From: an uncultured Desulfobulbia bacterium
Lineage (GTDB): Bacteria; Desulfobacterota; Desulfobulbia; Desulfobulbales; SURF-16
DNA: 64,000 nt
Direction of reading: 5' to 3'
NCBI GenBank assembly: GCA_964653055.1
Contig: CAZZCA010000008.1
Location: forward strand, 5,371-69,370
The notes under the pieces were generated by a model. That model saw only the letters and a program-made list of their open reading frames with translations. It made no database searches and was not told where the DNA came from. This document shows positions 1 to 64,000 of the stretch, in pieces; position 1 is the first letter of the stretch; each line of letters opens with the position of its first letter. A program made the translations under genes and the position numbers.

Positions 1-1
1 T

Positions 2-463
2 AAGACCATTCAGTATAAGGATACAGGGGTTATCCTCGAGGTAACCCCCCAGATTAATTATAACGGGATTATCCTCCTTGATATCAAGCAGACGGTGAGT
101 AATGCTGTTGCCACGACAACAGGTGTTGAATCTTCTGCTACTATTCAGTCCAGGGAGGTAGAGACAAAGCTGGCGGTGAAGGACGGCCAGTCAATTATGA
201 TCGGCGGCATGATCAAGAAGGATGAAGGGGTTACTGAATCTGGAATTCCCCTGTTGAAGGACATCCCGCTCCTTGGTTATTTCTTTAAGTATGAGAGAGA
301 TAGCACCACTAAAACCGAGCTCTTGATCATGGTTACCCCTTATGTAATCGAGACCGAGGATGTTCTTGATCAATATGTCCGGGAGTTTGGCAATAAGATG
401 AATGAACTGCGAAGAGAGATTAATCCGCCACAGCAGACTAAAAGCAGTATCAGTGCAGAGTAG
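2..463 (+). CDS. gspD: Type II secretion secretin, C-terminal part (5' truncated by window edge)
   Basis: Frame is open from base 2: KTIQYKDTGVILEVTPQIN...SREVETKLAVKDGQSIMIGGMI...IPLLKDIPLLGYFF...KTELLIMVTPYVI, the secretin C-terminal signature. GspD versus another secretin cannot be resolved here. Confidence 0.8.
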   Translation, partial: KTIQYKDTGVILEVTPQINYNGIILLDIKQTVSNAVATTTGVESSATIQSREVETKLAVKDGQSIMIGGMIKKDEGVTESGIPLLKDIPLLGYFFKYERDSTTKTELLIMVTPYVIETEDVLDQYVREFGNKMNELRREINPPQQTKSSISAE

Positions 464-471
464 AGGAAGAG

Positions 472-804
472 ATGCGGCAGATAATAATTGATGAGTTAAG
501 TAAGGAAGAACACGATAATCTGGATTCCTACCTGAAACGAACGGTGAAAACCGCGGGGATGGACGGGGTGTTCTGGTTGTCGATTCCAGATGATCTGCTG
601 GCCGAGGCCCAGCAGGGTCATGAGGACTGCGGACCTTTTTTCTTTGGCATAGAGCTTATGGAGCATAAATTGATAATTGAGCTCTTGGTTCGCAGTGAGA
701 GTAATCTGCACTGCTCCTGTATATCATATGCCTCTAAAAGTCAGCGGGAATTTTTGTTCTCTTTCCTTGATCGGATGATTGAAGAGGAGAAGATCAGAGC
801 CTGA
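472..804 (+). CDS. Conserved hypothetical protein, 110 aa
   Basis: AGAGGAAG RBS, follows the secretin stop by 8 nt, ends just before a terminator; no recognisable motif. Confidence 0.75.
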   Translation: MRQIIIDELSKEEHDNLDSYLKRTVKTAGMDGVFWLSIPDDLLAEAQQGHEDCGPFFFGIELMEHKLIIELLVRSESNLHCSCISYASKSQREFLFSFLDRMIEEEKIRA

Positions 805-824
805 CCCTCTAAATTTTAGAATAT

Positions 825-864
825 AAAAAAAAGCCCCAGTCATTTAATGACCGGGGCTTTTTTT
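825..864. terminator. Bidirectional rho-independent terminator
   Basis: A8-GCCCCAGTCA-tttaa-TGACCGGGGC-T7 between convergent genes. Confidence 0.85.
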
Positions 865-902
865 ATATACAGCTTAAATCTAATCTGGGTGATTACAAAA
901 AA

Positions 903-1076
903 TTACCACCAGCAGATAGTCTGATCAGCAGCATAGATCTTATCGACCAGAGCGTCATAATCAGGGCTGTCAGCATGAAGATCAAAACTGTCGGCTTCCC
1001 GGTCACGGGAAACAATTTCAACCAGTTTATTAGTAGTTTCGTCAGGGGCGGAACGATATACATTTAAAATTTTCAT
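903..1076 (-). CDS. Small conserved hypothetical protein of YTD cluster (57 aa; possibly DsrH/TusB-like), absent from ORF track
   Basis: Hand translation MKILNVYRSAPDETTNKLVEIVSRDREADSFDLHADSPDYDALVDKIYAADQTICWW*; AGGAG RBS upstream; fills the gap between the 101-aa gene and the terminator. Confidence 0.8.
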   Translation of the reverse strand: MKILNVYRSAPDETTNKLVEIVSRDREADSFDLHADSPDYDALVDKIYAADQTICWW

Positions 1077-1094
1077 TATAAACTCCTGTATCCT

Positions 1095-1400
1095 TTAAAT
1101 TACACCGTAAGGAATTATATTGGTCATATCCCGTAATTTCTCACCGAGCTCTTCAATGGTCATGGGCTCGAGCTGGTTGAGCTCGCAGTTGGCAGCTTTG
1201 GTGCTGAATATCTCACCTTCCATGTCACGGAGCATCTCAATGGACTCGATATTATGCTCACCGAGTTTATCCATATCAACATCATTCATAACGCAGCCGT
1301 AAGCATACATATTCTCAACTGCAAGACCGAGAGCTGAACGGATACCATCAACCGCAGAGTCTTTGTTTCTGTACATCAAACATACTTTTTTATATTCCAT
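1095..1400 (-). CDS. DsrE/F-like conserved hypothetical protein of YTD cluster
   Basis: AGGAG RBS; N-terminal beta-alpha pattern (VCLMYRNKDSAVDGIRSALGL) resembles DsrF/TusC; operon context. Confidence 0.75.
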   Translation of the reverse strand: MEYKKVCLMYRNKDSAVDGIRSALGLAVENMYAYGCVMNDVDMDKLGEHNIESIEMLRDMEGEIFSTKAANCELNQLEPMTIEELGEKLRDMTNIIPYGVI

Positions 1401-1412
1401 TATAACAAACTC

Positions 1413-1727
1413 CTATAAACTTAAGTAACAGTCATAATCTTCAATGATGATTCCGTGCTGGGCCTGGGTGCCCATTTTGGTTTCATCAAGTCCTGCCGGA
1501 ATATCATCAACTGCGTAACCCATATTCTTGTAGCTGTCCACACAGATGGCTACATCGTCGGCAATACTGCAGAGTTCGGGGAATTCCGGCAGTTTGGCGT
1601 TCTTGGTTGCGTCCCAGGTGAAGAATACCTTAACAGCAGAGCCCTTGGCTTTAGCTGCTTTGGTAATCCCCATGACGTGCTGGAAATTATCAGGGTTGGT
1701 AACAAAAATACCGATACTTTTGGCCAT
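1413..1727 (-). CDS. DsrE-family sulfur relay protein
   Basis: IGIFVT...VKVFFTWDAT...AICVDS pattern with Cys at the DsrE active-site position; GAGGAC RBS. Confidence 0.8.
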   Translation of the reverse strand: MAKSIGIFVTNPDNFQHVMGITKAAKAKGSAVKVFFTWDATKNAKLPEFPELCSIADDVAICVDSYKNMGYAVDDIPAGLDETKMGTQAQHGIIIEDYDCYLSL

Positions 1728-1797
1728 GTTGTCCTCCAGTTAAAACATTGGCAGCGTATCTTGCTTAAGACACGCTGCCATGATGTTGATGGAAAAA

Positions 1798-2049
1798 TTA
1801 AGCTTTTGCGATATAGAAACGAATGAAGCCAGAATCTTCTTTCTCGCCGAGGTAGTCGTGACCTGAACGCTCACACCAGCCGGGGAGATCATTCCGGGAG
1901 CCGGGATCGGTACCGAGAATTTCAAGAACATCGCCGGAGCCGAGTTTGTTCATCTCTTTTTTGGTTTTCAGTAAGGGCATGGGGCAGCTGAGACCTTTGG
2001 CGTCGAGGGTGGCAGCTACATCAATGTTGTCCGGTGCTTGTTTGCTCAT
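1798..2049 (-). CDS. tusA: TusA/SirA-family sulfurtransferase
   Basis: LDAKGLSCPMPLLKTKK (CPxP motif), LEILGTDPGS; GAGGA RBS. Confidence 0.92.
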   Translation of the reverse strand: MSKQAPDNIDVAATLDAKGLSCPMPLLKTKKEMNKLGSGDVLEILGTDPGSRNDLPGWCERSGHDYLGEKEDSGFIRFYIAKA

Positions 2050-2386
2050 GGTTTCCTCCTACAATGGATTACCGTTAATATTGACATCAAGGTATTGCTA
2101 ATAAATAATCACTCTTTATCTAAACTATAGGGCTGAAAATGTTAAGGCTTTAACAGGAATGATGGATACTGTCAAGAAAAATGAGGGGGGATTCAATTTG
2201 CCTGTCATGGCTCTTGCTTAAATAGCTTAAATTTGTTGTGACATGCTTGACAAACAGCGTTGCCGTGGGTAAAGAATTATTGATCTTAAACTCTGAGGTT
2301 AAGATGTATAAGGAATCTGAGTCGGCCTTGGTGCCGGTGGCAGTTATCATTGATGTAACTGTCAGAAAAAAAGGAGATTTTTTGTT

Positions 2387-3616
2387 ATGAGTGAAGGAAT
2401 TTTTGGCAGCAAGGTAAAGAAACTGTACAAGGCGCTCTGTCAGGAGGAGTGGAACGCCATGACTGCAGGTATTCTGGTGGCTCTGTTCAGCATCCTGATC
2501 ATGGCCTGGTGGCGTCCCTGGGGCGCAGTTGGTGCGGTACGGAATTGGGGTGACTGGATCGTTTATGGTCTTGGTCTGTGGGATTCATTAGGTTTCTGGG
2601 AGGCTGATGCTCCCAAAAATATTCTTTATAATTCCGGTTCGGTAATTGGTATCGGTTTTGTCGGCGGCGCTTTTGTCTCAGCCTGCCTGGGTAACGATTT
2701 TGCCATCCGTATTCCTCCGGTGATTGAGCTGGTCAAAGGTGTTATGGCCGGTCTGCTTCTTGGTGTCGGTTCTACCCTTGCCGGTGGTTGTAATGTCGGT
2801 GGTATGTTCAACGCCATCGGTAATCTGGCAGCCAATGGTTTCACCATGTGGCTCGGCCTTATTATTGGTGTTCTGCTCGGTCTCAAATACATCTACTGGG
2901 AGATGGAGCATATCAGCTGGGGTGGCGGTGGTGCCAAAACCATTGAATTTCCCAGTGGCCTGAAGGCTCTCCTGGGTGTTGTTGCCCTGGTTGCTCTTAT
3001 TGCCGGCGCTTATTCCTATGCCGGTAACGAAGACAGCGATTATATCGCCTCGCTCAGTGGTATCCTGATTATTGCCGCAGGACTTGGTTATACCATGCAG
3101 CGCGGTCGCTGGTGTATGGTTCAGGGTTTCCGTGAACCCCATATGACCGGTGACTGTACCATGGCAAAAGCAGTGGCTCTCAGCATCATGATTGTTGCTG
3201 TTGGCGCTGCTGTACTCAAATATGGTGTTCCCATGCGTTTTGATGGTGATCCTGTTCTTCACCCCATTAATTATGTTCGCGGTACCTTTGGCTGGGGCTC
3301 CATTGTTGGTGGTCTGATCTTTGGTTTTGGTGCTATGCTGGCCGGTGGCTGTGGTACCGGTACCCTGTGGCGGGTTGGTGAGGGTCAGGTTAAGCTCTGG
3401 CTGGTTGTCCCCATTTTCGGTATTACCAACTCTATTATGACCGGTTGGTTCCGTGATGGTGATTTTGAAGCCGATGGCCTCCTGGGGTCCTACCTCTTCC
3501 TCCCCGATGTTATGGGGTTTGGCGGGTCTCTGTTCCTGGTTGCCGGTTCTATGCTGGCCTGGTACCTCATTGTTGAGTGGAACGAGGATTCCAATAAGCT
3601 GGTTCTCGACATGTAG
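2387..3616 (+). CDS. YeeE/YedE-family sulfur-compound (thiosulfate) transporter
   Basis: Polytopic membrane protein with Cys motifs LAGGCNVG, QRGRWCMV and LAGGCGTGTL; divergent from tusA. Confidence 0.9.
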   Translation: MSEGIFGSKVKKLYKALCQEEWNAMTAGILVALFSILIMAWWRPWGAVGAVRNWGDWIVYGLGLWDSLGFWEADAPKNILYNSGSVIGIGFVGGAFVSACLGNDFAIRIPPVIELVKGVMAGLLLGVGSTLAGGCNVGGMFNAIGNLAANGFTMWLGLIIGVLLGLKYIYWEMEHISWGGGGAKTIEFPSGLKALLGVVALVALIAGAYSYAGNEDSDYIASLSGILIIAAGLGYTMQRGRWCMVQGFREPHMTGDCTMAKAVALSIMIVAVGAAVLKYGVPMRFDGDPVLHPINYVRGTFGWGSIVGGLIFGFGAMLAGGCGTGTLWRVGEGQVKLWLVVPIFGITNSIMTGWFRDGDFEADGLLGSYLFLPDVMGFGGSLFLVAGSMLAWYLIVEWNEDSNKLVLDM

Positions 3617-3669
3617 AATTTTTCCTTAAAAACAGGAGCTTGATCGAACTCCTGTTTCTGATCCACATT

Positions 3670-3706
3670 GACGCGTTGTCGGTTTACTGGCAACGCGTCT
3701 TTTTTT
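3670..3706 (+). terminator. Rho-independent terminator after yeeE
   Basis: GACGCGTTG...CAACGCGTC followed by T7; a second hairpin AAACAGGAG/CTCCTGTTT lies at 3630-3657. Confidence 0.75.
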
Positions 3707-3740
3707 GCCTTGACAGGTCCGGGTTTCAGGACGACACTAA

Positions 3741-5603
3741 ATGAAGTTGAGTCGTTGTGGGGAATTTATGGGTCTTCAGAAAAAAATATCTACATTACAG
3801 CGTTCCAGCCTTCTTGTTGACGATGAGGTTATCATCATTGTTGATGATGACCCCATTATCCGGGAGGCCTTGCTTGTCTATTTCAGGGAGCAGGGACTGA
3901 AGGCAGTGGGAGCTGGCAGTCGGCATGAGCTTTGCCAGGAACTTTCTTCAATTTGCGGGGCTCTTGTCCTTCTTGATATCGGTCTGCCAGATGCCGATGG
4001 AGTTGCGCTCATTGAAGAGATCAAGTCTCTTTCTGCTGATACCTCGATAATCATGCTCTCCGGGGTGGCTGATCTCAAGGTGGCGGTTTCCTGTATCCGT
4101 AAGGGCGCTGATGATTACCTGACCAAGCCGGTTCACTTTACCGAAATTGGTCATGTGGTGGCCCGGGTGCTGGAGAAGCGCCGCCTTCTTCTTGATAACC
4201 GTCGCTATCAATCCGAGCTTGAGCAGTCGTCTTTCCGAATCAGCCTGCTTCGCCAGCTGGCCTGGAAGATGAATTCCCTGTATCTCGAATCAGCTGATCT
4301 TGATGATATCCTCCGGGCGATTCTGGTGGCCACCACCTTTGAGTACGGTCTGGGCTTTAACCGGGCCTTTCTCCTGATGGTGGACGATGAGGGTCAGCGG
4401 CTGAAGGGTCGTTTAGCCATTGGTCCGGCCTGTCGTGAAGAGGCCGGCCGGGTCTGGGACGAGATGAAAGACCGTCATCTTGATTTTTTCGATATTATCA
4501 ATAACCTCAAAGAACAGCAGGCCTATGTTGAGGGCGGGGTCAACGAGACCATTGCCAACCTGCAGGTTGATCTGGATCAGGATGACCATATCCTGGTAAG
4601 ATCAGTACTTGACCGCCAGAGCTTCAAGGTTGAGGCTGGTAGAAGTAAAATCGATGTTTCATCCATTCTTCTTGATTTATTAGCCAGTGATTCTTTTGTG
4701 GTGGTCCCTCTTTTTGCCCCGGATCGCCCCATTGGGGTAATTATTGCGGATAATTTTGTCACCGGGAGATCTATTGCCGATAGCGAGGTTGAGGTGCTGG
4801 AGCTTTTTGCCGGCCAGGCATCCCTGGTCATCGAACAGGCCCGGCTTAGGCGCCAGATGCAGGGCAAGATAGTTCAGCTCCAGGAGCTTGCCCGGGAACT
4901 CGATGACAGTAAGGACCTGCTGGTAGAGTCGGAATGTTACGCCGCTGTCGGTCAGATGGCAGCCCAGGTTCTTCATGTTATCAAAAATCCGGTAACTGCC
5001 ATTGGCGGAGTGGCCCGGATGCTTGCTAAAAAAATAGAAGACGATCACTGGCGTAAATTCCTTGAGGTAATGGTCCTGGAGACAGACCGGCTGGAGACAT
5101 CGCTATCCGAGCTCTTTGATTTTGTCAGTAAGACCGAGATTGTTAAGGAAAAGGCCCATTTAAACCCCCTTATTCATAAGAGTATTCTTCTTCTTCAGTC
5201 CGCCATGGAGCGCCAGGGGGTGAGTTGGCAGGTTGATCTGACCCCGGTGGATCCTTTGATTGATATGGACCGGAAGCAGGTTCAGCAGGTTTTTCTTAAT
5301 ATTTTCCGTAACAGTCTTGATGTGATGAATGAAGGTGGTCGCCTCACGGTATCATCCAGGTGTGCAGACGGTTTTGTTGAGATTGTGGTGCGGGATACCG
5401 GCCCGGGGATCTGCGAAAGCGGGGGAAAAAGGCTGCTTGAACCATTTTATACCACCAAGGCCCATGGTACCGGGATGGGTCTGGCCATGGTTGATCGATA
5501 TGTGGTGGCCCATGGCGGCAATTTTTCCCTTGGCCAATATGATGGAGGAGCCGAGGTAAAGGTGAGCCTGCCTCTCACCCATAGAGATGATGAAGATAAA
5601 TAA
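3741..5603 (+). CDS. Hybrid REC-GAF-histidine kinase (start may be ATG 3768)
   Basis: REC (IVDDD, LLDIGLPD, YLTKP), GAF (FVVVPLF...GVIIADN), H-box LHVIKNP, N-box NIFRNS, G-boxes DTGPGI and FYTTKAHGTGMGL. Confidence 0.9.
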   Translation: MKLSRCGEFMGLQKKISTLQRSSLLVDDEVIIIVDDDPIIREALLVYFREQGLKAVGAGSRHELCQELSSICGALVLLDIGLPDADGVALIEEIKSLSADTSIIMLSGVADLKVAVSCIRKGADDYLTKPVHFTEIGHVVARVLEKRRLLLDNRRYQSELEQSSFRISLLRQLAWKMNSLYLESADLDDILRAILVATTFEYGLGFNRAFLLMVDDEGQRLKGRLAIGPACREEAGRVWDEMKDRHLDFFDIINNLKEQQAYVEGGVNETIANLQVDLDQDDHILVRSVLDRQSFKVEAGRSKIDVSSILLDLLASDSFVVVPLFAPDRPIGVIIADNFVTGRSIADSEVEVLELFAGQASLVIEQARLRRQMQGKIVQLQELARELDDSKDLLVESECYAAVGQMAAQVLHVIKNPVTAIGGVARMLAKKIEDDHWRKFLEVMVLETDRLETSLSELFDFVSKTEIVKEKAHLNPLIHKSILLLQSAMERQGVSWQVDLTPVDPLIDMDRKQVQQVFLNIFRNSLDVMNEGGRLTVSSRCADGFVEIVVRDTGPGICESGGKRLLEPFYTTKAHGTGMGLAMVDRYVVAHGGNFSLGQYDGGAEVKVSLPLTHRDDEDK

Positions 5604-6579
5604 ACCCCTAACTTCCGCTCTCCATGTGGTAGCGGAAGGTTCCTCTCGTCCCCGTCCGGCTTTTTTGGCTACTCTGGGGGTTGGGGATCGGATAAGGGCC
5701 GAGGTTCTGGAATTATTGGCAGACGGCAGGGCGGTTCTTGATGTTAGAGGTAATAAGATCGTTGCCCGGAGTATGGTTGATCTTACGGTGGGGGCCAAGG
5801 TCTTGCTGGAGGTAAGAGAGGCAGGGGACCTGCCCCGGCTGGTTCGTTTATTTATTGAGCCGGGCCATGACCAGGTGACGACCATGGTGGCGACCCTGGC
5901 CCGAGTTCAGTCCTTGCCAGCGGCTGATATTGACCCATCAGCCCTTGCCGGCCTCAGCCCCTTTGGTCGACTCATTGTTTCTTTGGCGACAATTTTCAGC
6001 CGCCAGGCCCCTGATCCAGAGCTTGTCCATTTGATTAGCCTTTTGTCGGGATTAGCGTCACCCCCTTCCCCTAAGTCGGGTCGGCAGCATTCCTCCGATA
6101 CTGGTTTTGCTACTGGTGGCTCCATGGAGGCCATTAAGGCTCTTCTTGATATGACAGAGGCCCATCAGTCCTTTAATGCCGGCCAGGATGTCACGGAAAA
6201 TGGTGGTTTTTTAATGTTTCCCTGTCTCATGGCCAGGAAGCATGGCTGGGGTGAATGGTTTTTTTCCTGGGACCATGGGGCGGAAGAGGAGGGCTATAAA
6301 TTAAAATTCTTTCTGGAGATGACCAGATTAGGACCTCTTGCCCTGTCACTTTCCTGTCATGATCAGCAATTGCACGGGGTTTTTCGCCTCAGTAACCCCC
6401 AGGCTGTATCTTTTGTCAAAGAACACTTGCCCTTATTGGAAACAACCTTTCTTGAAAAAGGCTTTACCCGCTGTTCCTTTATCTGTCGTCATGATTCAGT
6501 CCATGTCTTACAGGAGATTAAAGACATGGCGGGTCACGTCGGTGAAAACCAATTTGCCCTGGTGGATATGAAGGTCTGA
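5587..6579 (+). CDS. FliK-like (flagellar hook-length control C-terminal domain) protein
   Basis: C-terminal FFLEMTRLGPLALSL...LHGVF...VKEHLPLLETTF resembles the FliK_C domain; overlaps the kinase stop. Confidence 0.55.
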   Translation: MMKINKPLTSALHVVAEGSSRPRPAFLATLGVGDRIRAEVLELLADGRAVLDVRGNKIVARSMVDLTVGAKVLLEVREAGDLPRLVRLFIEPGHDQVTTMVATLARVQSLPAADIDPSALAGLSPFGRLIVSLATIFSRQAPDPELVHLISLLSGLASPPSPKSGRQHSSDTGFATGGSMEAIKALLDMTEAHQSFNAGQDVTENGGFLMFPCLMARKHGWGEWFFSWDHGAEEEGYKLKFFLEMTRLGPLALSLSCHDQQLHGVFRLSNPQAVSFVKEHLPLLETTFLEKGFTRCSFICRHDSVHVLQEIKDMAGHVGENQFALVDMKV

Positions 6580-6831
6580 TTTCTTTAGTTCTAATCAGCT
6601 TTAACCAGCCAGCGGCACTACAGAAAGTCGGGAGGAGAAGTGACCATCAGCTTTGTAACCTCCTGAAGCCTTTGCAATTACCCGGCAGAATATCAGCCAT
6701 CCCCTGTTAAATGTTTACTCTTTACTCCTTACTCCCCCTCTTTTCTGGCCTCGGTTTTTATTAAATTTCCCCTGGTTGCCCCTGGCAAGGTGTCAAAGGT
6801 AAAGATTTGACCCCCTGCCTTCCCTGCCTTT

Positions 6832-8166
6832 CTATTCTTTAGTTTTGGTCAGGGAGGGGCGCTGCCAGGACAGAATGGCTGCCCCTGTTCCCATAAATGA
6901 AGTTGCCAGCAGGGTTATCTGTAATGCCTGGCAGAATTGCCAGGCCAGTTCCGGCTGGAAATTATGAATGTTCAGGCCGCCTGTGAGGCGGTGAAAGCTC
7001 AGGGAGAGAGAGAGGGTTGAAATGGCGATTCCACTCATCATCCCCAGATTTCTGGCAGTGGCCAGCATGGCAGCAGCGGTTCCGCTGATGTGGTCTTTGA
7101 CCTGAAGAAGAACCGAGGCAGAGTTGGGGGAAAGAAACATGGCCTGGCCGACACCGAGGAGGCTCAGCTTGAGGGCGATGGTAAGAGGCCTGGTTTCAGG
7201 GGTTAAGCCACTTAAGAGGATCAGGCCGGCTGTTGAGATGGCAAGGCCTGCGGTGGACAGGACCTTGGCCCCGATATGATCGGCCAGCCACCCTGCAGCC
7301 GGGGCAATTATAAGGGCGCTTAAGGGGATGGCGGTCATGATCAGACCGGTCTGCAGGGCAGAAGCCTGCAAGACCAGCTTCAGGTAAAAGGGAATGATAA
7401 TCAGCACGGTGAAGAGAAGGTGGAAGGAAAGGCTGGCACTTAAAATGCCGATGGCAAAGAATTTTCTGGTGAGTAATTTTACCGGCAGGATCGGTTCAGC
7501 CAGTTGTTTTTCCCGGCGGTAGAAAAAAAAGCTGATAATTATCAGGAGAAAAAGGCCGCCGGTGATATGGAGCAGGGAGATGGGTGGCTTGCCGGCGTTG
7601 GTCAGCAGCAGGCAGGTTATGATCAGGATTATTGCCCACAGGGCGCCTCCCGGCCAGTCGAAATTGTTTTTATTGTTCTGCTCGGACTTGGGCAGGGCTT
7701 TGATGGCAGCCCCATAGAGAACAAGGGCCAGGGGGCCGGAGAGGTAGAAGAGGCTGCGCCATGAGCTTGCATCAATGAGAATGCCGCTGATTACCGGGCC
7801 GGTCATCAGGCCTAAAGAGACGGGGATACCGATTAAGCCCATACTGCGACCCAGGCGATCTGGGGGGATTATCTGCTTGATAATGGCCGGGCCGGCAGCC
7901 ATCATCATGGCCGCACCCAGGGCCTGGCCGAATCGGCAGCCCACCAGGATTGTCAGCGATGGGGCCAGGGCGCAGCCAAGTGAGCAGCCGGCAAAGATCA
8001 ACAGGCCCCGCCGGTAAATGGTGCTGCGGCCGATTTGATCACCAAGGTGGCCCCAGATCAGCAGGGTGGCGCTGGTGGTGAGAAGATAGGCCAGAACCAC
8101 CCACTCGGTGTCGGCCAGGCTGCAGGCGAATTCGTCCATGATGGAAGGCAGGGCGATATTAACCAT
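6832..8166 (-). CDS. MFS transporter, DHA2 (EmrB/QacA) family; true start probably further upstream (see findings)
   Basis: Motif A GHLGDQIGRS, RFGQALGAAM, WRSLFYL, FDWPG; about 14 hydrophobic segments. Confidence 0.9.
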   Translation of the reverse strand: MVNIALPSIMDEFACSLADTEWVVLAYLLTTSATLLIWGHLGDQIGRSTIYRRGLLIFAGCSLGCALAPSLTILVGCRFGQALGAAMMMAAGPAIIKQIIPPDRLGRSMGLIGIPVSLGLMTGPVISGILIDASSWRSLFYLSGPLALVLYGAAIKALPKSEQNNKNNFDWPGGALWAIILIITCLLLTNAGKPPISLLHITGGLFLLIIISFFFYRREKQLAEPILPVKLLTRKFFAIGILSASLSFHLLFTVLIIIPFYLKLVLQASALQTGLIMTAIPLSALIIAPAAGWLADHIGAKVLSTAGLAISTAGLILLSGLTPETRPLTIALKLSLLGVGQAMFLSPNSASVLLQVKDHISGTAAAMLATARNLGMMSGIAISTLSLSLSFHRLTGGLNIHNFQPELAWQFCQALQITLLATSFMGTGAAILSWQRPSLTKTKE

Positions 8167-8392
8167 GGAGCTGTCCAGGGTGGATAGAAATACCCCGCCG
8201 CTGACCAGGAGAAAGGCGATATGACTTTTGGGGTTTGAGGGGATAAGAATTTCCTTTAATTGTTGCGGGAAGAGAACATTTTGATTAATTTGGCACTCTA
8301 TTTATAACACATGCCTGTTTGGTTAAACAAGATCAATGGGTTTAGCCGGGCTTATTAATGATAACCAAATGTGGATCACCGGAGATATTGGG

Positions 8393-8899
8393 ATGATGAA
8401 TTATAGAGCAGGAAGGGTTAAGGTTTTTTGCGCCGCCATGATTATGGTGCTGGGGCTGGCAATTGCCGCAAATGTTCAGGCTGCCCCCCGGATGCCTCAT
8501 TTCAAGCTTCCCCAGGCTGTGGATGGTAGCATGCTCGACAGTGATAAGCTTGAGGGCAAGGTTCTTCTGGTTACCTTCTTTGCCACCTGGTGTCCCCCCT
8601 GTATGCAGGAGATCCCCACCCTGATTGAGTTGCAGGACCATTATGCTGCCAAAGGGTTTTCCATTGTTGGTATTTCCGTTGATGAGGGCGGCCCTAGGAT
8701 CGTGGCTAAGCTGGTCAAGAAGATGAATATAAATTACCCGGTTGTTATGGGTGATGCCGGTGTTGACCGGGGTTTTGGCGGGATTATCGGGATTCCCACT
8801 TCTTTTTTGATTAATAAAAAGGGCAAGGTGGTTAAAAGTTATCCCGGCTATGTCCCCCATCATGTTCTGGTTGCTGACATTGAAGAGCAGCTCCGCTGA
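8393..8899 (+). CDS. TlpA-family periplasmic thiol-disulfide oxidoreductase
   Basis: Signal peptide; VLLVTFFATWCPPCMQEIP; GIPTSFLINKKG. Confidence 0.92.
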   Translation: MMNYRAGRVKVFCAAMIMVLGLAIAANVQAAPRMPHFKLPQAVDGSMLDSDKLEGKVLLVTFFATWCPPCMQEIPTLIELQDHYAAKGFSIVGISVDEGGPRIVAKLVKKMNINYPVVMGDAGVDRGFGGIIGIPTSFLINKKGKVVKSYPGYVPHHVLVADIEEQLR

Positions 8900-8931
8900 G
8901 ACCTGCTGATGAGGGGTGCTTCATTTTCCGG

Positions 8932-8961
8932 TTGACAGCAAAAAGGCAAGCACAGTATATT
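8932..8961 (+). promoter_or_regulatory. Sigma70-like promoter of the small secreted protein gene
   Basis: TTGACA-18 nt-TATATT, 55 nt upstream of ATG 9017. Confidence 0.6.
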
Positions 8962-9016
8962 GTCTTAATTATTTATTAATTAAAGTTCTTATTAATTACA
9001 TAAAAAGGAGATAATC

Positions 9017-9223
9017 ATGAGCAAGAAATTAATCGGTTTGGCAATGGCTATGGTTTTCAGTATGAGTGTAGCTGGTGGTGCTTTGGCTGCTACTGTTAAA
9101 TGTACTGTTGACAGTGTTGATGGTAACAAAGTTACCATGACCTGTAAAAAAGCAAGCAAGCTTCATGCTGGTGATAAAGTTAAAGTAAAACCTGCTAAGA
9201 AAAAAGCGGTTGAAGGCTGCTAA
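9017..9223 (+). CDS. Small secreted beta-rich protein with C-terminal GC, ExtJ-like
   Basis: AAGGAG RBS; signal peptide ending ALA-A; mature TVKCTVDSVDGNKVTMTC...AVEGC; resemblance to Geobacter ExtJ is from memory. Confidence 0.8.
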   Translation: MSKKLIGLAMAMVFSMSVAGGALAATVKCTVDSVDGNKVTMTCKKASKLHAGDKVKVKPAKKKAVEGC

Positions 9224-9254
9224 TTATCGCCTTTAATCTCTTTTCACGTTGTGA

Positions 9255-9293
9255 AAGACCGTTTGATCTTCGGATGAAGCGGTCTTTTTTTTT
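9255..9293 (+). terminator. Rho-independent terminator
   Basis: AAGACCG...cTTCGg loop...CGGTCTT followed by a T run. Confidence 0.85.
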
Positions 9294-9370
9294 GGGGTTT
9301 GCCCTCTCTGGTTTCGATGGGGTATTCTCTGTAATAACAACATGTTAGCTTGGGGCTGTCGGGGATAGGG

Positions 9371-10180
9371 ATGGATGTTTTTTATGGAGCCTTTCTTGGG
9401 TTTCTCCAGGGGGCCACAGAGTTTCTGCCTATTTCAAGTTCCGCTCACCTAGCTCTGGCTGGGTATTTCTTTCAGGTGGAGCAGGCCGGGCTGACCTTTG
9501 ATGTGGCCCTGCACCTGGGAACTCTCCTGGCTATTTTATGCTATTTCCGACAGGATTTTATGGCTATGGTCCGGGGGCTCTTGGCTCGGGGTACCTGGCA
9601 GGAGATAGCGGAGCAGCGTCGGCGGATTTTGTTTATAACTCTGGCCACCATGCCGGCGGTGGGGGCAGGTCTTGTCTTTGGTCATGCAGCGGAAACTGTT
9701 TTTCGTTCACCCCTGATTATTGCCTTTACCCTGTCAGCAGCCGGCCTGTTGCTCTGGTTTGCCGATAAATGGGGGAAGAAGGACCGTGATTACACCTCCA
9801 TAACTTTGAAAGACGCGTTTATAATCGGCTGTGCCCAGGCCCTGGCTTTGATCCCGGGGGTGTCCCGCAGTGGCAGTACCATGACGGCGGCTCTTTTCCT
9901 TGGCCTCAGCCGGCCGGCGGCGGCTCTTTTTTCTTTTCTGCTGTCAGCCCCGGTTGTGTTTGGCGCGGGAATTTATAATATCCCCAAGGTCATGGATCAG
10001 AGTTTTGCTCCGGGACAGGTAGCTTTTTATTTGACCGGGGTAGGGGTGGCTGCTGTTTCCGGTTATCTGTTCATCGCCTTTCTCATGCGTTTTGTCCGGA
10101 CCAGGAGTCTTGCTCTCTTTGCCTATTATCGTTTTCTGCTGTCGGCTCTGGTGGTGCTGGCTCTTGCTCTTGGTTATTAG
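9371..10180 (+). CDS. uppP: Undecaprenyl-diphosphate phosphatase
   Basis: LQGATEFLPISSSAH, DVALHLGT, ALIPGVSRSGST, FSFLLSAP. Confidence 0.95.
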   Translation: MDVFYGAFLGFLQGATEFLPISSSAHLALAGYFFQVEQAGLTFDVALHLGTLLAILCYFRQDFMAMVRGLLARGTWQEIAEQRRRILFITLATMPAVGAGLVFGHAAETVFRSPLIIAFTLSAAGLLLWFADKWGKKDRDYTSITLKDAFIIGCAQALALIPGVSRSGSTMTAALFLGLSRPAAALFSFLLSAPVVFGAGIYNIPKVMDQSFAPGQVAFYLTGVGVAAVSGYLFIAFLMRFVRTRSLALFAYYRFLLSALVVLALALGY

Positions 10181-10261
10181 TGGCGATGTGGTAAAATACG
10201 GATTAAGATTATTTCAGGTCATGCTCCAGGCAGGCCTTAAGTTTTACAGGAGGAGGTTGGA

Positions 10262-10951
10262 GTGGCATCTGTAGAGTTATCTGACAAGGCCCAGCAGGTC
10301 TTAAGACGGATCCGCAAGAGGTTCAAGGTTGGCTTTGAGCCGTTTCGGGTTAAAGACATAGAGTTGCAGATTCTTAAGGTGACAGACCTTGAGCATCTGC
10401 TGGCAGGCAAGGATCCTTTTGCCGATGTTTCGGCCTTTCCTTTCTGGATCAAGCTGTGGGAGGCGGCGATGATGCTGTCTGGGATCATGGCCTCCATGGA
10501 ACATGACAGCAAGAGACGGGTACTAGAGCTGGGTGCCGGCCTGGGTGTCCCCGGTCTGGTGGCTGCCGCCCGTGGAGGCCAGGTAACCATCAGTGATTAT
10601 GAACCCCATATTCTTGATTTTCAGCGGGTCAGTGCTGCTGCCAGTGGTCTGGAGAATATTGAGTTCAGGATGATTGACTGGAAAAACCCACCGGAGATGC
10701 CCCGTTTTGATATGATTGTCGGGGCGGAGATTCTGTTTCGGGATGAGTTTTTTCAGCCCCTTCTTGATGTTTTTGACCGCTATCTGGCTCCGGACGGGAT
10801 CATCTATCTCTCCCATGACTCCAGGCGCAAGAGTGTGCCCAAATTCCTGGAGGTTGCCAAAAAAGATTATGAAATTGCCGTGATGTCACGGAAGATGCGC
10901 TCTGAAGATGGCGAGATTACTATTCTGATCAATCGTCTTAAGCGGAGATAA
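10262..10951 (+). CDS. Class I SAM methyltransferase, METTL21/Nnt1-like (putative protein lysine MTase)
   Basis: PFWIKLWEAA, VLELGAGLGVPG, ISDY, IVGAEILF; GTG start with AGGAGG RBS. Confidence 0.85.
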   Translation: MASVELSDKAQQVLRRIRKRFKVGFEPFRVKDIELQILKVTDLEHLLAGKDPFADVSAFPFWIKLWEAAMMLSGIMASMEHDSKRRVLELGAGLGVPGLVAAARGGQVTISDYEPHILDFQRVSAAASGLENIEFRMIDWKNPPEMPRFDMIVGAEILFRDEFFQPLLDVFDRYLAPDGIIYLSHDSRRKSVPKFLEVAKKDYEIAVMSRKMRSEDGEITILINRLKRR

Positions 10952-10997
10952 TGGTTTGCCGGTTTTTTTGATAAGCTTACTTTCTTAAAGGGTTTCT

Positions 10998-11810
10998 ATG
11001 CGGTATCAGGATATCGACTGGAACAGTTTATGGCAGGAGGCCCGGCGCCAGAAAAGCTGGCAGAAGAAGAAAAGCAGTGACTGGGACAGGAAGGCCGCTG
11101 GTTTTGCTGAAAGAAACTGTGATTCTGCCTATGTTGAGCTCTTTCTGCGGCAGATGGATATTGATTCTGATTTTAGTATTCTGGATATTGGCTCCGGCCC
11201 CGGGACTCTGGCCCTGCCCTTGGCCCGGAAAACCCGAAAGGTAACGGCAGTTGATTTTTCACCGGCCATGCTGAAGGAGTTGAGTCGGCGGGCGGATTTG
11301 GAGGAATTAACAAATATCAGGACGGTTGAGGCCTCGTGGACTGATGACTGGCAGCAGGCCGGGATTGAACCCCATGATGTGGTTGTCTGTTCCCGGGCCC
11401 TTTCGGTGGATAATCTCCAGAAGGCCCTGGCCCGGCTGGATGGTTGGGCCAGAAAGAGGGTCTATGTTACCGATCGGGTGGGTAGCGGTCCTTTTGATCC
11501 GGACCTTTTTGCCCTTTTAGATCGTCCGTTTGTGGCTGGACCTGATTATATCTTTACCATTAATATGTTATACCGAATGGGAATAAACCCTTCAGTTGAT
11601 TATATTGAACTGGAGCAGTCCCGTGTTTTTGCCAGTCACGAGCAGGCAATGGCGGCCTGCAGGTGGATGTTTGAATCATTGAACGGGGAGGAAGAGGATA
11701 AGCTGGCGGCCTTTGTTGAGCAGCGTCTTCGCCCTGTTGCTGACGGGATGATGCAGTACAGCAGGCGTACCCCGGTTAAATGGGCTCTTATTTCCTGGGC
11801 CAAGGATTAA
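10998..11810 (+). CDS. Class I SAM-dependent methyltransferase
   Basis: ILDIGSGPGTLA, VTAVDFSPAML, HDVVVCSR. Confidence 0.88.
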   Translation: MRYQDIDWNSLWQEARRQKSWQKKKSSDWDRKAAGFAERNCDSAYVELFLRQMDIDSDFSILDIGSGPGTLALPLARKTRKVTAVDFSPAMLKELSRRADLEELTNIRTVEASWTDDWQQAGIEPHDVVVCSRALSVDNLQKALARLDGWARKRVYVTDRVGSGPFDPDLFALLDRPFVAGPDYIFTINMLYRMGINPSVDYIELEQSRVFASHEQAMAACRWMFESLNGEEEDKLAAFVEQRLRPVADGMMQYSRRTPVKWALISWAKD

Positions 11811-11825
11811 TCAGCAGGTGTTGTT

Positions 11826-13172
11826 ATGAGAATCATGATTGTCGGGGCCGGCCATGTCGGTCATTATCTCTGTGAGAAATTGTCAGTGGAAGGTCAGGAA
11901 GTTGTTCTGGTTGACCGGGATAAGGTCAAGCTGCAGCGGATGGAGCGGGAGCTTAATATCCTGCCGGTTTATGGCAGCGGCGCCTCATCTCGAGTCCTGG
12001 AAGAGGCTGGTATTGAGAACACCGATCTCTTTATTGCGGTTACTGATAGCGATGAGGTGAATCTGATATCCTGCATTATTTCCAAGCAGTATCAGGTAAA
12101 AAGTCGAATTGCCCGGGTTCGTAATGAGGATTTTTATGAGGCAGGGGAATCACTTTCGGAAAAGGCCCTTGATATTGATCTTCTCATCAGTCCTGATATT
12201 GCCATGACCGATGAGATTCTTCAGCTCAGCCAGCTTTCCGATGCCTTTGATGTAGCTGAGTTTGCTGGCGGTCAGGTAGAGCTTTTGGGCTATGATGTCA
12301 ATGGGTCCAATCCCATGGTGGGGGTTTCCCTCCAGCAGATGCAGCGGATGCAGAGCCATAATAATTTTGTTATTGTCGCTATTCTTCGGGAAGAGGAGAC
12401 CATTATTCCTCGGGGTGAGACCACCATTGAGGAGGGTGATAAGATTTATCTGGTTGCCCGGAAGAAGGACCTGGCCGAGGTGGAGTCGCTTTTTAATTTT
12501 ACCGGTCGGGCAGCCCGTGAGGTTTTCATTATCGGTGGCGGCAGTATCGGCTACCAGGTGGCTAAACGGATGGAACAGCAGCAGATTAATGTCCGTCTGG
12601 TGGAGGAGGACCCGGAGCGTTGTGATTTTCTCACCAGTCAGTTGGACAATACGGTTGTCCTTAATTTTGACGGGCTTGAGGCCCATGATCTGCTTGAGGA
12701 AGGGATCGATCGGGCTGACCTGGTGGTTTCGGTTACCGATAGTGATACCACCAATATTCTTTCCAGTCTGCTGGCCAAACACCATGGTGCCAGTAAATGT
12801 ATTACTAAAATTACCCGTCCGGATTTTATTCCCCTGCTGGGGAAATTGGGGATTGATGTTGCCTTGAGTCCGCGGATGGCAGCGGCGGACATGATTCTTC
12901 GTTATGTCCGGGGGGGAGGCAAAATTGTATCGGTGGCTACTATTCTTGGCAGTGATGCTGAGGTGGTGGAAATTGAGGTTCCGGATAAAGAAACATTTAG
13001 CGGGGTGCTGCTCCAGGACCTGCAGTTCCCCCGGGATGCGGTTATCGGAGCAATTGTTCGCAAAAAAAAGGTGGTTATTCCCTCTGGGTCAACTAAACTG
13101 CGTACTGGCGATAAGCTGGTAATCTTTTTTGCCAGTGGCGCCATCTCTCATATTGAAGAGTTTTTTGGTTAA
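11826..13172 (+). CDS. trkA: Trk potassium uptake NAD-binding regulatory subunit
   Basis: Two RCK_N Rossmann motifs (IVGAGHVG, IIGGGSIG), each followed by an RCK_C domain. Confidence 0.95.
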   Translation: MRIMIVGAGHVGHYLCEKLSVEGQEVVLVDRDKVKLQRMERELNILPVYGSGASSRVLEEAGIENTDLFIAVTDSDEVNLISCIISKQYQVKSRIARVRNEDFYEAGESLSEKALDIDLLISPDIAMTDEILQLSQLSDAFDVAEFAGGQVELLGYDVNGSNPMVGVSLQQMQRMQSHNNFVIVAILREEETIIPRGETTIEEGDKIYLVARKKDLAEVESLFNFTGRAAREVFIIGGGSIGYQVAKRMEQQQINVRLVEEDPERCDFLTSQLDNTVVLNFDGLEAHDLLEEGIDRADLVVSVTDSDTTNILSSLLAKHHGASKCITKITRPDFIPLLGKLGIDVALSPRMAAADMILRYVRGGGKIVSVATILGSDAEVVEIEVPDKETFSGVLLQDLQFPRDAVIGAIVRKKKVVIPSGSTKLRTGDKLVIFFASGAISHIEEFFG

Positions 13173-13201
13173 GGTTCTCCTCTGGACCGGGTATGTGAAA
13201 A

Positions 13202-14725
13202 ATGCGTAGCGGCGGTGTATTAAATATTATCGGCAAGCTTCTTATTCTCTTGTCGTTTTTCCTCCTTACCCCCATTCCCTTCAGCCTCTATTTCAATGAC
13301 GGCATGGTCAGGGTGTTTCTGGTCTCATCTCTGCTGGGTGCCCTGGCCGGCGGCTTGATGGTGGCTTTGTTTCTGGAAGAGGACCTGGGCTATCGGGACG
13401 GGTTTGCGGTGGTGGTTTTAAGCTGGCTCGGTCTGGCTTTTATTGGCTCTCTGCCTTATTATTTCTGTGGGTTGGTACCTTCCTATGTGGATTGTTTTTT
13501 CGAGTCCATGTCCGGCTTTACCACCACTGGTTCGACAATTCTGGCCGAAGTTGAGGTGTTGCCCCGTAGTTTATTGTTCTGGCGGGCCACTACCCATTGG
13601 CTTGGCGGCATGGGTATTATTGTTCTTTCCCTGGCGATTCTTCCCCTGCTCGGCGTGGGAGGGATGCAGCTTTTCCAGGCGGAGATGCCCGGCCCCACCA
13701 AGGACCGCCTTGCTCCCCGGATTCAGGACACGGCCCGGATTCTCTGGGGTGTTTATTTTCTTTTTACCCTGCTTGAGATTGTTCTCTTGATGCTGGGGGG
13801 CATGAGCTTTTTTGATGCCACCTGCCATGCCTTTGCCACCCTGGCCACCGGTGGTTTTTCCACCCATACCGCAAGTGTTGCCCATTACGCTTCAGCTTAT
13901 ATTGATTATGTGATTGTGGTCTTTATGCTGCTGGCGGGGATTAATTTCTCCCTCCATCACCAGGCTCTGAAGAAGGGTCGTCTGTCTGTTTATTGGCAGA
14001 GCGAGGAATGCCGGTTTTTCCTCTTTCTTGTCACCTTTGTCACCATCTTTATCTTTGTGGTCAATGTTGCGGGTCAGGTTTATGCCTCTTATGGTCAGGC
14101 TTTCCGCGATACTTTGTTCCAGGTGGTGGCGATTATCACTACCACTGGTTTTGGTACAGCTGATTTTGATCAATGGCCGGTGGTCTGCAAGCTCCTGCTT
14201 CTGTCATTGATGTTCATCGGGGGCTGTGCCGGCTCCACCGGTGGCGGGATCAAGGTGGTTCGGTTGCTGCTTTTTTTCAAATATGCCCGGCTTCAGCTGC
14301 GGAACCTGGTGCATCCTCGGGCAGTGGGGGCAATCAAGCTGGGGAACCAGAAGGTGCCGAAAGAGGTGATGATTTCCATTCTCGGCTTTTTTGGGCTTTA
14401 TCTGGCCTTTTTTATGTTTGCAAGTATCATCGTTACCCTCCAGGGGGTGGATTTGATTACCGGGATGACTGCGGTGACCGCTACCTTGAATAATATCGGA
14501 CCTGGTCTGGCCGGGGTTGGCCCTGCCCGGAATTTTGCTGAGCTGCCGGTACTGGTAAAATGGGTGCTCAGTTTCTGCATGCTGGCCGGTCGTTTGGAAT
14601 TGTATACCGTGGCTGTGCTTCTGAGCCCTGATTTCTGGCAGATGGCCCGGCGCCCCCAATGGCGACCGGCCGGCTTGATCAAGGCCAGGCTGGCTGCCAG
14701 AAATGCAGAGGACAGTGATAAATAA
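13202..14725 (+). CDS. trkH: Trk potassium uptake membrane subunit
   Basis: [54 protein letters not shown]. Confidence 0.95.
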
Positions 14726-14727
14726 TC

Positions 14728-16596
14728 ATGGCAGATTATGACATAATTGTAATCGGCGCCGGTCATGCCGGCTGTGAGGCGGCCCTTGCCGCTGCCCGGA
14801 TGGGATGCCGGACAGCCATGCTCACTATTAATGCTGACAGTATCGGTGCCATGAGCTGCAATCCGGCCATCGGCGGTCTGGCCAAGGGGCATCTGGTCAA
14901 AGAGATTGACGCCCTTGGTGGTGAGATGGCGAAAAATATCGATGCCACCGGTATCCAGTTCCGTCGGTTAAATACCAGCAAAGGACCGGCTGTCTGGTCA
15001 TCCCGGGCCCAGGCTGATCGACTCCTCTATCGCCTGCGGATGAAAGGGGTGGTGGAAAATCAGCCCAATCTTGACATCAGGCAGGATGTGGCTGATCGTC
15101 TGCTCATTGAAAATGACCAGCTGGTTGGGGTAATGACCTCTCTGGACGAGGTTCTTAATTGCCGGGCCCTGATCATAGCCACGGGCACCTTTTTAAATGG
15201 TCTGATCCATATCGGAATGAAGTCTTTTCCTGCTGGGCGAATGGGGGATGTGCCTTCTCTCAGCCTGGCAGAGAGCCTTTCCTCCTGCGGCTTTAAGATG
15301 GGTAGGATGAAAACCGGCACCACCCCCCGTCTTGACAGTAGCACCATTGATTATTCAGAACTGGAGGCCCAGTTCACTGATGAGAGCCCTTCCCTGTTCT
15401 CCTTTGCCAGTTCCGGAGACCCGGTTCTGGAACAGCGTCCCTGTTATATTACCTATACCAATGAAAAAACCCATGAGATTATCCGGGGTGGAACGGATCG
15501 TTCCCCCATGTATGCCGGGATCATCGAGGGGGTAGGGGCCCGTTATTGTCCTTCCATCGAGGACAAGGTCATGCGTTTCCCGGAAAAAAATCGTCACCAG
15601 ATATTCCTTGAGCCGGAAGGGCTGGATACGGTGGAGGTCTACCCAAATGGTGTACCCACCAGTATGCCGGTGGATGTCCAGCTGGCCATGCTGCGCAGTA
15701 TCAAGGGTCTTGAGCAGGTTAAGATGATCCGCCCCGGCTATGCCATTGAATATGATTATATTGACCCCCTGGAGCTGCACCCGTCCCTTGAGACCAAGCG
15801 GGTTAAGGGCCTTTTTCTGGCCGGTCAGATCAATGGGACCTCCGGTTATGAAGAGGCTGCGGCCCAAGGCCTGATTGCCGCCATCAATGCGGTAAACAAA
15901 TTGCGGGGTCAGGAGCCGCTGGTCCTTGATCGCTCCCAGGCCTATATCGGTGTTCTTATTGATGACCTGGTTACCCGGGGGACCAGTGAGCCCTATCGCC
16001 TCTTTACCTCCCGGGCTGAATATCGACTTCTTCTGCGGGAGGATAATGCTGATCTGCGTCTGCGGGAGATCGGTTATGGTCTTGGCCTGATCTCGGATGA
16101 AGATTACCTTGCTTTCAGCAAAAAGAGTGGAGCCATTGCTCAGGCTGTTACCTGGCTCAGTGAGGTTAGGGTGAACCCCACAGCTGCCATCAATGACCGA
16201 TTGACCGCCCGGGACATGGCTCCTTTGCGCCAGCCGGTAACCCTGGCTGAGCTGTTGCGGCGGCCGGAGCTTGGTCTGGCTGACCTTGCCCCTATAGCCG
16301 GGCTGGAAGAGCTGGAGGTTGCGCCGGAGGTAGCTGAGGAAGTGGTGATAGCGGTAAAATACGAAGGATATATTGACCGCCAGCAGGAGCAGGTTGAGCG
16401 TTTTCGCCGATTGGAAAATATTGCCCTGCCCGAGGATATGGAATATCAGGGCCTGCCCGGACTTTCCAATGAGGCGGTGGAGAAATTAAGTCGGGTTGCC
16501 CCCAGGTCTCTTGGCCAGGCCTCGCGGATTTCCGGGATAACCCCGGCGGCAATCTCGGTTTTACAGGTTCACCTTAAGAAGGAGGGCTTGTTATGA
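14728..16596 (+). CDS. mnmG: tRNA uridine-5-carboxymethylaminomethyl modification enzyme
   Basis: [58 protein letters not shown]. Confidence 0.97.
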
Positions 16597-17846
16597 AAAA
16601 GATTCTGGTGGTGGAAGATAATCGGATGGTTGGCCTTATGGTCTCCAAACGTCTGGAGCAGCAGGATTATGAGCCGGTCTGGGTTAAAACCATGGCTGAG
16701 GCCAGGCATTGCCTGGAGGATGGAATTTTATTCTTTGCCGCTCTTCTTGACTATAATCTGCCGGACGCCGCCAATGGAGAGATAATTGATCTGGTGGTGG
16801 ATCGGGACATCCCCTCTATTGTTTTCACCGGTATGGTTGACAATGAGGTACGGGACAAGGTCTGGGCCCGGAATGTGGTGGATTATGTATTGAAGGAGGA
16901 TAGCCAGAGCCTCAATTATATTATTTATATGCTGGGTCGCCTTGAGAAGAACCGGGGGGTCAAGGTCCTGGTGGTTGACAGCTCTCCCTTGCAGCGACAG
17001 ATGCAGGTTGACCTGTTGAAGATTCATCATTATCAGGTATTGGTGGCTGATAGTGGTGCTGAGGCCCTGGAGCTTTGTCAGCAACACCCTGAGATCAAGC
17101 TGATTATTACCGATGTCCAGCTGCCGGAAATGGACGGTCTGGAGCTGGTGAAGAGGTTGCGGCGCAAGTACAGACGGGAGGATCTGGCCATTATCGGGAT
17201 CTCGTCGAGGCGGGAGCACCTGATGGCTGCCCGTTTTATTAAATACGGGGCGACTGATTTCCTGGTCAAGGAATCACTTATTGCCGAGGAATTTTACAGC
17301 AGGGTTACTCAGGCCATTGAGTACCTGGAACAGATCTGCCTTATCCGGGAATCAGCGATTAAGGATCATCTTACCGGTCTTTATAATCGCCGTTATTTTT
17401 TTGATGCCGGAGCTAGTATGGTGGCTAGTGCCCAGCGGAACAGGACGGGCCTGGTCTGTGCCATGCTTGATATTGATTTTTTTAAAAAGGTTAATGATTC
17501 CTATGGCCATGATATGGGGGACCTGGTTCTTCGGCAGGTTGCAGATATCCTTGCTAAAAGAATCCGTAAGTCCGACATTGTTGCCCGGGTGGGGGGGGAG
17601 GAGTTCTGTATCCTGGCCCAGAATGTTAAGCCAGAGGCGGTGGCGGATATTTTTGACGGTCTCAGGCGGATAGTGGGTGATGCGGTGATTACGGTTCCGG
17701 GGACTGAGGAGAAATTATCTATTACCGTCAGTATCGGGGTCACCACCCGGGCTACATCATCCCTGGGTGAGATGATGAAAACGGCAGATGCCTTTCTTTA
17801 CCAGGCCAAGGAGCAGGGCCGGAATCGGGTTGTCGGTGATTGCTAA
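16593..17846 (+). CDS. REC-REC-GGDEF diguanylate cyclase (PleD-like architecture)
   Basis: Two receiver domains; [10 protein letters not shown]; RKSD I-site; GGEEF active site. Confidence 0.93.
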
Positions 17847-17859
17847 CGGACCAGAGGTG

Positions 17860-18897
17860 ATGAGCAGGATTGCTGCCGGCCTCTTTATCCCGGATGATCA
17901 GATCAGGGAGGTGGAGCCTTTAGCCGGCGGCCATATTAACGAGACCTTCCTTGTTCATTGTGCTGAGGTAAGTGAAAATTTCATCCTCCAGCGTTTAAAT
18001 TCCCGGGTTTTCCCAGAGTCTCGTGGCCTCATGGCCAATCTCGAGCTTCTTTTTGACCATCTGCCGGCGGTGCCATTTCTGCCCCGGCCCCTTCCCACCA
18101 TGACCGGTCGGTTTTATTGGCAGGATAATGATCTGTGGCGGGCATTTGCCTATGTTGCCGGGTGCTGTCCCGGCAGGGAGAATGCTGACCCGGGTCAGGG
18201 GGCAGAGGCCGGGAAAATTCTCGGCCGCTTTCATAGCCTGACAGCAGATCTTTCTCCCGCTGGTTTTATGGATCCCCTGCCCGGGTTTCATGTCACCTCA
18301 GTCTATCTTGCCCATTATGACAAGGTCTGCCAGAAGCTGAAACCAGAACCCCGGGAGAGTAATTGCCATGCTTTTATTGCCAGCCGAAGGTCCCGGGCCA
18401 GGGTATTGGAATCAGCCAGGTTCCGGGGCGAGCTTGAACCAGGAATCATCCATGGTGATCCCAGGCTTGCCAATATCCTTTTTGATAAGGATGATGGCCG
18501 GGCTCGGGTCCTGATTGACCTTGATACTGTGGGGCCTGGTCTGGTGCTTTGGGATATTGCTGATATGATCCGGTCATGCAGCCAGGACCAGAACGGCTGC
18601 TTTGTCACCAATTGCTGTGAGGCAACCATTGTCTCCTACCTGGCAGAGGCCGGCAGCCTGCTTACCCCAGGTGATCTTGATTATCTCTTTGATGCCATCT
18701 GGCTTTTGCCTTATGAGCTTGGTCTTCGTTTTTTTAGCGATTATCTGGCTGGCAACAGGTATTTTCAGGTAAGTGATGAGAAAGATAACCTGGGCCGGGC
18801 CGAGGATCAGTTTGCTCTGGTTGCCAGTATTGAGAGCCAGGAAGATGAGATCCGGTGGATAATAGATCAGCAGACAGCGCCGTTTAGAACAAAATAA
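17860..18897 (+). CDS. Aminoglycoside phosphotransferase/choline kinase-like protein (NahK-like sugar kinase possible)
   Basis: GGHINETF, LQRLN, IIHGDPRLANILF, LIDLDT; AGAGG RBS supports ATG 17860. Confidence 0.85.
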   Translation: MSRIAAGLFIPDDQIREVEPLAGGHINETFLVHCAEVSENFILQRLNSRVFPESRGLMANLELLFDHLPAVPFLPRPLPTMTGRFYWQDNDLWRAFAYVAGCCPGRENADPGQGAEAGKILGRFHSLTADLSPAGFMDPLPGFHVTSVYLAHYDKVCQKLKPEPRESNCHAFIASRRSRARVLESARFRGELEPGIIHGDPRLANILFDKDDGRARVLIDLDTVGPGLVLWDIADMIRSCSQDQNGCFVTNCCEATIVSYLAEAGSLLTPGDLDYLFDAIWLLPYELGLRFFSDYLAGNRYFQVSDEKDNLGRAEDQFALVASIESQEDEIRWIIDQQTAPFRTK

Positions 18898-18913
18898 TAA
18901 AGAGAGTTTCCCC

Positions 18914-19465
18914 ATGTCTATATACCTTATTCGCCATGGCAAAACAGCTGCCAATAAAGAAAATCGCTTTGCCGGTCGGACAGAAGAGCCCCTGCACCTA
19001 GAGGGGCTTACTCACCTGGAGGAGGTGGCAGCCGGTTTGTCATCAGCTGGTCTTGACCGGGTCTACGCCGGGCCGTTATTACGGACCAGGCAGTCTGCCG
19101 AGATCATAGCCAGGGCCTGTGGCTGTTCCTCTGCCGTGCTCAGTGGATTAAATGATATTGATCTGCCCCATTGGGACGGTTTGACCAAGGACGAGATAAG
19201 AGAGAGGTTTGGCCCGGAGTATCCTACCTGGCTGGCGGACCCCCCCGGGTTTCAGGTTGCTGGCTGTGAGACTCTGGCTGATGTTCAGGCTCGGGCGGTG
19301 CGGGATGTGGAACAGGTCCGGGCAGAAAATAAAGGGCTGACGATTCTGCTGGTTACCCATCTCATTGTTGCCCGCTGCCTCATCCTTCATTACCGGGATC
19401 AGCCCCTTGCTGATTTTCGCTCGGTGGAGGTGGCCAATGGAGCCATGGTGCCTATTATTGATTAA
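18914..19465 (+). CDS. Histidine phosphatase (phosphoglycerate mutase family)
   Basis: YLIRHGKT, RTRQSA, LLVTH. Confidence 0.9.
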   Translation: MSIYLIRHGKTAANKENRFAGRTEEPLHLEGLTHLEEVAAGLSSAGLDRVYAGPLLRTRQSAEIIARACGCSSAVLSGLNDIDLPHWDGLTKDEIRERFGPEYPTWLADPPGFQVAGCETLADVQARAVRDVEQVRAENKGLTILLVTHLIVARCLILHYRDQPLADFRSVEVANGAMVPIID

Positions 19466-20319
19466 CGGTTGATGTCGCGATGGGCAATGGTTGTCTTGAT
19501 GTCCTTTGCCTTGAGGAATTGACCAAGACGAGCTGTTACCGCCACTGATCGGTGGTGGCCGCCGGTGCAGCCCATGGCAATGGTGAGCCGGGCCTTTCCT
19601 TCCTCCTGGTATTGGGGGATGACCGAGAGGATCAGTTCCTCCAGTTTTTGAAGAAAATCCTGGCTGGCAGTATGATTCAGGACATAATCTGCCACAGCCT
19701 GCTCCAGGCCGGTATGGTGTTTCAGCTCAGGAATATAATAGGGGTTGGGCAGAAAACGCACGTCCCAGACAATATCGGCCTCTGTTGGTAGTTTATGTTT
19801 GAATCCGAAGGAAAGCAGGTTGATCCGCATGCCGGTGACCTGTTCATCGGTGATGCTGTTATGGATTCGCTGGCGCAGGTCCCTGGTGCTGAGGGTGCTG
19901 GTGTCGATTATGGATGTTGCCAGTTTTTTCAGGGGCTCGAGGCTTTCTTTTTCCAGTTTGATCCCTTCTCTGATTGAGCTGGCAGGAGCCAGGGGGTGGC
20001 TGCGGCGATGCTGGCTGAAGCGGCTGATCAGGGTTGCCTCATCGGTTTCAAGAAAAATCAGGTCAAGGCCGTGGTCTTTGATCAGGGATGCTATTTCCAT
20101 GCTGCCGGCGGGGAAGGCTTTGTCTCTGCAGTCCATGACCAGGGCCAGGCGGGTATGGCTGAATTTGTTCTGCTTGATTCGTTCAAGAAGGTTGGAGAGC
20201 AGGAAGAAGGGCAGGTTGTCAATGGCGTAAAAGCCTTCATCCTCAAGGAAATTAAGGGCCGTGCTTTTGCCGGAGCCGGAAAGACCGGTTATGATAATGG
20301 CATGGGTTGTGGGGGTCAT
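19462..20319 (-). CDS. rapZ: RNase adapter / P-loop protein RapZ (YvcJ)
   Basis: ITGLSGSGKS, SFGFKH, DVRFLPNP, GCTGGHHRSV. Confidence 0.95.
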   Translation of the reverse strand: MTPTTHAIIITGLSGSGKSTALNFLEDEGFYAIDNLPFFLLSNLLERIKQNKFSHTRLALVMDCRDKAFPAGSMEIASLIKDHGLDLIFLETDEATLISRFSQHRRSHPLAPASSIREGIKLEKESLEPLKKLATSIIDTSTLSTRDLRQRIHNSITDEQVTGMRINLLSFGFKHKLPTEADIVWDVRFLPNPYYIPELKHHTGLEQAVADYVLNHTASQDFLQKLEELILSVIPQYQEEGKARLTIAMGCTGGHHRSVAVTARLGQFLKAKDIKTTIAHRDINR

Positions 20320-20325
20320 GATTTT

Positions 20326-20787
20326 TTATCCTCCGGCCAGATCAGCTGCCGATGCGGTTATGGACAGCAGATCCTCTCTGCTTTCGGCTTTAAGCAGGTT
20401 GTTTCGGGTTTCCGGTTCTTTTAGAAAGCGGGAAAGCTGGGCCAGGCATTTCAGGTATGAGGATGTGGACGAGGTCGGTGCCAGCAGCAGGAAGAAAAGA
20501 TGAACCGGCTTATTGTCATGGGCGTCAAAAGGGATCCCCTTGTGGCTGCGACCGAAACATATTTCTATCTGGTTAAGGCTGGCTATTTTGCCGTGGGGAA
20601 TGGCGATGCCGTTGCCTATTCCGGTGGAGCCCAGCTCTTCCCGTTCAAGGATGATCTGCATTAATTCGTCAGAATCAACGCCAATGGCAGCGGAGGAAAC
20701 CATGGCTGCTAACTCCCGGAGGACTTCGTCCCTGTTGCTGGCCTTGAGGTCGGCTGCGATCCGGTTTTTGTCGAGGTTATGGATCAT
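20326..20787 (-). CDS. ptsN: PTS IIA(Ntr)
   Basis: REELGSTGIGNGIAIPH, FDAHDNKPVHLFFLL. Confidence 0.93.
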   Translation of the reverse strand: MIHNLDKNRIAADLKASNRDEVLRELAAMVSSAAIGVDSDELMQIILEREELGSTGIGNGIAIPHGKIASLNQIEICFGRSHKGIPFDAHDNKPVHLFFLLLAPTSSTSSYLKCLAQLSRFLKEPETRNNLLKAESREDLLSITASAADLAGG

Positions 20788-20789
20788 GA

Positions 20790-22232
20790 TCAGGTCAGCT
20801 TGGGTCGTTTGCGGTATTTGGATGACAATATACCAAGTTGTTCCCGGTATTTGGCCACGGTTCTTCGGGCCAGTTTAATTTCTTCGTTTTGGAAAATATC
20901 GGCAATACTTTTGTCGCTTAATGGCCGTTCCGGATCTTCCTCCTGGATGATCTGGCGGATCCTGGCCTTGATACTCTGGGAGGAGAGGGCTTCCCCGTGT
21001 TTCTGTTCAATGGCTGAGGTAAAGAAAAATTTCAGCTCGAAGGTGCCCTGGGGGCTGTGCACGTATTTATTGGTGGTTACCCGACTGATGGTGGATTCGT
21101 GCATGTCAATGTCTTCAGCCACGTCCCGGAGAACCATGGGCCGCATATGGGTTACCCCTTTTTCAAAGAAGCTGTGTTGAAATTTAAGGATACTTTCCAC
21201 TACCTTGTAGATGGTCTGTTGTCGCTGCTGGATACTCTTGATCAGCCAGGCGGCTGATTTCAGTTTTTCCCGGATATAGTCCTTGGTGGCGTCAGCCTCG
21301 GTGGAGCTTTTCTTGAGAATTTCCCGGTAATATCTACTTATCTTCAGTCGGGGCAGTCCTTCATCGTTTAGCAGGATGACATATTCACCGTCAATTTTCT
21401 GGATGTAGACATCCGGGGTAATATAATGGGGATTTTCATCCAGATAGGCCCTTCCTGGATGGGGATCAAGGCCGGTAATGATGTTGACCGCATTAACGAT
21501 ATTTGGGATTGACTCTTTGGTCGCCTGGCCAATGGCCTTGTAATTTCTGGTCTCAAGGAGGCTCAGGTGTTCATTGACTATTTCATAGGGCAGAGTTTTT
21601 TCCAGATTGAGGCGTTTGAGCTGGAGGAGCAGGCATTCCCGCACGTCCCTGGCTCCGACTCCGGCAGGGTCCATGTCCTGGATGTCCTTTATCATCTTGC
21701 GGATGATGGATGGCTCATAGGGCAGGGCATGTTCAAGCTCTTCGCTGCTGATTTTAAGAAAGCCGTCCTGGTTAAGGTTCCCCAGGATATAGATCCCTGC
21801 CTCAAATTCATCAGGGTGGAGGTTGGCCAGGCTCAATTGCCATTGGAGGTGGCTGCGCAGAGTGGCTTTCTGGCTGAGAATGTCCAGGACGGAGGGCTGG
21901 TCATTGTTCTCCCGGGGTAGATAGGTGGAGGATGTGGAGGTTTCGTATTCATTGACATAATCGGACCAGTCAATTTCCCCCAGGGAGGACTGGGACTCCA
22001 TATTGACCTCGGCGGTCTGTTCTGTTGGTGCGGCTTCTTTCTTGTGCTCCTCTTCTCTGCCATCTGTGGGTTGTTCTTCTTCCAGCAGAGGGTTCTGTTC
22101 AATCTCCTGCTGGATGGTATCAGCCAGTTCCAGTCGGGAAAGCTGTAACAGCTTGATCGCCTGTTGCAGCTGGGGGGTCATTACCAGCTGCTGCGTCAGT
22201 TTAAGCTGTTGTCTAATTTCAAGAAAGGCCAT
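20790..22232 (-). CDS. rpoN: RNA polymerase sigma-54
   Basis: MTPQLQQAIKLLQL, MHESTISR, RpoN box ARRTVAKYRE. Confidence 0.97.
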   Translation of the reverse strand: MAFLEIRQQLKLTQQLVMTPQLQQAIKLLQLSRLELADTIQQEIEQNPLLEEEQPTDGREEEHKKEAAPTEQTAEVNMESQSSLGEIDWSDYVNEYETSTSSTYLPRENNDQPSVLDILSQKATLRSHLQWQLSLANLHPDEFEAGIYILGNLNQDGFLKISSEELEHALPYEPSIIRKMIKDIQDMDPAGVGARDVRECLLLQLKRLNLEKTLPYEIVNEHLSLLETRNYKAIGQATKESIPNIVNAVNIITGLDPHPGRAYLDENPHYITPDVYIQKIDGEYVILLNDEGLPRLKISRYYREILKKSSTEADATKDYIREKLKSAAWLIKSIQQRQQTIYKVVESILKFQHSFFEKGVTHMRPMVLRDVAEDIDMHESTISRVTTNKYVHSPQGTFELKFFFTSAIEQKHGEALSSQSIKARIRQIIQEEDPERPLSDKSIADIFQNEEIKLARRTVAKYREQLGILSSKYRKRPKLT

Positions 22233-22243
22233 TAATTAAATTC

Positions 22244-22963
22244 CTACATCATGAAGTCGTTGCCCAGATACATCTTGCGGGCAGTATCGCATTGAATAAC
22301 AGCCTCTGCATCACCTTCGCTGAGGATTCGGCCGTTACTGACAATATATGCGTAATCACAGACACTTAATGTCTCGCGGACATTATGGTCCGAGATCAGG
22401 ATGCCCAGACCTTTGTGTTTCAGGTCACGGATGATCAGCTGGAGATCAGCCACTGCCAGGGGGTCGATACCGGCAAAAGGCTCGTCCAGGAGGATGAAGT
22501 CCGGGTTAATGGCCAGGGCCCGCATGATTTCCACCCGGCGTCGTTCGCCGCCGGACAGGCCATAGCCTTTGTTGTTGGCCAGGTGCTCAAGCTTTAAGTC
22601 CGCCATTAATTTTGCCGTTCGCTCTTTGATCAGGTTTTCTTTAACTCCCAGGGGTTCGAGAATGATCCGGACATTTTCCTCAACCGTTAATTTGCGGAAG
22701 ATGGAAGGTTCCTGGGCCAGATAGGAGATACCCCTGGCCGCCCGTTTATAAACCGGCAGCGAGGTGATGTCTTTATTGTTAAGGACAATCTGGCCGGAAT
22801 CTGGCCGGACAAAGCCGGCAATAGAATAGAAGGTGGTGGTCTTGCCCGCTCCGTTTGGCCCCAGAAGCCCGGTTATCTGTCCCTTGCTCACCTTGACATT
22901 GATGCCGTCCACCACTCGGCGGCCACCGTATGACTTGGTTATGTTGCGGGTTTCCAGGATCAT
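22244..22963 (-). CDS. lptB: LPS export ABC ATPase
   Basis: GLLGPNGAGKTT, YLAQEPSIFRKL, LSGGERRRVEI, ISDHNVRETL. Confidence 0.96.
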   Translation of the reverse strand: MILETRNITKSYGGRRVVDGINVKVSKGQITGLLGPNGAGKTTTFYSIAGFVRPDSGQIVLNNKDITSLPVYKRAARGISYLAQEPSIFRKLTVEENVRIILEPLGVKENLIKERTAKLMADLKLEHLANNKGYGLSGGERRRVEIMRALAINPDFILLDEPFAGIDPLAVADLQLIIRDLKHKGLGILISDHNVRETLSVCDYAYIVSNGRILSEGDAEAVIQCDTARKMYLGNDFMM

Positions 22964-22966
22964 GGG

Positions 22967-23572
22967 CTATTTGTCGGCATCGGGGTAGAAGAAGGCCTTT
23001 ACCCGGCCCCCTTCTTTTTGCCCTGATTCAATAATGGTGGTATTTTTGGTGAGATCCAGGAGGATCTGGTCGCCGGTAACCAGATTGTTATTATGCCATA
23101 CCTTGGTGTTGCCCATGAGCAGGGCCTGATTGGTGCTGGCCTGGTATTCCAGCTTATTGCCGGTGGCGATTAATTCATCTTTGACGATCTCCACCTTACC
23201 CTGGGCATGGATCTTGTTGATCTGCTGGCCCGGTTTTTTGTTCTTGCTGTTGGTGCGGTGGAAGACGGTCATGGTGGCTGCCCGGATGGTCAGGGGCCCC
23301 TGTCTGGCCTCGACTTTGCCGCTGAAGGTGACCGTGTTTTTCTTCTGGTCGGAGACCATGCGGTCGGCCTCAATATGGATGGGCTCCTGTCCTTTTACCT
23401 GGGCCATGGCTGTAGTGGTCAGGAGAAAGGTGACAAGGACCAGGGCATGCGGGATCGTTATCAAAAAACGGCGGCAGTGGTTAAGGCAGGCTGAAGAGAT
23501 AATGGTCATTAAGAATGATACCTTTATGGGTTCCTGGTTGTTGGTTTTAATGATCAATCTGCTCAGGTCCAA
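22967..23572 (-). CDS. lptA: LPS transport periplasmic protein (start may be ATG 23509)
   Basis: PIHIEADRM, VTFSGKVEARQG, GDQILLDL, GRVKAFF; directly upstream of lptB. Confidence 0.88.
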   Translation of the reverse strand: MDLSRLIIKTNNQEPIKVSFLMTIISSACLNHCRRFLITIPHALVLVTFLLTTTAMAQVKGQEPIHIEADRMVSDQKKNTVTFSGKVEARQGPLTIRAATMTVFHRTNSKNKKPGQQINKIHAQGKVEIVKDELIATGNKLEYQASTNQALLMGNTKVWHNNNLVTGDQILLDLTKNTTIIESGQKEGGRVKAFFYPDADK

Positions 23573-23752
23573 TTAAGGCTCTGATTAACCAATCATACAG
23601 AGTGGGTTGGTCAAAGTAAAGAGCGAAGGCGCAATTATTGCATAAGTGCCTTTTCTCCGGTCTTTTTCTTTGCGTACTTGCTGGCTATGGGGTAAAACTG
23701 GAGGGAATCAGGTTGGCAGATTCGGCCTGCTGGCTTTTGTTAATAATTAATT

Positions 23753-24646
23753 ATGGAAAAAATTATGCGGACAGGTTTGGAAAAGGCCAATATCCTTATT
23801 GAATCACTGCCATATATCAAGGAGTTCTATAAAAAGACAGTGGTGATCAAATATGGCGGTCATGCCATGGTTGATGATGAGCTTAAGAAGAATTTTGCCC
23901 TTGATATAATCCTGATGAAATATATAGGGATCAATCCGGTGATCGTCCATGGTGGCGGCCCTCAGATAAATCAATTCCTTAAGAAGATGAATATCCAATC
24001 TGATTATATTCAGGGGATGCGGGTTACTGACGGCGAGACCATGGATGTGGTGGAGATGGTTCTGGTGGGAAAGGTCAATAAGGAGATTGTTGGTCTGATT
24101 AATTATCATGGCGGCCGGGCCATCGGTCTGTCCGGCCGGGATGGTGATCTGATCCAGGCTAAAAAAATGAAAGTAATGAAGAGTCTGGTGGAGAACGCTC
24201 CGCCGGAGCTTATTGATCTTGGTCGGGTGGGCAGTGTGACCAGGGTTAACCCTGAAGTTCTGGTAACCCTGGACAGTCAGGATTTTATTCCGGTTATCGC
24301 CCCGGTGGGGGTTGGTGAGGATGGCGGTTCATATAATATCAATGCCGATCTGGTTGCCGGGGCGGTGGCCGCTGAGCTCCAGGCTGAAAAATTGGTGCTG
24401 CTTACTGATGTGGAAGGGGTAATGGACCAGGACAATAAACTGGTCAGTTCCATGAGAAGCGATGAGGTTGACAGGATGATCGAGGACGAGGTGGTGTCCG
24501 GCGGGATGATCCCCAAGGTTAAATGCGGTCAGGATGCGGTTGGTCGCGGTGTGCGCAAGGCCCATATAATTGACGGCCGGATTCCCCATGCCTTGCTTCT
24601 GGAGATATTTACCCGGGAAGGGGTTGGAACTGAGATAACCTCCTGA
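23753..24646 (+). CDS. argB: Acetylglutamate kinase
   Basis: [35 protein letters not shown]. Confidence 0.97.
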
Positions 24647-24660
24647 TTGACAGATGAGGG

Positions 24661-25860
24661 TTGGATATAATGGATATTATTAAGCGAAGTGACGCGGTTT
24701 TTGCTAATACCTACGGCCGTTATCCGGTGGTGATGGAGAAGGGTTCTGGCTGTATTTTATATGATATTGAAGGGCGGGAGTATCTTGATTTTGTCTCAGG
24801 CATTGCAGTTTGCAGCCTGGGTCATTGTCATCCGGAGGTTACTGCGGCTATCTGTGATCAGGCCGGGCGTCTGCTCCATGTGTCAAATTTATACTATACC
24901 CTGCCCCAGACCGAGCTGGCCGAGATGCTGGTGGCTAATTCCTTTGCCGATAAGGTCTTTATGGCCAACAGCGGGGCCGAGGTCAATGAGGCGGCAATTA
25001 AACTGGCCCGTAAATACGGTGGCCCGCATCGTTATGAGATTGTTTCCCTGGAAGGTTCCTTTCATGGCCGTACTCTGGCAACGGTGGCGGCAACCGGCCA
25101 GCCCAAATTCCATCAGGGGTTTGAGCCCCTGCCCGCTGGTTTCAAACATGCCCCTCTGGGTGATCTGGAGGCGGTTAAGGGCATGATCAACGACCAGACC
25201 TGTGCCATCCTCTGTGAGCCTCTGCAGGGGGAGGGCGGTGTTCGGCCTCTTGCCCAGGAGTTTTTTCAGGGTCTGCGGGATCTCTGTGATCAGCACGACC
25301 TGGCCCTTATTCTGGATGAGGTCCAGGTGGGCATGGGACGAACCGGCACCCTTTTTGCCCATGAACAATACGGGGTTACTCCGGATATCCTGACCTCGGC
25401 CAAGGCTCTTGGCAATGGGCTTCCCATTGGCGCCATGCTGGCAACCGATAAGGTGGCGGCCTCTTTTATGCCCGGAGACCATGCCTCCACCTTTGGCGGT
25501 AATCCGGTGGCAAGTGCGGCAGCAGTGGCAACCTTGAAGATTATGCTGGCAGACGGGTTTTTGGATGATGTCGCAGCCAGGGGTGTTTATCTTGCCGGTC
25601 GTCTCCATGAGCTGGTTCATAAATTCCCCAACCTGGCAACCGGGGTCAGGGGGATGGGTCTGATCCAGGGACTGGTCCTCAGTGAAACCGGTGCTGCCCA
25701 GGGGGTGGAGATGGTCAACGCCCTGCTTGAGCGCGGTGTTCTTTTGAATTTTGCCGGCGGTGTTGCCCTGCGCTGCATTCCGCCCCTGGTGGTGAGCCGT
25801 GAGCAGATTGACACCCTGATTGAGACCATGGCTGAAGTGCTGGCCGGTTTTGACCGGTGA
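24661..25860 (+). CDS. argD: Acetylornithine aminotransferase
   Basis: DFVSGIAVCSLGH, SFHGRT, EPLQGEGG, DEVQVGMGRTG, AKALGNG; arg operon context. Confidence 0.95.
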   Translation: MDIMDIIKRSDAVFANTYGRYPVVMEKGSGCILYDIEGREYLDFVSGIAVCSLGHCHPEVTAAICDQAGRLLHVSNLYYTLPQTELAEMLVANSFADKVFMANSGAEVNEAAIKLARKYGGPHRYEIVSLEGSFHGRTLATVAATGQPKFHQGFEPLPAGFKHAPLGDLEAVKGMINDQTCAILCEPLQGEGGVRPLAQEFFQGLRDLCDQHDLALILDEVQVGMGRTGTLFAHEQYGVTPDILTSAKALGNGLPIGAMLATDKVAASFMPGDHASTFGGNPVASAAAVATLKIMLADGFLDDVAARGVYLAGRLHELVHKFPNLATGVRGMGLIQGLVLSETGAAQGVEMVNALLERGVLLNFAGGVALRCIPPLVVSREQIDTLIETMAEVLAGFDR

Positions 25861-25992
25861 AAATGCTTTCCAAAAGGCTTGTTTTTTTGTAATAATTAAT
25901 ATTTTTCTTTGATTTATGTCACCGGTCAACCCTTAACCTGACGACTTCAGGGTTCAGGCCCATGATGAAAACGTGAAAATCTGGATAGGATA

Positions 25993-26907
25993 ATGAAAAA
26001 ACATCTCCTTGCCCTTTGGGATTTTAATCGGGAAGAGCTTGCCGCTTATATCGGGCGGGCCATGGAACTTAAGCAGGAATCTCAAAGCGGGGTTTCCCAT
26101 CAGCAATTGGCCGGTAAGGTCGTTGGGATGATTTTTGAGAAACCATCCACTAGGACCCGGGTTTCTTTTGAGTCGGCCATGTATGGGTTGGGGGGACAGG
26201 TTATTTATCTCTCCGGCCGGGACACCCAGCTTGCCCGGAATGAACCCTTGAAAGATATGGCCCGGGTAATGGCCCGTTATGTCGATGCCGTGGTGGTTCG
26301 AACCTTTGGTCAGGACATTGTTGATGAGCTGGCCCGCTATTCCTCGGTGCCGGTGATTAACGCCCTGACCGATCTCTTCCACCCCTGCCAGATTCTTAGT
26401 GATATCATGACCGTGGTGGAGAATAAGGGGCCCATTGGGAAGCTGAAGATCGCCTGGGTGGGTGATGGTAATAATATGGCCAATACCTGGATTCAGGCGG
26501 CCAGTCGTCTTGGCTTTGAGTTAATTCTCGCCTGCCCCGAGGGGTATGATCCTGATCCGGGTATTATGGAAAAGGCCAGGGCCGAGGCCGTGCTGCCCAT
26601 TACCCTGGTTCGTGACCCCCAGGATGCGGTGGCTGAGGCAGATGTAGTTAATTGTGATGTTTGGGCCTCCATGGGCCAGGAAAGTGAAGCAGAAGAACGG
26701 CTGGCGATTTTTCAGCCTTATCAGGTAAATCGCAGTCTGTTGGCGGCGGCTCCGGATGATATCATCGTTCTTCATTGTCTGCCTGCTCATCGGGGCGAGG
26801 AGATCAGTGATGCGGTGCTTGAGGGTGACAAATGCGTTGCCTTTGATCAGGCGGAAAACAAGATGCATATCCATAAGGCAATTCTGGAAAAACATATTCT
26901 CAGGTAG
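25993..26907 (+). CDS. argF: Ornithine carbamoyltransferase
   Basis: FEKPSTRTRVSF, HPCQ, HCLPAHRGEE. Confidence 0.97.
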   Translation: MKKHLLALWDFNREELAAYIGRAMELKQESQSGVSHQQLAGKVVGMIFEKPSTRTRVSFESAMYGLGGQVIYLSGRDTQLARNEPLKDMARVMARYVDAVVVRTFGQDIVDELARYSSVPVINALTDLFHPCQILSDIMTVVENKGPIGKLKIAWVGDGNNMANTWIQAASRLGFELILACPEGYDPDPGIMEKARAEAVLPITLVRDPQDAVAEADVVNCDVWASMGQESEAEERLAIFQPYQVNRSLLAAAPDDIIVLHCLPAHRGEEISDAVLEGDKCVAFDQAENKMHIHKAILEKHILR

Positions 26908-26916
26908 GATTAATAA

Positions 26917-28125
26917 ATGGCAACAGATATAAAAAAGATAATTCTGGCATACTCCGGTGGTCTTGATACCTCGGTTATTTTACGTTGGCTCAAAGAGGAA
27001 TATCAATGCCCGGTGGTGGCCTATGCTGCTGATGTCGGTCAGAAAGAAGACTGGGATCAGGTTCGGGCCAAGGGTATGGCCACAGGAGCGGAAAAGGTTA
27101 TTATTTCCGACCTGAAAGAGGAGTTTGCCCGGGATTATATTTTCCCGGCCTTTCGCGCCAATGCCATTTATGAGGGATCTTACCTCCTCGGGACCTCTCT
27201 GGCCCGGCCGATTATTGCCAAGGAGCAGGTTCGGATCGCCGAGGTTGAGGGCGGGGATGCGGTGAGCCATGGGGCAACCGGCAAGGGTAACGATCAGGTT
27301 CGGTTCGAGATGGGTTATCTTGCCCTTAATCCGCGATTGACCATTATCGCACCCTGGCGGACCTGGGACCTTAATTCCCGGACCAAGCTCATGGCCTATG
27401 CGGAAAAATATGACATTCCCATCCCAGTGACCAAGAAGAACCCCTATAGCTCTGATGAGAACCTTCTCCATATCAGTTTTGAGGGCGGGATTCTGGAAGA
27501 TCCATGGAACGAGCCGGAGGAGAGCATGTTCAAGCTCAGTCGTTCGCCGGAGGATGCTCCGGATACTCCCACCTATATTGAAATGGAGTTTAGAAACGGT
27601 GACCCGGTAGCCATTGACGGGGAGGAATTATCACCTGCCGCCATGATGACCCGGCTTAATAAACTGGGAGGGGCAAATGGTATCGGTCGACTCGATATGG
27701 TGGAGAATCGTTTTGTCGGGATGAAGTCCCGGGGGGTTTATGAAACTCCCGGTGGCACTATTCTTCGGGCAGCCCACCGTGACCTGGAAACCATTACCCT
27801 TGACCGGGAAGTGATGAAGATCCGGGACAGCCTGATTCCCCGTTACGCTGATCTTATTTATAACGGGTTCTGGTTCTCGCCGGAGATGGAGCTCCTGCAG
27901 CAGACCATGGATACCGCCCAGACAACGGTTAATGGCTTTGTCCGGATGAAACTCTATAAGGGAAATTGTATCCCCGTGGCTCGCAAATCAGACCAGTCTC
28001 TCTATCAGGAGAGTTTTGCAACCTTTGAAGAGGATGAGGTTTATACCCAGTCTGATGCCGCGGGTTTTATCCGCTTAAACGCCCTGCGCATGACCATGCA
28101 GGCCCTGGCTCAGGGTAAGAAGTAA
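26917..28125 (+). CDS. argG: Argininosuccinate synthase
   Basis: [35 protein letters not shown]. Confidence 0.97.
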
Positions 28126-28142
28126 AAAGACGGGGGATTGAT

Positions 28143-29543
28143 TTGAAAGAGCAGGATAAAGCTGCAGCCAAGCCATGGGGCGGTCGTTTTGCCGAAAAAA
28201 CCGCAGCCTCGGTGGAGGCCTTTACCGCTTCGGTTCATTACGATTGCCGTCTCTACCGGCAGGACATTGCCGGCAGCCGGGCCCATGCCAAGATGCTGGC
28301 AAAACAGGGTCTGATCACCGACGATGAGCTGGCTCAGATAATAGAAGGGCTTACTGCCATTGAGCAGGACATTGAGGCCGGTCGTTTTGAGTTCAAGGCT
28401 GAGCTGGAAGATGTTCATATGAATATCGAAAAGGCCCTAACCGACCGGATCGGCTCGGCCGGGGCCAGGCTCCATACGGCCCGAAGCCGTAATGATCAGG
28501 TCGCCCTTGATGTCCGGCTCTATCTCCGGGACGAAACCGAGCGCCTCATGGACCTGCTTGCGGAAGTGCAGAAGGTTTTTGTTCGCCTTGCCCGTCGTTA
28601 TCTCGGTGCGGTGATGCCCGGCTATACTCATCTCCAGCGGGCCCAGCCCCTTCTCCTGTCTCACCATCTTCTGGCCTATTACGAGATGTTTGGCCGTGAT
28701 CGGCAGCGTCTGGCTGAAGGCTATAAGCGGATCAATGTCCTGCCCCTGGGGGCCGCTGCTCTGGCTGGCACCGGCCTGCCCATTGACCGGGAATTTGTTG
28801 CCCGGGAGCTGGGTTTTGCCAAGGTTTCGGCCAATAGTATGGATACCGTGGCAGACCGCGACTTTATTATTGAGACCATGTCTAACTGTACCCTGATCCA
28901 GCTTCATCTCAGCAGGCTGGCCGAGGAGCTGGTTCTCTGGTCCAGTGAGGAGTTTGGGTTTATCGAGCTGGCGGATAGTTTCTGTACCGGCAGTTCCATT
29001 ATGCCCCAGAAAAAAAATCCGGATATCCCTGAGCTGATTCGGGGTAAGAGTGGTCGGGTAACCGGCAACCTCATGGCCCTGATCACCATGGTTAAAGGTC
29101 TGCCCCTGACCTATAACCGCGATCTGCAGGAAGACAAGGAACCGCTTTTTGATACCCTGGATACGGTGACTCAGGAGCTGGCCATTACCGCCGAGCTTCT
29201 GGTCAATTCCCGTTTCCGGACCAATCGTCTGGAAGATGCTACCCGGGCTGGTTTTATGACCGCCACTGACCTGGCAGATTACCTGGTTTTGCAGAATGTT
29301 CCTTTTCGCCAGGCCCATGAGATTGTCGGTAAAACCGTGGCCTATTGCATAGCCGAGGAAAAAGACTTGCCCGATCTTACCCTGGGGGAATTGCAGGAAT
29401 TTTCCGAGGTCATCGGGGAAGATGTTTTTGATGTCCTTACGGTTAAAGGTTCGGTGGCAAGCAGAAAATCCACCGGCGGCACTTCGGAAACCCGGGTGGC
29501 AGAGGCGTTGGCCCGGGCTGAACAGGAATTGGGGATCAGTTGA
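28143..29543 (+). CDS. argH: Argininosuccinate lyase
   Basis: WGGRF, TARSRNDQ, PGYTHLQRAQP, GSSIMPQKKNPD. Confidence 0.97.
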   Translation: MKEQDKAAAKPWGGRFAEKTAASVEAFTASVHYDCRLYRQDIAGSRAHAKMLAKQGLITDDELAQIIEGLTAIEQDIEAGRFEFKAELEDVHMNIEKALTDRIGSAGARLHTARSRNDQVALDVRLYLRDETERLMDLLAEVQKVFVRLARRYLGAVMPGYTHLQRAQPLLLSHHLLAYYEMFGRDRQRLAEGYKRINVLPLGAAALAGTGLPIDREFVARELGFAKVSANSMDTVADRDFIIETMSNCTLIQLHLSRLAEELVLWSSEEFGFIELADSFCTGSSIMPQKKNPDIPELIRGKSGRVTGNLMALITMVKGLPLTYNRDLQEDKEPLFDTLDTVTQELAITAELLVNSRFRTNRLEDATRAGFMTATDLADYLVLQNVPFRQAHEIVGKTVAYCIAEEKDLPDLTLGELQEFSEVIGEDVFDVLTVKGSVASRKSTGGTSETRVAEALARAEQELGIS

Positions 29544-30571
29544 TGGTTAAAAAAATATGTATATTGATTGGATTGCTGGTGCTGGTGATTGGCTGTGGCA
29601 AAAAAACATCGCTGGTGCCGCCGAAAGCGGCAACCCCCCGGCCAATTAATGATTTGAGCTGTGAGCTGGGTGAGAAAGGTGCGGAGTTTTCCTGGACATA
29701 TCCCGTCAAATCGGTTGCCGGGGTGGATATTGATAATATCCGCTATTTCAGGCTCTATAAGTCCATGGCAAGCGCTGATGAGTATTGTGATGACTGCCCG
29801 GTGAAATATGTCGATCTGCTTAAGGTCGAGGCAGGCAATGTCGCCCCCGGTGATACCTTGACAGTTTTTGATCCCAACCTTACTCCCAGGCATCATTACA
29901 CCTATTCAGTGGTTTCATGGTCCGGCTGGCATGACAGCCGTGGCTCAAATATTGTTTCATTCTGGTGGGATCAGCCGGCAGCAGCTCCGGCAGGTCCGCG
30001 GGTTGAGGTCGGTGACGGTTTTCTGGCCCTTAAGTGGCAACCGGTAACAAGCTATCACGACGGTTCACCCTTGGTGGAAGGGGCTCTTTATCAGGTTTTT
30101 CGCCAGGTGGCCGGGGGTGAGATGGTGGCTGTCACCGACAAGATTGATGAGCCTTTATTTGTTGATCAGGGCCTGGTAAATGACCGGAAGTATAGTTACC
30201 AGGTTAAGTCGTTTCATAAACTGGGAGAGACCCTTATCCAGGGTGGAACAAGTGAAGTGGTCAGGGCTCTTCCCAAGGACCGGACTCCGCCTCCGGTTCC
30301 CGCTCTGCTTTCGGTGGTTCGGGTTGATGAGGGGATTAAGGTTCTCTGGGATACAGTAACCGCCCCTGACCTGGCCGGCTATCGGGTTTATCGTCGGCTG
30401 CTGACTGATGATCAATGGCAGCTGGTAGGTAAGACCGGCAGCGGGGCATTTTCTTTTGTTGACCTTGACCAGAAGGCCTGTGTCCAGGGTTGCCGATACG
30501 GGGTTAGTTCGGTTGACAGCTCCCCCCAGACCAATGAAAGTGCCATGTCGCCGGAGGTTGTATTCGATTAA
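29540..30571 (+). CDS. Lipoprotein with fibronectin type III repeats (LptM/YifL-like N-terminus)
   Basis: Lipobox LVIGC followed by GKKTSLVPP; three FN3-like repeats (W...YRVYRR...YxV); CDDCP motif. Confidence 0.8.
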   Translation: MMVKKICILIGLLVLVIGCGKKTSLVPPKAATPRPINDLSCELGEKGAEFSWTYPVKSVAGVDIDNIRYFRLYKSMASADEYCDDCPVKYVDLLKVEAGNVAPGDTLTVFDPNLTPRHHYTYSVVSWSGWHDSRGSNIVSFWWDQPAAAPAGPRVEVGDGFLALKWQPVTSYHDGSPLVEGALYQVFRQVAGGEMVAVTDKIDEPLFVDQGLVNDRKYSYQVKSFHKLGETLIQGGTSEVVRALPKDRTPPPVPALLSVVRVDEGIKVLWDTVTAPDLAGYRVYRRLLTDDQWQLVGKTGSGAFSFVDLDQKACVQGCRYGVSSVDSSPQTNESAMSPEVVFD

Positions 30572-30580
30572 GGAAAATCT

Positions 30581-31828
30581 ATGGATCATTTTATTTATAA
30601 AAACAACAGTCTTCACTGCGAAGACCTGGCAGTGGAGGAGATCGCAGCGGAAGTGGGCACTCCTTTCTACCTTTACAGTGCTGCAACCCTGTCGGCCCAT
30701 TTTAAGGCCTTTGATCAGGCCTTTACCCTGCCTCATATCACCTGTTTTGCGGTTAAGTCCTGTTCTAATATCGCCATCCTGAACCATTTTGCCAATATGG
30801 GCGGTGGGGCTGATATTGTCTCCGGTGGCGAATTGTATCGGGCTCTGCGGGCTGGAGTTGACCCTGAAAAGATAGTTTATTCTGGGGTGGGCAAGAGGGA
30901 GGACGAACTTCGTTTTGCCCTTGAGTCCGGGATTTTGATGTTCAATGTGGAGTCGGTGGAGGAACTTGGCGCCCTGCAAAAGGTGGCGGCAGATATGGGG
31001 GTAAAGGCCCCGGTATCTCTACGGATTAACCCGGATGTGGACCCAAAAACCCATGCCTATATCTCCACCGGTCTTGCCAAGAATAAATTCGGGATCCCGG
31101 TGGACGAGGCTGTGGCGGTTTATCAGGATGCCGCCGCCATGGCAAATATCGAGATCAGGGGTGTGAGTTGCCATATCGGCTCCCAGCTTACCCAGATCTC
31201 TCCTTTTGTCGAGTCCCTGACCAAGGTTAAGCTTTTTATCGGTCGTCTGGCTGAGGTAGGGATAGAGATTTCCTACCTGGACCTTGGCGGCGGTGTGGGG
31301 ATTCGCTATAACGAAGAAGAGCCCCCTCTCCTCAGTGCCTATGCCCAGGCGATTATGGACGAAATGGCAGGCCTGGACTGTACTCTGATTCTGGAGCCGG
31401 GCCGGGTAATTGTCGGTAATGCCGGCATTCTGGTGACTAGGGTTCTTTATACCAAGGAAGGTGGCAAGAAATTTGTGGTGGTTGATGCCGGAATGAATGA
31501 TCTGGCTCGACCCAGCCTCTATGACGCTTACCATGCCATTGAACCGGTGGAGAAAAGCTCCCGGCAAGAGGTGGAGGTTGATGTGGTGGGTCCCATCTGT
31601 GAGACCGGGGATTTTCTGGCCCGGGGCCGGCAGATTGCCGCCTGTAACAGTGGAGAATTGCTTGCTGTGCGCAGTGCCGGGGCCTATGGCTTTACCATGT
31701 CTTCTAATTATAATTCCAGGCCCAGGGTGGCGGAGGTCCTGGTTGATGGCAGTGATTTTCATCTTATCCGGCAGCGGGAAACCTATCAGGACCTCATTGC
31801 TGGTGAGAATATCCCCGGGGAGAAATAA
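30581..31828 (+). CDS. lysA: Diaminopimelate decarboxylase
   Basis: GTPFYLYS, FAVKSC, ISTGLAKNKFG, HIGSQ, EPGR, VVGPICETGD, GAYG. Confidence 0.97.
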   Translation: MDHFIYKNNSLHCEDLAVEEIAAEVGTPFYLYSAATLSAHFKAFDQAFTLPHITCFAVKSCSNIAILNHFANMGGGADIVSGGELYRALRAGVDPEKIVYSGVGKREDELRFALESGILMFNVESVEELGALQKVAADMGVKAPVSLRINPDVDPKTHAYISTGLAKNKFGIPVDEAVAVYQDAAAMANIEIRGVSCHIGSQLTQISPFVESLTKVKLFIGRLAEVGIEISYLDLGGGVGIRYNEEEPPLLSAYAQAIMDEMAGLDCTLILEPGRVIVGNAGILVTRVLYTKEGGKKFVVVDAGMNDLARPSLYDAYHAIEPVEKSSRQEVEVDVVGPICETGDFLARGRQIAACNSGELLAVRSAGAYGFTMSSNYNSRPRVAEVLVDGSDFHLIRQRETYQDLIAGENIPGEK

Positions 31829-31836
31829 GGCAGAAG

Positions 31837-32667
31837 ATGGATTTTCCGATAAAATTCACCAAGATGAGCGGCACGGGCAATGATTTTATTCTGATTGATC
31901 ATCGTCAGACCCTGCTGGCTGCAGACGAGATGGCAGACTTTGCCCGGGCGGTATGTCGTCGCAAATTTTCCGTTGGCGCCGATGGTTTGATCCTGCTGGA
32001 AGATGATCCTGGGGCTGATTTTCGTTGGCAGTTCTTTAATGGTGATGGCAGTGTTGCCGAGATGTGCGGTAATGGGGCCCGCTGTGCTGCCCGTTTTGCC
32101 CACAGTAAGGGGATTGCTCCGGCGGATATGTCTTTTATCACCATTGCCGGCGAAATTAAGGCCGAGGTCAAGGGAGAACTGGTCAAGCTGGCCATGACCC
32201 CGCCGGAAGATCTTGTTCTTGATCGGCAGGTGGAGCTTGGTGGTGGAATCAAGACAGTTCACAGTCTCAATACCGGGGTTCCCCATGCCGTGGTCTTTCT
32301 GGCTGAAAACGGGAATACCCCGGTGAAGGAATGGGGCCATAGTATTCGCTTCCACGACATGTACCAGCCGGCTGGCACCAATGTTAATTTTGCCGAAGTC
32401 CTGACCAGGCATGAGCTTCATGTCCGCACCTATGAGCGGGGGGTTGAGGATGAGACCATGGCCTGCGGAACCGGGGCGGTGGCTTCCGCAATTATTGCCG
32501 GCAAGCTGGGCCAGGTTGAGTCACCGGTGCAGGTCACTACTTCCGGTGGCGAAAAATTGATTATTTATTTTGCCTTTCTTGATGACGGATCAGTGGTAGA
32601 TGTTTATCTTGAAGGGCCGTCTCATTTTATTTATGAGGGCTGGCTGGATAAAGAAGCCCTGGGCTAA
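31837..32667 (+). CDS. dapF: Diaminopimelate epimerase
   Basis: KMSGTGNDF, AEMCGNGARC, NTGVPH, ERGVEDETMACGTG. Confidence 0.97.
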   Translation: MDFPIKFTKMSGTGNDFILIDHRQTLLAADEMADFARAVCRRKFSVGADGLILLEDDPGADFRWQFFNGDGSVAEMCGNGARCAARFAHSKGIAPADMSFITIAGEIKAEVKGELVKLAMTPPEDLVLDRQVELGGGIKTVHSLNTGVPHAVVFLAENGNTPVKEWGHSIRFHDMYQPAGTNVNFAEVLTRHELHVRTYERGVEDETMACGTGAVASAIIAGKLGQVESPVQVTTSGGEKLIIYFAFLDDGSVVDVYLEGPSHFIYEGWLDKEALG

Positions 32668-32769
32668 TTTTTATAATTTGATTTTTCAGCGATTCAGATC
32701 GCTTACAGTAAGTGTAGCCTGAGATTTAGGGGAATATTTTTTTTAAATTTACATATAGGGAGGGAAGAG

Positions 32770-33651
32770 ATGAATCCATTTAAAGGAGCTTTTGTTGCCA
32801 TCGTCACACCGTTTATTGATGGCGAGATAGATGAAGCCGGACTGGTTGACCTTATTGAGTTTCAGGTGGAGAATGGAACCCATGGGATTGTGCCCTGTGG
32901 CACCACCGGTGAATCAGCCACCATGAGCCATGAAGAGCATCATCGGGTGGTGGAGCTCACCATCAAGACAGTTAATGGTCGGGTTCCGGTTCTGGCCGGT
33001 ACTGGTTCCAACAGCACCGCAGAAACCATTGAGTTAACCAGGCATGCCAAAGAGGCCGGGGCGGCCGGGGCGTTGATGATTACCCCATATTATAATAAAC
33101 CTTCCCAGGAAGGCCTGTACCAGCATTTTAAGGCGGCAGCCGAGGCTGTTGATATCCCTATAATCATGTATAACGTGCCCAGTCGCACCTCGATTAATAT
33201 GTTGCCGGCCACTGTTGCCCGCTGTGCCGAGATGGATAATATCGCAGGCATTAAAGAGGCCACCGGCTGTCTCAACCAGATTAGTGAGGTTATCCGCCTC
33301 TGTCCTGAGGACTTCTCCCTGATGTCCGGTGATGATTTTACCTCCATGGCCACTGTTGCGGTGGGTGGTACCGGGGTTATATCCGTAACCTCCAATGTTG
33401 ATCCTAAAAGCATGGCAACCATGATGGATGCGGCCCTGGCCGGTGATCTGGCCACAGCCCGGGAACTGCATTACAAGATGTTCCCCCTGATGCAGGCCAT
33501 GTTTTTTGATACTAATCCGGTTCCAGCTAAGACGGCCCTGCAGCTCATGGGCAAGATTCAGTCTGCCAGCCCCCGCCTCCCTCTCTGGCAGGCTGGAGAC
33601 GATTCCCTGGCCCGGATGAAGAAAGTTTTTACTGAATACGGTTTGATCTGA
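32770..33651 (+). CDS. dapA: 4-hydroxy-tetrahydrodipicolinate synthase
   Basis: GTTGES, TPYYNKP, YNVPSRT, GIKEA, TNPVPAK. Confidence 0.97.
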   Translation: MNPFKGAFVAIVTPFIDGEIDEAGLVDLIEFQVENGTHGIVPCGTTGESATMSHEEHHRVVELTIKTVNGRVPVLAGTGSNSTAETIELTRHAKEAGAAGALMITPYYNKPSQEGLYQHFKAAAEAVDIPIIMYNVPSRTSINMLPATVARCAEMDNIAGIKEATGCLNQISEVIRLCPEDFSLMSGDDFTSMATVAVGGTGVISVTSNVDPKSMATMMDAALAGDLATARELHYKMFPLMQAMFFDTNPVPAKTALQLMGKIQSASPRLPLWQAGDDSLARMKKVFTEYGLI

Positions 33652-33664
33652 GGAGTATGACAAG

Positions 33665-34477
33665 ATGGCAACAAAAGTAATTGTGGCCGGTGCTGCCGGC
33701 CGGATGGGTCAGCGTATCGGCTATATGGTAAGCCAGAATAACGACCTTGAGCTGGTGGCTGGTTTTGAGCAGGCCGATAATCCGGCAGTGGGTCGGGATG
33801 TGGGTGAGGTTGGTGGTTACGGTGAGGCCGGTGCGACAATTGGTCCTGATCTGACTTCGGTAATTGATAAGGGCGAGGTGATAATTGATTTCACCTTCCA
33901 TACCGCCACCATGGAATTTGCCAGGGAGGCAGCCCGTCAGGGTGTGGCCATGGTTATCGGAACCACCGGGCTCAGCCAGGAAAATCTGGCGGAACTGGAA
34001 GAGCTGGCCAAAGACATTGCCATTGTCCAGGCCCCCAATATGGCGGTGGGTGTCAATGTCCTGTTCAAGATAACTGAAAAAGTGGCGGCCATTCTCGGTG
34101 ATGACTATGACATTGAGGTGATGGAGGCCCATCACCGGATGAAAAAAGACGCACCCAGCGGTACCGCCCTTAAACTTGGGGAAATGGCGGCCCAGGGGGT
34201 TAATCGTGACCTGCAGAAGGTTGGGGTTTTCGAACGAAACGGTATTATCGGTGAAAGGACCGATGACGAAATCGGGATCCAGACCATTCGGGCCGGTGAT
34301 ATTGTTGGTGAGCATACGGTTTATTTTGCCGGCCCCGGTGAACGGGTGGAGCTGACCCACCGGGCCCATAACCGGGATAATTTCGCCCGGGGTGCAGCAG
34401 TGGCTGCCTCCTGGGTTGCCGGTCGGCCCAATGGCCTGTACACCATGTTTGATGTTCTTGGTCTTGGCGATCTTTAG
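33665..34477 (+). CDS. dapB: 4-hydroxy-tetrahydrodipicolinate reductase
   Basis: GAAGRMG, IGTTG, EAHHRMKKDAPSGTA, RAGDIVGEH. Confidence 0.97.
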   Translation: MATKVIVAGAAGRMGQRIGYMVSQNNDLELVAGFEQADNPAVGRDVGEVGGYGEAGATIGPDLTSVIDKGEVIIDFTFHTATMEFAREAARQGVAMVIGTTGLSQENLAELEELAKDIAIVQAPNMAVGVNVLFKITEKVAAILGDDYDIEVMEAHHRMKKDAPSGTALKLGEMAAQGVNRDLQKVGVFERNGIIGERTDDEIGIQTIRAGDIVGEHTVYFAGPGERVELTHRAHNRDNFARGAAVAASWVAGRPNGLYTMFDVLGLGDL

Positions 34478-34489
34478 CAGGGGCTTGTT

Positions 34490-35254
34490 CTGAAGATTGT
34501 TCGTTGTCAGACCGAAGATGGCCCCTCTTTCGGGGTGTTGGTCGGAGATGAAATTCGTCTGCTGACCGGATCCCCCTATGAGGGCTGCCATTATAATGGC
34601 CAGGTGCTTTCTCTGGCCTCCACTCATCTTCTTGCCCCCTGTCAACCCGGTAAGATTATAGCTATAGGCATCAATTATATCCCCCATGCGGCAGAGCTTG
34701 ATTTTGCTGTACCGGCAGAACCCCTTATCTTTCTTAAACCACCATCCGCCCTGATTGGCCCCGGTGAGGCTGTTATGCTGCCGGCCATGAGCTCCCAGGT
34801 GGAGTATGAGGGGGAATTGGCGGTGGTAATCGGCAGGCAGACCAGGTCAATTAGTCAGGATCAGGCCTTGAGCGCGGTTTTGGGCTATACCTGTATCAAC
34901 GATGTCACGGCCCGGGATCTGCAGAAAAGGGATGTTCAGTTTACCCGATCCAAGAGTTTTGATACCTTCGCTCCTCTTGGCCCCTGGATCGAAACCGATC
35001 TTGATCCTGCGGATGTGATGGTTGAGACCAGGCTGAATGGTGAGTTACGGCAACAGGCCAATACCAAAGAGATGGTCCGCTCGGTGGCTGAGCTCATTTC
35101 CTTTATTTCCGGGATAATGACCTTGTTGCCCGGTGATATCATTGCCACCGGTACACCAGCCGGGGTTGGCCCCATGGCCCATGGCGATGAGGTTCAGGTA
35201 GCGGTGGCAGGAATCGGCCCTCTGGTTAATCCAGTAGTGGCGGAGAAGGAGTAG
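34490..35254 (+). CDS. Fumarylacetoacetate hydrolase family protein (probable CTG start at 34490; ORF track uses GTG 34535)
   Basis: KIIAIGINY, IFLKPPS, EYEGEL, NDVTARDLQ, KSFDTF, PGDIIATGTP. Confidence 0.92.
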   Translation: MKIVRCQTEDGPSFGVLVGDEIRLLTGSPYEGCHYNGQVLSLASTHLLAPCQPGKIIAIGINYIPHAAELDFAVPAEPLIFLKPPSALIGPGEAVMLPAMSSQVEYEGELAVVIGRQTRSISQDQALSAVLGYTCINDVTARDLQKRDVQFTRSKSFDTFAPLGPWIETDLDPADVMVETRLNGELRQQANTKEMVRSVAELISFISGIMTLLPGDIIATGTPAGVGPMAHGDEVQVAVAGIGPLVNPVVAEKE

Positions 35255-35257
35255 CAA

Positions 35258-35752
35258 ATGGCCCAGGTATTAATTGGACTGGGATCCAACCTTGGAGACC
35301 GCGGGGCATTTTTACAGGAGGCCTGGCAGCAGCTGGCAATTGGCGGGATGTGTAAGCTCCAGCGGCTTTCGTCCCCTTATCTTTCAGAGCCCGTGGGCAT
35401 TGAGACGGATAATTGGTTCATCAATGCTGCAGGTCTTCTGGAAACTGCCTTGTCAGCCAGCGAATTATTGACCAGGATGCTGACAATCGAGACTGATCTG
35501 GGTCGTGACCGGAGTAAGGGTGATGACCGGACCATAGACCTTGATCTTCTTTATTATGATAACCTGGTGATTAACGAACCGGGGCTGATCCTGCCCCATC
35601 CCGGTATCAGCAGCCGACTTTTTGTTCTCTGTCCCCTGTTGGAGCTTGCCCCCGATTTTCTGGACCCGGCTACCGGCCTTTCCGTTCAGACCATGCATGA
35701 AGCCCTGGTCCCGGATTATCAAATCAGGAAAATTAGCTGGGAGGAGAAGTGA
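35258..35752 (+). CDS. folK: 2-amino-4-hydroxy-6-hydroxymethyldihydropteridine diphosphokinase
   Basis: IGLGSNLGD, FINAA, RTIDLDLL, LPHP, RLFVLCPL. Confidence 0.94.
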   Translation: MAQVLIGLGSNLGDRGAFLQEAWQQLAIGGMCKLQRLSSPYLSEPVGIETDNWFINAAGLLETALSASELLTRMLTIETDLGRDRSKGDDRTIDLDLLYYDNLVINEPGLILPHPGISSRLFVLCPLLELAPDFLDPATGLSVQTMHEALVPDYQIRKISWEEK

Positions 35753-36009
35753 GCCCGATTCGTCTTGTCATTCTTGCCGTTCTCTTTTATCTTCTTTACA
35801 GGTTGATTTTTTCTTCCCGGAAAAAGAAGAAAAAACAGGCTGGCAGTGCAGGAGGAGCCGCGATCCAGGATGTGCTGGTTGAGGATCCAATCTGTCATTC
35901 CTATGTGGCGAAAGGTCAGGCCGTTACAGCGACCCATAAGGGGAAAACCTATTATTTTTGCAGTGACGCCTGTCGCCAGAAATTTCGTCAGCAACAGAAA
36001 GATAATTGA
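35749..36009 (+). CDS. Small membrane-anchored YHS/TRASH domain protein
   Basis: N-terminal TM segment; DPIC...YYFCSDAC. Confidence 0.85.
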   Translation: MSPIRLVILAVLFYLLYRLIFSSRKKKKKQAGSAGGAAIQDVLVEDPICHSYVAKGQAVTATHKGKTYYFCSDACRQKFRQQQKDN

Positions 36010-36041
36010 TTATTTTTAAATAATGGAAAAAGGAGAGGGAA

Positions 36042-36686
36042 ATGAAATTCTTTATCGATACAGCAAATATTGACGAGATCAAAAAGGCGGTGGACATGGG
36101 CCTGGTTGATGGGGTAACTACCAACCCCTCTCTCATTGCCCGGGAGAACAAGCCATTTGTCGAGATTCTCAAAGAGATCTGCGCAGTGGTTGATGGACCT
36201 ATCAGCGCCGAGGTAGTAAGCCTGGACGCCGAGGGAATGCTGGCCGAGGGTCGGGAACTTGCCGCCTTAAATCCCAATATTGTAATTAAGGTTCCACTGA
36301 TAACCGAAGGTCTGAAGGCCGTTAAGATGTTTGCTGCTGAAGGGATCAAAACCAACGTAACTCTGGTCTTTTCTTCAGCCCAGGCCCTGTTGGCGGCCAA
36401 GGCCGGGGCTACCTTTGTCAGCCCCTTTGTCGGTCGGCTGGATGATCTTTCCCAGACCGGTATGGACCTGGTTGCCGATATTCTTAATGTCTATGATAAT
36501 TACGGCTATGAGACCGAGGTGATTGTTGCCAGTGTTCGCAGCCCCATGCATGTAATGGATGCGGCCCTGATGGGAGCCGACATTGCCACCATACCCTTCA
36601 AGGTTATTGCCCAGCTGGCCAAACACCCGCTCACCGATATCGGTATGGAGCAATTTCTGGCCGATTGGGAGAAGCGACAAGGTTGA
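36042..36686 (+). CDS. fsa: Transaldolase / fructose-6-phosphate aldolase
   Basis: [35 protein letters not shown]. Confidence 0.93.
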
Positions 36687-36693
36687 TTGGCTG

Positions 36694-37245
36694 ATGACAT
36701 TGTCTTCCTTACCAAATATTCTCACTGCTTACCGTTTTGTGGTGGCCCCGGTACTGCTTTTCTGTCTGTATCCCGGGGCCTCTACCTCGGTGAGCCTCTT
36801 TGCCTTTGCCCTTTTCCTTTCTGCGGCTCTTACTGACCTGGCAGACGGCTATATTGCCCGTAAATACCAGGCAGAAACAGTGCTGGGCAAATTAATGGAC
36901 CCGCTGGCGGATAAGGTTCTGGTGACTGTTGCCCTGGTGATGCTGATCCCTCTGGGACGTATTCCGGCCTGGATAACCTTTCTGATCTTGTCCCGGGAAA
37001 TGATTATCACAGGTCTCAGGGCTCTGGCTGCCGCCTCAGGGATAGTAATTGCCGCAAGTTCTCTGGGCAAAATTAAAAGCATAATTCAGCTTACCTCTCT
37101 CTGCGTTCTAATCTTCCCCTTAGGGGTCTTACCCATTCCCTACCTGCATCAGATAGGGCAGGTCCTGCTTTACCTGGCTCTGGTTCTCACCATCTGGTCC
37201 GGTCTGGACTATTTTTACCGCTTTCAAAAGGTATATCGGGGCTGA
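36694..37245 (+). CDS. pgsA: CDP-diacylglycerol--glycerol-3-phosphate 3-phosphatidyltransferase
   Basis: LPNILTAYR, TDLADGYIAR, GKLMDPLADK, REMIITGLR, LGKIK. Confidence 0.93.
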   Translation: MTLSSLPNILTAYRFVVAPVLLFCLYPGASTSVSLFAFALFLSAALTDLADGYIARKYQAETVLGKLMDPLADKVLVTVALVMLIPLGRIPAWITFLILSREMIITGLRALAAASGIVIAASSLGKIKSIIQLTSLCVLIFPLGVLPIPYLHQIGQVLLYLALVLTIWSGLDYFYRFQKVYRG

Positions 37246-37323
37246 CCTTCCGCTGCTTTTTCCTTCTTTTTAGTCAGTGCTAATTTTTTCTTGACTTCAA
37301 TTCGCCCTTAGTTTAAATGCTAT

Positions 37324-37338
37324 TAATAATTATTATCG
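37324..37338. promoter_or_regulatory. Putative Fur-family (Fur/PerR) box upstream of the cyd operon
   Basis: TAATAAT-T-ATTATCG matches the 7-1-7 Fur consensus TGATAAT-N-ATTATCA at 12 of 14 positions; the region is AT-rich. Confidence 0.4.
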
Positions 37339-37369
37339 TTAACTTAAGCAAACACTGAAGGACATTGTT

Positions 37370-37579
37370 ATGGTCAGTCGAATATTTAATTTTTATCTGG
37401 ATGGCTTTCGCTCCATGCAGGTTGGCAGAAAGCTCTGGCTCATAATTTTTATTAAACTATTTATCATGCTTGTTGTTCTCAAAACCTGGTTTCCAGATTA
37501 TCTGCAGACTAATTTTGCAACGGACGAGGCACGGGGACAGCATGTATTGACAAATCTTATTTCCGCTGCCGGGAAATAA
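37370..37579 (+). CDS. DUF4492-family small membrane protein (cydAB-associated)
   Basis: FYLDGFRSMQVGRKLWLIIFIKLFIM...FPDYL; position immediately before cydA. Confidence 0.85.
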   Translation: MVSRIFNFYLDGFRSMQVGRKLWLIIFIKLFIMLVVLKTWFPDYLQTNFATDEARGQHVLTNLISAAGK

Positions 37580-37617
37580 GGCAAGTAAGTTTTTATTAAT
37601 CGAAGTAGGAGGAAAAA

Positions 37618-39153
37618 ATGATCGAACAAATTGATCTATCACAGGTTAATTGGGCCAGGGCCCAGTTTGCCCTTACCGCAATGTATCATTGGATATTTGT
37701 CCCATTGACCCTGGGCTTGTCGTTTCTTCTGGCCTTTTTTCATACGATCTATGTGAAAACCGGCAATAACGAATGGAAAAATCTCACTAAGTTCTGGATG
37801 ACTCTCTTTGGCATCAACTTCGCCATTGGAGTGGCCACCGGAATCATTATGGAGTTTGAATTCGGAACCAACTGGTCAAATTATTCCTGGATGGTGGGTG
37901 ATATCTTCGGTGCACCTCTCGCCGTGGAAGGAATTTTTGCTTTTTTTCTGGAAGCTACTTTCTTTGCTGTTATGTTTTTCGGCTGGAATCGGGTTTCTAA
38001 GGGCTTTCACCTTTTCTCCACCTGGATGGTGGCCATCGGCTCCAATCTTTCCGCCCTCTGGATTCTGGTTGCCAACGGCTGGATGCAGTTCCCCACCGGT
38101 ATGCACTTCAACCCGGATAATGCCAGGTTTGAGATGCTTAATTTCTGGGAGGTTCTTTTCTCGCCGGTTGCCATCAGTAAATTTACCCACACCACCAGCT
38201 CCAGCTTTCAGTTGGCATCGATTTTTGTAATTGGTATTTCCTGCTGGTATCTCCTTAAAGGCCGGCATCAATTAATGGCCAAGAGAAGTATTGTGGTGGC
38301 TTCGGTTTTCGGGATTGTCGCGTCTGGCTTTGTTGCCTTTACCGGTGACGAGGCAGCCTATGAGGTTGCTCAGAAACAGCCCATGAAGCTTGCCGCCATG
38401 GAAGGCCTTTATGACGGTGAGAAGTCAGCTGCCATTGTCGCTGCCGGAATTCTTAATTCTGCTAAAGAGATTGGTGACAGCCAGGACGCCTTTGTTTTTG
38501 AGGCCAAGGTGCCCGGTCTTCTTTCACTCCTTGCCAACCGCGAGGCCGGTTCCTTTGTTCCCGGCATAAATGATCTGGTTTACGGTAATCGGGAAGAGGG
38601 TATTGTCGGTGCTGGTGAGCGGATTGCCCGTGGTAAACTGGCTATTAAACACCTGGCTGACTATAAAGAGGCCAAAAAGCATGGTGATGATCATTATGCT
38701 GCCCAGGCCCTCAGCCAGTTTGATGATTATCAGGCAGATCTTGGCTATGGCTATCTTGATAAGCCTGCCGATATCGTGCCGCCGGTGGCCACTACTTTTT
38801 ACAGTTTCCATATAATGGTTATTCTTGGAACCCTGTTTCCCCTTGTTTTCCTCATGGCCCTTTTGCTGGCAATGAAGGATAAACTCGAGAGCAACCGCTG
38901 GCTCCTTAACCTGGGAATGGCCTGTATCCCCTTGAGCTATATCGCCTCTCAGGCTGGATGGGTAGTAGCTGAGGTAGGTCGTCAGCCCTGGGCTATTCAG
39001 GGCCTGCTGCCGGTGGGTGTTGCCAGCTCCAACCTGACCACTGGAACAGTGCAGACAAGCTTTTTCATATTCTTTACATTATTTACCGTGCTTCTCATTG
39101 CCGAGCTAAGAATAATGTATAAACAGATTCAGACTGGCCCGGAGGAGAATTAA
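37618..39153 (+). CDS. cydA: Cytochrome bd ubiquinol oxidase subunit I
   Basis: ARAQFALTAMYHWIFVPL, GIIMEFEFG, QPMKLAAMEG, GWVVAEVGRQPW. Confidence 0.97.
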   Translation: MIEQIDLSQVNWARAQFALTAMYHWIFVPLTLGLSFLLAFFHTIYVKTGNNEWKNLTKFWMTLFGINFAIGVATGIIMEFEFGTNWSNYSWMVGDIFGAPLAVEGIFAFFLEATFFAVMFFGWNRVSKGFHLFSTWMVAIGSNLSALWILVANGWMQFPTGMHFNPDNARFEMLNFWEVLFSPVAISKFTHTTSSSFQLASIFVIGISCWYLLKGRHQLMAKRSIVVASVFGIVASGFVAFTGDEAAYEVAQKQPMKLAAMEGLYDGEKSAAIVAAGILNSAKEIGDSQDAFVFEAKVPGLLSLLANREAGSFVPGINDLVYGNREEGIVGAGERIARGKLAIKHLADYKEAKKHGDDHYAAQALSQFDDYQADLGYGYLDKPADIVPPVATTFYSFHIMVILGTLFPLVFLMALLLAMKDKLESNRWLLNLGMACIPLSYIASQAGWVVAEVGRQPWAIQGLLPVGVASSNLTTGTVQTSFFIFFTLFTVLLIAELRIMYKQIQTGPEEN

Positions 39154-39154
39154 G

Positions 39155-40291
39155 ATGATTGGACAACTTGACATATCGACTTTACAGCATATCTGGTGGA
39201 TCATTGCGTCCCTGGTGGGCTCTCTGTTCCTTTTCCTTACCTTTGTCCAGGGTGGACAGACCCTGCTTCTGACCCTGGCCTCCGGTGATGATGAAAAGAC
39301 CCTGGTGGCTAATTCACTGGGACGTAAATGGGAGCTTACCTTTACCACCCTGGTCTTATTCGGTGGTGCTTTGTTTGCCGCTTTCCCTAAATTTTATGCC
39401 ACCAGCTTCGGCGGCGCCTATTGGGTATGGATGTTGATCCTCTTTACCTTTATTGTTCAGGCGGTGAGCTACGAGTTCCGCCGTAAGCCCGGCAACCTGC
39501 TTGGGACTAAGGTTTATGACGTTTTTCTGTTCATAAACGGCTCGGTGGGAGTTTTGCTCATCGGCGCTGCGGTTGCCACCTTTTTCAGCGGCTCTGCCTT
39601 TATCTTAAATGATTATAACCAGGTGACCTGGCAGACCTCCATCAGGGGTATTGAGGCGGCTTTTAGCCTCTTTAACCTTTCCTTTGGCCTGTTTCTGGTT
39701 TTTGTTGCCCGGATCCTCGGTGGTATGTATTTGATTAATAATATCGATCACCCTGAGCTTACTGCCAAATGTCGGCATTCGGTCTGGCTTAACTTCGTAG
39801 TTGCTCTTCCGTGCCTTTTTTATGTACTGGTGAACCTGGTTTTCATGGAAGGTTTTGCCATTAATCCGGATACCGGTGAGGTGTTTATGCAGCCGGGTAA
39901 ATACCTGAATAATATGCTGGCTAATCCATTGATACCCGCCCTGTTGATTGGTGGTCTTGGCGGTGTTATCTATGGTGTTGTGGCAACCAAATTCATGGAT
40001 TCTGATTATGGTATCTGGTTTGGCGGCATTGGGACTGTGCTGGTTGGTCTGGCTGTATTTTTCCTGGCCGGCTTCAATAATACGCCGTTTTATCCGTCGT
40101 ACTCCGACCTTCAGTCCAGCCTCAGCATTGCCAATGCCTCAAGCAGTCACTACACCTTGACTGCCATGACCTATGTTGCCCTGGCTGTACCCTTTGTTCT
40201 GGCCTATATCGTTTATGTCTGGCGCCAGATGGATTGCCGACGGCTGACCATCAGTGAGCTTACCGGGGAAGATGCCCGTAAAATGTATTAA
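39155..40291 (+). CDS. cydB: Cytochrome bd ubiquinol oxidase subunit II
   Basis: GRKWELTFTTLVLFGGALFAAFP, AVSYEFR, SSHYTL; follows cydA. Confidence 0.95.
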   Translation: MIGQLDISTLQHIWWIIASLVGSLFLFLTFVQGGQTLLLTLASGDDEKTLVANSLGRKWELTFTTLVLFGGALFAAFPKFYATSFGGAYWVWMLILFTFIVQAVSYEFRRKPGNLLGTKVYDVFLFINGSVGVLLIGAAVATFFSGSAFILNDYNQVTWQTSIRGIEAAFSLFNLSFGLFLVFVARILGGMYLINNIDHPELTAKCRHSVWLNFVVALPCLFYVLVNLVFMEGFAINPDTGEVFMQPGKYLNNMLANPLIPALLIGGLGGVIYGVVATKFMDSDYGIWFGGIGTVLVGLAVFFLAGFNNTPFYPSYSDLQSSLSIANASSSHYTLTAMTYVALAVPFVLAYIVYVWRQMDCRRLTISELTGEDARKMY

Positions 40292-40303
40292 GAGGAGGAT
40301 ATA

Positions 40304-40396
40304 ATGACCTTAGCATTAATTTTAGGTTGGGTTGCCCTGATTGTTGTTTCATATGAAGGCGCGGTCTATGCCCTTAACAAGACCGGGATTCTTTAA
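40304..40396 (+). CDS. Putative cytochrome bd small single-TM subunit (CydX/CydS-like), 30 aa, absent from ORF track
   Basis: GAGGAGG RBS 12 nt after the cydB stop; MTLALILGWVALIVVSYEGAVYALNKTGIL*. Confidence 0.75.
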   Translation: MTLALILGWVALIVVSYEGAVYALNKTGIL

Positions 40397-40412
40397 TCCT
40401 GTTTAGCAAATT

Positions 40413-40449
40413 CTGCCTCATGTCATTGATTGCAGTTGACATGGGGCAG
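40413..40449 (+). terminator. Hairpin ending the cyd operon
   Basis: CTGCCTCATGTCA / TGACATGGGGCAG inverted repeat; lacks a strong U-tract. Confidence 0.5.
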
Positions 40450-40464
40450 ATAGCTTTCTATATT
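40436..40464 (+). promoter_or_regulatory. Sigma70 promoter of tRNA-Leu
   Basis: TTGACA-17 nt-TATATT, ending 14 nt before the tRNA. Confidence 0.7.
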
Positions 40465-40478
40465 CCACACCACATCAT

Positions 40479-40565
40479 GCCGGAGTGGTGAAATTGGTAG
40501 ACGCACGGGATTCAAAATCCCGCGGATGTACGTCCGTGTCGGTTCGATTCCGACCTCCGGCACCA
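40479..40565 (+). tRNA. tRNA-Leu(CAA), 87 nt, long variable arm, encoded CCA
   Basis: GCCGGAG acceptor stem; D-loop TGGTAGAC; anticodon arm CGGGA-TTCAAAA-TCCCG; T-arm GTCGG-TTCGATT-CCGAC; 3' CTCCGGCACCA. Confidence 0.97.
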
Positions 40566-40595
40566 TATAATCCAATATCATCTGATATTGTCTAT

Positions 40596-40630
40596 AAACC
40601 CTGTCAGCCGTAAGGCTTGCAGGGTTTTTT
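40596..40630. terminator. Terminator after tRNA-Leu
   Basis: AAACCCTG-tcAGCC-GTAA-GGCTtg-CAGGGTTTTTT (GNRA loop, U-tract). Confidence 0.8.
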
Positions 40631-40710
40631 AATTCTGGATCAGCCGAAGGATGAGCTGGGGGTAGTAGGTGATTAGGGCCAAGAGGAGCGAGCAGGCCGA
40701 GGAGGGGCAG
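40629..40710 (-). pseudogene. Degenerate remnant of the dctM 3' end (left island boundary repeat)
   Basis: 68/84 aligned columns identical to 48952-49035, with a 2-nt deletion; encodes LPLLGLL/LLLALITYYPQLILRLIQN* versus DctM LPFLGLLLLTLALITYCPQLSLWLVQK*. Confidence 0.8.
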
Positions 40711-40779
40711 CCCGGCAGAACATTTAGATGGTGTATAGAATTAGTCAGGAGAAGGCTTCTCGGTATTGTTTCCTGTTTT

Positions 40780-42108
40780 TTACCAGCGCCGATACAAATC
40801 TGCCAATTTTTTAATTGGCATTCCGCAGAGCAACCCAAGGATCATAAGCTGATTAATCATGGTGGTACGGAATATGCCAAGCCGTTGCCAGCGCCGAGCC
40901 GATGTTATGGCTTCCCGGGGAAGGGTTATTATTCTGCCCCGACACCGGAGGCGGTGCACAAGCTCAAGATCCTCCATAATAGGCATGGTGGCAAAACCGC
41001 CCACCTCCTCAAACATTCTTTTTTTCATAAACAGTCCCTGATCACCATAGGGATATTTCAATTTTGTCGAACGAAAATTTGCCACCCACTCAACTACCCG
41101 CATTGGCAGCCTGGAATCATTTGTTTTAAAACGAAAGGCCCCTGCTACAGTGGCAGGATTATCCAGGGCATGGATGATCATATTGGCGTATCCGGCTGGC
41201 AGGATTGTGTCGGCGTGCAAAAACAGCAGGATCTGCCCTTGGGCAACACTTGCCCCCCTGTTTAATTGAGCAGCACGGCCCTGGCTAACCTTCAAGATCG
41301 TGGCCCCGCTCTTCAATGCTATTTCCCGAGAATTGTCATGACTGCCTCCATCCACCACAATGACTTCAATATTTTCGGCCCGGTTTATTTGTTTCAGGGT
41401 TGCACCAAGTACCGGCGCCTCATTCAAAGTGGGGATAATAACTGATATAACGGCATTGGAATCAAATATATCTTTATAGTGGGAATTGGAACGGATCATA
41501 TCCAAATCATTTGGCCTGTCCACATCACTTAAAATCGGCAATTCTGCCAAGCGGAGATCAAGCCCTTTGACCTTCTTCCTGGTTTGTTCAAAAACCTGCT
41601 CTGTTCCCCAGTCAATTTCTTTAAATAAGTCCTGGTGTGCGGACTTCATTCCAATAAGGTAATATCCACCATCAGCCGCAGGACCAAGGACAACATCGTT
41701 TTTATTCAAACCCTCCCGGGCACGGGAAATAATATCTGCGGTCAGCCCTGGAATGTCAGTGCCAATGATGATGGTCGCGCCTGTAGCCTCATTTTCCCGG
41801 GTGACCGTTTCGATTGCCCGCTGCATTCGCTGACCAATAGTGCCTGATGGTTGTGATCTGTAATGCAGGTCATGGCCCAGCCAGGCGCGGAAGTCTTTAA
41901 GGGGGGCCCCTGTGCAATATACCGTAACGAGTATGTTTTTTTTGCCGAACTCATTGCGAAAAGACCTGGCAACTCCCACAATGTATTCAGTCATGCGTCT
42001 ATGCAGCTGAGCTGCTTTTTCAGCCCCGAGCGCCGGGATCAATCGGGTTTTTGCCTTTCCTGCCTCCGGAAAACGACAAAAAATCAGTAATCGGCAATTT
42101 AGAGTCAT
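40780..42108 (-). CDS. Fused glycosyltransferase pair: TIGR04282-type (DUF2064/CofC-like) plus TIGR04283-type (GT2)
   Basis: N-half PEAGKAKTRL, IGTDIP, VLGPAADGGYYLIG, SDVDRPNDL; C-half ISVIIPTLNEA, VVDGGSHD, GRAAQLNRGA, LFLHADT, YGDQGLF, PIMED, TSARRW. Confidence 0.88.
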   Translation of the reverse strand: MTLNCRLLIFCRFPEAGKAKTRLIPALGAEKAAQLHRRMTEYIVGVARSFRNEFGKKNILVTVYCTGAPLKDFRAWLGHDLHYRSQPSGTIGQRMQRAIETVTRENEATGATIIIGTDIPGLTADIISRAREGLNKNDVVLGPAADGGYYLIGMKSAHQDLFKEIDWGTEQVFEQTRKKVKGLDLRLAELPILSDVDRPNDLDMIRSNSHYKDIFDSNAVISVIIPTLNEAPVLGATLKQINRAENIEVIVVDGGSHDNSREIALKSGATILKVSQGRAAQLNRGASVAQGQILLFLHADTILPAGYANMIIHALDNPATVAGAFRFKTNDSRLPMRVVEWVANFRSTKLKYPYGDQGLFMKKRMFEEVGGFATMPIMEDLELVHRLRCRGRIITLPREAITSARRWQRLGIFRTTMINQLMILGLLCGMPIKKLADLYRRW

Positions 42109-42212
42109 CGTTGTAATCCAGACATTTTCGAGATCGATTGTCCAATTTGTTCATCACTATAATAGGCCATCTGTGATGGTGGTGAGATCAGGTTTCTTTG
42201 ATAAATAAAGAC

Positions 42213-44054
42213 TTATGGTTTTTGCTTAGACAGTAAAGGTATCGAGGACACTCCGGCTATTAGCAGGACCCCGACGAAAAACTCAGGGGTAAGATTTCCC
42301 TGCAGGACTTCCAGTAGAGAACTTGAGAAAACAATATAGGCTATGCAGGCTGGCAGCATACAGATAAAAGAGCTTATTGCGTAATGGCTGAACTTAACCT
42401 TGGTAAGTCCAAAAGCGTAGTTAAGGAGGTTAAAAGGAAAAAGAGGGATCAGTCGGGTAAAGGCGACTGCTTTCCAGCCATGTCTCTCAACCATGGTGTC
42501 TAGTTGTTGCAATTTCGAGCTGCGCAGTTTTTCTTCTATCCAGGACCTACCGATGTAGCGGGAGATGAGGAAGGCAATACAGGCTCCGACGGTAGCGCCG
42601 CTGATGCTGTATATTACGCCCCATAATGGCCCGAACAGGATGCCGCCGATAATGGTGAACGGCAGTCCTGGAAGTAAAAGTGCTGGAGCCGCAGCATAGG
42701 TCAGCATGAAGATAAGAGGAGCCAGTGCTCCATAACCCTGGATTAGCGATTGTAGTTTCTCTTGATCAAGGTAGTGGCTCATCCCGCTCAGGTGGGCTGT
42801 TGCCAGTGCAATGATAAATGTAATCAGGGTCAGCAGCCGTGGCATATTTATTCGCGGTTTCTTGTCTTCCCCGGTAAAGGTCCTAATCCGGCTGGTGGTA
42901 GGATGTATTTTCTTTTTAAAATGGCGTTTCAACTGCAGGCGGTTGAGGTATGTCCAGGGGGCTTTAGAGCTTTTTGTCTTGCCGGCAAGAGTTGCCTCAG
43001 GGGCAAAAAGTAGATCAAGGATGTGACTGGTTGGTGTGATTGAACCCAAAAAGTTAACACAGCCGGCGCAATAGGTAAGAATCAGTCTGCCATTGGCTTC
43101 TTCTTTTCGCCGTCTTCCCCAGACCTTTGCCAAATCATCATTAACACACCCTACAGACCCTCCTTCGCCACAGCAAAGAGTTTTGAGACTATGGTGTTCC
43201 ATCTCTTTAATCGTTAATGATTTTTCCATGGCTATTTTGCGGATAGCCGCATGAATATGCGTATCATTTCTGGTGCTGCATGGGTCGTGTATAGTGATCT
43301 CTGCTGGAATATCTGCTTTTGCCGGCAGTGATGTTTCCGCCAGATATTCGTATACTGTTTTAACATTAAGGTTATTTCCATATTGCTTGAAGACCCGGTA
43401 GCAGTTAGGACAGGCCACCAGGATATTTTCTACCCCATGCTGTAACAGGTATTCTTTCATTTCACCAAACATGGCATGGAAATGTTTTTCTCTGCCAAGG
43501 TCATGGGATGGTTTGGTGCAACAGTCCAGAACTATTCCGAGATCTGGCAGAGTGGTCTGCAGGTGATCGAAGAGAGATTTGACCCTGCCCGGCCTGGTCC
43601 CGGGAAGTGCACACCCCGGGAAAAGGATGGTGTCGCAGTTTTTCGGGAGGGCGTAGTAGGAATAATGCCTGGAGGCCCCCCGTTTCTCATAACCCAGGAT
43701 AGTGTTATAGGCGGAAAAATCCTCTATTCCCACGGCAACAGCCTCCTGCCGCATTGCCAGAAAGAGTGCTGCCGGGTTCAGTCCGATTTTAGGCGGACAG
43801 CTGTTTGCGCATAGGCCGCAGAGGCTGCATTCAAAGGCAAGCCCTGGGGTGTCCAGGGAAAAACTGGCGGCAATGGCCTTTGGAGAGCCATTTTTTTGGA
43901 GAAAGGAGCATTCTTTTTGACAGAGTCCGCATTCGATACATTTGTCGACATGACACGCAAGTTCTTTCTGAATAGTGAGGCTTTGTGGTGAATACGATGT
44001 TTCAGGCATGATATGTCCGGGCAAAGAGAAAGCTGTATTTATGGCAGGGTCCAA
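42213..44054 (-). CDS. Fe-S/CCG-domain oxidoreductase (HdrD/GlpC-like) fused to a C-terminal DedA/TVP38 (VTT) membrane domain
   Basis: CIECGLCQKEC and CSLCGLCANSCP ferredoxin motifs; PGC, CCTKP, ACPNC, HDPCS, CCGEGG, YCAGC; C-terminal LPGLPFTIIGGILFG...RLIPLFPFNLLNYAFG. Start may be ATG 44009. Confidence 0.88.
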   Translation of the reverse strand: MDPAINTAFSLPGHIMPETSYSPQSLTIQKELACHVDKCIECGLCQKECSFLQKNGSPKAIAASFSLDTPGLAFECSLCGLCANSCPPKIGLNPAALFLAMRQEAVAVGIEDFSAYNTILGYEKRGASRHYSYYALPKNCDTILFPGCALPGTRPGRVKSLFDHLQTTLPDLGIVLDCCTKPSHDLGREKHFHAMFGEMKEYLLQHGVENILVACPNCYRVFKQYGNNLNVKTVYEYLAETSLPAKADIPAEITIHDPCSTRNDTHIHAAIRKIAMEKSLTIKEMEHHSLKTLCCGEGGSVGCVNDDLAKVWGRRRKEEANGRLILTYCAGCVNFLGSITPTSHILDLLFAPEATLAGKTKSSKAPWTYLNRLQLKRHFKKKIHPTTSRIRTFTGEDKKPRINMPRLLTLITFIIALATAHLSGMSHYLDQEKLQSLIQGYGALAPLIFMLTYAAAPALLLPGLPFTIIGGILFGPLWGVIYSISGATVGACIAFLISRYIGRSWIEEKLRSSKLQQLDTMVERHGWKAVAFTRLIPLFPFNLLNYAFGLTKVKFSHYAISSFICMLPACIAYIVFSSSLLEVLQGNLTPEFFVGVLLIAGVSSIPLLSKQKP

Positions 44055-44202
44055 GTTGCCATAAATCTTGGTGTTCTCCTATTTTGTTGTTTGACTGTAA
44101 GTAAGGAGCCATGCCACATTTATTGATGTTAAAGCGGCAATTCCAATATGTAAGCATACAGGAATTGCCTTTGATAGAGCGACAATCTTATGAATACTTA
44201 AG

Positions 44203-44622
44203 TTATTTTTTGACCAACAGGTCACTATATGGCCATTTCTCCACACCGCCTCTTAAGATGGTTAGTTTCTCCTCGGGAACCCCTTGGCTCTTCATGTAAG
44301 AATAGGTTCTTTTGGCCCCGCCTCCGCCTCTGGGACAAACGACAACCACATTGTTGGCGGTGTCTTTAAAGGATTTTACGGCCACGTCGAGCTGTGCCCG
44401 CTGGGCATCTGTTTTGACGGGGTAGGCATTCGTCTCCAGGGAACCGGGAAAATGATGGGCTGTAAATTCATCTTTCACCTGGATGTCGACAATGATCATG
44501 GGCTTATTGTTTTCCAGCCATTGTTTAAACTGATTGGTCTCCAGGTAATTAAATTGCTCAAAAATAAAAGCTGCATTGAGCAGGCAGATAAGGGAAATAG
44601 CAGTAATAGTTAATTTTTTCAT
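44203..44622 (-). CDS. Secreted single-domain rhodanese
   Basis: Signal-like N-terminus MKKLTITAISLICLL; IVDIQ...HFPGS; active loop VCPRGGG; LRGGVEKW; AAGAGG RBS. Confidence 0.85.
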   Translation of the reverse strand: MKKLTITAISLICLLNAAFIFEQFNYLETNQFKQWLENNKPMIIVDIQVKDEFTAHHFPGSLETNAYPVKTDAQRAQLDVAVKSFKDTANNVVVVCPRGGGGAKRTYSYMKSQGVPEEKLTILRGGVEKWPYSDLLVKK

Positions 44623-44726
44623 GTGGTTTTCCTCTTGGTGTAGTAGTGAAATTGTCATACCATTTGAATAATTAAAAACAAGTTATCTCGTATTTTCCGA
44701 TATTGCAAATTGGAAATATCTATAGT

Positions 44727-44741
44727 ATAGCTATTAGCTAT
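44727..44741. promoter_or_regulatory. Putative LysR operator (ATAG-N7-CTAT, T-N11-A)
   Basis: ATAGCTATTAGCTAT, a near-perfect palindrome in the divergent lysR/rhodanese intergenic region. Confidence 0.55.
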
Positions 44742-44779
44742 TTGGTAATTAAATACTTGTTTTCTGGACAAGGAATCTC

Positions 44780-45691
44780 ATGGAAATCAATAAACTTGAA
44801 GCCTTCTGTAAGGTGGTTGAGCTAAAGAGTTTTACCCGGGCGGCTGAAGCGGTGTTTCTTACCCAGCCAACTGTCAGCGAACATATTCGCAGTCTTGAGC
44901 AGGAGCTTGGAGAAAAACTCCTGGACAGGATGGGACGAGTTGTGGAACCGACTCCGGTGGGGCGTTTATTTTATGGATATGCCCGTAAAATTCTTAAAAC
45001 CCGGAATGAGGCCAAGGAGGCGGTGGCACAGTTCAGTGGCAATCTGGTCGGTAGTATTCTGGCTGGTTGCAGTACCATACCTGGAACGTATTTACTCCCG
45101 GAATTGATTGGCGGATTTCGTGCCCGTTACCCTTCCATTAAAACGACTCTGCATATAAGTAGTTCGCGAATTATTGCTGGAAAGGTGTTGGAGGGTGAGT
45201 TGGATTTTGGGGTGGTTGGGGCCAAATGGCGGGAAAGTGGCCTGAACTGGGCCCAGATGTTTCATGATGAGTTGATTCTGGCCGTACATCCTGATCATCC
45301 GTGGGCGATGGACGGCAAGCCGGTGCCATTGGCCAGAGTTATGCAGGAACCTTTTATTCTGCGTGAGACTGAATCCGGCACCAGGAAAGTATTTTCCCTG
45401 ATTCTTGCCGAAAACGGGCTGAAGGAAAACGATCTTCGCGAAGTTGCTGAAATAGGCTCCACTGCAGCAATTAAAGAAGCGGTCAAGGCAGGAATCGGAA
45501 TCTCTATTCTATCCCGGTGTGCTCTTAAGGATGATATTAACTGTGGCCGAATTGCGGCTGTAAATATTCACAGTCAGACACTGGAACGGTCATTTTACCT
45601 GGTGCAGCGTAAAAATAGAGAGCTTTCCCCTGTTGCTTCGGTGTTTTTGGAATATCTCCGGGATAATGCAGAGTCGGTTGGTGTAATTTAG
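44780..45691 (+). CDS. LysR-family transcriptional regulator (resembles the CysL / selenium-metabolism-associated subfamily)
   Basis: HTH FCKVVELKSFTRAAEAVFLTQPTVSEHIRSLE; GCSTIPG; RETESGTRK; IKEAVKAGIGIS. Confidence 0.93.
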   Translation: MEINKLEAFCKVVELKSFTRAAEAVFLTQPTVSEHIRSLEQELGEKLLDRMGRVVEPTPVGRLFYGYARKILKTRNEAKEAVAQFSGNLVGSILAGCSTIPGTYLLPELIGGFRARYPSIKTTLHISSSRIIAGKVLEGELDFGVVGAKWRESGLNWAQMFHDELILAVHPDHPWAMDGKPVPLARVMQEPFILRETESGTRKVFSLILAENGLKENDLREVAEIGSTAAIKEAVKAGIGISILSRCALKDDINCGRIAAVNIHSQTLERSFYLVQRKNRELSPVASVFLEYLRDNAESVGVI

Positions 45692-48600
45692 TCTTGATTC
45701 TTGAGTTTTATGTTATGCGTTGAAAAAGTTTTTTCCCGATTAGACCACAGGGGGCATTTCTGGTGAATACAATCCGAATTTTTTGGGTATTGATTACAGA
45801 CAGGCTTAGAGTCAGCGATTAAGTCAAGGCCCATCTCCCGGCTGATCAATGCCGCCTCCTGTAGGGTGGCAACCGATTCCCGCAGACAGCAACGGGCCCC
45901 TGTCACCTCAGATAGCTTGAGCAAGATCCGACCAACTGCCCCCATGGCCAACTGTCGCCCCTCGGGTGTCATCGGAGTACTCTGGAGAATTATGGCAAAG
46001 CCAATTCCTGCCCCTACAGCCGCCCCGCAATTGCCCATAAAGCCACAGGAGCCCCCTGGCACTCTGGCTCCGCGAGCCAGGGCAAGATCCACCATTTCGT
46101 TCTTGTCGATTCCTTGACTATTAGCAAAGGCGGCAACCATAACCGCTGGAACCAGTAAATGGTGTTCTGGACCATGCATGGGAACAGCCGGATGACTGCG
46201 AATTTTAGTTAACAACGATAAAATATCACTTTCAGTACTTCTTGAGCAGATATGCCTTATCACCTCAGCACCTTCCTGCTGGTGACATGAGTCACAGACA
46301 AAATGACCACCCTTACACAAGACAGAGGCCCCTGTCGAAGATCCGCAATAATGACAGACAGTATCTTTTTCCTGCCATCCATAAACAAGTTCTTGACCAC
46401 AGACCATACAACCGGATGTTAAGTGAGGAAGAGATTCAGGAGCAGGTGAGATTTTTTCCTGGTTTTTAAGCATGGCCAATGGAAATGGCTGGGGATCGCT
46501 CTTGTTACCGGTACAAGCACAGCCACCGGCCATGTCCTGATTACTGACTGCGCCCTGTTTATCAAGTACCCATAATGATGTGTTATCCTCATGGGGGTTC
46601 ATACCCCTGGTCAGCGTGGTGCGCTTACCTTTGAGCAGGAATTGACCATCTTCTCGATAAAGGCCGCCATGGGGGCCAGGATAAATAACCTCGAGTTCAT
46701 CTTGCTCGAAGGCCTGCTTGAAGGCTACAAAGGTAAGAGAATAGAAATCGACTCCCCCAAGTTGGCGATAAGGGAATCGTTTAAGCAAGGAGATATCTCT
46801 GAAACCGGACGCCTGAAGCATGGCCACAAGTTTTTCCTGCTCCATAGCGCCGCCAAGACATTCTCCCCGCAGTTTATGGTTAACCATTATTGATATCGGC
46901 AAGGGACCATCGGTTACTATATCTGAAACCACCAATCGCCCTCCTGGTTTTAAAATTCGGAAGGCCTCTGCCATGGTCTGCCGTTTATCAGCGCTGAGGT
47001 TAATCACACAATTTGAGATTACTGCATCTGCCATCTGATCAGCCAAGGGGATGGCCTCGAGAAAACCTTTGCAGAAATTAACATTATCATAACCGAGACG
47101 TGCAACTACATCTCTTTTGGAATCAGCTGCAAGGTCCAGCATGTCATCGGTCATGTCAATTCCAATTACCCGGCCTTTTCCACCCACCGCGTCAGCGGCC
47201 ATAAAACACTCCACTCCGGAGCCACTGCCCAGATCAACCACAACCTCACCAGTCTCTGGTGCGGCATCATCCACCGGGCTGCCACATCCGTAAGAGCGCT
47301 TACGGCTAACCTCAGGGATATAGCCGGCATCTTGCTGGCTGCCAGCAAAAGGGTTGATTATTTCTTTATTGTCCTTTCTTGCGGCCTGGGCATAAAAATC
47401 ACCCACCAACGACCGGTCTGCGCCACCAGTTAAGGATATCAGACAATTGCAATGAGTAAGGCTTACCCCGGTCTGATCCTCATCGGCAGAAGGGCAATCA
47501 TGACGAACATCGCCCATGCGCAGAATTATCTCTGGAGTTTCCGGCTGATTGCAGTTAGCTGCCTGTCGACTGATCAGGTAGAGGCATATTTTATTATAAA
47601 GTTCAAGGTAGGGATCATGGCCAACCAATTCGCCGGCCTGGATAAAACTATGGTCATGATCACCGCCACCGGTAAGAAAACGGAAAGGATCATCAGCCGT
47701 CCGGGAGTGATCGAGAAGGCTTGCCCGCCGAACCTTATAACTGATTTTGCTATTACGCCATACTTCAGCCAACCCCTGGCTAAGATGACCCATGTTCATT
47801 TCATCTAAAGCCACCAGGGCCGGGGAAGGATAAATACAGGCATCAGGGCCAATGGCCAGGGATTGCCAGCCACTATTGCTGAGATCGTGTCTGGTTCCTC
47901 GAGGTGCCATTACCTGGGCCCGCAGGTAGTCAAAATTGTCAATTATTACTCCCAGTTTGCCGGCAACCTGATGGGCCTTTAGCAGGTTATTGAAAATTTG
48001 CTCAGGAGCAACAAATCTGCTGTCATCGCCTTTACCGCGTTTGAAATACCAGAGGTAGTGAATATTCTTGACTCCCATTTCGGCGGCTACCAGGGTCAAG
48101 GTCGGCAAATCATTTACATTATCACGTTGAACAACGGTGGAAAGGGTTACAGCAAAACCTTCAGCCTGTAACAAATTGACTGAATTAATTAATTTCTGGT
48201 AGGTACCTTTGCCTCGAATAAGGTCATGCCCTTTTTCAAGACCGTCCATACTTAGCTGGAGGTGAAAACGCTTACGGGGCAGGCGGCGCAGATCATCAAG
48301 GTGACGGGGGACAGCCATGCCATTTGTTAATACCACAACATGGAGTTTGGGGTTTGCGGCAAGCAGGTCAGCTAATCGGGGTAACAGGCCAGGGTAGACC
48401 AATGGCTCACCACCGGTAAAGATAAGAAGCTCAAGACCAAGTTCAAGGGCTTGCTTGATTGCCAAATCAAGATATTCCTGGGGAAGATGATCAGCCTGGG
48501 CCGGTGAACTGCTGAAAAGGCAGTGACAGCAGGACAGGTCACAGGCATTGGTCAGGTGAATCCACAACTCCCTTAACCTGGTAAGGGTCAGATGCTTAAA

Positions 48601-48858
48601 TCGTCCCTGATAATGAGCAATGGCCCCGGGATCAATGAGCAGACGAAGACGTTCAAGATGAAAGTCCGGCGATGACTCATCAACAGAATAACCCTGTATA
48701 ACTCTGTCTGCTGATGCTGATGGCACAAACCAGTCCGGAACATCTGGGTTAAGGTAAATGGGGCAGCCGGCAAATTCATAGCGTTGCCAATTAGTATTTT
48801 TAATGGTCCAATTTGTCATAGTTAAGAATTCCCTACTATATAATAACTCTGGATTCAA
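45688..48858 (-). CDS. Radical SAM / degenerate SPASM + ArsM-like As(III) methyltransferase + DUF5714 fusion (start may be ATG 48819)
   Basis: CDLSCCHC (C106-C110-C113), FTGGEP; MTase SYGCGSP, VDLGSGSG, IGIDMT, ISNCVINL, GECLGGA; Cys-rich C-terminus CMVCG...CHYCG...HGPEHH...GSCGFMGNCGAA...RCC. Confidence 0.85.
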   Translation of the reverse strand: MNPELLYSREFLTMTNWTIKNTNWQRYEFAGCPIYLNPDVPDWFVPSASADRVIQGYSVDESSPDFHLERLRLLIDPGAIAHYQGRFKHLTLTRLRELWIHLTNACDLSCCHCLFSSSPAQADHLPQEYLDLAIKQALELGLELLIFTGGEPLVYPGLLPRLADLLAANPKLHVVVLTNGMAVPRHLDDLRRLPRKRFHLQLSMDGLEKGHDLIRGKGTYQKLINSVNLLQAEGFAVTLSTVVQRDNVNDLPTLTLVAAEMGVKNIHYLWYFKRGKGDDSRFVAPEQIFNNLLKAHQVAGKLGVIIDNFDYLRAQVMAPRGTRHDLSNSGWQSLAIGPDACIYPSPALVALDEMNMGHLSQGLAEVWRNSKISYKVRRASLLDHSRTADDPFRFLTGGGDHDHSFIQAGELVGHDPYLELYNKICLYLISRQAANCNQPETPEIILRMGDVRHDCPSADEDQTGVSLTHCNCLISLTGGADRSLVGDFYAQAARKDNKEIINPFAGSQQDAGYIPEVSRKRSYGCGSPVDDAAPETGEVVVDLGSGSGVECFMAADAVGGKGRVIGIDMTDDMLDLAADSKRDVVARLGYDNVNFCKGFLEAIPLADQMADAVISNCVINLSADKRQTMAEAFRILKPGGRLVVSDIVTDGPLPISIMVNHKLRGECLGGAMEQEKLVAMLQASGFRDISLLKRFPYRQLGGVDFYSLTFVAFKQAFEQDELEVIYPGPHGGLYREDGQFLLKGKRTTLTRGMNPHEDNTSLWVLDKQGAVSNQDMAGGCACTGNKSDPQPFPLAMLKNQEKISPAPESLPHLTSGCMVCGQELVYGWQEKDTVCHYCGSSTGASVLCKGGHFVCDSCHQQEGAEVIRHICSRSTESDILSLLTKIRSHPAVPMHGPEHHLLVPAVMVAAFANSQGIDKNEMVDLALARGARVPGGSCGFMGNCGAAVGAGIGFAIILQSTPMTPEGRQLAMGAVGRILLKLSEVTGARCCLRESVATLQEAALISREMGLDLIADSKPVCNQYPKNSDCIHQKCPLWSNREKTFSTHNIKLKNQD

Positions 48859-48951
48859 GTATTGCTCTTCAAACTTGAACTAGGGAATTGCCCAGCTTCT
48901 TTCAGAAGATTTGTTTATGGGGCCGGGTAGGCGCTTGGTCTTTATGGGTAT

Positions 48952-49035
48952 TTATTTCTGGACCAGCCAGAGGCTTAGCTGGGGGCAGTAGGTGATAAGG
49001 GCCAGGGTCAGCAGGAGTAGGCCGAGGAAGGGCAG
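48952..49035 (-). repeat. Intact copy of the boundary repeat (3' end of dctM)
   Basis: 81% identical to 40629-40710, same orientation. Confidence 0.8.
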
Positions 49036-50235
49036 GGTGGCCCGGTAGAGTTTGATGATCGGTTGTTCAAAGCGGTAGCTGGCGAGAAAGAGGTTGAGGC
49101 CCACCGGTGGGGTGCAGTAGCCGATCTGAAGGTTGGTGAGGAAGATGATGCCGAGATGGATGAGATTGATGTCGTAGCTCTTGGCAATGGGGACAATCAG
49201 CGGCACTACCAGGACCAGGGCAGAGAAGATGTCAAGCATGGAACCAATAATCAGCAGAAACACATTTAAGAGCAGAAGGAAGGTGTATTTATTGTTGACA
49301 TATTGGTGGATAAACTCAAATATCCGGGTTGGGATCTCCATATCCACCAGGAAATTGGTGGAGGCCATGGAGGCACCCAGGATTATTAGGATCCCCCCGA
49401 ACAGCATCATTGAATGGACCATTAATCCGGGCAGACGCTGCCAGGAGATGTCTTTATAGATCACCACTTCCACAATCAGGGCGTAAAGAACGGTAACCGC
49501 TGCTGCTTCGCCCACCACGAAAAACCCCCCATAGATCCCCCCCAGGACAAGAAATGGCAGGGGTAGTTCCCAGGCAGCTTCTCTTAGTCCCTTTATAATT
49601 TCTGATTTATCTATGGGTTTATTTTCTTTGGGGGGGCTCTTTTTCATGCAGTAGATGCTGATGATGGTCAGCATCAGGAGGCCGGGGATGAGGCCGGCTA
49701 AAAAGAGCTGGTCGATTCGGGTCTCGGCAATTACTCCGAAGAGGATCAGGGGCAGGCTGGGTGGGAAAAGAAGGCCGATGCTGCCGGACGAGGTGATGAG
49801 TCCCAGGGAGAATTTTTCCGAATAATTATCCTTGAGCATGGCCGGCATGAGCAGGCCACCCATGGCAAAGATGGTTACCCCGGATGCACCGGTGAAGGCG
49901 GTGAAGATGGCACAGATTAGAAGGGCAACCATGGCAAGCCCCCCCGGCATCCAGCCCAGAAGCAGGCGGGAAAGATTGAGTAGCCTTTGGGGGGTATTGC
50001 TTTCCGAGAGGATGGATCCGGCAAAGATGAACAGGGGGAGAGCCAGCAGGAGTGGGGTGTCGGCCAGCCGGGACATTTCGATGATTACCACCGAAATGTC
50101 GATACCAGCCCCATAAAAAGAGATCAGGGCAATAGCGGCGATGACAATAAAGAGAGGGCAGCCGATGACGGCTAGCAGGATGGGGATGAATTTAAAAAGG
50201 ACCATGCTATTTTCCGCCCCTGGCAAGCCCGGCAA
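48952..50235 (-). CDS. dctM: TRAP transporter large permease
   Basis: LLALPLFIFAG, GSIGLLFPPS, TPPVGLNLF; about 12 TM segments. Confidence 0.94.
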   Translation of the reverse strand: MPGLPGAENSMVLFKFIPILLAVIGCPLFIVIAAIALISFYGAGIDISVVIIEMSRLADTPLLLALPLFIFAGSILSESNTPQRLLNLSRLLLGWMPGGLAMVALLICAIFTAFTGASGVTIFAMGGLLMPAMLKDNYSEKFSLGLITSSGSIGLLFPPSLPLILFGVIAETRIDQLFLAGLIPGLLMLTIISIYCMKKSPPKENKPIDKSEIIKGLREAAWELPLPFLVLGGIYGGFFVVGEAAAVTVLYALIVEVVIYKDISWQRLPGLMVHSMMLFGGILIILGASMASTNFLVDMEIPTRIFEFIHQYVNNKYTFLLLLNVFLLIIGSMLDIFSALVLVVPLIVPIAKSYDINLIHLGIIFLTNLQIGYCTPPVGLNLFLASYRFEQPIIKLYRATLPFLGLLLLTLALITYCPQLSLWLVQK

Positions 50236-50701
50236 TTATTTTAAGCAGGTCCCCTGTAAAATGGAGGGTGATCAGAGCAAAGCCCAGGGGGAAGATCAGG
50301 CTCCAGATCCAGGCCGGCATGAGCAGGCTGGTGCCGCCGTATGTCATTTCGGATGAGGTAAAGATAATTGCCGCTGCGGTTAAGGCTCCGGTCACCAGTA
50401 TGGAGCAGAGATTAATGACGAGTTCCAGCCAGGTTTGCACCTTGTTTGGTGCCAGGTAAGAGGCAATGTCAATGGCGATGTGTTTGCCTTCCCGGGTGGC
50501 CACCACTGCCCCCATCATCCCTACCCAGAGGACCAGTTGACGGATTAAGGGCTCACTCCAGAGAAAACCGGTCCCCATGGTGGTGCGCAGGATGATCTGG
50601 CTGCAGGCGATAATGATGATTGCTGTCAGCAGCAGGCAGAGCAGGCCGTCTTCCAGCAGCCTGAGCCAGCGGCTGCCTTTATCAAGAAACTGCAGGCTCA
50701 T
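50207..50701 (-). CDS. dctQ: TRAP transporter small permease
   Basis: Four TM segments; WSEPLIRQLVLWVGMMGA...REGKHIAID. Confidence 0.9.
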   Translation of the reverse strand: MSLQFLDKGSRWLRLLEDGLLCLLLTAIIIIACSQIILRTTMGTGFLWSEPLIRQLVLWVGMMGAVVATREGKHIAIDIASYLAPNKVQTWLELVINLCSILVTGALTAAAIIFTSSEMTYGGTSLLMPAWIWSLIFPLGFALITLHFTGDLLKIIAGLARGGK

Positions 50702-51690
50702 TTGCGATACTGATCAAGGATTTGCATGGTGCTTTGCAGAACTTCCCGGGAAAAGGCCTTGCCGGTGATCTGGCGAACGGTCTGGTCCCGCAGGTTGAGT
50801 AATTCCTCTTCTGTCCCAGGCTGAGGCTGGATCATCTGGACACCGTTTTGTTGCAGGACCTGGCGGGCCTCATGGTTACTTTTGCGGGTATCGGCCAGTA
50901 AAAGGCCGAAATGTTTCTCGGCTGCCTTTTTCATGATGGCCTGATAGGGTGCGGGCAGGCGGGAGAAGTGGCGATGATCGAGGAGGAAGGCTCCATAGGC
51001 ATAACCAAAGGGGATGTCGGCAATATAGCGGGCCTTGGTGAACCATTGCAGGACGATGGAGCCGTAAAAACTATTGAATACCGTTTCCACCATTCCGGTC
51101 TGCAACGAGGTAAGAACATCTGGGATGCCAAGAGGGGTGGGGGCTATGCCCAGGGTCTGCAGATAGGCAGAGCTGATCGGGTCCCCTTCCGGGGTCCAGC
51201 ACCTGCTTTTTTGCAGGTCGGACAAGGTGGTCATGGGGGTGGTTGACATGGTGTAGATAAAGCCGATTTCGGTAAGGGCCAGCAGCTGAAGGCCACGGTG
51301 GCTGAAGACCTGGTCGAAATGGGGCCGCAGACCATGGCGGACCTGATCCACCTCCTGGTATGAGCGAAAGAGAAAGGGGATGCCCATTACCCGGAAATCA
51401 GGGATGATCTCGCCGATACCGGTCATGGTGAAGCCGCCGCCATGGAGCTGACCAACCCGCATCTTGCGGAGCATGGCCTTGTCGTCTCCCATTATGCCGC
51501 CGGGGTAGATCTTAAAGCCGATTTCCCCGTTGCTTTTTTCTTGGACCTCCCGGGTAAAGTCGCGGAACCGTTTCACCCAGATACTGCCTTCCGGCGCTAT
51601 GGAGGCAATTTTGAAAAGATAACGAGGGCCGGCCAGGGCGGGTAGCGCCATACATAGGCTTAAGAGTAGGGTGATGATGGTTGTTTTCAT
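50698..51690 (-). CDS. dctP: TRAP substrate-binding protein (TatP(T)-type DctP)
   Basis: Signal peptide; KIASIAPEGSIW; YPGGIMGDD; LQTGMVE. Confidence 0.9.
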   Translation of the reverse strand: MKTTIITLLLSLCMALPALAGPRYLFKIASIAPEGSIWVKRFRDFTREVQEKSNGEIGFKIYPGGIMGDDKAMLRKMRVGQLHGGGFTMTGIGEIIPDFRVMGIPFLFRSYQEVDQVRHGLRPHFDQVFSHRGLQLLALTEIGFIYTMSTTPMTTLSDLQKSRCWTPEGDPISSAYLQTLGIAPTPLGIPDVLTSLQTGMVETVFNSFYGSIVLQWFTKARYIADIPFGYAYGAFLLDHRHFSRLPAPYQAIMKKAAEKHFGLLLADTRKSNHEARQVLQQNGVQMIQPQPGTEEELLNLRDQTVRQITGKAFSREVLQSTMQILDQYRK

Positions 51691-51691
51691 A

Positions 51692-52534
51692 TTAGAAGTA
51701 TAGCTCGATATCGGCCAGTAATTGTCTGGCCCGTTTTTTGGCAATTTGATTGGCCAGGGTCAGTTCCGGCCTGTCGGTCAGGGGGAAATAAATTACTTCC
51801 TGGAGCAGGGACTGATAAAGTTTACGGTTGAAGGTGGTGCGGGCGTAAGTTTCAGCATAGCTCACCTGGACCGGCAGAAATTGGCGTTTGCTCAGTTTCA
51901 AGGCTCGTTCAAAATGGTTGTGGCTGGCCTTGGGCCGACCCCCGAAAGTAGGTGGCCTGGAGCCGTAAATGGCCCCCAGGAGGAGATGGGCGCCGCCATA
52001 ATAATAGCCATCATCCAGTTCGATGACCTGTTTCATGATTTCTTCCACCTGGACGAGAGCTGCCATGGCCGCCGGGCTTCCTTGCTGGAAATTGATCCAG
52101 CTTGCCAGGCTGTAGCCTCCCCAGAAGAGATGATCGATTTCTCGGCATTGGGCCAGGCTCTGGCTGAATTCAGGGCCGGCATTTTGGGCATTGACTCCGC
52201 ACCTGGTCAGTAGGTTCTGGCCGTAGTCTCTTGCCCGAAAGCTCATTTCCTCTGCCCGCTCCTTGCGCTCGCAGGCGGCAAGGGCGGTGCTATAGGCAGT
52301 ATAGGCCTTGGTTGCCTGGATCAATAATTCAGCATTATCCGGGTTATTGGCGGTCATGCTGTCTATTATCAGGAGAAAGGCCGGGGCACCATCGCATACC
52401 AGATCAAGATCAGACTGGTATTGAAGGCCGGTTATTGCCGGAGGGATCACTGAGTTATAGACCATGCTGGCGCAACCGGTCAGCAGGACGGTCAGCACGG
52501 TGATGATAATATTCTGCCGGAAATGACGACTCAT
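51692..52534 (-). CDS. tatT: TRAP-associated TPR lipoprotein (TatT)
   Basis: Lipobox LLTGC; YYYGGAHLLLGAIYGSRPPTFGG; HFERAL; NQIAKKRA; first gene of the dctPQM operon. Confidence 0.8.
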   Translation of the reverse strand: MSRHFRQNIIITVLTVLLTGCASMVYNSVIPPAITGLQYQSDLDLVCDGAPAFLLIIDSMTANNPDNAELLIQATKAYTAYSTALAACERKERAEEMSFRARDYGQNLLTRCGVNAQNAGPEFSQSLAQCREIDHLFWGGYSLASWINFQQGSPAAMAALVQVEEIMKQVIELDDGYYYGGAHLLLGAIYGSRPPTFGGRPKASHNHFERALKLSKRQFLPVQVSYAETYARTTFNRKLYQSLLQEVIYFPLTDRPELTLANQIAKKRARQLLADIELYF

Positions 52535-52591
52535 AATTAATCAATATATATGGCTGCTGGTCGCTGTCAAGGTTTCGCTTTATCTATCATT

Positions 52592-52621
52592 TTGACATGT
52601 TGCCGTGTGCCGTGCTATATT
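52592..52621 (+). promoter_or_regulatory. Sigma70-like promoter for hemL (a back-to-back TTGACA on the minus strand near 52565-52570 may serve tatT)
   Basis: TTGACA-18 nt-TATATT. Confidence 0.5.
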
Positions 52622-52745
52622 GGTTTGCGTTTTTAAATAAACTTTAATTCATTGCAGGTGTACATGAACACTTATCTGCGTTGGTTTTGCTAATTAGGTA
52701 ATACGAGTTTTTTTTAATTAAAGATGGAATATGAGGAGCTATCTA

Positions 52746-54035
52746 ATGAAGACTGATCTTTCCAAATCATTGTTTGCAACGGCCCAGACCCTTATCCCCG
52801 GTGGGGTTAACAGCCCTGTTCGGGCCTGTAAATCAGTTGGCTGTGATCCGCGGTTTATCAAGCGGGCGGATGGTTCTAAAATTTATGACGTGGACGGCAA
52901 TGAGTATATTGATTTTGTCTGTTCATGGGGGCCCATGATTCTGGGTCATAATCATCCGGCAGTGGCCGAGGCCATTACCCGTGCCATGGCAGATGGTACC
53001 AGTTTTGGAGCCACCGCCGAGCTGGAGATTAAGCTGGCTCAGCAGGTGGTGGATGCAGTTCCGTCGGTTGATATGGTTCGTTTTGTCAGCTCCGGCACAG
53101 AGGCCACCATGAGTGCGGTCCGGCTGGCCCGGGGTTATACCGGCAAAAATGTCATTGTCAAGTTTAATGGCTGTTATCATGGCCATGCCGATTCATTTCT
53201 GGTTCAGGCCGGCTCCGGGGTAATTACCCTGGGGATTCCGGGCAGCCCCGGGGTGCCGGAAGACATTGTGAAAAATACCGTGTCCATTCCTTATAATAAT
53301 GAGGAGATCCTGGAAAAAACCCTGCGGGACGCGGATCTGGATATTGCCTGTATAATCCTTGAGCCCATTGCCGGCAATATGGGTGTGGTGGCACCGGCCC
53401 CGGGTTTTCTGCAGAAGGTGCGGGAACTTACCAGTGAGCTGGGAATTGTTCTGATCTTTGATGAGGTTATTACCGGTTTCAGGGCCAGTTATGGTGGGGC
53501 CCAGGAAAAATTTGGGATTATGCCGGACCTTACCTGTCTCGGTAAGATTATCGGCGGTGGCTTGCCGGTTGGTGCCTATGGCGGCAAGAAAGAGATCATG
53601 GAGCAGATTGCTCCCACCGGCCCGGTTTACCAGGCTGGAACATTGTCTGGTAACCCTCTGGCCATGGCTGCCGGGTCTGCAATGCTGGAGGCTCTGAGTG
53701 AGCCTGGCCTTTACGACCGTATTGATGCCAAGGCTGAGGCCTTTGCCCGCGAGCTGGACGGGCTGGCGGCTAAATACCTGGATGTCCATACCTTAAATCG
53801 TCAGGGTTCTGTAATGACCCTGTTCTTTGCCGAGGGTCCGGTGGTTGACTTTGATTCAGCGATGAAGGCAGATACCGATAAATATGGTCGTTACTACCGG
53901 GAGATGCTGGAAAGTGGCATTTATCTGGCGCCCTCCCAGTTTGAGGGGATGTTTATCTCAGACGCCCATACTGACGCCGATTTGAGTAGGACATTAGAAA
54001 TGACTGAACGGTCATTCAAAAAATTGCAGGATTGA
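52746..54035 (+). CDS. hemL: Glutamate-1-semialdehyde 2,1-aminomutase
   Basis: [56 protein letters not shown]. Confidence 0.97.
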
Positions 54036-54102
54036 GTTCAATTTGATTGACTTTGGCCTGATTGTATGATATTTGCTTTCGAAGATTAACAGAGGTGGGA
54101 TA

Positions 54103-54327
54103 ATGGCTGGTGGCAGTAAAGAGCTGATGAAACTCATATCAGTGTTCGGTACCATTGGCATAACCATGGCAGCTTCTGTGTTCGTTGGTCTTGGTATCGG
54201 TTATTATATTGACCATGAATTATTTGATGAAAAAACGAGTCCATGGTTTACCCTGATTTTTCTGGGGTTTGGCATTGTGGCCGGTTTTAAGAATCTCTGG
54301 CAGATGTCGAGGCGTAAGGATTTATAA
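54103..54327 (+). CDS. atpZ: AtpZ/AtpI-family protein (ATPase gene 1)
   Basis: Two TM segments; GLGIGYYID...PWFTLIFLGFGIVAGF; first gene of the atp operon. Confidence 0.85.
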   Translation: MAGGSKELMKLISVFGTIGITMAASVFVGLGIGYYIDHELFDEKTSPWFTLIFLGFGIVAGFKNLWQMSRRKDL

Positions 54328-54752
54328 TGAAGAGTATTGATCAAGATAAGCTTGCGGATTTTCCTCTTCGCAGGGTTGAGATACTCAATTGGGTACTTGC
54401 TGCCCTTTTGACTTTGATCGCTGCTTTCACTACGCCATATTTTATTGCTAAGAGCGTGTTTATTGGCGGATTGTTGGCCAATATCAGTTACCTCTTCCTG
54501 AAGAGAGACCTGAAGAATTTTCTTCAGGGAAAGCTGCTGTTAAGCGGCCAGGAGAGGATGGCTAAGGTCCAGTTTTATTTTAAGTATTATGTCAGGCTGG
54601 GAGTGCTGGCGATAATACTTTATATTCTGGTACGCAGGGGCGTTGCTCATCCCCTGGGCCTGCTGGTAGGTCTGTCGGTAATAGTTTTAAGTATAACCAT
54701 AACGGTAACAACAGTTATCAAAAGGTTCTTTTTTACTGCCGAAGAGGCATAG
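54327..54752 (+). CDS. atpI: ATP synthase subunit I
   Basis: Four TM segments, GGLLANISY, between atpZ and atpB. Confidence 0.82.
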   Translation: MKSIDQDKLADFPLRRVEILNWVLAALLTLIAAFTTPYFIAKSVFIGGLLANISYLFLKRDLKNFLQGKLLLSGQERMAKVQFYFKYYVRLGVLAIILYILVRRGVAHPLGLLVGLSVIVLSITITVTTVIKRFFFTAEEA

Positions 54753-54762
54753 GAGTTAGATT

Positions 54763-55485
54763 ATGGAACATCCGATATTATTTATTTCAGTCATCCTGGA
54801 AAAACTTGGACTGCCCATTCCTCATGGTTTGGTTGGTGAAACTCTGCTTGAGAAGCTGGTTTCTCCCCATATGACTTATACCTGGCTGGTCATGGCTATT
54901 CTGATCATCGCTCCGAAAATTACCATGGGCAAAATGGAGCTGGTACCCGGTTCCGGTCAGAACTTCTGGGAAGCTTGTGTCGGCGGCCTTGAAGACTTCA
55001 TGGCTGAGCATATGGGTGCTGAGCGGGCGGCGGCCATGTTCCCCATGATCGCTACCTTTGCCTTTTATATCCTGGTTGCCAACATGATGGGTCTTGTGCC
55101 AGGGTTCATGTCTCCGACCTCCAACCTGAATATCACCCTGGGAATGACTCTTATTGTCTGGGTTGTTCATCATTTCCTCGGTCTTAAGCATCATGGCTTC
55201 AAATATGTCAAACACTTCATGGGTCCCATGTGGTGGCTGGTACCTTTGATGCTGCCCATCGAGATTATCAGTAATATTGCTCGTATCCTTTCCCTGTCCA
55301 TCCGGCTTTTCGGTAATATCATGGCCAAGGAAACCCTGCTGGCTATTCTCTTCATGCTGGTTGGCTGTTATTTCGGACCGCTGCCGATTCTCTGTCTCGG
55401 TGTTCTGGTATCTGTTGTTCAGACCATGGTATTTGTTCTGCTGTCCGTACTGTATTGTGCCGGTGCCATGGAAGATGCCCATTAA
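54763..55485 (+). CDS. atpB: F0 ATP synthase subunit a
   Basis: NMMGLVPG, PTSNLN, SLSIRLFGNI, QTMVFVLL. Confidence 0.96.
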   Translation: MEHPILFISVILEKLGLPIPHGLVGETLLEKLVSPHMTYTWLVMAILIIAPKITMGKMELVPGSGQNFWEACVGGLEDFMAEHMGAERAAAMFPMIATFAFYILVANMMGLVPGFMSPTSNLNITLGMTLIVWVVHHFLGLKHHGFKYVKHFMGPMWWLVPLMLPIEIISNIARILSLSIRLFGNIMAKETLLAILFMLVGCYFGPLPILCLGVLVSVVQTMVFVLLSVLYCAGAMEDAH

Positions 55486-55494
55486 GCAAATTAA

Positions 55495-55914
<420 letters not shown>

Positions 55915-55955
55915 GATTAGCATCTTCCGGCAATATGTCGGAAAACAGGATTGAG

Positions 55956-55985
55956 AAAAAGGTCGCATTTATGCGGCCTTTTTTT
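55956..55985 (+). terminator. Rho-independent terminator after atpE
   Basis: AAAAAGGTCGCAT-tt-ATGCGGCCTTTTTTT. Confidence 0.85.
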
Positions 55986-55998
55986 ATTGGTTAATAAT

Positions 55999-56724
55999 AT
56001 GACAGATGTGGTTATTGAGCCGGGTCGGCAACGGGGTGAACCTGAGATTGCCGGGCCATGCCTTTTTTTTATTAACCCCCATGAATCAAGCAAGGCATCT
56101 AAAGAAGCTGTTGCCAGGGGTGCAATCAGGCATAATCTCTTTCATAGCTCGCTTTATGAGTTAGATGATGGCAGCGGTCAGGTATGGGCTGGCCCAGCAA
56201 TTGGTGCGCCCATGGCAGTGATGACCCTGGAGAAGCTTATTGCCCTTGGAGTGGATACCTGCATTGTGGTGGGCTGGTGTGGTTCCCTGCAGGCGGAGTT
56301 ACCCATTGGCACAGTATTGGTTCCTGATCAGGTAATCAGCGGTGAGGGTACTTCCGCATATTATGCCGGTCCTGATAATGATCTGCCGGCAGCTGATCTT
56401 TCCAAAGACCTTTTTTCTTATCTCGAGGCAGCTGATTTTGCTGTGCAGCGTGGGCCGGTGTGGAGTACCGATGCTCCATATCGTGAGCATTGGTCGAAGA
56501 TGGCTGATCTGCGTGGGCAAGGTGTGGCGGCCGTTGATATGGAATTTTCTGCTCTTACGGCAGCGGCGTCGTTTCGGGGAATAAGCCTTGCCGGTGCTTT
56601 GCTGGTTTCGGATGAAATTGGCGATCATGTCTGGACCCCTGGTTTCCGCCATAAATTATTTAGGCGCCAGAGCAGGCAGCTCTTTGAGTGCCTGGGTGAT
56701 TTCTTCGGTGCTAAATCCAGCTGA
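55999..56724 (+). CDS. Nucleoside phosphorylase (PNP/UDP family)
   Basis: GPAIGAPMA, VGWCGSL, VWSTDAPYRE, AVDMEFSAL, LVSD. Confidence 0.88.
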   Translation: MTDVVIEPGRQRGEPEIAGPCLFFINPHESSKASKEAVARGAIRHNLFHSSLYELDDGSGQVWAGPAIGAPMAVMTLEKLIALGVDTCIVVGWCGSLQAELPIGTVLVPDQVISGEGTSAYYAGPDNDLPAADLSKDLFSYLEAADFAVQRGPVWSTDAPYREHWSKMADLRGQGVAAVDMEFSALTAAASFRGISLAGALLVSDEIGDHVWTPGFRHKLFRRQSRQLFECLGDFFGAKSS

Positions 56725-56738
56725 TTAAGGTGTTAGTT

Positions 56739-58070
56739 ATGAATGTTCATATTGTCAGCCTGGGCTGTCCGAAGAACCTGGTGGACAGTGAAGTGATGAT
56801 GGCCAAGCTTGTTGCTTGCGGCTACCAGGTCTGTGACGATCCCGCCAGTGCCGATCTTATTCTGATTAATACCTGTGGCTTCATTCAGTCGGCAGTGGAG
56901 GAGGCAATTGACGAGATCCTGGACCTCAGCCGGATAAAGGATGAGAGATCTGAGGTAATCTTAGCAGTTACCGGTTGCCTGGTTCAGCGTTATGGTGATT
57001 CACTGATTCAGGAGTTGCCGGAGGTTGATCTCTTTATCGGAACCGAGGGTTTTGACCGGATTGTTGAGCTGGTTGCTGAAGTGCGTCACAAAAAGAAGAC
57101 CATCTTGGTTCATGAGGCGCCCCGGTCAATTATGAACCATCAAATGACCAGGCAACTATCCACTCCTTCCCATCGGGCTTATCTCAAGATCAGTGAGGGT
57201 TGCTCCAATCGCTGTACCTATTGCATGATTCCTTCTATCAGGGGCCCACTGCGCAGCCGAACCATTGATGATGTGGTGGCAGAGGCGGTTTTCCTGTCAG
57301 CTGGCGGAGTTCGGGAGATTACCCTGGTGGGCCAGGATCTTACTGCCTATGGTCAGGATCTGGATGATCCGACTTCCGGTCTTGAGAATCTATTGACGTC
57401 TCTTCTTGCCAGAAGCAATGTGGACTGGCTCCGGCTGCTTTATCTCTACCCCAACCTGGTGAGCGATGAGCTTTTGCAGATGATGGCAGCTGAACCGCGC
57501 CTGCTTTCTTATCTGGATATTCCCATTCAGCATGTCAGTGACCAAGTGCTGAAGAGAATGGGCAGGCCCTTTGATTCTCGTCTTCTGCACAGTCTTTTTG
57601 AAAGAATCCATTCCCTGGTGCCGGAAGCTGCGGTTCGAACCACCATTATGGTCGGTTTTCCCGGTGAGACTGATGAGGATATCGATAAGGTGGCTGAGTT
57701 TTTACGAACCTGGCGCCTGAACCATGTGGGTATCTTTGCCTATTCCAATGAGGAAGGGTGCTCTGCCTATAATTATAAGAACCAATGCCCGGAAGAGGTC
57801 AAGCAGGAGCGTTTTCGCTACCTGATGGAGCTGCAGGCTGAAATTTCCCTGGCCTTAAATCAGGAGCGGGTGGGTCGGGAATTACCGGTCTTGGTGGAAG
57901 GGATCAGTGAGGAAACCGAGCTGCTTCTTGAAGGGCGGACCATGATGCAGGCCCCGGATATTGATGGCTGTGTTTATATTGCCGAGGGTAATTGTCGGGC
58001 TGGTGAAATTGTCAGGGTAAGGATTAACGAGGCCCACCCTTATGATCTGGTGGGTGGGATTGTTGATTAG
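56739..58070 (+). CDS. rimO: Ribosomal protein S12 methylthiotransferase
   Basis: SLGCPKNLVDSE, NTCGFI, EGCSNRCTYC, RLLYLYP, QAPDIDG TRAM domain. Confidence 0.96.
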   Translation: MNVHIVSLGCPKNLVDSEVMMAKLVACGYQVCDDPASADLILINTCGFIQSAVEEAIDEILDLSRIKDERSEVILAVTGCLVQRYGDSLIQELPEVDLFIGTEGFDRIVELVAEVRHKKKTILVHEAPRSIMNHQMTRQLSTPSHRAYLKISEGCSNRCTYCMIPSIRGPLRSRTIDDVVAEAVFLSAGGVREITLVGQDLTAYGQDLDDPTSGLENLLTSLLARSNVDWLRLLYLYPNLVSDELLQMMAAEPRLLSYLDIPIQHVSDQVLKRMGRPFDSRLLHSLFERIHSLVPEAAVRTTIMVGFPGETDEDIDKVAEFLRTWRLNHVGIFAYSNEEGCSAYNYKNQCPEEVKQERFRYLMELQAEISLALNQERVGRELPVLVEGISEETELLLEGRTMMQAPDIDGCVYIAEGNCRAGEIVRVRINEAHPYDLVGGIVD

Positions 58071-58342
58071 TTGTTTATCTTTTCCCGCAGGTTTTTGCCT
58101 ACCTTGAAAAAAGGCAGTTTCTTGGGGGAAACCTTGAGAACCTCTCCGGTTTTGGGGTTTCTGCCCTGATAACTTTTGTATTTCTTAACGATAAAACTGC
58201 CAAAACCCCTGATTTCAATGCCGTCACCCTTGGCCAGGGAATCAGTCATGGTTTCCAGAATAGTATGGACGATGGCGCTGGCTTCTTTAACCGAAAGTTT
58301 GGTCTGCTGGGCGACAGCTTCAATGAGATCTGATTTGTTCAT
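58067..58342 (-). CDS. ihfB: Integration host factor beta / HU-family DNA-binding protein
   Basis: MNKSDLI, IEIRGFGSF, GRNPKTGE, PFFKVGK. Confidence 0.85.
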   Translation of the reverse strand: MNKSDLIEAVAQQTKLSVKEASAIVHTILETMTDSLAKGDGIEIRGFGSFIVKKYKSYQGRNPKTGEVLKVSPKKLPFFKVGKNLREKINN

Positions 58343-58445
58343 TTTCTCTCCTGAGCATTGATGTTTGTCAGGTGGCAAGGGGAATCATAACCGCCATTAA
58401 ATTATCATAAACGGATAACTGTTGGAATGTAAAGGGTTTTTTAGT

Positions 58446-59156
58446 CTATTTGAAAATTGACTTGAGCTCGGCGCGACTTAAACTTCGGAATTTTCCCAGG
58501 GGTAGTTTCCCCAGTTTCAGGCTGCCATAGGCGATGCGTTGCAGGTGGATAACCGGATGGTTTATGGCAGCGAACATCTTGCGGACCTGTCGTTTACGGC
58601 CTTCGTGAATAATGATCTCAATTACAGATTCCCGGGCTGATTTTCTCAGAACCCGGAGCCGAGCCGGTGAGGTCGTTCGGTTGTCAATAACTATACCCTG
58701 GGCCAGTTGTTTAAGGGCTGCCCTGGAGGGGCTACCCTTAACTTTGGCGACATAGGTCTTATTGATATTGAATTTGGGGTGCAGGATCTGATGGGTAAGC
58801 TCACCGTCATTGGTAAGGATCAGAGCGCCTTCGGTGTCAAGGTCAAGGCGACCAACCGGAAAGAGCCTGGCCTTGAGCCCAGTCAGCAGGGAGGTGACAA
58901 TGGGGCGGCCCTGGGGGTCGTGCATGGTGGTGACATAGCCGGCTGGCTTATTGAGGAGGATGTAGGTTTTTTCTTCAGAGTCAGAGATCGGCTTGTTGTT
59001 GACCTTGACCTGGTGGGATCCGGGATCAATTTTGACCCCCATTTCAGTGACAACACTGCCATCAACGGTTACCTGGCCGCTGCGGATAAGCTCTTCCGCT
59101 CCTCGTCTTGAACTGACCCCGGCTTTTGCCAGAATTTTTTGCAGTCTTTCTTTCAC
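58446..59156 (-). CDS. rluB: RluB/RsuA-family rRNA pseudouridine synthase
   Basis: S4 domain ERLQKILAKAGVSSRR; PVGRLDLDTEG; EGRKRQVRKM. Confidence 0.88.
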   Translation of the reverse strand: MKERLQKILAKAGVSSRRGAEELIRSGQVTVDGSVVTEMGVKIDPGSHQVKVNNKPISDSEEKTYILLNKPAGYVTTMHDPQGRPIVTSLLTGLKARLFPVGRLDLDTEGALILTNDGELTHQILHPKFNINKTYVAKVKGSPSRAALKQLAQGIVIDNRTTSPARLRVLRKSARESVIEIIIHEGRKRQVRKMFAAINHPVIHLQRIAYGSLKLGKLPLGKFRSLSRAELKSIFK

Positions 59157-59172
59157 AGGGGGTCAGGGGGAA

Positions 59173-59601
59173 TTAATAATCTCCCCGCCGGTACTTCACC
59201 GTTTCCATATAGGAAACAGCGGCAATCTGCTCAAGGAGAATGGCCAGGTGGTCATCTTTGGGCAATTGCTTCTGCAGGTCGATTAAGGTCTGGTTATTGT
59301 CTTCCAGGGATGAGATAAAGGGTTCGAGAGCGGCTGTCTTTATGTCAGTGCGACCCAGGGCCATCTGGTAGGCATCCAGGGTGTTGATGGTGATTTCACC
59401 CAGGGCAAGGCTTTCCAGGCGGAGGGATGATGCGGCTTGCTCCGGGGCTATGGGACTGACATCTTCCCCCTGATTCACCGCCGTTGTCATATTGTGCAGG
59501 CGGTTGGTTAATATACTTTTAAAATCCTGATCACTGGCTGCCCGATTGGTTCTGGCACTGTTGTCTACTTTGATATGGGGATTGATCTCGTTTATTTTCA
59601 T
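59173..59601 (-). CDS. Conserved hypothetical protein, 142 aa
   Basis: Helical protein ending KYRRGDY; no motif recognised; preceded by a sigma28-like promoter. Confidence 0.75.
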   Translation of the reverse strand: MKINEINPHIKVDNSARTNRAASDQDFKSILTNRLHNMTTAVNQGEDVSPIAPEQAASSLRLESLALGEITINTLDAYQMALGRTDIKTAALEPFISSLEDNNQTLIDLQKQLPKDDHLAILLEQIAAVSYMETVKYRRGDY

Positions 59602-59662
59602 TTTGGCATCCGTAGTTTAATTCTGGTTTCTGAGCTGCGGACTGATGTTATTGTTAGTTCTG

Positions 59663-59690
59663 TTATCGGTCAGCATCGGAGGCTTCTTTA
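59663..59690 (-). promoter_or_regulatory. Putative sigma28 (FliA) promoter
   Basis: Minus strand TAAAGAAG-cctccgatgctg-ACCGATAA versus consensus TAAA-N15/16-GCCGATAA. Confidence 0.5.
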
Positions 59691-59717
59691 ATGAAAATTA
59701 TTGGGTTAATCGGTTAA

Positions 59718-61493
59718 TCAGCGAAGAGAAGCCGGCAGGATGGATTGGATTTTACTGTCCACCAGGTTTTTAGTGGCCGGGTCAACTTCCAGAACATGAG
59801 GATACCATGGTTTCATGCGGCAATCAATGACAATGGGGGGCTGCAGGCCTACATGGAAGCGGTTGATGTCCTGCCTGGCGCTATAAATGTCTGCTGCTGG
59901 TTCAAAGCGGGTAAAGAAGGTCCAGATGAACTCCTGCATACTGACGGTGGCCTCGTCAGTGCTGTCCACCAGAATTACCACCGGCCAGTCGGCCAGTTCG
60001 GGGCTGGCGGCCAGTCGTTTGGCCATGTCCTTTTCTTCCTCATAGGGCAGGCCCTCAACAACCAGGGTGCCGGGTAGATAGGGACAGGGTTTGGTGCAAC
60101 CCTGGGGCAGCTCACCGTTAAATGAACGGGGCAGTTTGTTCCGCACCTCCTTACCCAGCCCCATGAGCAGAGCCTTGGAACCGTTATTCACTGAAGGGCC
60201 GGTGTAGTCCAGGGTATCCTGGGAAACGTTGGCAAAGATGAAAAGATCCTGTTGCCAGTTAACCCGTTCCAGAACATGGGTCCAGAGTTTGCCGAAATCG
60301 CAGATGTCAATATCACCATCGGTGATAATCAGGAATTTGGTAAGGGATAGCTGGCCCTCTCCAAGAATCCGCAGGCCAGCGGCAAATGATTCCCGGGGAT
60401 AACGATCAGTTACCCGGGCGGCGGCCAGGCAATGGAAACCGGCTTCGCCAAAGGTTTTTAATTGCTTTACTCCGCTCATCACCAGGGGAAAGAGGGGGGA
60501 GAGCAGGTCCTGGAGGAAATCGCCAATAAAGAAGTCTTCCTGTCTTGGCCGTCCCACTATTGTGGCAGGATAAATGGCGTCTTTGCGATGATAGAGCCGG
60601 TCAACCTGGAAGATGGGATAATCATGGATGAGTGAATTATAGCCGTAATGGTCGCCAAATGGCCCTTCCGGTTTGCGGACATGGGGTGGGACCTGGCCCT
60701 TGGCTGCAAACTCCACATGGGCAACCAGGGGATGGCCACCGGCCGGATCAGTGGTTACGGGCAGTTTATTGCGTAGCAGGAGGGAGGCCAGCATTAGCTC
60801 CGGGATGTTTTCCGGCAGGGGGGCAATGGCGGCCAGCATCAGGGCCGGGGGGCCGCCGATGAACAGGGTCATGGGCAGGCTCTGGTTAAGTTGTTCTGCT
60901 GCATGGTAATGGAAGCCGCCGCCCTTGTGGATCTGCCAGTGGATGCCGGTGGTGGTGTCGTCGTGGCGCTGGATCCGGTACATTCCCAGATTATGGCCCC
61001 GTCCGTCGGGATGTTCGGTATAGACCAGGGGCAGGGTTACAAATGGACCGCCATCGGTGTCCCAGGAGGTCAGCATGGGCAGTTCAGACAGCCGGGCCGG
61101 GTTCATGCAGCACTCAAGGATGGGGGCTTCTTTAGTTTTTTTGGTGCCGATTTTCATGGCCTGGGGCACCATGCCCCGCATGGCCCAGATGGAGCTCATG
61201 GACGGTGGCATCATGGTCTCGGCACAATGGACCAGGTCCCGGACAAATTGCAGGGGTTGATGACCAAAGGCCAGTTCCATGCGGCGTGCGGTGCCGAAAA
61301 GATTGGTTACCACCGGGAAACTGCTGTTTTTGACCTTGGTGAATAAAAGAGCCGGGCCACTCTGGGCAATTACCCGGCGGTGGATTTCGGCTATTTCAAG
61401 GTGGGGATCCACTTCAGTATCGATGGTGAGCAGTTCCGATTCTTTTTGCAGAATTTGGAGAAAGGCGCGCAGGTCTTTAATGATAGGTTTCAT
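59718..61493 (-). CDS. UbiD-family (prFMN-dependent) decarboxylase, long form; possibly menaquinone (futalosine pathway) MqnL
   Basis: EIAEIHRR, VVTNLFG, DGGPFVT, NLGMYR, EGPFGDHYG, TIVGRPRQED, DTLDY. Confidence 0.9.
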   Translation of the reverse strand: MKPIIKDLRAFLQILQKESELLTIDTEVDPHLEIAEIHRRVIAQSGPALLFTKVKNSSFPVVTNLFGTARRMELAFGHQPLQFVRDLVHCAETMMPPSMSSIWAMRGMVPQAMKIGTKKTKEAPILECCMNPARLSELPMLTSWDTDGGPFVTLPLVYTEHPDGRGHNLGMYRIQRHDDTTTGIHWQIHKGGGFHYHAAEQLNQSLPMTLFIGGPPALMLAAIAPLPENIPELMLASLLLRNKLPVTTDPAGGHPLVAHVEFAAKGQVPPHVRKPEGPFGDHYGYNSLIHDYPIFQVDRLYHRKDAIYPATIVGRPRQEDFFIGDFLQDLLSPLFPLVMSGVKQLKTFGEAGFHCLAAARVTDRYPRESFAAGLRILGEGQLSLTKFLIITDGDIDICDFGKLWTHVLERVNWQQDLFIFANVSQDTLDYTGPSVNNGSKALLMGLGKEVRNKLPRSFNGELPQGCTKPCPYLPGTLVVEGLPYEEEKDMAKRLAASPELADWPVVILVDSTDEATVSMQEFIWTFFTRFEPAADIYSARQDINRFHVGLQPPIVIDCRMKPWYPHVLEVDPATKNLVDSKIQSILPASLR

Positions 61494-61747
61494 TTATGCT
61501 CTTCTTTTAAAAAAAGGGAATGATATTCGTCTTCTTGCAGGTGGTTGTGCATGATGCCGGTGGCAAATTCCACTACCTGTTTGATCTCATCGTCAGTCAG
61601 CCGGGGGATCAGGGTTTCAAGTAATTCGGTTGAGGTAAAATGGCGAAGAAATGTTGCCAGTGACTCTTCGTCGGTTTCACGGTTGAGACCGAAACAAATG
61701 GTAAATGGGTCGGGGATGGAATCGCTCATGGTTGGCTGCTGGCTCAT
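61490..61747 (-). CDS. Small conserved hypothetical cytoplasmic protein
   Basis: FGLNRETDEESL...LIPRLTDDEI...HLQEDEYHSLFLKE; stop overlaps the ubiD start. Confidence 0.75.
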   Translation of the reverse strand: MSQQPTMSDSIPDPFTICFGLNRETDEESLATFLRHFTSTELLETLIPRLTDDEIKQVVEFATGIMHNHLQEDEYHSLFLKEEHK

Positions 61748-61780
61748 TGAATTTCCTTAAAATATGGGTGTTGAAAACTA

Positions 61781-62176
61781 TCAGCGGAGATACCAGTGGA
61801 TTTTGCGGGTTCGGGGGCCGTCAAATTCACAGAAAAAGATCTTCTGCCAGGTTCCCAGCATCAGCCGGCCGTTTTCCAGGATTACGGTTTCACTGCAGCC
61901 AAACAGTGAGGCCAGGACATGGGAAGGAGAATTACCCTCCAGGTGCCGATAGTCAAGGTGGAAGGGGATGATGTCTTTAAGGGCCATGATGATATCGGTC
62001 TGGACAGTTGGGTCTGCCCCTTCGTTGATGGTAAGGGCGCCGGTGGTATGGGGGTTGAACAGGTAGCACACACCGTCCTTGATGTTTGTCTTGGCCAGCT
62101 CTTTGTTGATCGCCCCGGTAATATCAAGCATTTCCATCTTGCTGCTGGTTCGGATGCTGATGGTCCCTTTGTTCAT
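61781..62176 (-). CDS. yjbQ: YjbQ/UPF0047 family protein
   Basis: PHTTGALTINE, YRHLEGNSPSH, LGTWQKIFFCEFDGPR. Confidence 0.92.
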   Translation of the reverse strand: MNKGTISIRTSSKMEMLDITGAINKELAKTNIKDGVCYLFNPHTTGALTINEGADPTVQTDIIMALKDIIPFHLDYRHLEGNSPSHVLASLFGCSETVILENGRLMLGTWQKIFFCEFDGPRTRKIHWYLR

Positions 62177-62366
62177 ATCTGTCCCTTGTTTTCCGCATTT
62201 TTCTGGTAGAGTTAAAGCTATTATAGAGCCAGTCCTCTTAACTTGCAAGAAGGCTCTGGGGTAAAGACCATTCAGCGCAGTTATCAATTGCGAACTTTGC
62301 CAGATTGAGTATAGATTATCTGTGCCTGGTTTTAGAAATTGATATTTGAATTTGCGGGAGGTGGAA

Positions 62367-63002
62367 ATGGAAGATGTTCTGAGCAGGATAGAGTGGCTTG
62401 GTCATGATGGTTTCCGGATCACGGCGGCAAGCGGGCAGGTGATTTATATTGACCCCTTTAAGTTGACCGGCAGCCCGGTGTCCGCGGATATTATTCTGAT
62501 TACCCATGAGCATTTTGATCATTGTTCGCCGGAAGATGTGGATTTGATCCAGGTTGAGGGTGGTGTAATTATTACAGAAGCGAAATCAGCGAAGAAATTA
62601 AAGGGCCAGGTTGATGTGGTGGCCCCTGGTGATTCCCGTGAGATTGAGGGGACTAAAATAGAAGCGGTGGTTTCATACAATATCGGCAAGAAATTTCATC
62701 CCCAGGGTAAGCGTTGGCTCGGTTTCATTATAACGGTTGACGGGGTCAGGATTTATCACGCCGGGGATACCGATTATATTCCGGAGATGAAAAATATGGA
62801 TGTTGATATCGCCCTGCTTCCGGTTTCCGGTACCTATGTGATGACAGCTGATGAGGCGGTACAGGCGGCTCTGGACCTGGAGCCTGAGGTGGTGATACCC
62901 ATGCATTACGGTGATATTGTCGGTGAGCTTGCGGATGCGGAAAAATTTGCCCAAAACCTGGCCGGCAGGCTCAGGGTTGAAGTATTGCCGAAAACAAGTT
63001 GA
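62367..63002 (+). CDS. Metallo-beta-lactamase-fold hydrolase
   Basis: WLGHDGF, YIDP, ITHEHFDH, YHAGDT, IPMHY; GGGAGG RBS. Confidence 0.92.
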   Translation: MEDVLSRIEWLGHDGFRITAASGQVIYIDPFKLTGSPVSADIILITHEHFDHCSPEDVDLIQVEGGVIITEAKSAKKLKGQVDVVAPGDSREIEGTKIEAVVSYNIGKKFHPQGKRWLGFIITVDGVRIYHAGDTDYIPEMKNMDVDIALLPVSGTYVMTADEAVQAALDLEPEVVIPMHYGDIVGELADAEKFAQNLAGRLRVEVLPKTS

Positions 63003-63017
63003 TAAATGGATATTTGA

Positions 63018-63698
63018 GTGGATTATTTCCCGGTTTGTCTTGATATAAAGGATCGCCCCTGCCTGGTGGTGGGTGGCGGTCGAGTAGCGGTACGTAAGGT
63101 GGATGGTCTTCTGGCCTGTGGTGGTGCGGTGACGGTGGTCAGTCCCGAGCTGGTAGAGGGGCTGGCGGCCATGGTGGCAGATGGCAGGGTCCGTCATCTG
63201 GACCGTGGCTACCAGCGTGGTGATCTGGCAGGTTCTTTTCTGGTGATTGCAGCCACCGATGACGAGGACGTTCAGGCCGAAGTTTTTAAAGAGGCAGAGG
63301 AGCATCATATTCTCCTGAATGTTGCCGATGTTCCCAAATGGTGTAATTTTATTCTGCCGGCCACTGTTCGGCGGGGCAGTCTTGCGGTTTCAATTTCAAC
63401 TGGCGGTAAAAGTCCGGCTCTAGCCAGAAAAATCCGCCAGGATCTTGAAAAAGATTTCGGAGCAGAATATGATCTTCTGTTGCAGATGCTTGGCAGCCTT
63501 CGTTCCCATGTCCTCGGTCAGGGCCGTAAACATGAAGAGAACAAGGTGGTTTTTGAACAATTGCTTCATCCGGAAATGATTACCTGGGTCAGAGAGCAGA
63601 GCTGGCGGCGGGTGGAAGAACATCTTTGTTCTGTACTGGGGCCTGATTTTGATCTGGCATCGGTTGGTTTTTCCCCGGATCAGGGTAGTGGATCTTAA
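63018..63698 (+). CDS. sirC: Precorrin-2 dehydrogenase / sirohydrochlorin ferrochelatase (SirC/Met8p, CysG N-terminal type)
   Basis: LVVGGGRVAVRK, VIAATDD, LNVADVP, ISTGGKSPALA. Confidence 0.9.
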   Translation: MDYFPVCLDIKDRPCLVVGGGRVAVRKVDGLLACGGAVTVVSPELVEGLAAMVADGRVRHLDRGYQRGDLAGSFLVIAATDDEDVQAEVFKEAEEHHILLNVADVPKWCNFILPATVRRGSLAVSISTGGKSPALARKIRQDLEKDFGAEYDLLLQMLGSLRSHVLGQGRKHEENKVVFEQLLHPEMITWVREQSWRRVEEHLCSVLGPDFDLASVGFSPDQGSGS

Positions 63699-63722
63699 CT
63701 GCAAAACTAAGGTGCGGCTTAA

Positions 63723-64000
63723 ATGTTATTTAAACTGACATTCATTCTCTATGTTCTGGCCTTAACTAATTATGCGGTGTTTTTTGTTAGCCAGAACAAA
63801 AAAATGCGGAAGGTGGCCCGCATGGTTTTGCTGGCAGCCGGTGTTGTTCATTGTGTCACCATTGGTGGTCGTTATCTCCTTGCCGGTCATACTCCGCTTA
63901 CCACCCACCATGATACGGTTTCTTTTTTCGCCTGGTCCATGACCTGGGCATTTCTTTCTTTTCGCTGGCGTTATCAGGTCAAGAATTTCGGCACCTTTGT
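63723..64000 (+). CDS. ccsA: Cytochrome c biogenesis protein CcsA/ResC-like (3' truncated by window edge)
   Basis: Hand translation MLFKLTFILYVLA...HCVTIGGRYLLAGHTPLTTHHDTVSFFAW...; sirC-ccsA-(hemA) order is typical of Desulfobacterota. Confidence 0.75.
   Translation, partial: MLFKLTFILYVLALTNYAVFFVSQNKKMRKVARMVLLAAGVVHCVTIGGRYLLAGHTPLTTHHDTVSFFAWSMTWAFLSFRWRYQVKNFGTF

Follow-up and report, generated by a model that had tools for sequence, protein, structure and literature searches.

A widely conserved radical SAM, ArsM-like methyltransferase and DUF5714 fusion with a possible role in carbon-metalloid bond formation

The fusion gene and its modules

The window, by which we mean the whole 64,000-nucleotide stretch of DNA analysed, contains an open reading frame at 45688..48858 on the reverse strand, with 1056 codons counted from a TTG at 48858. 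The original prediction took this as a 1056-aa protein, but the start is likely the ATG at 48819 (M14 of that frame), which has AGGGA upstream and leaves a coding sequence of 45688..48819 (-) and a product of 1,043 aa. The database protein P0001 has this length and is 100% identical. The residue numbers first given are therefore offset by +13.

Pfam assigns Radical_SAM (aa 101-250, 8e-20), Methyltransf_31 (aa 536-682, 8e-30) and a full-length DUF5714 (aa 867-1038, 1e-52), which bears out the proposed triple fusion. The three domains lie within one reading frame at 74 of 85 loci, in independent assemblies that include complete genomes. More than 120 full-length homologues, with about 50% identity, are spread over several phyla, with hosts among the Desulfobulbales, Desulfuromusa, Eisenbacteria, Chitinivibrionales, Pirellulaceae and Acidobacteriota. 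These loci exclude an artefact of gene calling, and also the assembly artefact unseen in other genomes that the original prediction had named as a possible refutation. The triple-domain fusion family is real, widely conserved and uncharacterised.

The protein begins with a small beta-beta-beta-alpha-alpha subdomain (48634..48786 (-), P0001 aa 12-62), seen in the secondary structure of the full-length model. It may be the remnant of a PqqD/RRE-type domain, and a Pfam PqqD domain is found at the equivalent position in P0443, a distant family member. The radical SAM core follows at 48109..48558 (-), identified by its PF04055 match, invariant cysteines and fold. The predicted CxxxCxxC at C106/110/113 (first numbering) is indeed present, as CDLSCCHC at 48520-48543 (-). 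This CX3CX2C motif and the GGE-type FTGGEP are invariant over 120 homologues, and are therefore under selection. The fold matches obtained with Foldseek are CteB, anSME, SkfB, BlsE, PqqE and SuiB.

Next comes a family-specific, degenerate SPASM/twitch-like domain with its linker (47410..47952 (-)), which has a weak SPASM match. In the core family the SPASM cysteines (CX2CX5CX3C) are replaced by an invariant GGGDxDHS, here GGGDHDHS at 47647-47670 (-), and three invariant cysteines (DCP...THCNC) stand at the end of the domain, in HDCP (47491-47502) and THCNC (47443-47457), both (-). Only about four conserved cysteines remain in the core family besides those of the SAM cluster. As a radical SAM enzyme, the N-terminal module descends from the SPASM/twitch clade. 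ArsS was rejected as a relative, with TIGR04167 absent from the best 25 NCBIfam matches and no DUF3641 domain, and so was ArsL, to which no sequence relationship was detected.

As for the central module, the ArsM/AS3MT-type class I SAM methyltransferase core occupies 46768..47373 (-) and carries SYGCGSP, DLGSGSG, ISNCVINL and GECLGGA. The cysteine codons of SYGCGSP (47284-47286), ISNCVINL (47008-47010) and GECLGGA (46858-46860) lie exactly where they had been placed, and HMMER aligns them to Cys72, Cys174 and Cys224, respectively, of CmArsM (4fr0/4kw7), as proposed. All three are invariant across the fusion homologues. The best PDB sequence matches are all ArsM/AS3MT (3e-35 to 1e-29), with the next methyltransferase type at 5e-8. 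The best Foldseek matches are again ArsM/AS3MT (4e-18, 30-32% identity), in alignments of 272-314 columns, up to 314 to CrArsM. Identity to bacterial ArsM cores is 42-50%. The module scores under the curated NCBI cut-offs for ArsM, with 217.7 against 263 (PRK11873) and 104.6 against 400 (arsenosugar ArsM).

One point was missed originally. The N-terminal loop equivalent to Cys44, the fourth canonical ArsM cysteine and the first catalytic one in sequence order, is deleted from the fusion family, while a Cys or Cys-Cys loop is found at this position in all 34 canonical ArsMs listed, among 59 aligned sequences. In ArsM, four cysteines are required to convert As(III) to MAs(III), and the disulfides formed must be re-reduced (PMC6138428).

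The ArsM-like C-terminal segment first described is borne out by an ArsM-type beta-domain (46600..46767 (-)), supported by Foldseek, by beta strands in the model and by an NF040538 alignment that extends to aa 780, but residues 754-809 (first numbering) form a disordered tether of about 55 residues (46432..46599 (-)), with pLDDT <50 at P0001 aa 741-746 and 760-796. The tether has vicinal cysteines (GGCAC, 46513-46527 (-); family consensus NSCC...CC), and its C767 and C769 are invariant. By both sequence and fold, the central module is a member of the ArsM/AS3MT methyltransferase family that keeps the equivalents of the metalloid-binding pair (Cys174/Cys224) and of Cys72. Taken as a whole, the original interpretation is partly supported, and stands for the triple fusion, the ArsM family and the invariant cysteines. 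The radical SAM module is no relative of ArsS or ArsL.

Finally, the DUF5714 module (45724..46425 (-)), attached through the tether, is composed of a Cys4/Cys-His zinc-ribbon-like hairpin pair with CMVC, CHYC and CKGGHFVCDSCH, then a helical bundle with HGPEHH, CGFMGNCGAAVGAG and RCC, plus a C-terminal Cys triad. The sequence contains all five Cys/His motifs that had been pointed out (CMVC, CHYC, CKGGHFVCDSCH, HGPEHH and RCC), with cysteines and histidines that are invariant or nearly so in 120 homologues. About 15 Cys/His of the module are invariant. The RCC of the window protein reads RCCLRE. The AF2 model has a pLDDT of 91 and a pTM of 0.85, and a fold search of the PDB with it gave zero matches.

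Gene neighbourhood and relatives of the radical SAM clade

The downstream operon starts with a rhodanese-domain protein (44203..44658 (-)). Then come a 4Fe-4S dicluster and CCG (heterodisulfide-reductase-like) protein fused to a VTT/DedA membrane domain (42213..44054 (-)), with a partial match to NF045663 ("diclust_near_Sec", 5.7e-62), and a fused TIGR04282 (CofC/MobA-like NTP transferase) and TIGR04283 (GT2) protein (40780..42108 (-)), both parts of which exceed their curated cut-offs. The latter is termed "arsenosugar biosynthesis glycosyltransferase"; "arsenosugar" is an NCBI label, and no ArsS was found beside TIGR04282/04283 at three sampled loci. A LysR gene of the "selenium metabolism-associated" family (44780..45691 (+); NF040786, 302.9 bits, cut-off 250) diverges from this operon and converges on the fusion gene. 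It was seen in the window and in none of the other fusion loci compared.

Across the loci, VTT is the commonest conserved partner, encoded on the strand of the fusion at 29 of 83, and an FAD disulfide reductase (MerA/Lpd-like) adjoins the VTT gene at several. TIGR04282/04283 genes adjoin the fusion or its relatives at about 11 loci (L013, L016, L017, L149, L154, L160, L162, L163, L169, L171 and L173), and in one case such a transferase is fused to it. The set of the window, with VTT, rhodanese, GT1, GT2 and fusion, recurs at L016, where the fusion is only 33% identical. In Desulfobulbales the fusion gene is syntenic with the housekeeping genes fpg, gatCA and 5-FTHF cyclo-ligase. The 21 annotated window ORFs (32.8-58.1 kb) include no ars genes, and an Acr3-type gene lies within 5 kb at 0 of 84 fusion loci, compared with 16 of 64 canonical arsM loci.

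Furthermore, ArsM-type methyltransferases have become fused with members of this radical SAM clade on more than one occasion, in either order and with or without DUF5714. The fusion at L163 has an added GT2 (rSAM-MT-DUF5714-GT2). P0428, P0439 and P0446 are rSAM/SPASM-MT proteins with the SPASM intact. P0426 has the reverse order, a canonical four-Cys ArsM and then rSAM/SPASM, and its operon contains VTT, a flippase-like protein, a C_GCAxxG_C_C protein and TIGR04283. One stand-alone member of the clade comes first in an operon with DUF547, VTT, FAD reductase, GT87-like and GT2/DUF2064 genes. Members of the clade repeatedly stand next to, or are fused with, an ArsM-type methyltransferase, a Cys-rich protein (DUF5714 or C_GCAxxG_C_C), VTT/DedA, a disulfide reductase and TIGR04282/TIGR04283. 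The comparison shows a conserved system around the clade, made of VTT/DedA, disulfide reductase, TIGR04282/TIGR04283 transferases and rhodanese. The repeated independent fusions are strong evidence that both activities work together. A coupling between ArsM-type methylation and radical SAM chemistry is well supported, because the gene system is conserved, the fusions, including the reverse-order one and that with an added GT2, are independent, and the stand-alone member lies in a similar operon.

Proposed chemistry and competing explanations

The fusion probably makes a carbon-bonded arsenic (possibly selenium) compound, and the partner genes would couple it to a sugar or lipid. Our best explanation, a tentative one, is methylation of a metalloid, most likely arsenic, with radical formation of a carbon-metalloid bond and glycosylation of the product. 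In this scheme, cysteines would bind a trivalent metalloid through their thiols, As(III) or methylarsenite being the likeliest, for methylation by the ArsM module, and the radical SAM module would next form a further carbon-metalloid bond. ArsS transfers a 5'-deoxyadenosyl group to dimethylarsenite, and for the radical step here such a transfer is the most economical guess, rather than H-abstraction. The tether and DUF5714 may use their vicinal cysteines as a swinging thiol relay that passes the metalloid between sites and supplies reducing equivalents, the role of Cys44 and thioredoxin in ordinary ArsM. The adjoining disulfide reductase (Fer4/CCG in the window, FAD MerA/Lpd-like elsewhere) would recycle the relay cysteines. 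The NTP-transferase-like and GT2 enzymes could turn a nucleoside-like product into a glycoside, possibly lipid-linked, which the VTT/DedA protein would handle at the membrane. The methylate-first order and substrate channelling, both part of the original prediction, may apply.

The arsenic reading has points against it, namely the lack of Acr3 at all 84 loci, the ArsM scores under the cut-offs, the missing Cys44 loop, a radical SAM module unlike ArsS, the three TIGR04282/04283 loci where no ArsS adjoins, and the "selenium metabolism-associated" LysR. Housekeeping synteny in Desulfobulbales suits a core function better than the handling of a toxic trace element.

A possible, if unlikely, alternative is that the substrate is selenium (or Te, Sb or another soft chalcogen or metalloid), with architecture and logic unchanged and a methylated selenium compound with a carbon bond, for example a selenosugar-like glycoside, as product. 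As part of the same account, reduced selenium would be supplied by rhodanese together with the disulfide reductase, and VTT/DedA would serve in uptake or export. The LysR match points this way, as do the recurring rhodanese (window and L016), a recurring reductase of the MerA/GR/TrxR class, the "diclust_near_Sec" match of the window Fer4/CCG protein and the absence of ars genes nearby. The Cys-rich partners have selenoprotein relatives (MbdU, the C-GCAxxG-C-C (seleno)protein and TrsS), and in selenoprotein-rich organisms the gene keeps its synteny and seems to have been passed on vertically. In Ralstonia metallidurans, selenite uptake has been connected with a DedA protein. However, the methyltransferase is specifically ArsM/AS3MT-like, with the cysteine arrangement that binds trivalent arsenicals, and the "selenium-associated" family names stem mostly from homologues that contain Sec, or from phylogenetic profiles, rather than from selenium substrates. 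The LysR is limited to the window among the loci compared, and we know of no precedent for C-Se bond formation by a radical SAM enzyme.

We consider it improbable that the protein is a maturase, in which the radical SAM module, a descendant of peptide-modifying SPASM enzymes, modifies a Cys-rich protein or peptide (possibly its own tether, DUF5714 or a partner) or builds a metal cofactor on DUF5714, with a thiol or metal-bound ligand, not free arsenic, as methyltransferase target. The structural neighbours of this module, CteB, anSME, SkfB, PqqE and SuiB, are peptide or protein maturases, but the SPASM cysteines that peptide maturases require are lost. The PqqD/RRE domain of P0443 and the N-terminal subdomain of the fusion would also fit, yet the neighbourhoods of the fusion showed neither a conserved gene for a small precursor peptide nor a target enzyme. 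Stand-alone DUF5714 occurs in a cluster that resembles a cofactor-maturation kit (TrsS rSAM, DVU_1556 MTase, DVU_1557, DVU_1553 ligase, NF045663 reductase, MocA-like) and adjoins a xanthine-dehydrogenase-family molybdoenzyme, whereas the fusion recurs with membrane proteins and with transferases for sugars or nucleotides. A canonical four-Cys ArsM fused to the same radical SAM clade argues against a maturase as well.

An ordinary arsenic-detoxifying ArsM with extra domains and no radical C-As chemistry fits the ArsM homology, and NCBI models of ArsM fused to Cys/Sec-rich domains (AhpD, DUF2284) show that such add-ons exist, but this explanation, like the artefact excluded above, is very improbable given the selected radical SAM motifs, the absent ars operon context and the loss of the loop required for As(III) methylation.

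Comparison with known systems

The N-terminal ~450 residues share the fold of SPASM/twitch enzymes (CteB, anSME, SkfB, PqqE, BlsE; TM <=0.75 normalised by target), and distant family members retain the full SPASM motif. The core family differs in its GGGDxDHS and its few conserved cysteines.

The TrsS/DVU_1556/DVU_1557/MbdU selenoprotein neighbourhood (NF045646, NF045667, NF045645, NF045648), reportedly described by Haft and Tolstoy in 2025, has the same kit in separate genes: a radical SAM enzyme, a small ArsM-related methyltransferase, DUF5714 (MbdU-like), an NF045663-type Fer4/CCG disulfide oxidoreductase and a MobA-like NTP transferase. In contrast to the fusion, its radical SAM enzyme is Tes/HMPT-methylase-like, not SPASM-like (22% identity), its methyltransferase is only 25% identical, and its genes accompany a molybdenum hydroxylase rather than GT2 and VTT.

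The hopanoid side-chain pathway follows a similar logic, with radical adenosylation (HpnH), base removal by a nucleosidase (HpnG), glycosyl transfer (HpnI, a GT2) and a flippase-like protein (HpnL). Matches to HpnH, HpnG (window 55951-56724) and HpnL (L173) are weak and far under the cut-offs. The likeness is one of logic, and no homology of the two systems.

With ArsM/AS3MT (CmArsM 4FR0/4FS8, CrArsM 5EVJ, human AS3MT 8XT7) the fusion shares the class I core, the C-terminal beta-domain and the Cys72, Cys174 and Cys224 equivalents, at 30-32% identity in structural alignment. It differs in the missing Cys44 loop, the scores under NCBI cut-offs and the position of the methyltransferase between radical SAM and DUF5714, outside ars operons.

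Pairing of a radical SAM enzyme with ArsM is known from Synechocystis, where SsArsS acts together with SsArsM (PMC8552651). The NCBI-named arsenosugar-associated TIGR04282/TIGR04283 neighbours of the fusion are a further likeness. Unlike ArsS, the fusion radical SAM module is SPASM-derived, lacking TIGR04167 and DUF3641, both activities are on one polypeptide, and it occurs in anaerobic Desulfobulbales and other hosts rather than in cyanobacteria.

In arsinothricin biosynthesis, the radical SAM enzyme ArsL makes the C-As bond and ArsM methylates. ArsL holds arsenite via a Cys-rich RCCLKC motif, not an Fe-S cluster (bioRxiv 10.1101/2024.02.01.577332). The invariant RCC of DUF5714 and the vicinal cysteines in tether and linker recall this, but the RCC of the fusion is inside a folded domain, not a C-terminal tail, and ArsL is unrelated by detectable sequence. 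The resemblance is one of a three-residue motif only, and is therefore a lead, not a test. We read the fusion as a third, undescribed ArsM/radical SAM pairing.

Extent and architecture of the fusion family

The open reading frame at 45688-48858(-) is present as the original prediction had described it, with all motifs at the codons given. Its residue numbers are the exception. The ATG at 48819, preceded by AGGGA, is the probable start; P0001, an identical protein in the database, has 1,043 aminoacids, so the earlier numbers are 13 too high. In that earlier numbering, Pfam places a Radical_SAM domain at residues 101-250 (PF04055, 8e-20), a class I methyltransferase domain at 536-682 and DUF5714 (PF18978) at 867-1038. 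The last match, at 1e-52, covers model positions 1-173 of 173, with 178.6 bits against a cut-off of 26.2. All other residue numbers of cysteines and motifs follow P0001.

Among 5.8 billion proteins searched, more than 120 are full-length homologues with the same three Pfam domains (995-1,109 aminoacids, 48-53% identity); the names in their sources are just “DUF5714 domain-containing” or “methyltransferase domain-containing” protein. Scans of genomes and metagenomes yielded approximately 100 loci, 85 of them with the gene. The three domains lie within a single ORF in 74 of these 85, so the fusion is not an assembly artefact, a risk that the prediction itself had raised. Furthermore, in an exhaustive profile search of 1.84 billion representatives, using the family-specific region C-terminal to the radical SAM core as query, only 42 clusters reach E <= 1e-30 and only 199 reach E <= 1e-3; this is a compact, clearly delimited family.

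Its hosts are mainly Desulfobulbales (Thiovibrio, Hydrosulfovibrio, Desulfogranum, Desulfocapsa and Electrothrix), with further members in Desulfuromusa, Desulfobacteraceae, Eisenbacteria, Chitinivibrionales, Pirellulaceae and Acidobacteriota. Some homologues of about 800-845 aminoacids appear to end where DUF5714 begins. Selenocysteine read-through was considered for these, and translation past the stops gave no in-frame DUF5714; they are thus either frameshifts or genuine radical SAM-methyltransferase forms. In the literature searched we found no mention of DUF5714 and no description of the fusion enzyme.

Features of the three modules

The claim that the methyltransferase is ArsM-like holds. 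The five top PDB matches by phmmer are ArsM/AS3MT (3e-35 to 1e-29), with the next methyltransferase type at 5e-8, and Foldseek on the full-length model also ranks ArsM/AS3MT first (4e-18, 30-32% identity). The cysteines of SYGCGSP, ISNCVINL and GECLGGA had been assigned to the arsenite-binding positions of Cyanidioschyzon ArsM (CmArsM). In an alignment with the PDB sequence they do fall on its Cys72, Cys174 and Cys224, and the three equivalents are invariant across 120 fusion homologues.

The loop equivalent to CmArsM Cys44 (hAS3MT Cys32) is deleted throughout the fusion family. Of 59 canonical stand-alone ArsMs aligned to it we inspected 34, and each of these has a Cys or Cys-Cys loop, the Cys44 equivalent, after the VRExY helix and before the GCG motif. 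The fusion methyltransferase is also under the curated NCBIfam ArsM cut-offs (217.7 vs 263 for PRK11873, 158.8 vs 500 for NF040538 and 104.6 vs 400 for NF038099). It is an ArsM-family member, yet no standard ArsM. In ArsM, the step from As(III) to MAs(III) requires all four cysteines, including Cys44, the first; the step from MAs(III) to DMAs(III) runs without Cys44 and Cys72, and the cycle generates disulfides that thioredoxin has to reduce (PMC6138428).

As for the radical SAM module, CX3CX2C (C93/97/100) and FTGGEP, a GGE-type SAM motif, are invariant in the fusion homologues, and Foldseek on the model recovers a partial TIM-barrel fold. The top NCBIfam matches of this part, all well under cut-off, are the Rv1681 family, SPASM peptide maturases, MoaA and HpnH. 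The ArsS model, TIGR04167, is not among the best 25 NCBIfam matches of the N-terminal 476 aminoacids (the weakest scores 45.8 bits), and Pfam finds no DUF3641 (PF12345), the ArsS C-terminal domain, in the fusion. The proposal of a single polypeptide that methylates arsenic and then forms an As-C bond by radical chemistry stands in part: the union of an ArsM-type enzyme with a radical SAM domain is real and conserved, and the radical SAM domain is no relative of ArsS.

The N-terminal ~450 residues of the model superpose on CteB, anSME, SkfB, BlsE and PqqE (Foldseek). The Pfam SPASM match has an E-value of only 0.14; the fold is kept. The seven-Cys SPASM motif (CX9-15GX4C...CX2CX5CX3C...C, two auxiliary clusters) is missing from the fusion family, and its core members have an invariant GGGDxDHS where CX2CX5CX3C would be and YPS where the hairpin Cys would be. 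The remaining cysteines of this part are C343, nearly invariant, and C442, C457 and C459 (DCP...THCNC). Distant members of the clade retain the complete motif, for example CRNCKIKFYCGGGC in P0426, and another distant member, P0443, carries a PqqD/RRE domain. Because P0426 and P0443 end with THCNC too, this segment is the C-terminus of the radical SAM/SPASM part and not the N-terminus of the ArsM part.

The AlphaFold2 model of DUF5714, built from an 81-sequence alignment (pLDDT 91, pTM 0.85), has two beta-hairpins followed by seven helices. A known fold was sought for it and rejected: the model is confident, yet the best PDB match has E = 0.41 and a TM of ~0.2. Two CxxC pairs, a Cx3Hx2Cx2CH group, HGPEHH, CGxxGxCGAxxGxG, RCC and three C-terminal cysteines are fully or almost fully conserved. 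A disordered segment of ~55 residues with invariant vicinal cysteines connects the ArsM domain to DUF5714 in the full-length model (pLDDT 84.8, pTM 0.72).

Sequence homology of DUF5714 to C_GCAxxG_C_C (PF09719) was rejected, with no Pfam match even at E = 1. What links the two is just a common CGAxxG-like motif and, in L173 (the locus of P0426), a corresponding place in the operon. Another comparison is with MbdU (NF045648), a DUF5714 relative which, like TrsS, was reportedly named by Haft and Tolstoy in 2025 (mSystems). The fusion scores 132-135 bits on this profile against a cut-off of 600, covers positions 23-276 of 468, and has no in-frame TGA, versus two selenocysteines in MbdU. We suspect that the “CU” motif of MbdU is the RCC site of DUF5714; a review lists MbdU as a double selenoprotein with this motif (PMC13188914). 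Lastly, ArsL holds arsenite by an RCCLKC motif and not by a cluster (bioRxiv 10.1101/2024.02.01.577332), and the resemblance to RCCLRE in the DUF5714 of the fusion is a lead only.

Gene neighbourhoods in the window and in other loci

The fusion gene (48819 to 45688, minus strand) follows the TRAP genes TAtT (TPR-type T-component), DctP, DctQ and DctM (52534 to 48952, minus strand), which lie directly upstream with a gap of ~100-130 bp. The region's best promoter-like site (52570-52543) precedes the TRAP genes; the count in the promoter scan is at chance (14 vs 14.3 in shuffles). Terminator-like sites exceed shuffles (23 vs 13.0, sd 4.2), with none at the fusion-gene boundary. On the other side, between the fusion and a rhodanese gene, a LysR gene is convergent with the fusion and divergent from the rhodanese operon, and its product matches the “selenium metabolism-associated” NF040786 over cut-off.

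The rhodanese (44658 to 44203, minus strand) is followed by a Fer4-dicluster/CCG/VTT gene (44054 to 42213, minus strand), an unusual join in one polypeptide of a 4Fe-4S dicluster, a CCG (heterodisulfide-reductase-like) module and a VTT/DedA membrane domain. The soluble portion aligns with positions 301-670 of the 759 in the NF045663 “diclust_near_Sec” oxidoreductase model. Then comes a fusion of TIGR04282 (GT1) and TIGR04283 (GT2) at 42108 to 40780, minus strand, with both models over their curated cut-offs. A tRNA-Leu(CAA) at 40479-40565(+), immediately past the GT1-GT2 gene, marks one limit of the cluster. The genomic island that this tRNA might suggest was rejected, as GC stays at 42-55% throughout without a clear step and no integrase was seen. 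The Rfam scan found tRNA only, with no riboswitch and no SECIS element.

In the flanks that were annotated, at 32.8-40.3 kb and 54.3-58.1 kb, there are housekeeping genes but no gene of the ars or sel type. The ORFs 33629-34687(-), 35924-36400(-) and 54327-54752(+), of 352, 158 and 141 aminoacids, have no NCBIfam match at E <= 1e-8. A purine-nucleoside-phosphorylase/AMP-nucleosidase family protein with a weak HpnG-like match (1.5e-10) is encoded at 55951-56724(+). Any adenosylated product would next require a base-removing enzyme of this type; the gene lies 7 kb off among housekeeping genes, and a link to the fusion is therefore speculative.

Neither the LysR nor the Fer4/CCG module nor the TRAP transporter was found in the other fusion loci examined, so all three are specific to the window. 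Other neighbours recur. A VTT/DedA gene lies within ~2 kb on the same strand in 29 of 83 fusion loci, mostly directly downstream, and a MerA/Lpd-like FAD disulfide reductase (GGDCLHFGCVPSK) adjoins it in several. Since VTT is fused to Fer4/CCG in the window and sits beside this reductase elsewhere, a coupling of disulfide reductase and VTT seems to be a conserved theme.

TIGR04282/04283 genes occur in the fusion loci L013, L016, L017, L149, L154, L160, L162 and L163, and 3 kb from the fusion in L169, a Desulfuromusa genome reached from the transferase side. The order in L016 (VTT, double rhodanese, GT1, GT2, fusion) mirrors the window, with a fusion merely 33% identical. In L163:180-4076, the transferase is part of a four-domain protein (radical SAM, methyltransferase, DUF5714 and GT2; 1,298 aminoacids), followed downstream to 8012 by an FAD disulfide reductase, a VTT protein and a GH130 glycoside phosphorylase. 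GH63-like, zwf and GH130 sugar enzymes are also found near the fusion. DUF3047 directly adjoins the transferase gene in two unrelated loci with the fusion (L149:7519-8283 and L169:8371-9069) and may thus be a further pathway member.

That TIGR04282/04283 genes normally stand beside ArsS found no confirmation in three sampled loci: they contain no ArsS or DUF3641 gene, one having the fusion 3 kb off and another ArsR/ArsP 2 kb off. The “arsenosugar” label of these transferases therefore comes solely from curators' names. The Desulfatiglans locus L170:9474-11777, with an ArsR-type regulator, ArsP_1 permease, Thioredoxin_3 and DUF2703 ~2 kb from a TIGR04282/04283 gene, is the sole arsenic-type context observed near any member of the system.

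Relatives of the radical SAM clade outside the fusion have similar partners. P0379 is a stand-alone member of 474 aminoacids with GGGDSDHS. It heads an operon (L171:6001-13425, also in L172) with DUF547, VTT, an FAD disulfide reductase, a GT87-like membrane protein and GT2/DUF2064; the DUF547 and GT87-like proteins of L171 have no NCBIfam assignment. In P0426 the order is the reverse of the window fusion, a canonical four-Cys ArsM being N-terminal to a SPASM-intact radical SAM part. It comes last in an operon (L173:3035-9136) after YdjY, VTT, a flippase-like protein (TIGR00374/HpnL-like), a C-GCAxxG-C-C (seleno)protein, an unassigned 159-aminoacid ORF and TIGR04283. Radical SAM/SPASM-ArsM fusions without DUF5714 also occur. 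The three arrangements indicate that ArsM-type methyltransferases joined this clade at least twice independently, and the system predates the fusion. The constant partners of the clade are VTT, a disulfide reductase and the two transferases, and either DUF5714 or C_GCAxxG_C_C recurs as a Cys-rich member.

A paralogous “kit” is the TrsS-type cluster, in which a stand-alone DUF5714 accompanies another radical SAM protein (TrsS, of a selenoprotein family), a small ArsM-related methyltransferase (DVU_1556 family), the NF045663 Fer4/CCG oxidoreductase and a MobA-like transferase. Two such clusters, with DVU_1557, the DVU_1553 CoA-ligase and a MocA-like protein, are at L167:472-7366 and L166:4719-12795; the former adjoins a xanthine-dehydrogenase-family molybdoenzyme. 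The DVU_1556-type methyltransferase retains cysteines at positions like ArsM Cys174 and Cys224 (ECSFSL, SGCLG).

Candidate chemistry and comparison with known systems

There is strong support for the view that ArsM-type methylation and the radical SAM reaction share one thiophilic substrate, and that the product passes to nucleotide/sugar-transfer and membrane steps. Homology points to a trivalent arsenical as the likeliest substrate. The loss of Cys44 fits a thiol relay that would stand in for it and for thioredoxin, and so do the vicinal cysteines on the tether, DUF5714 and the disulfide reductase that recurs among the neighbours. For the radical step, the simplest guess would be a 5'-deoxyadenosyl transfer as in ArsS, where dimethylarsenite is the acceptor (PMC8552651; bioRxiv 10.1101/2024.02.01.577332). 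Such a transfer would account for the nucleotidyl- and glycosyl-transferases.

Several observations speak against arsenic: an Acr3-type gene is found in 0 of 84 fusion loci versus 16 of 64 canonical arsM loci, the Desulfobulbales keep the fusion gene in synteny with housekeeping genes, and several partners have selenium-linked family names. For these reasons we hold the arsenic model at slightly short of an even chance. The same family names favour selenium or another metalloid as substrate, which we consider unlikely. It is less probable again that the fusion is a protein or cofactor maturase, and plain detoxification and artefact, taken jointly, are very improbable.

Returning to the organo-metalloid reading, we tentatively propose, at well under even chances, that these parts form an unrecognised, widespread anaerobic pathway to a glycosylated or lipid-linked product. 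The fusion would be a third independent ArsM-coupled radical SAM enzyme, its radical SAM part separate in evolution from ArsS and ArsL. The former SPASM auxiliary-cluster site would have turned into a new Asp/His/Cys site, and DUF5714, a novel fold on a flexible tether, would serve as in-built metalloid chaperone and disulfide relay. At its boldest, this reading has selenium as the substrate, and the fusion would then be the first radical SAM enzyme to form C-Se bonds.

Among the sulfur-cycling Desulfobulbales, cable-bacteria relatives included, the fusion is common, and it is scattered over other anaerobic phyla, in which we know of no described organoarsenical or organoselenium biosynthesis. 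The system offers testable functions for the orphan families DUF5714, TIGR04282/TIGR04283 and DUF3047 and for the reductase-adjacent VTT/DedA proteins, and since cultured hosts exist, its function is directly testable.

Lastly, in terms of known systems, the fusion is an undescribed variation on the theme of ArsM plus radical SAM. To our knowledge, carbon-arsenic bonds are made by just two known radical SAM enzymes, ArsS in the arsenosugar pathway and ArsL in that of arsinothricin, and each operates with an ArsM. The fusion likewise pairs a radical SAM domain with an ArsM-like domain, and also with the TIGR04282/04283 transferases, adjacent in the window and in ~10 other loci. If the arsenic model is true, it would be a third route to the C-As bond, of other ancestry, with the methyltransferase in the same polypeptide and an unexplored Cys-rich fold.
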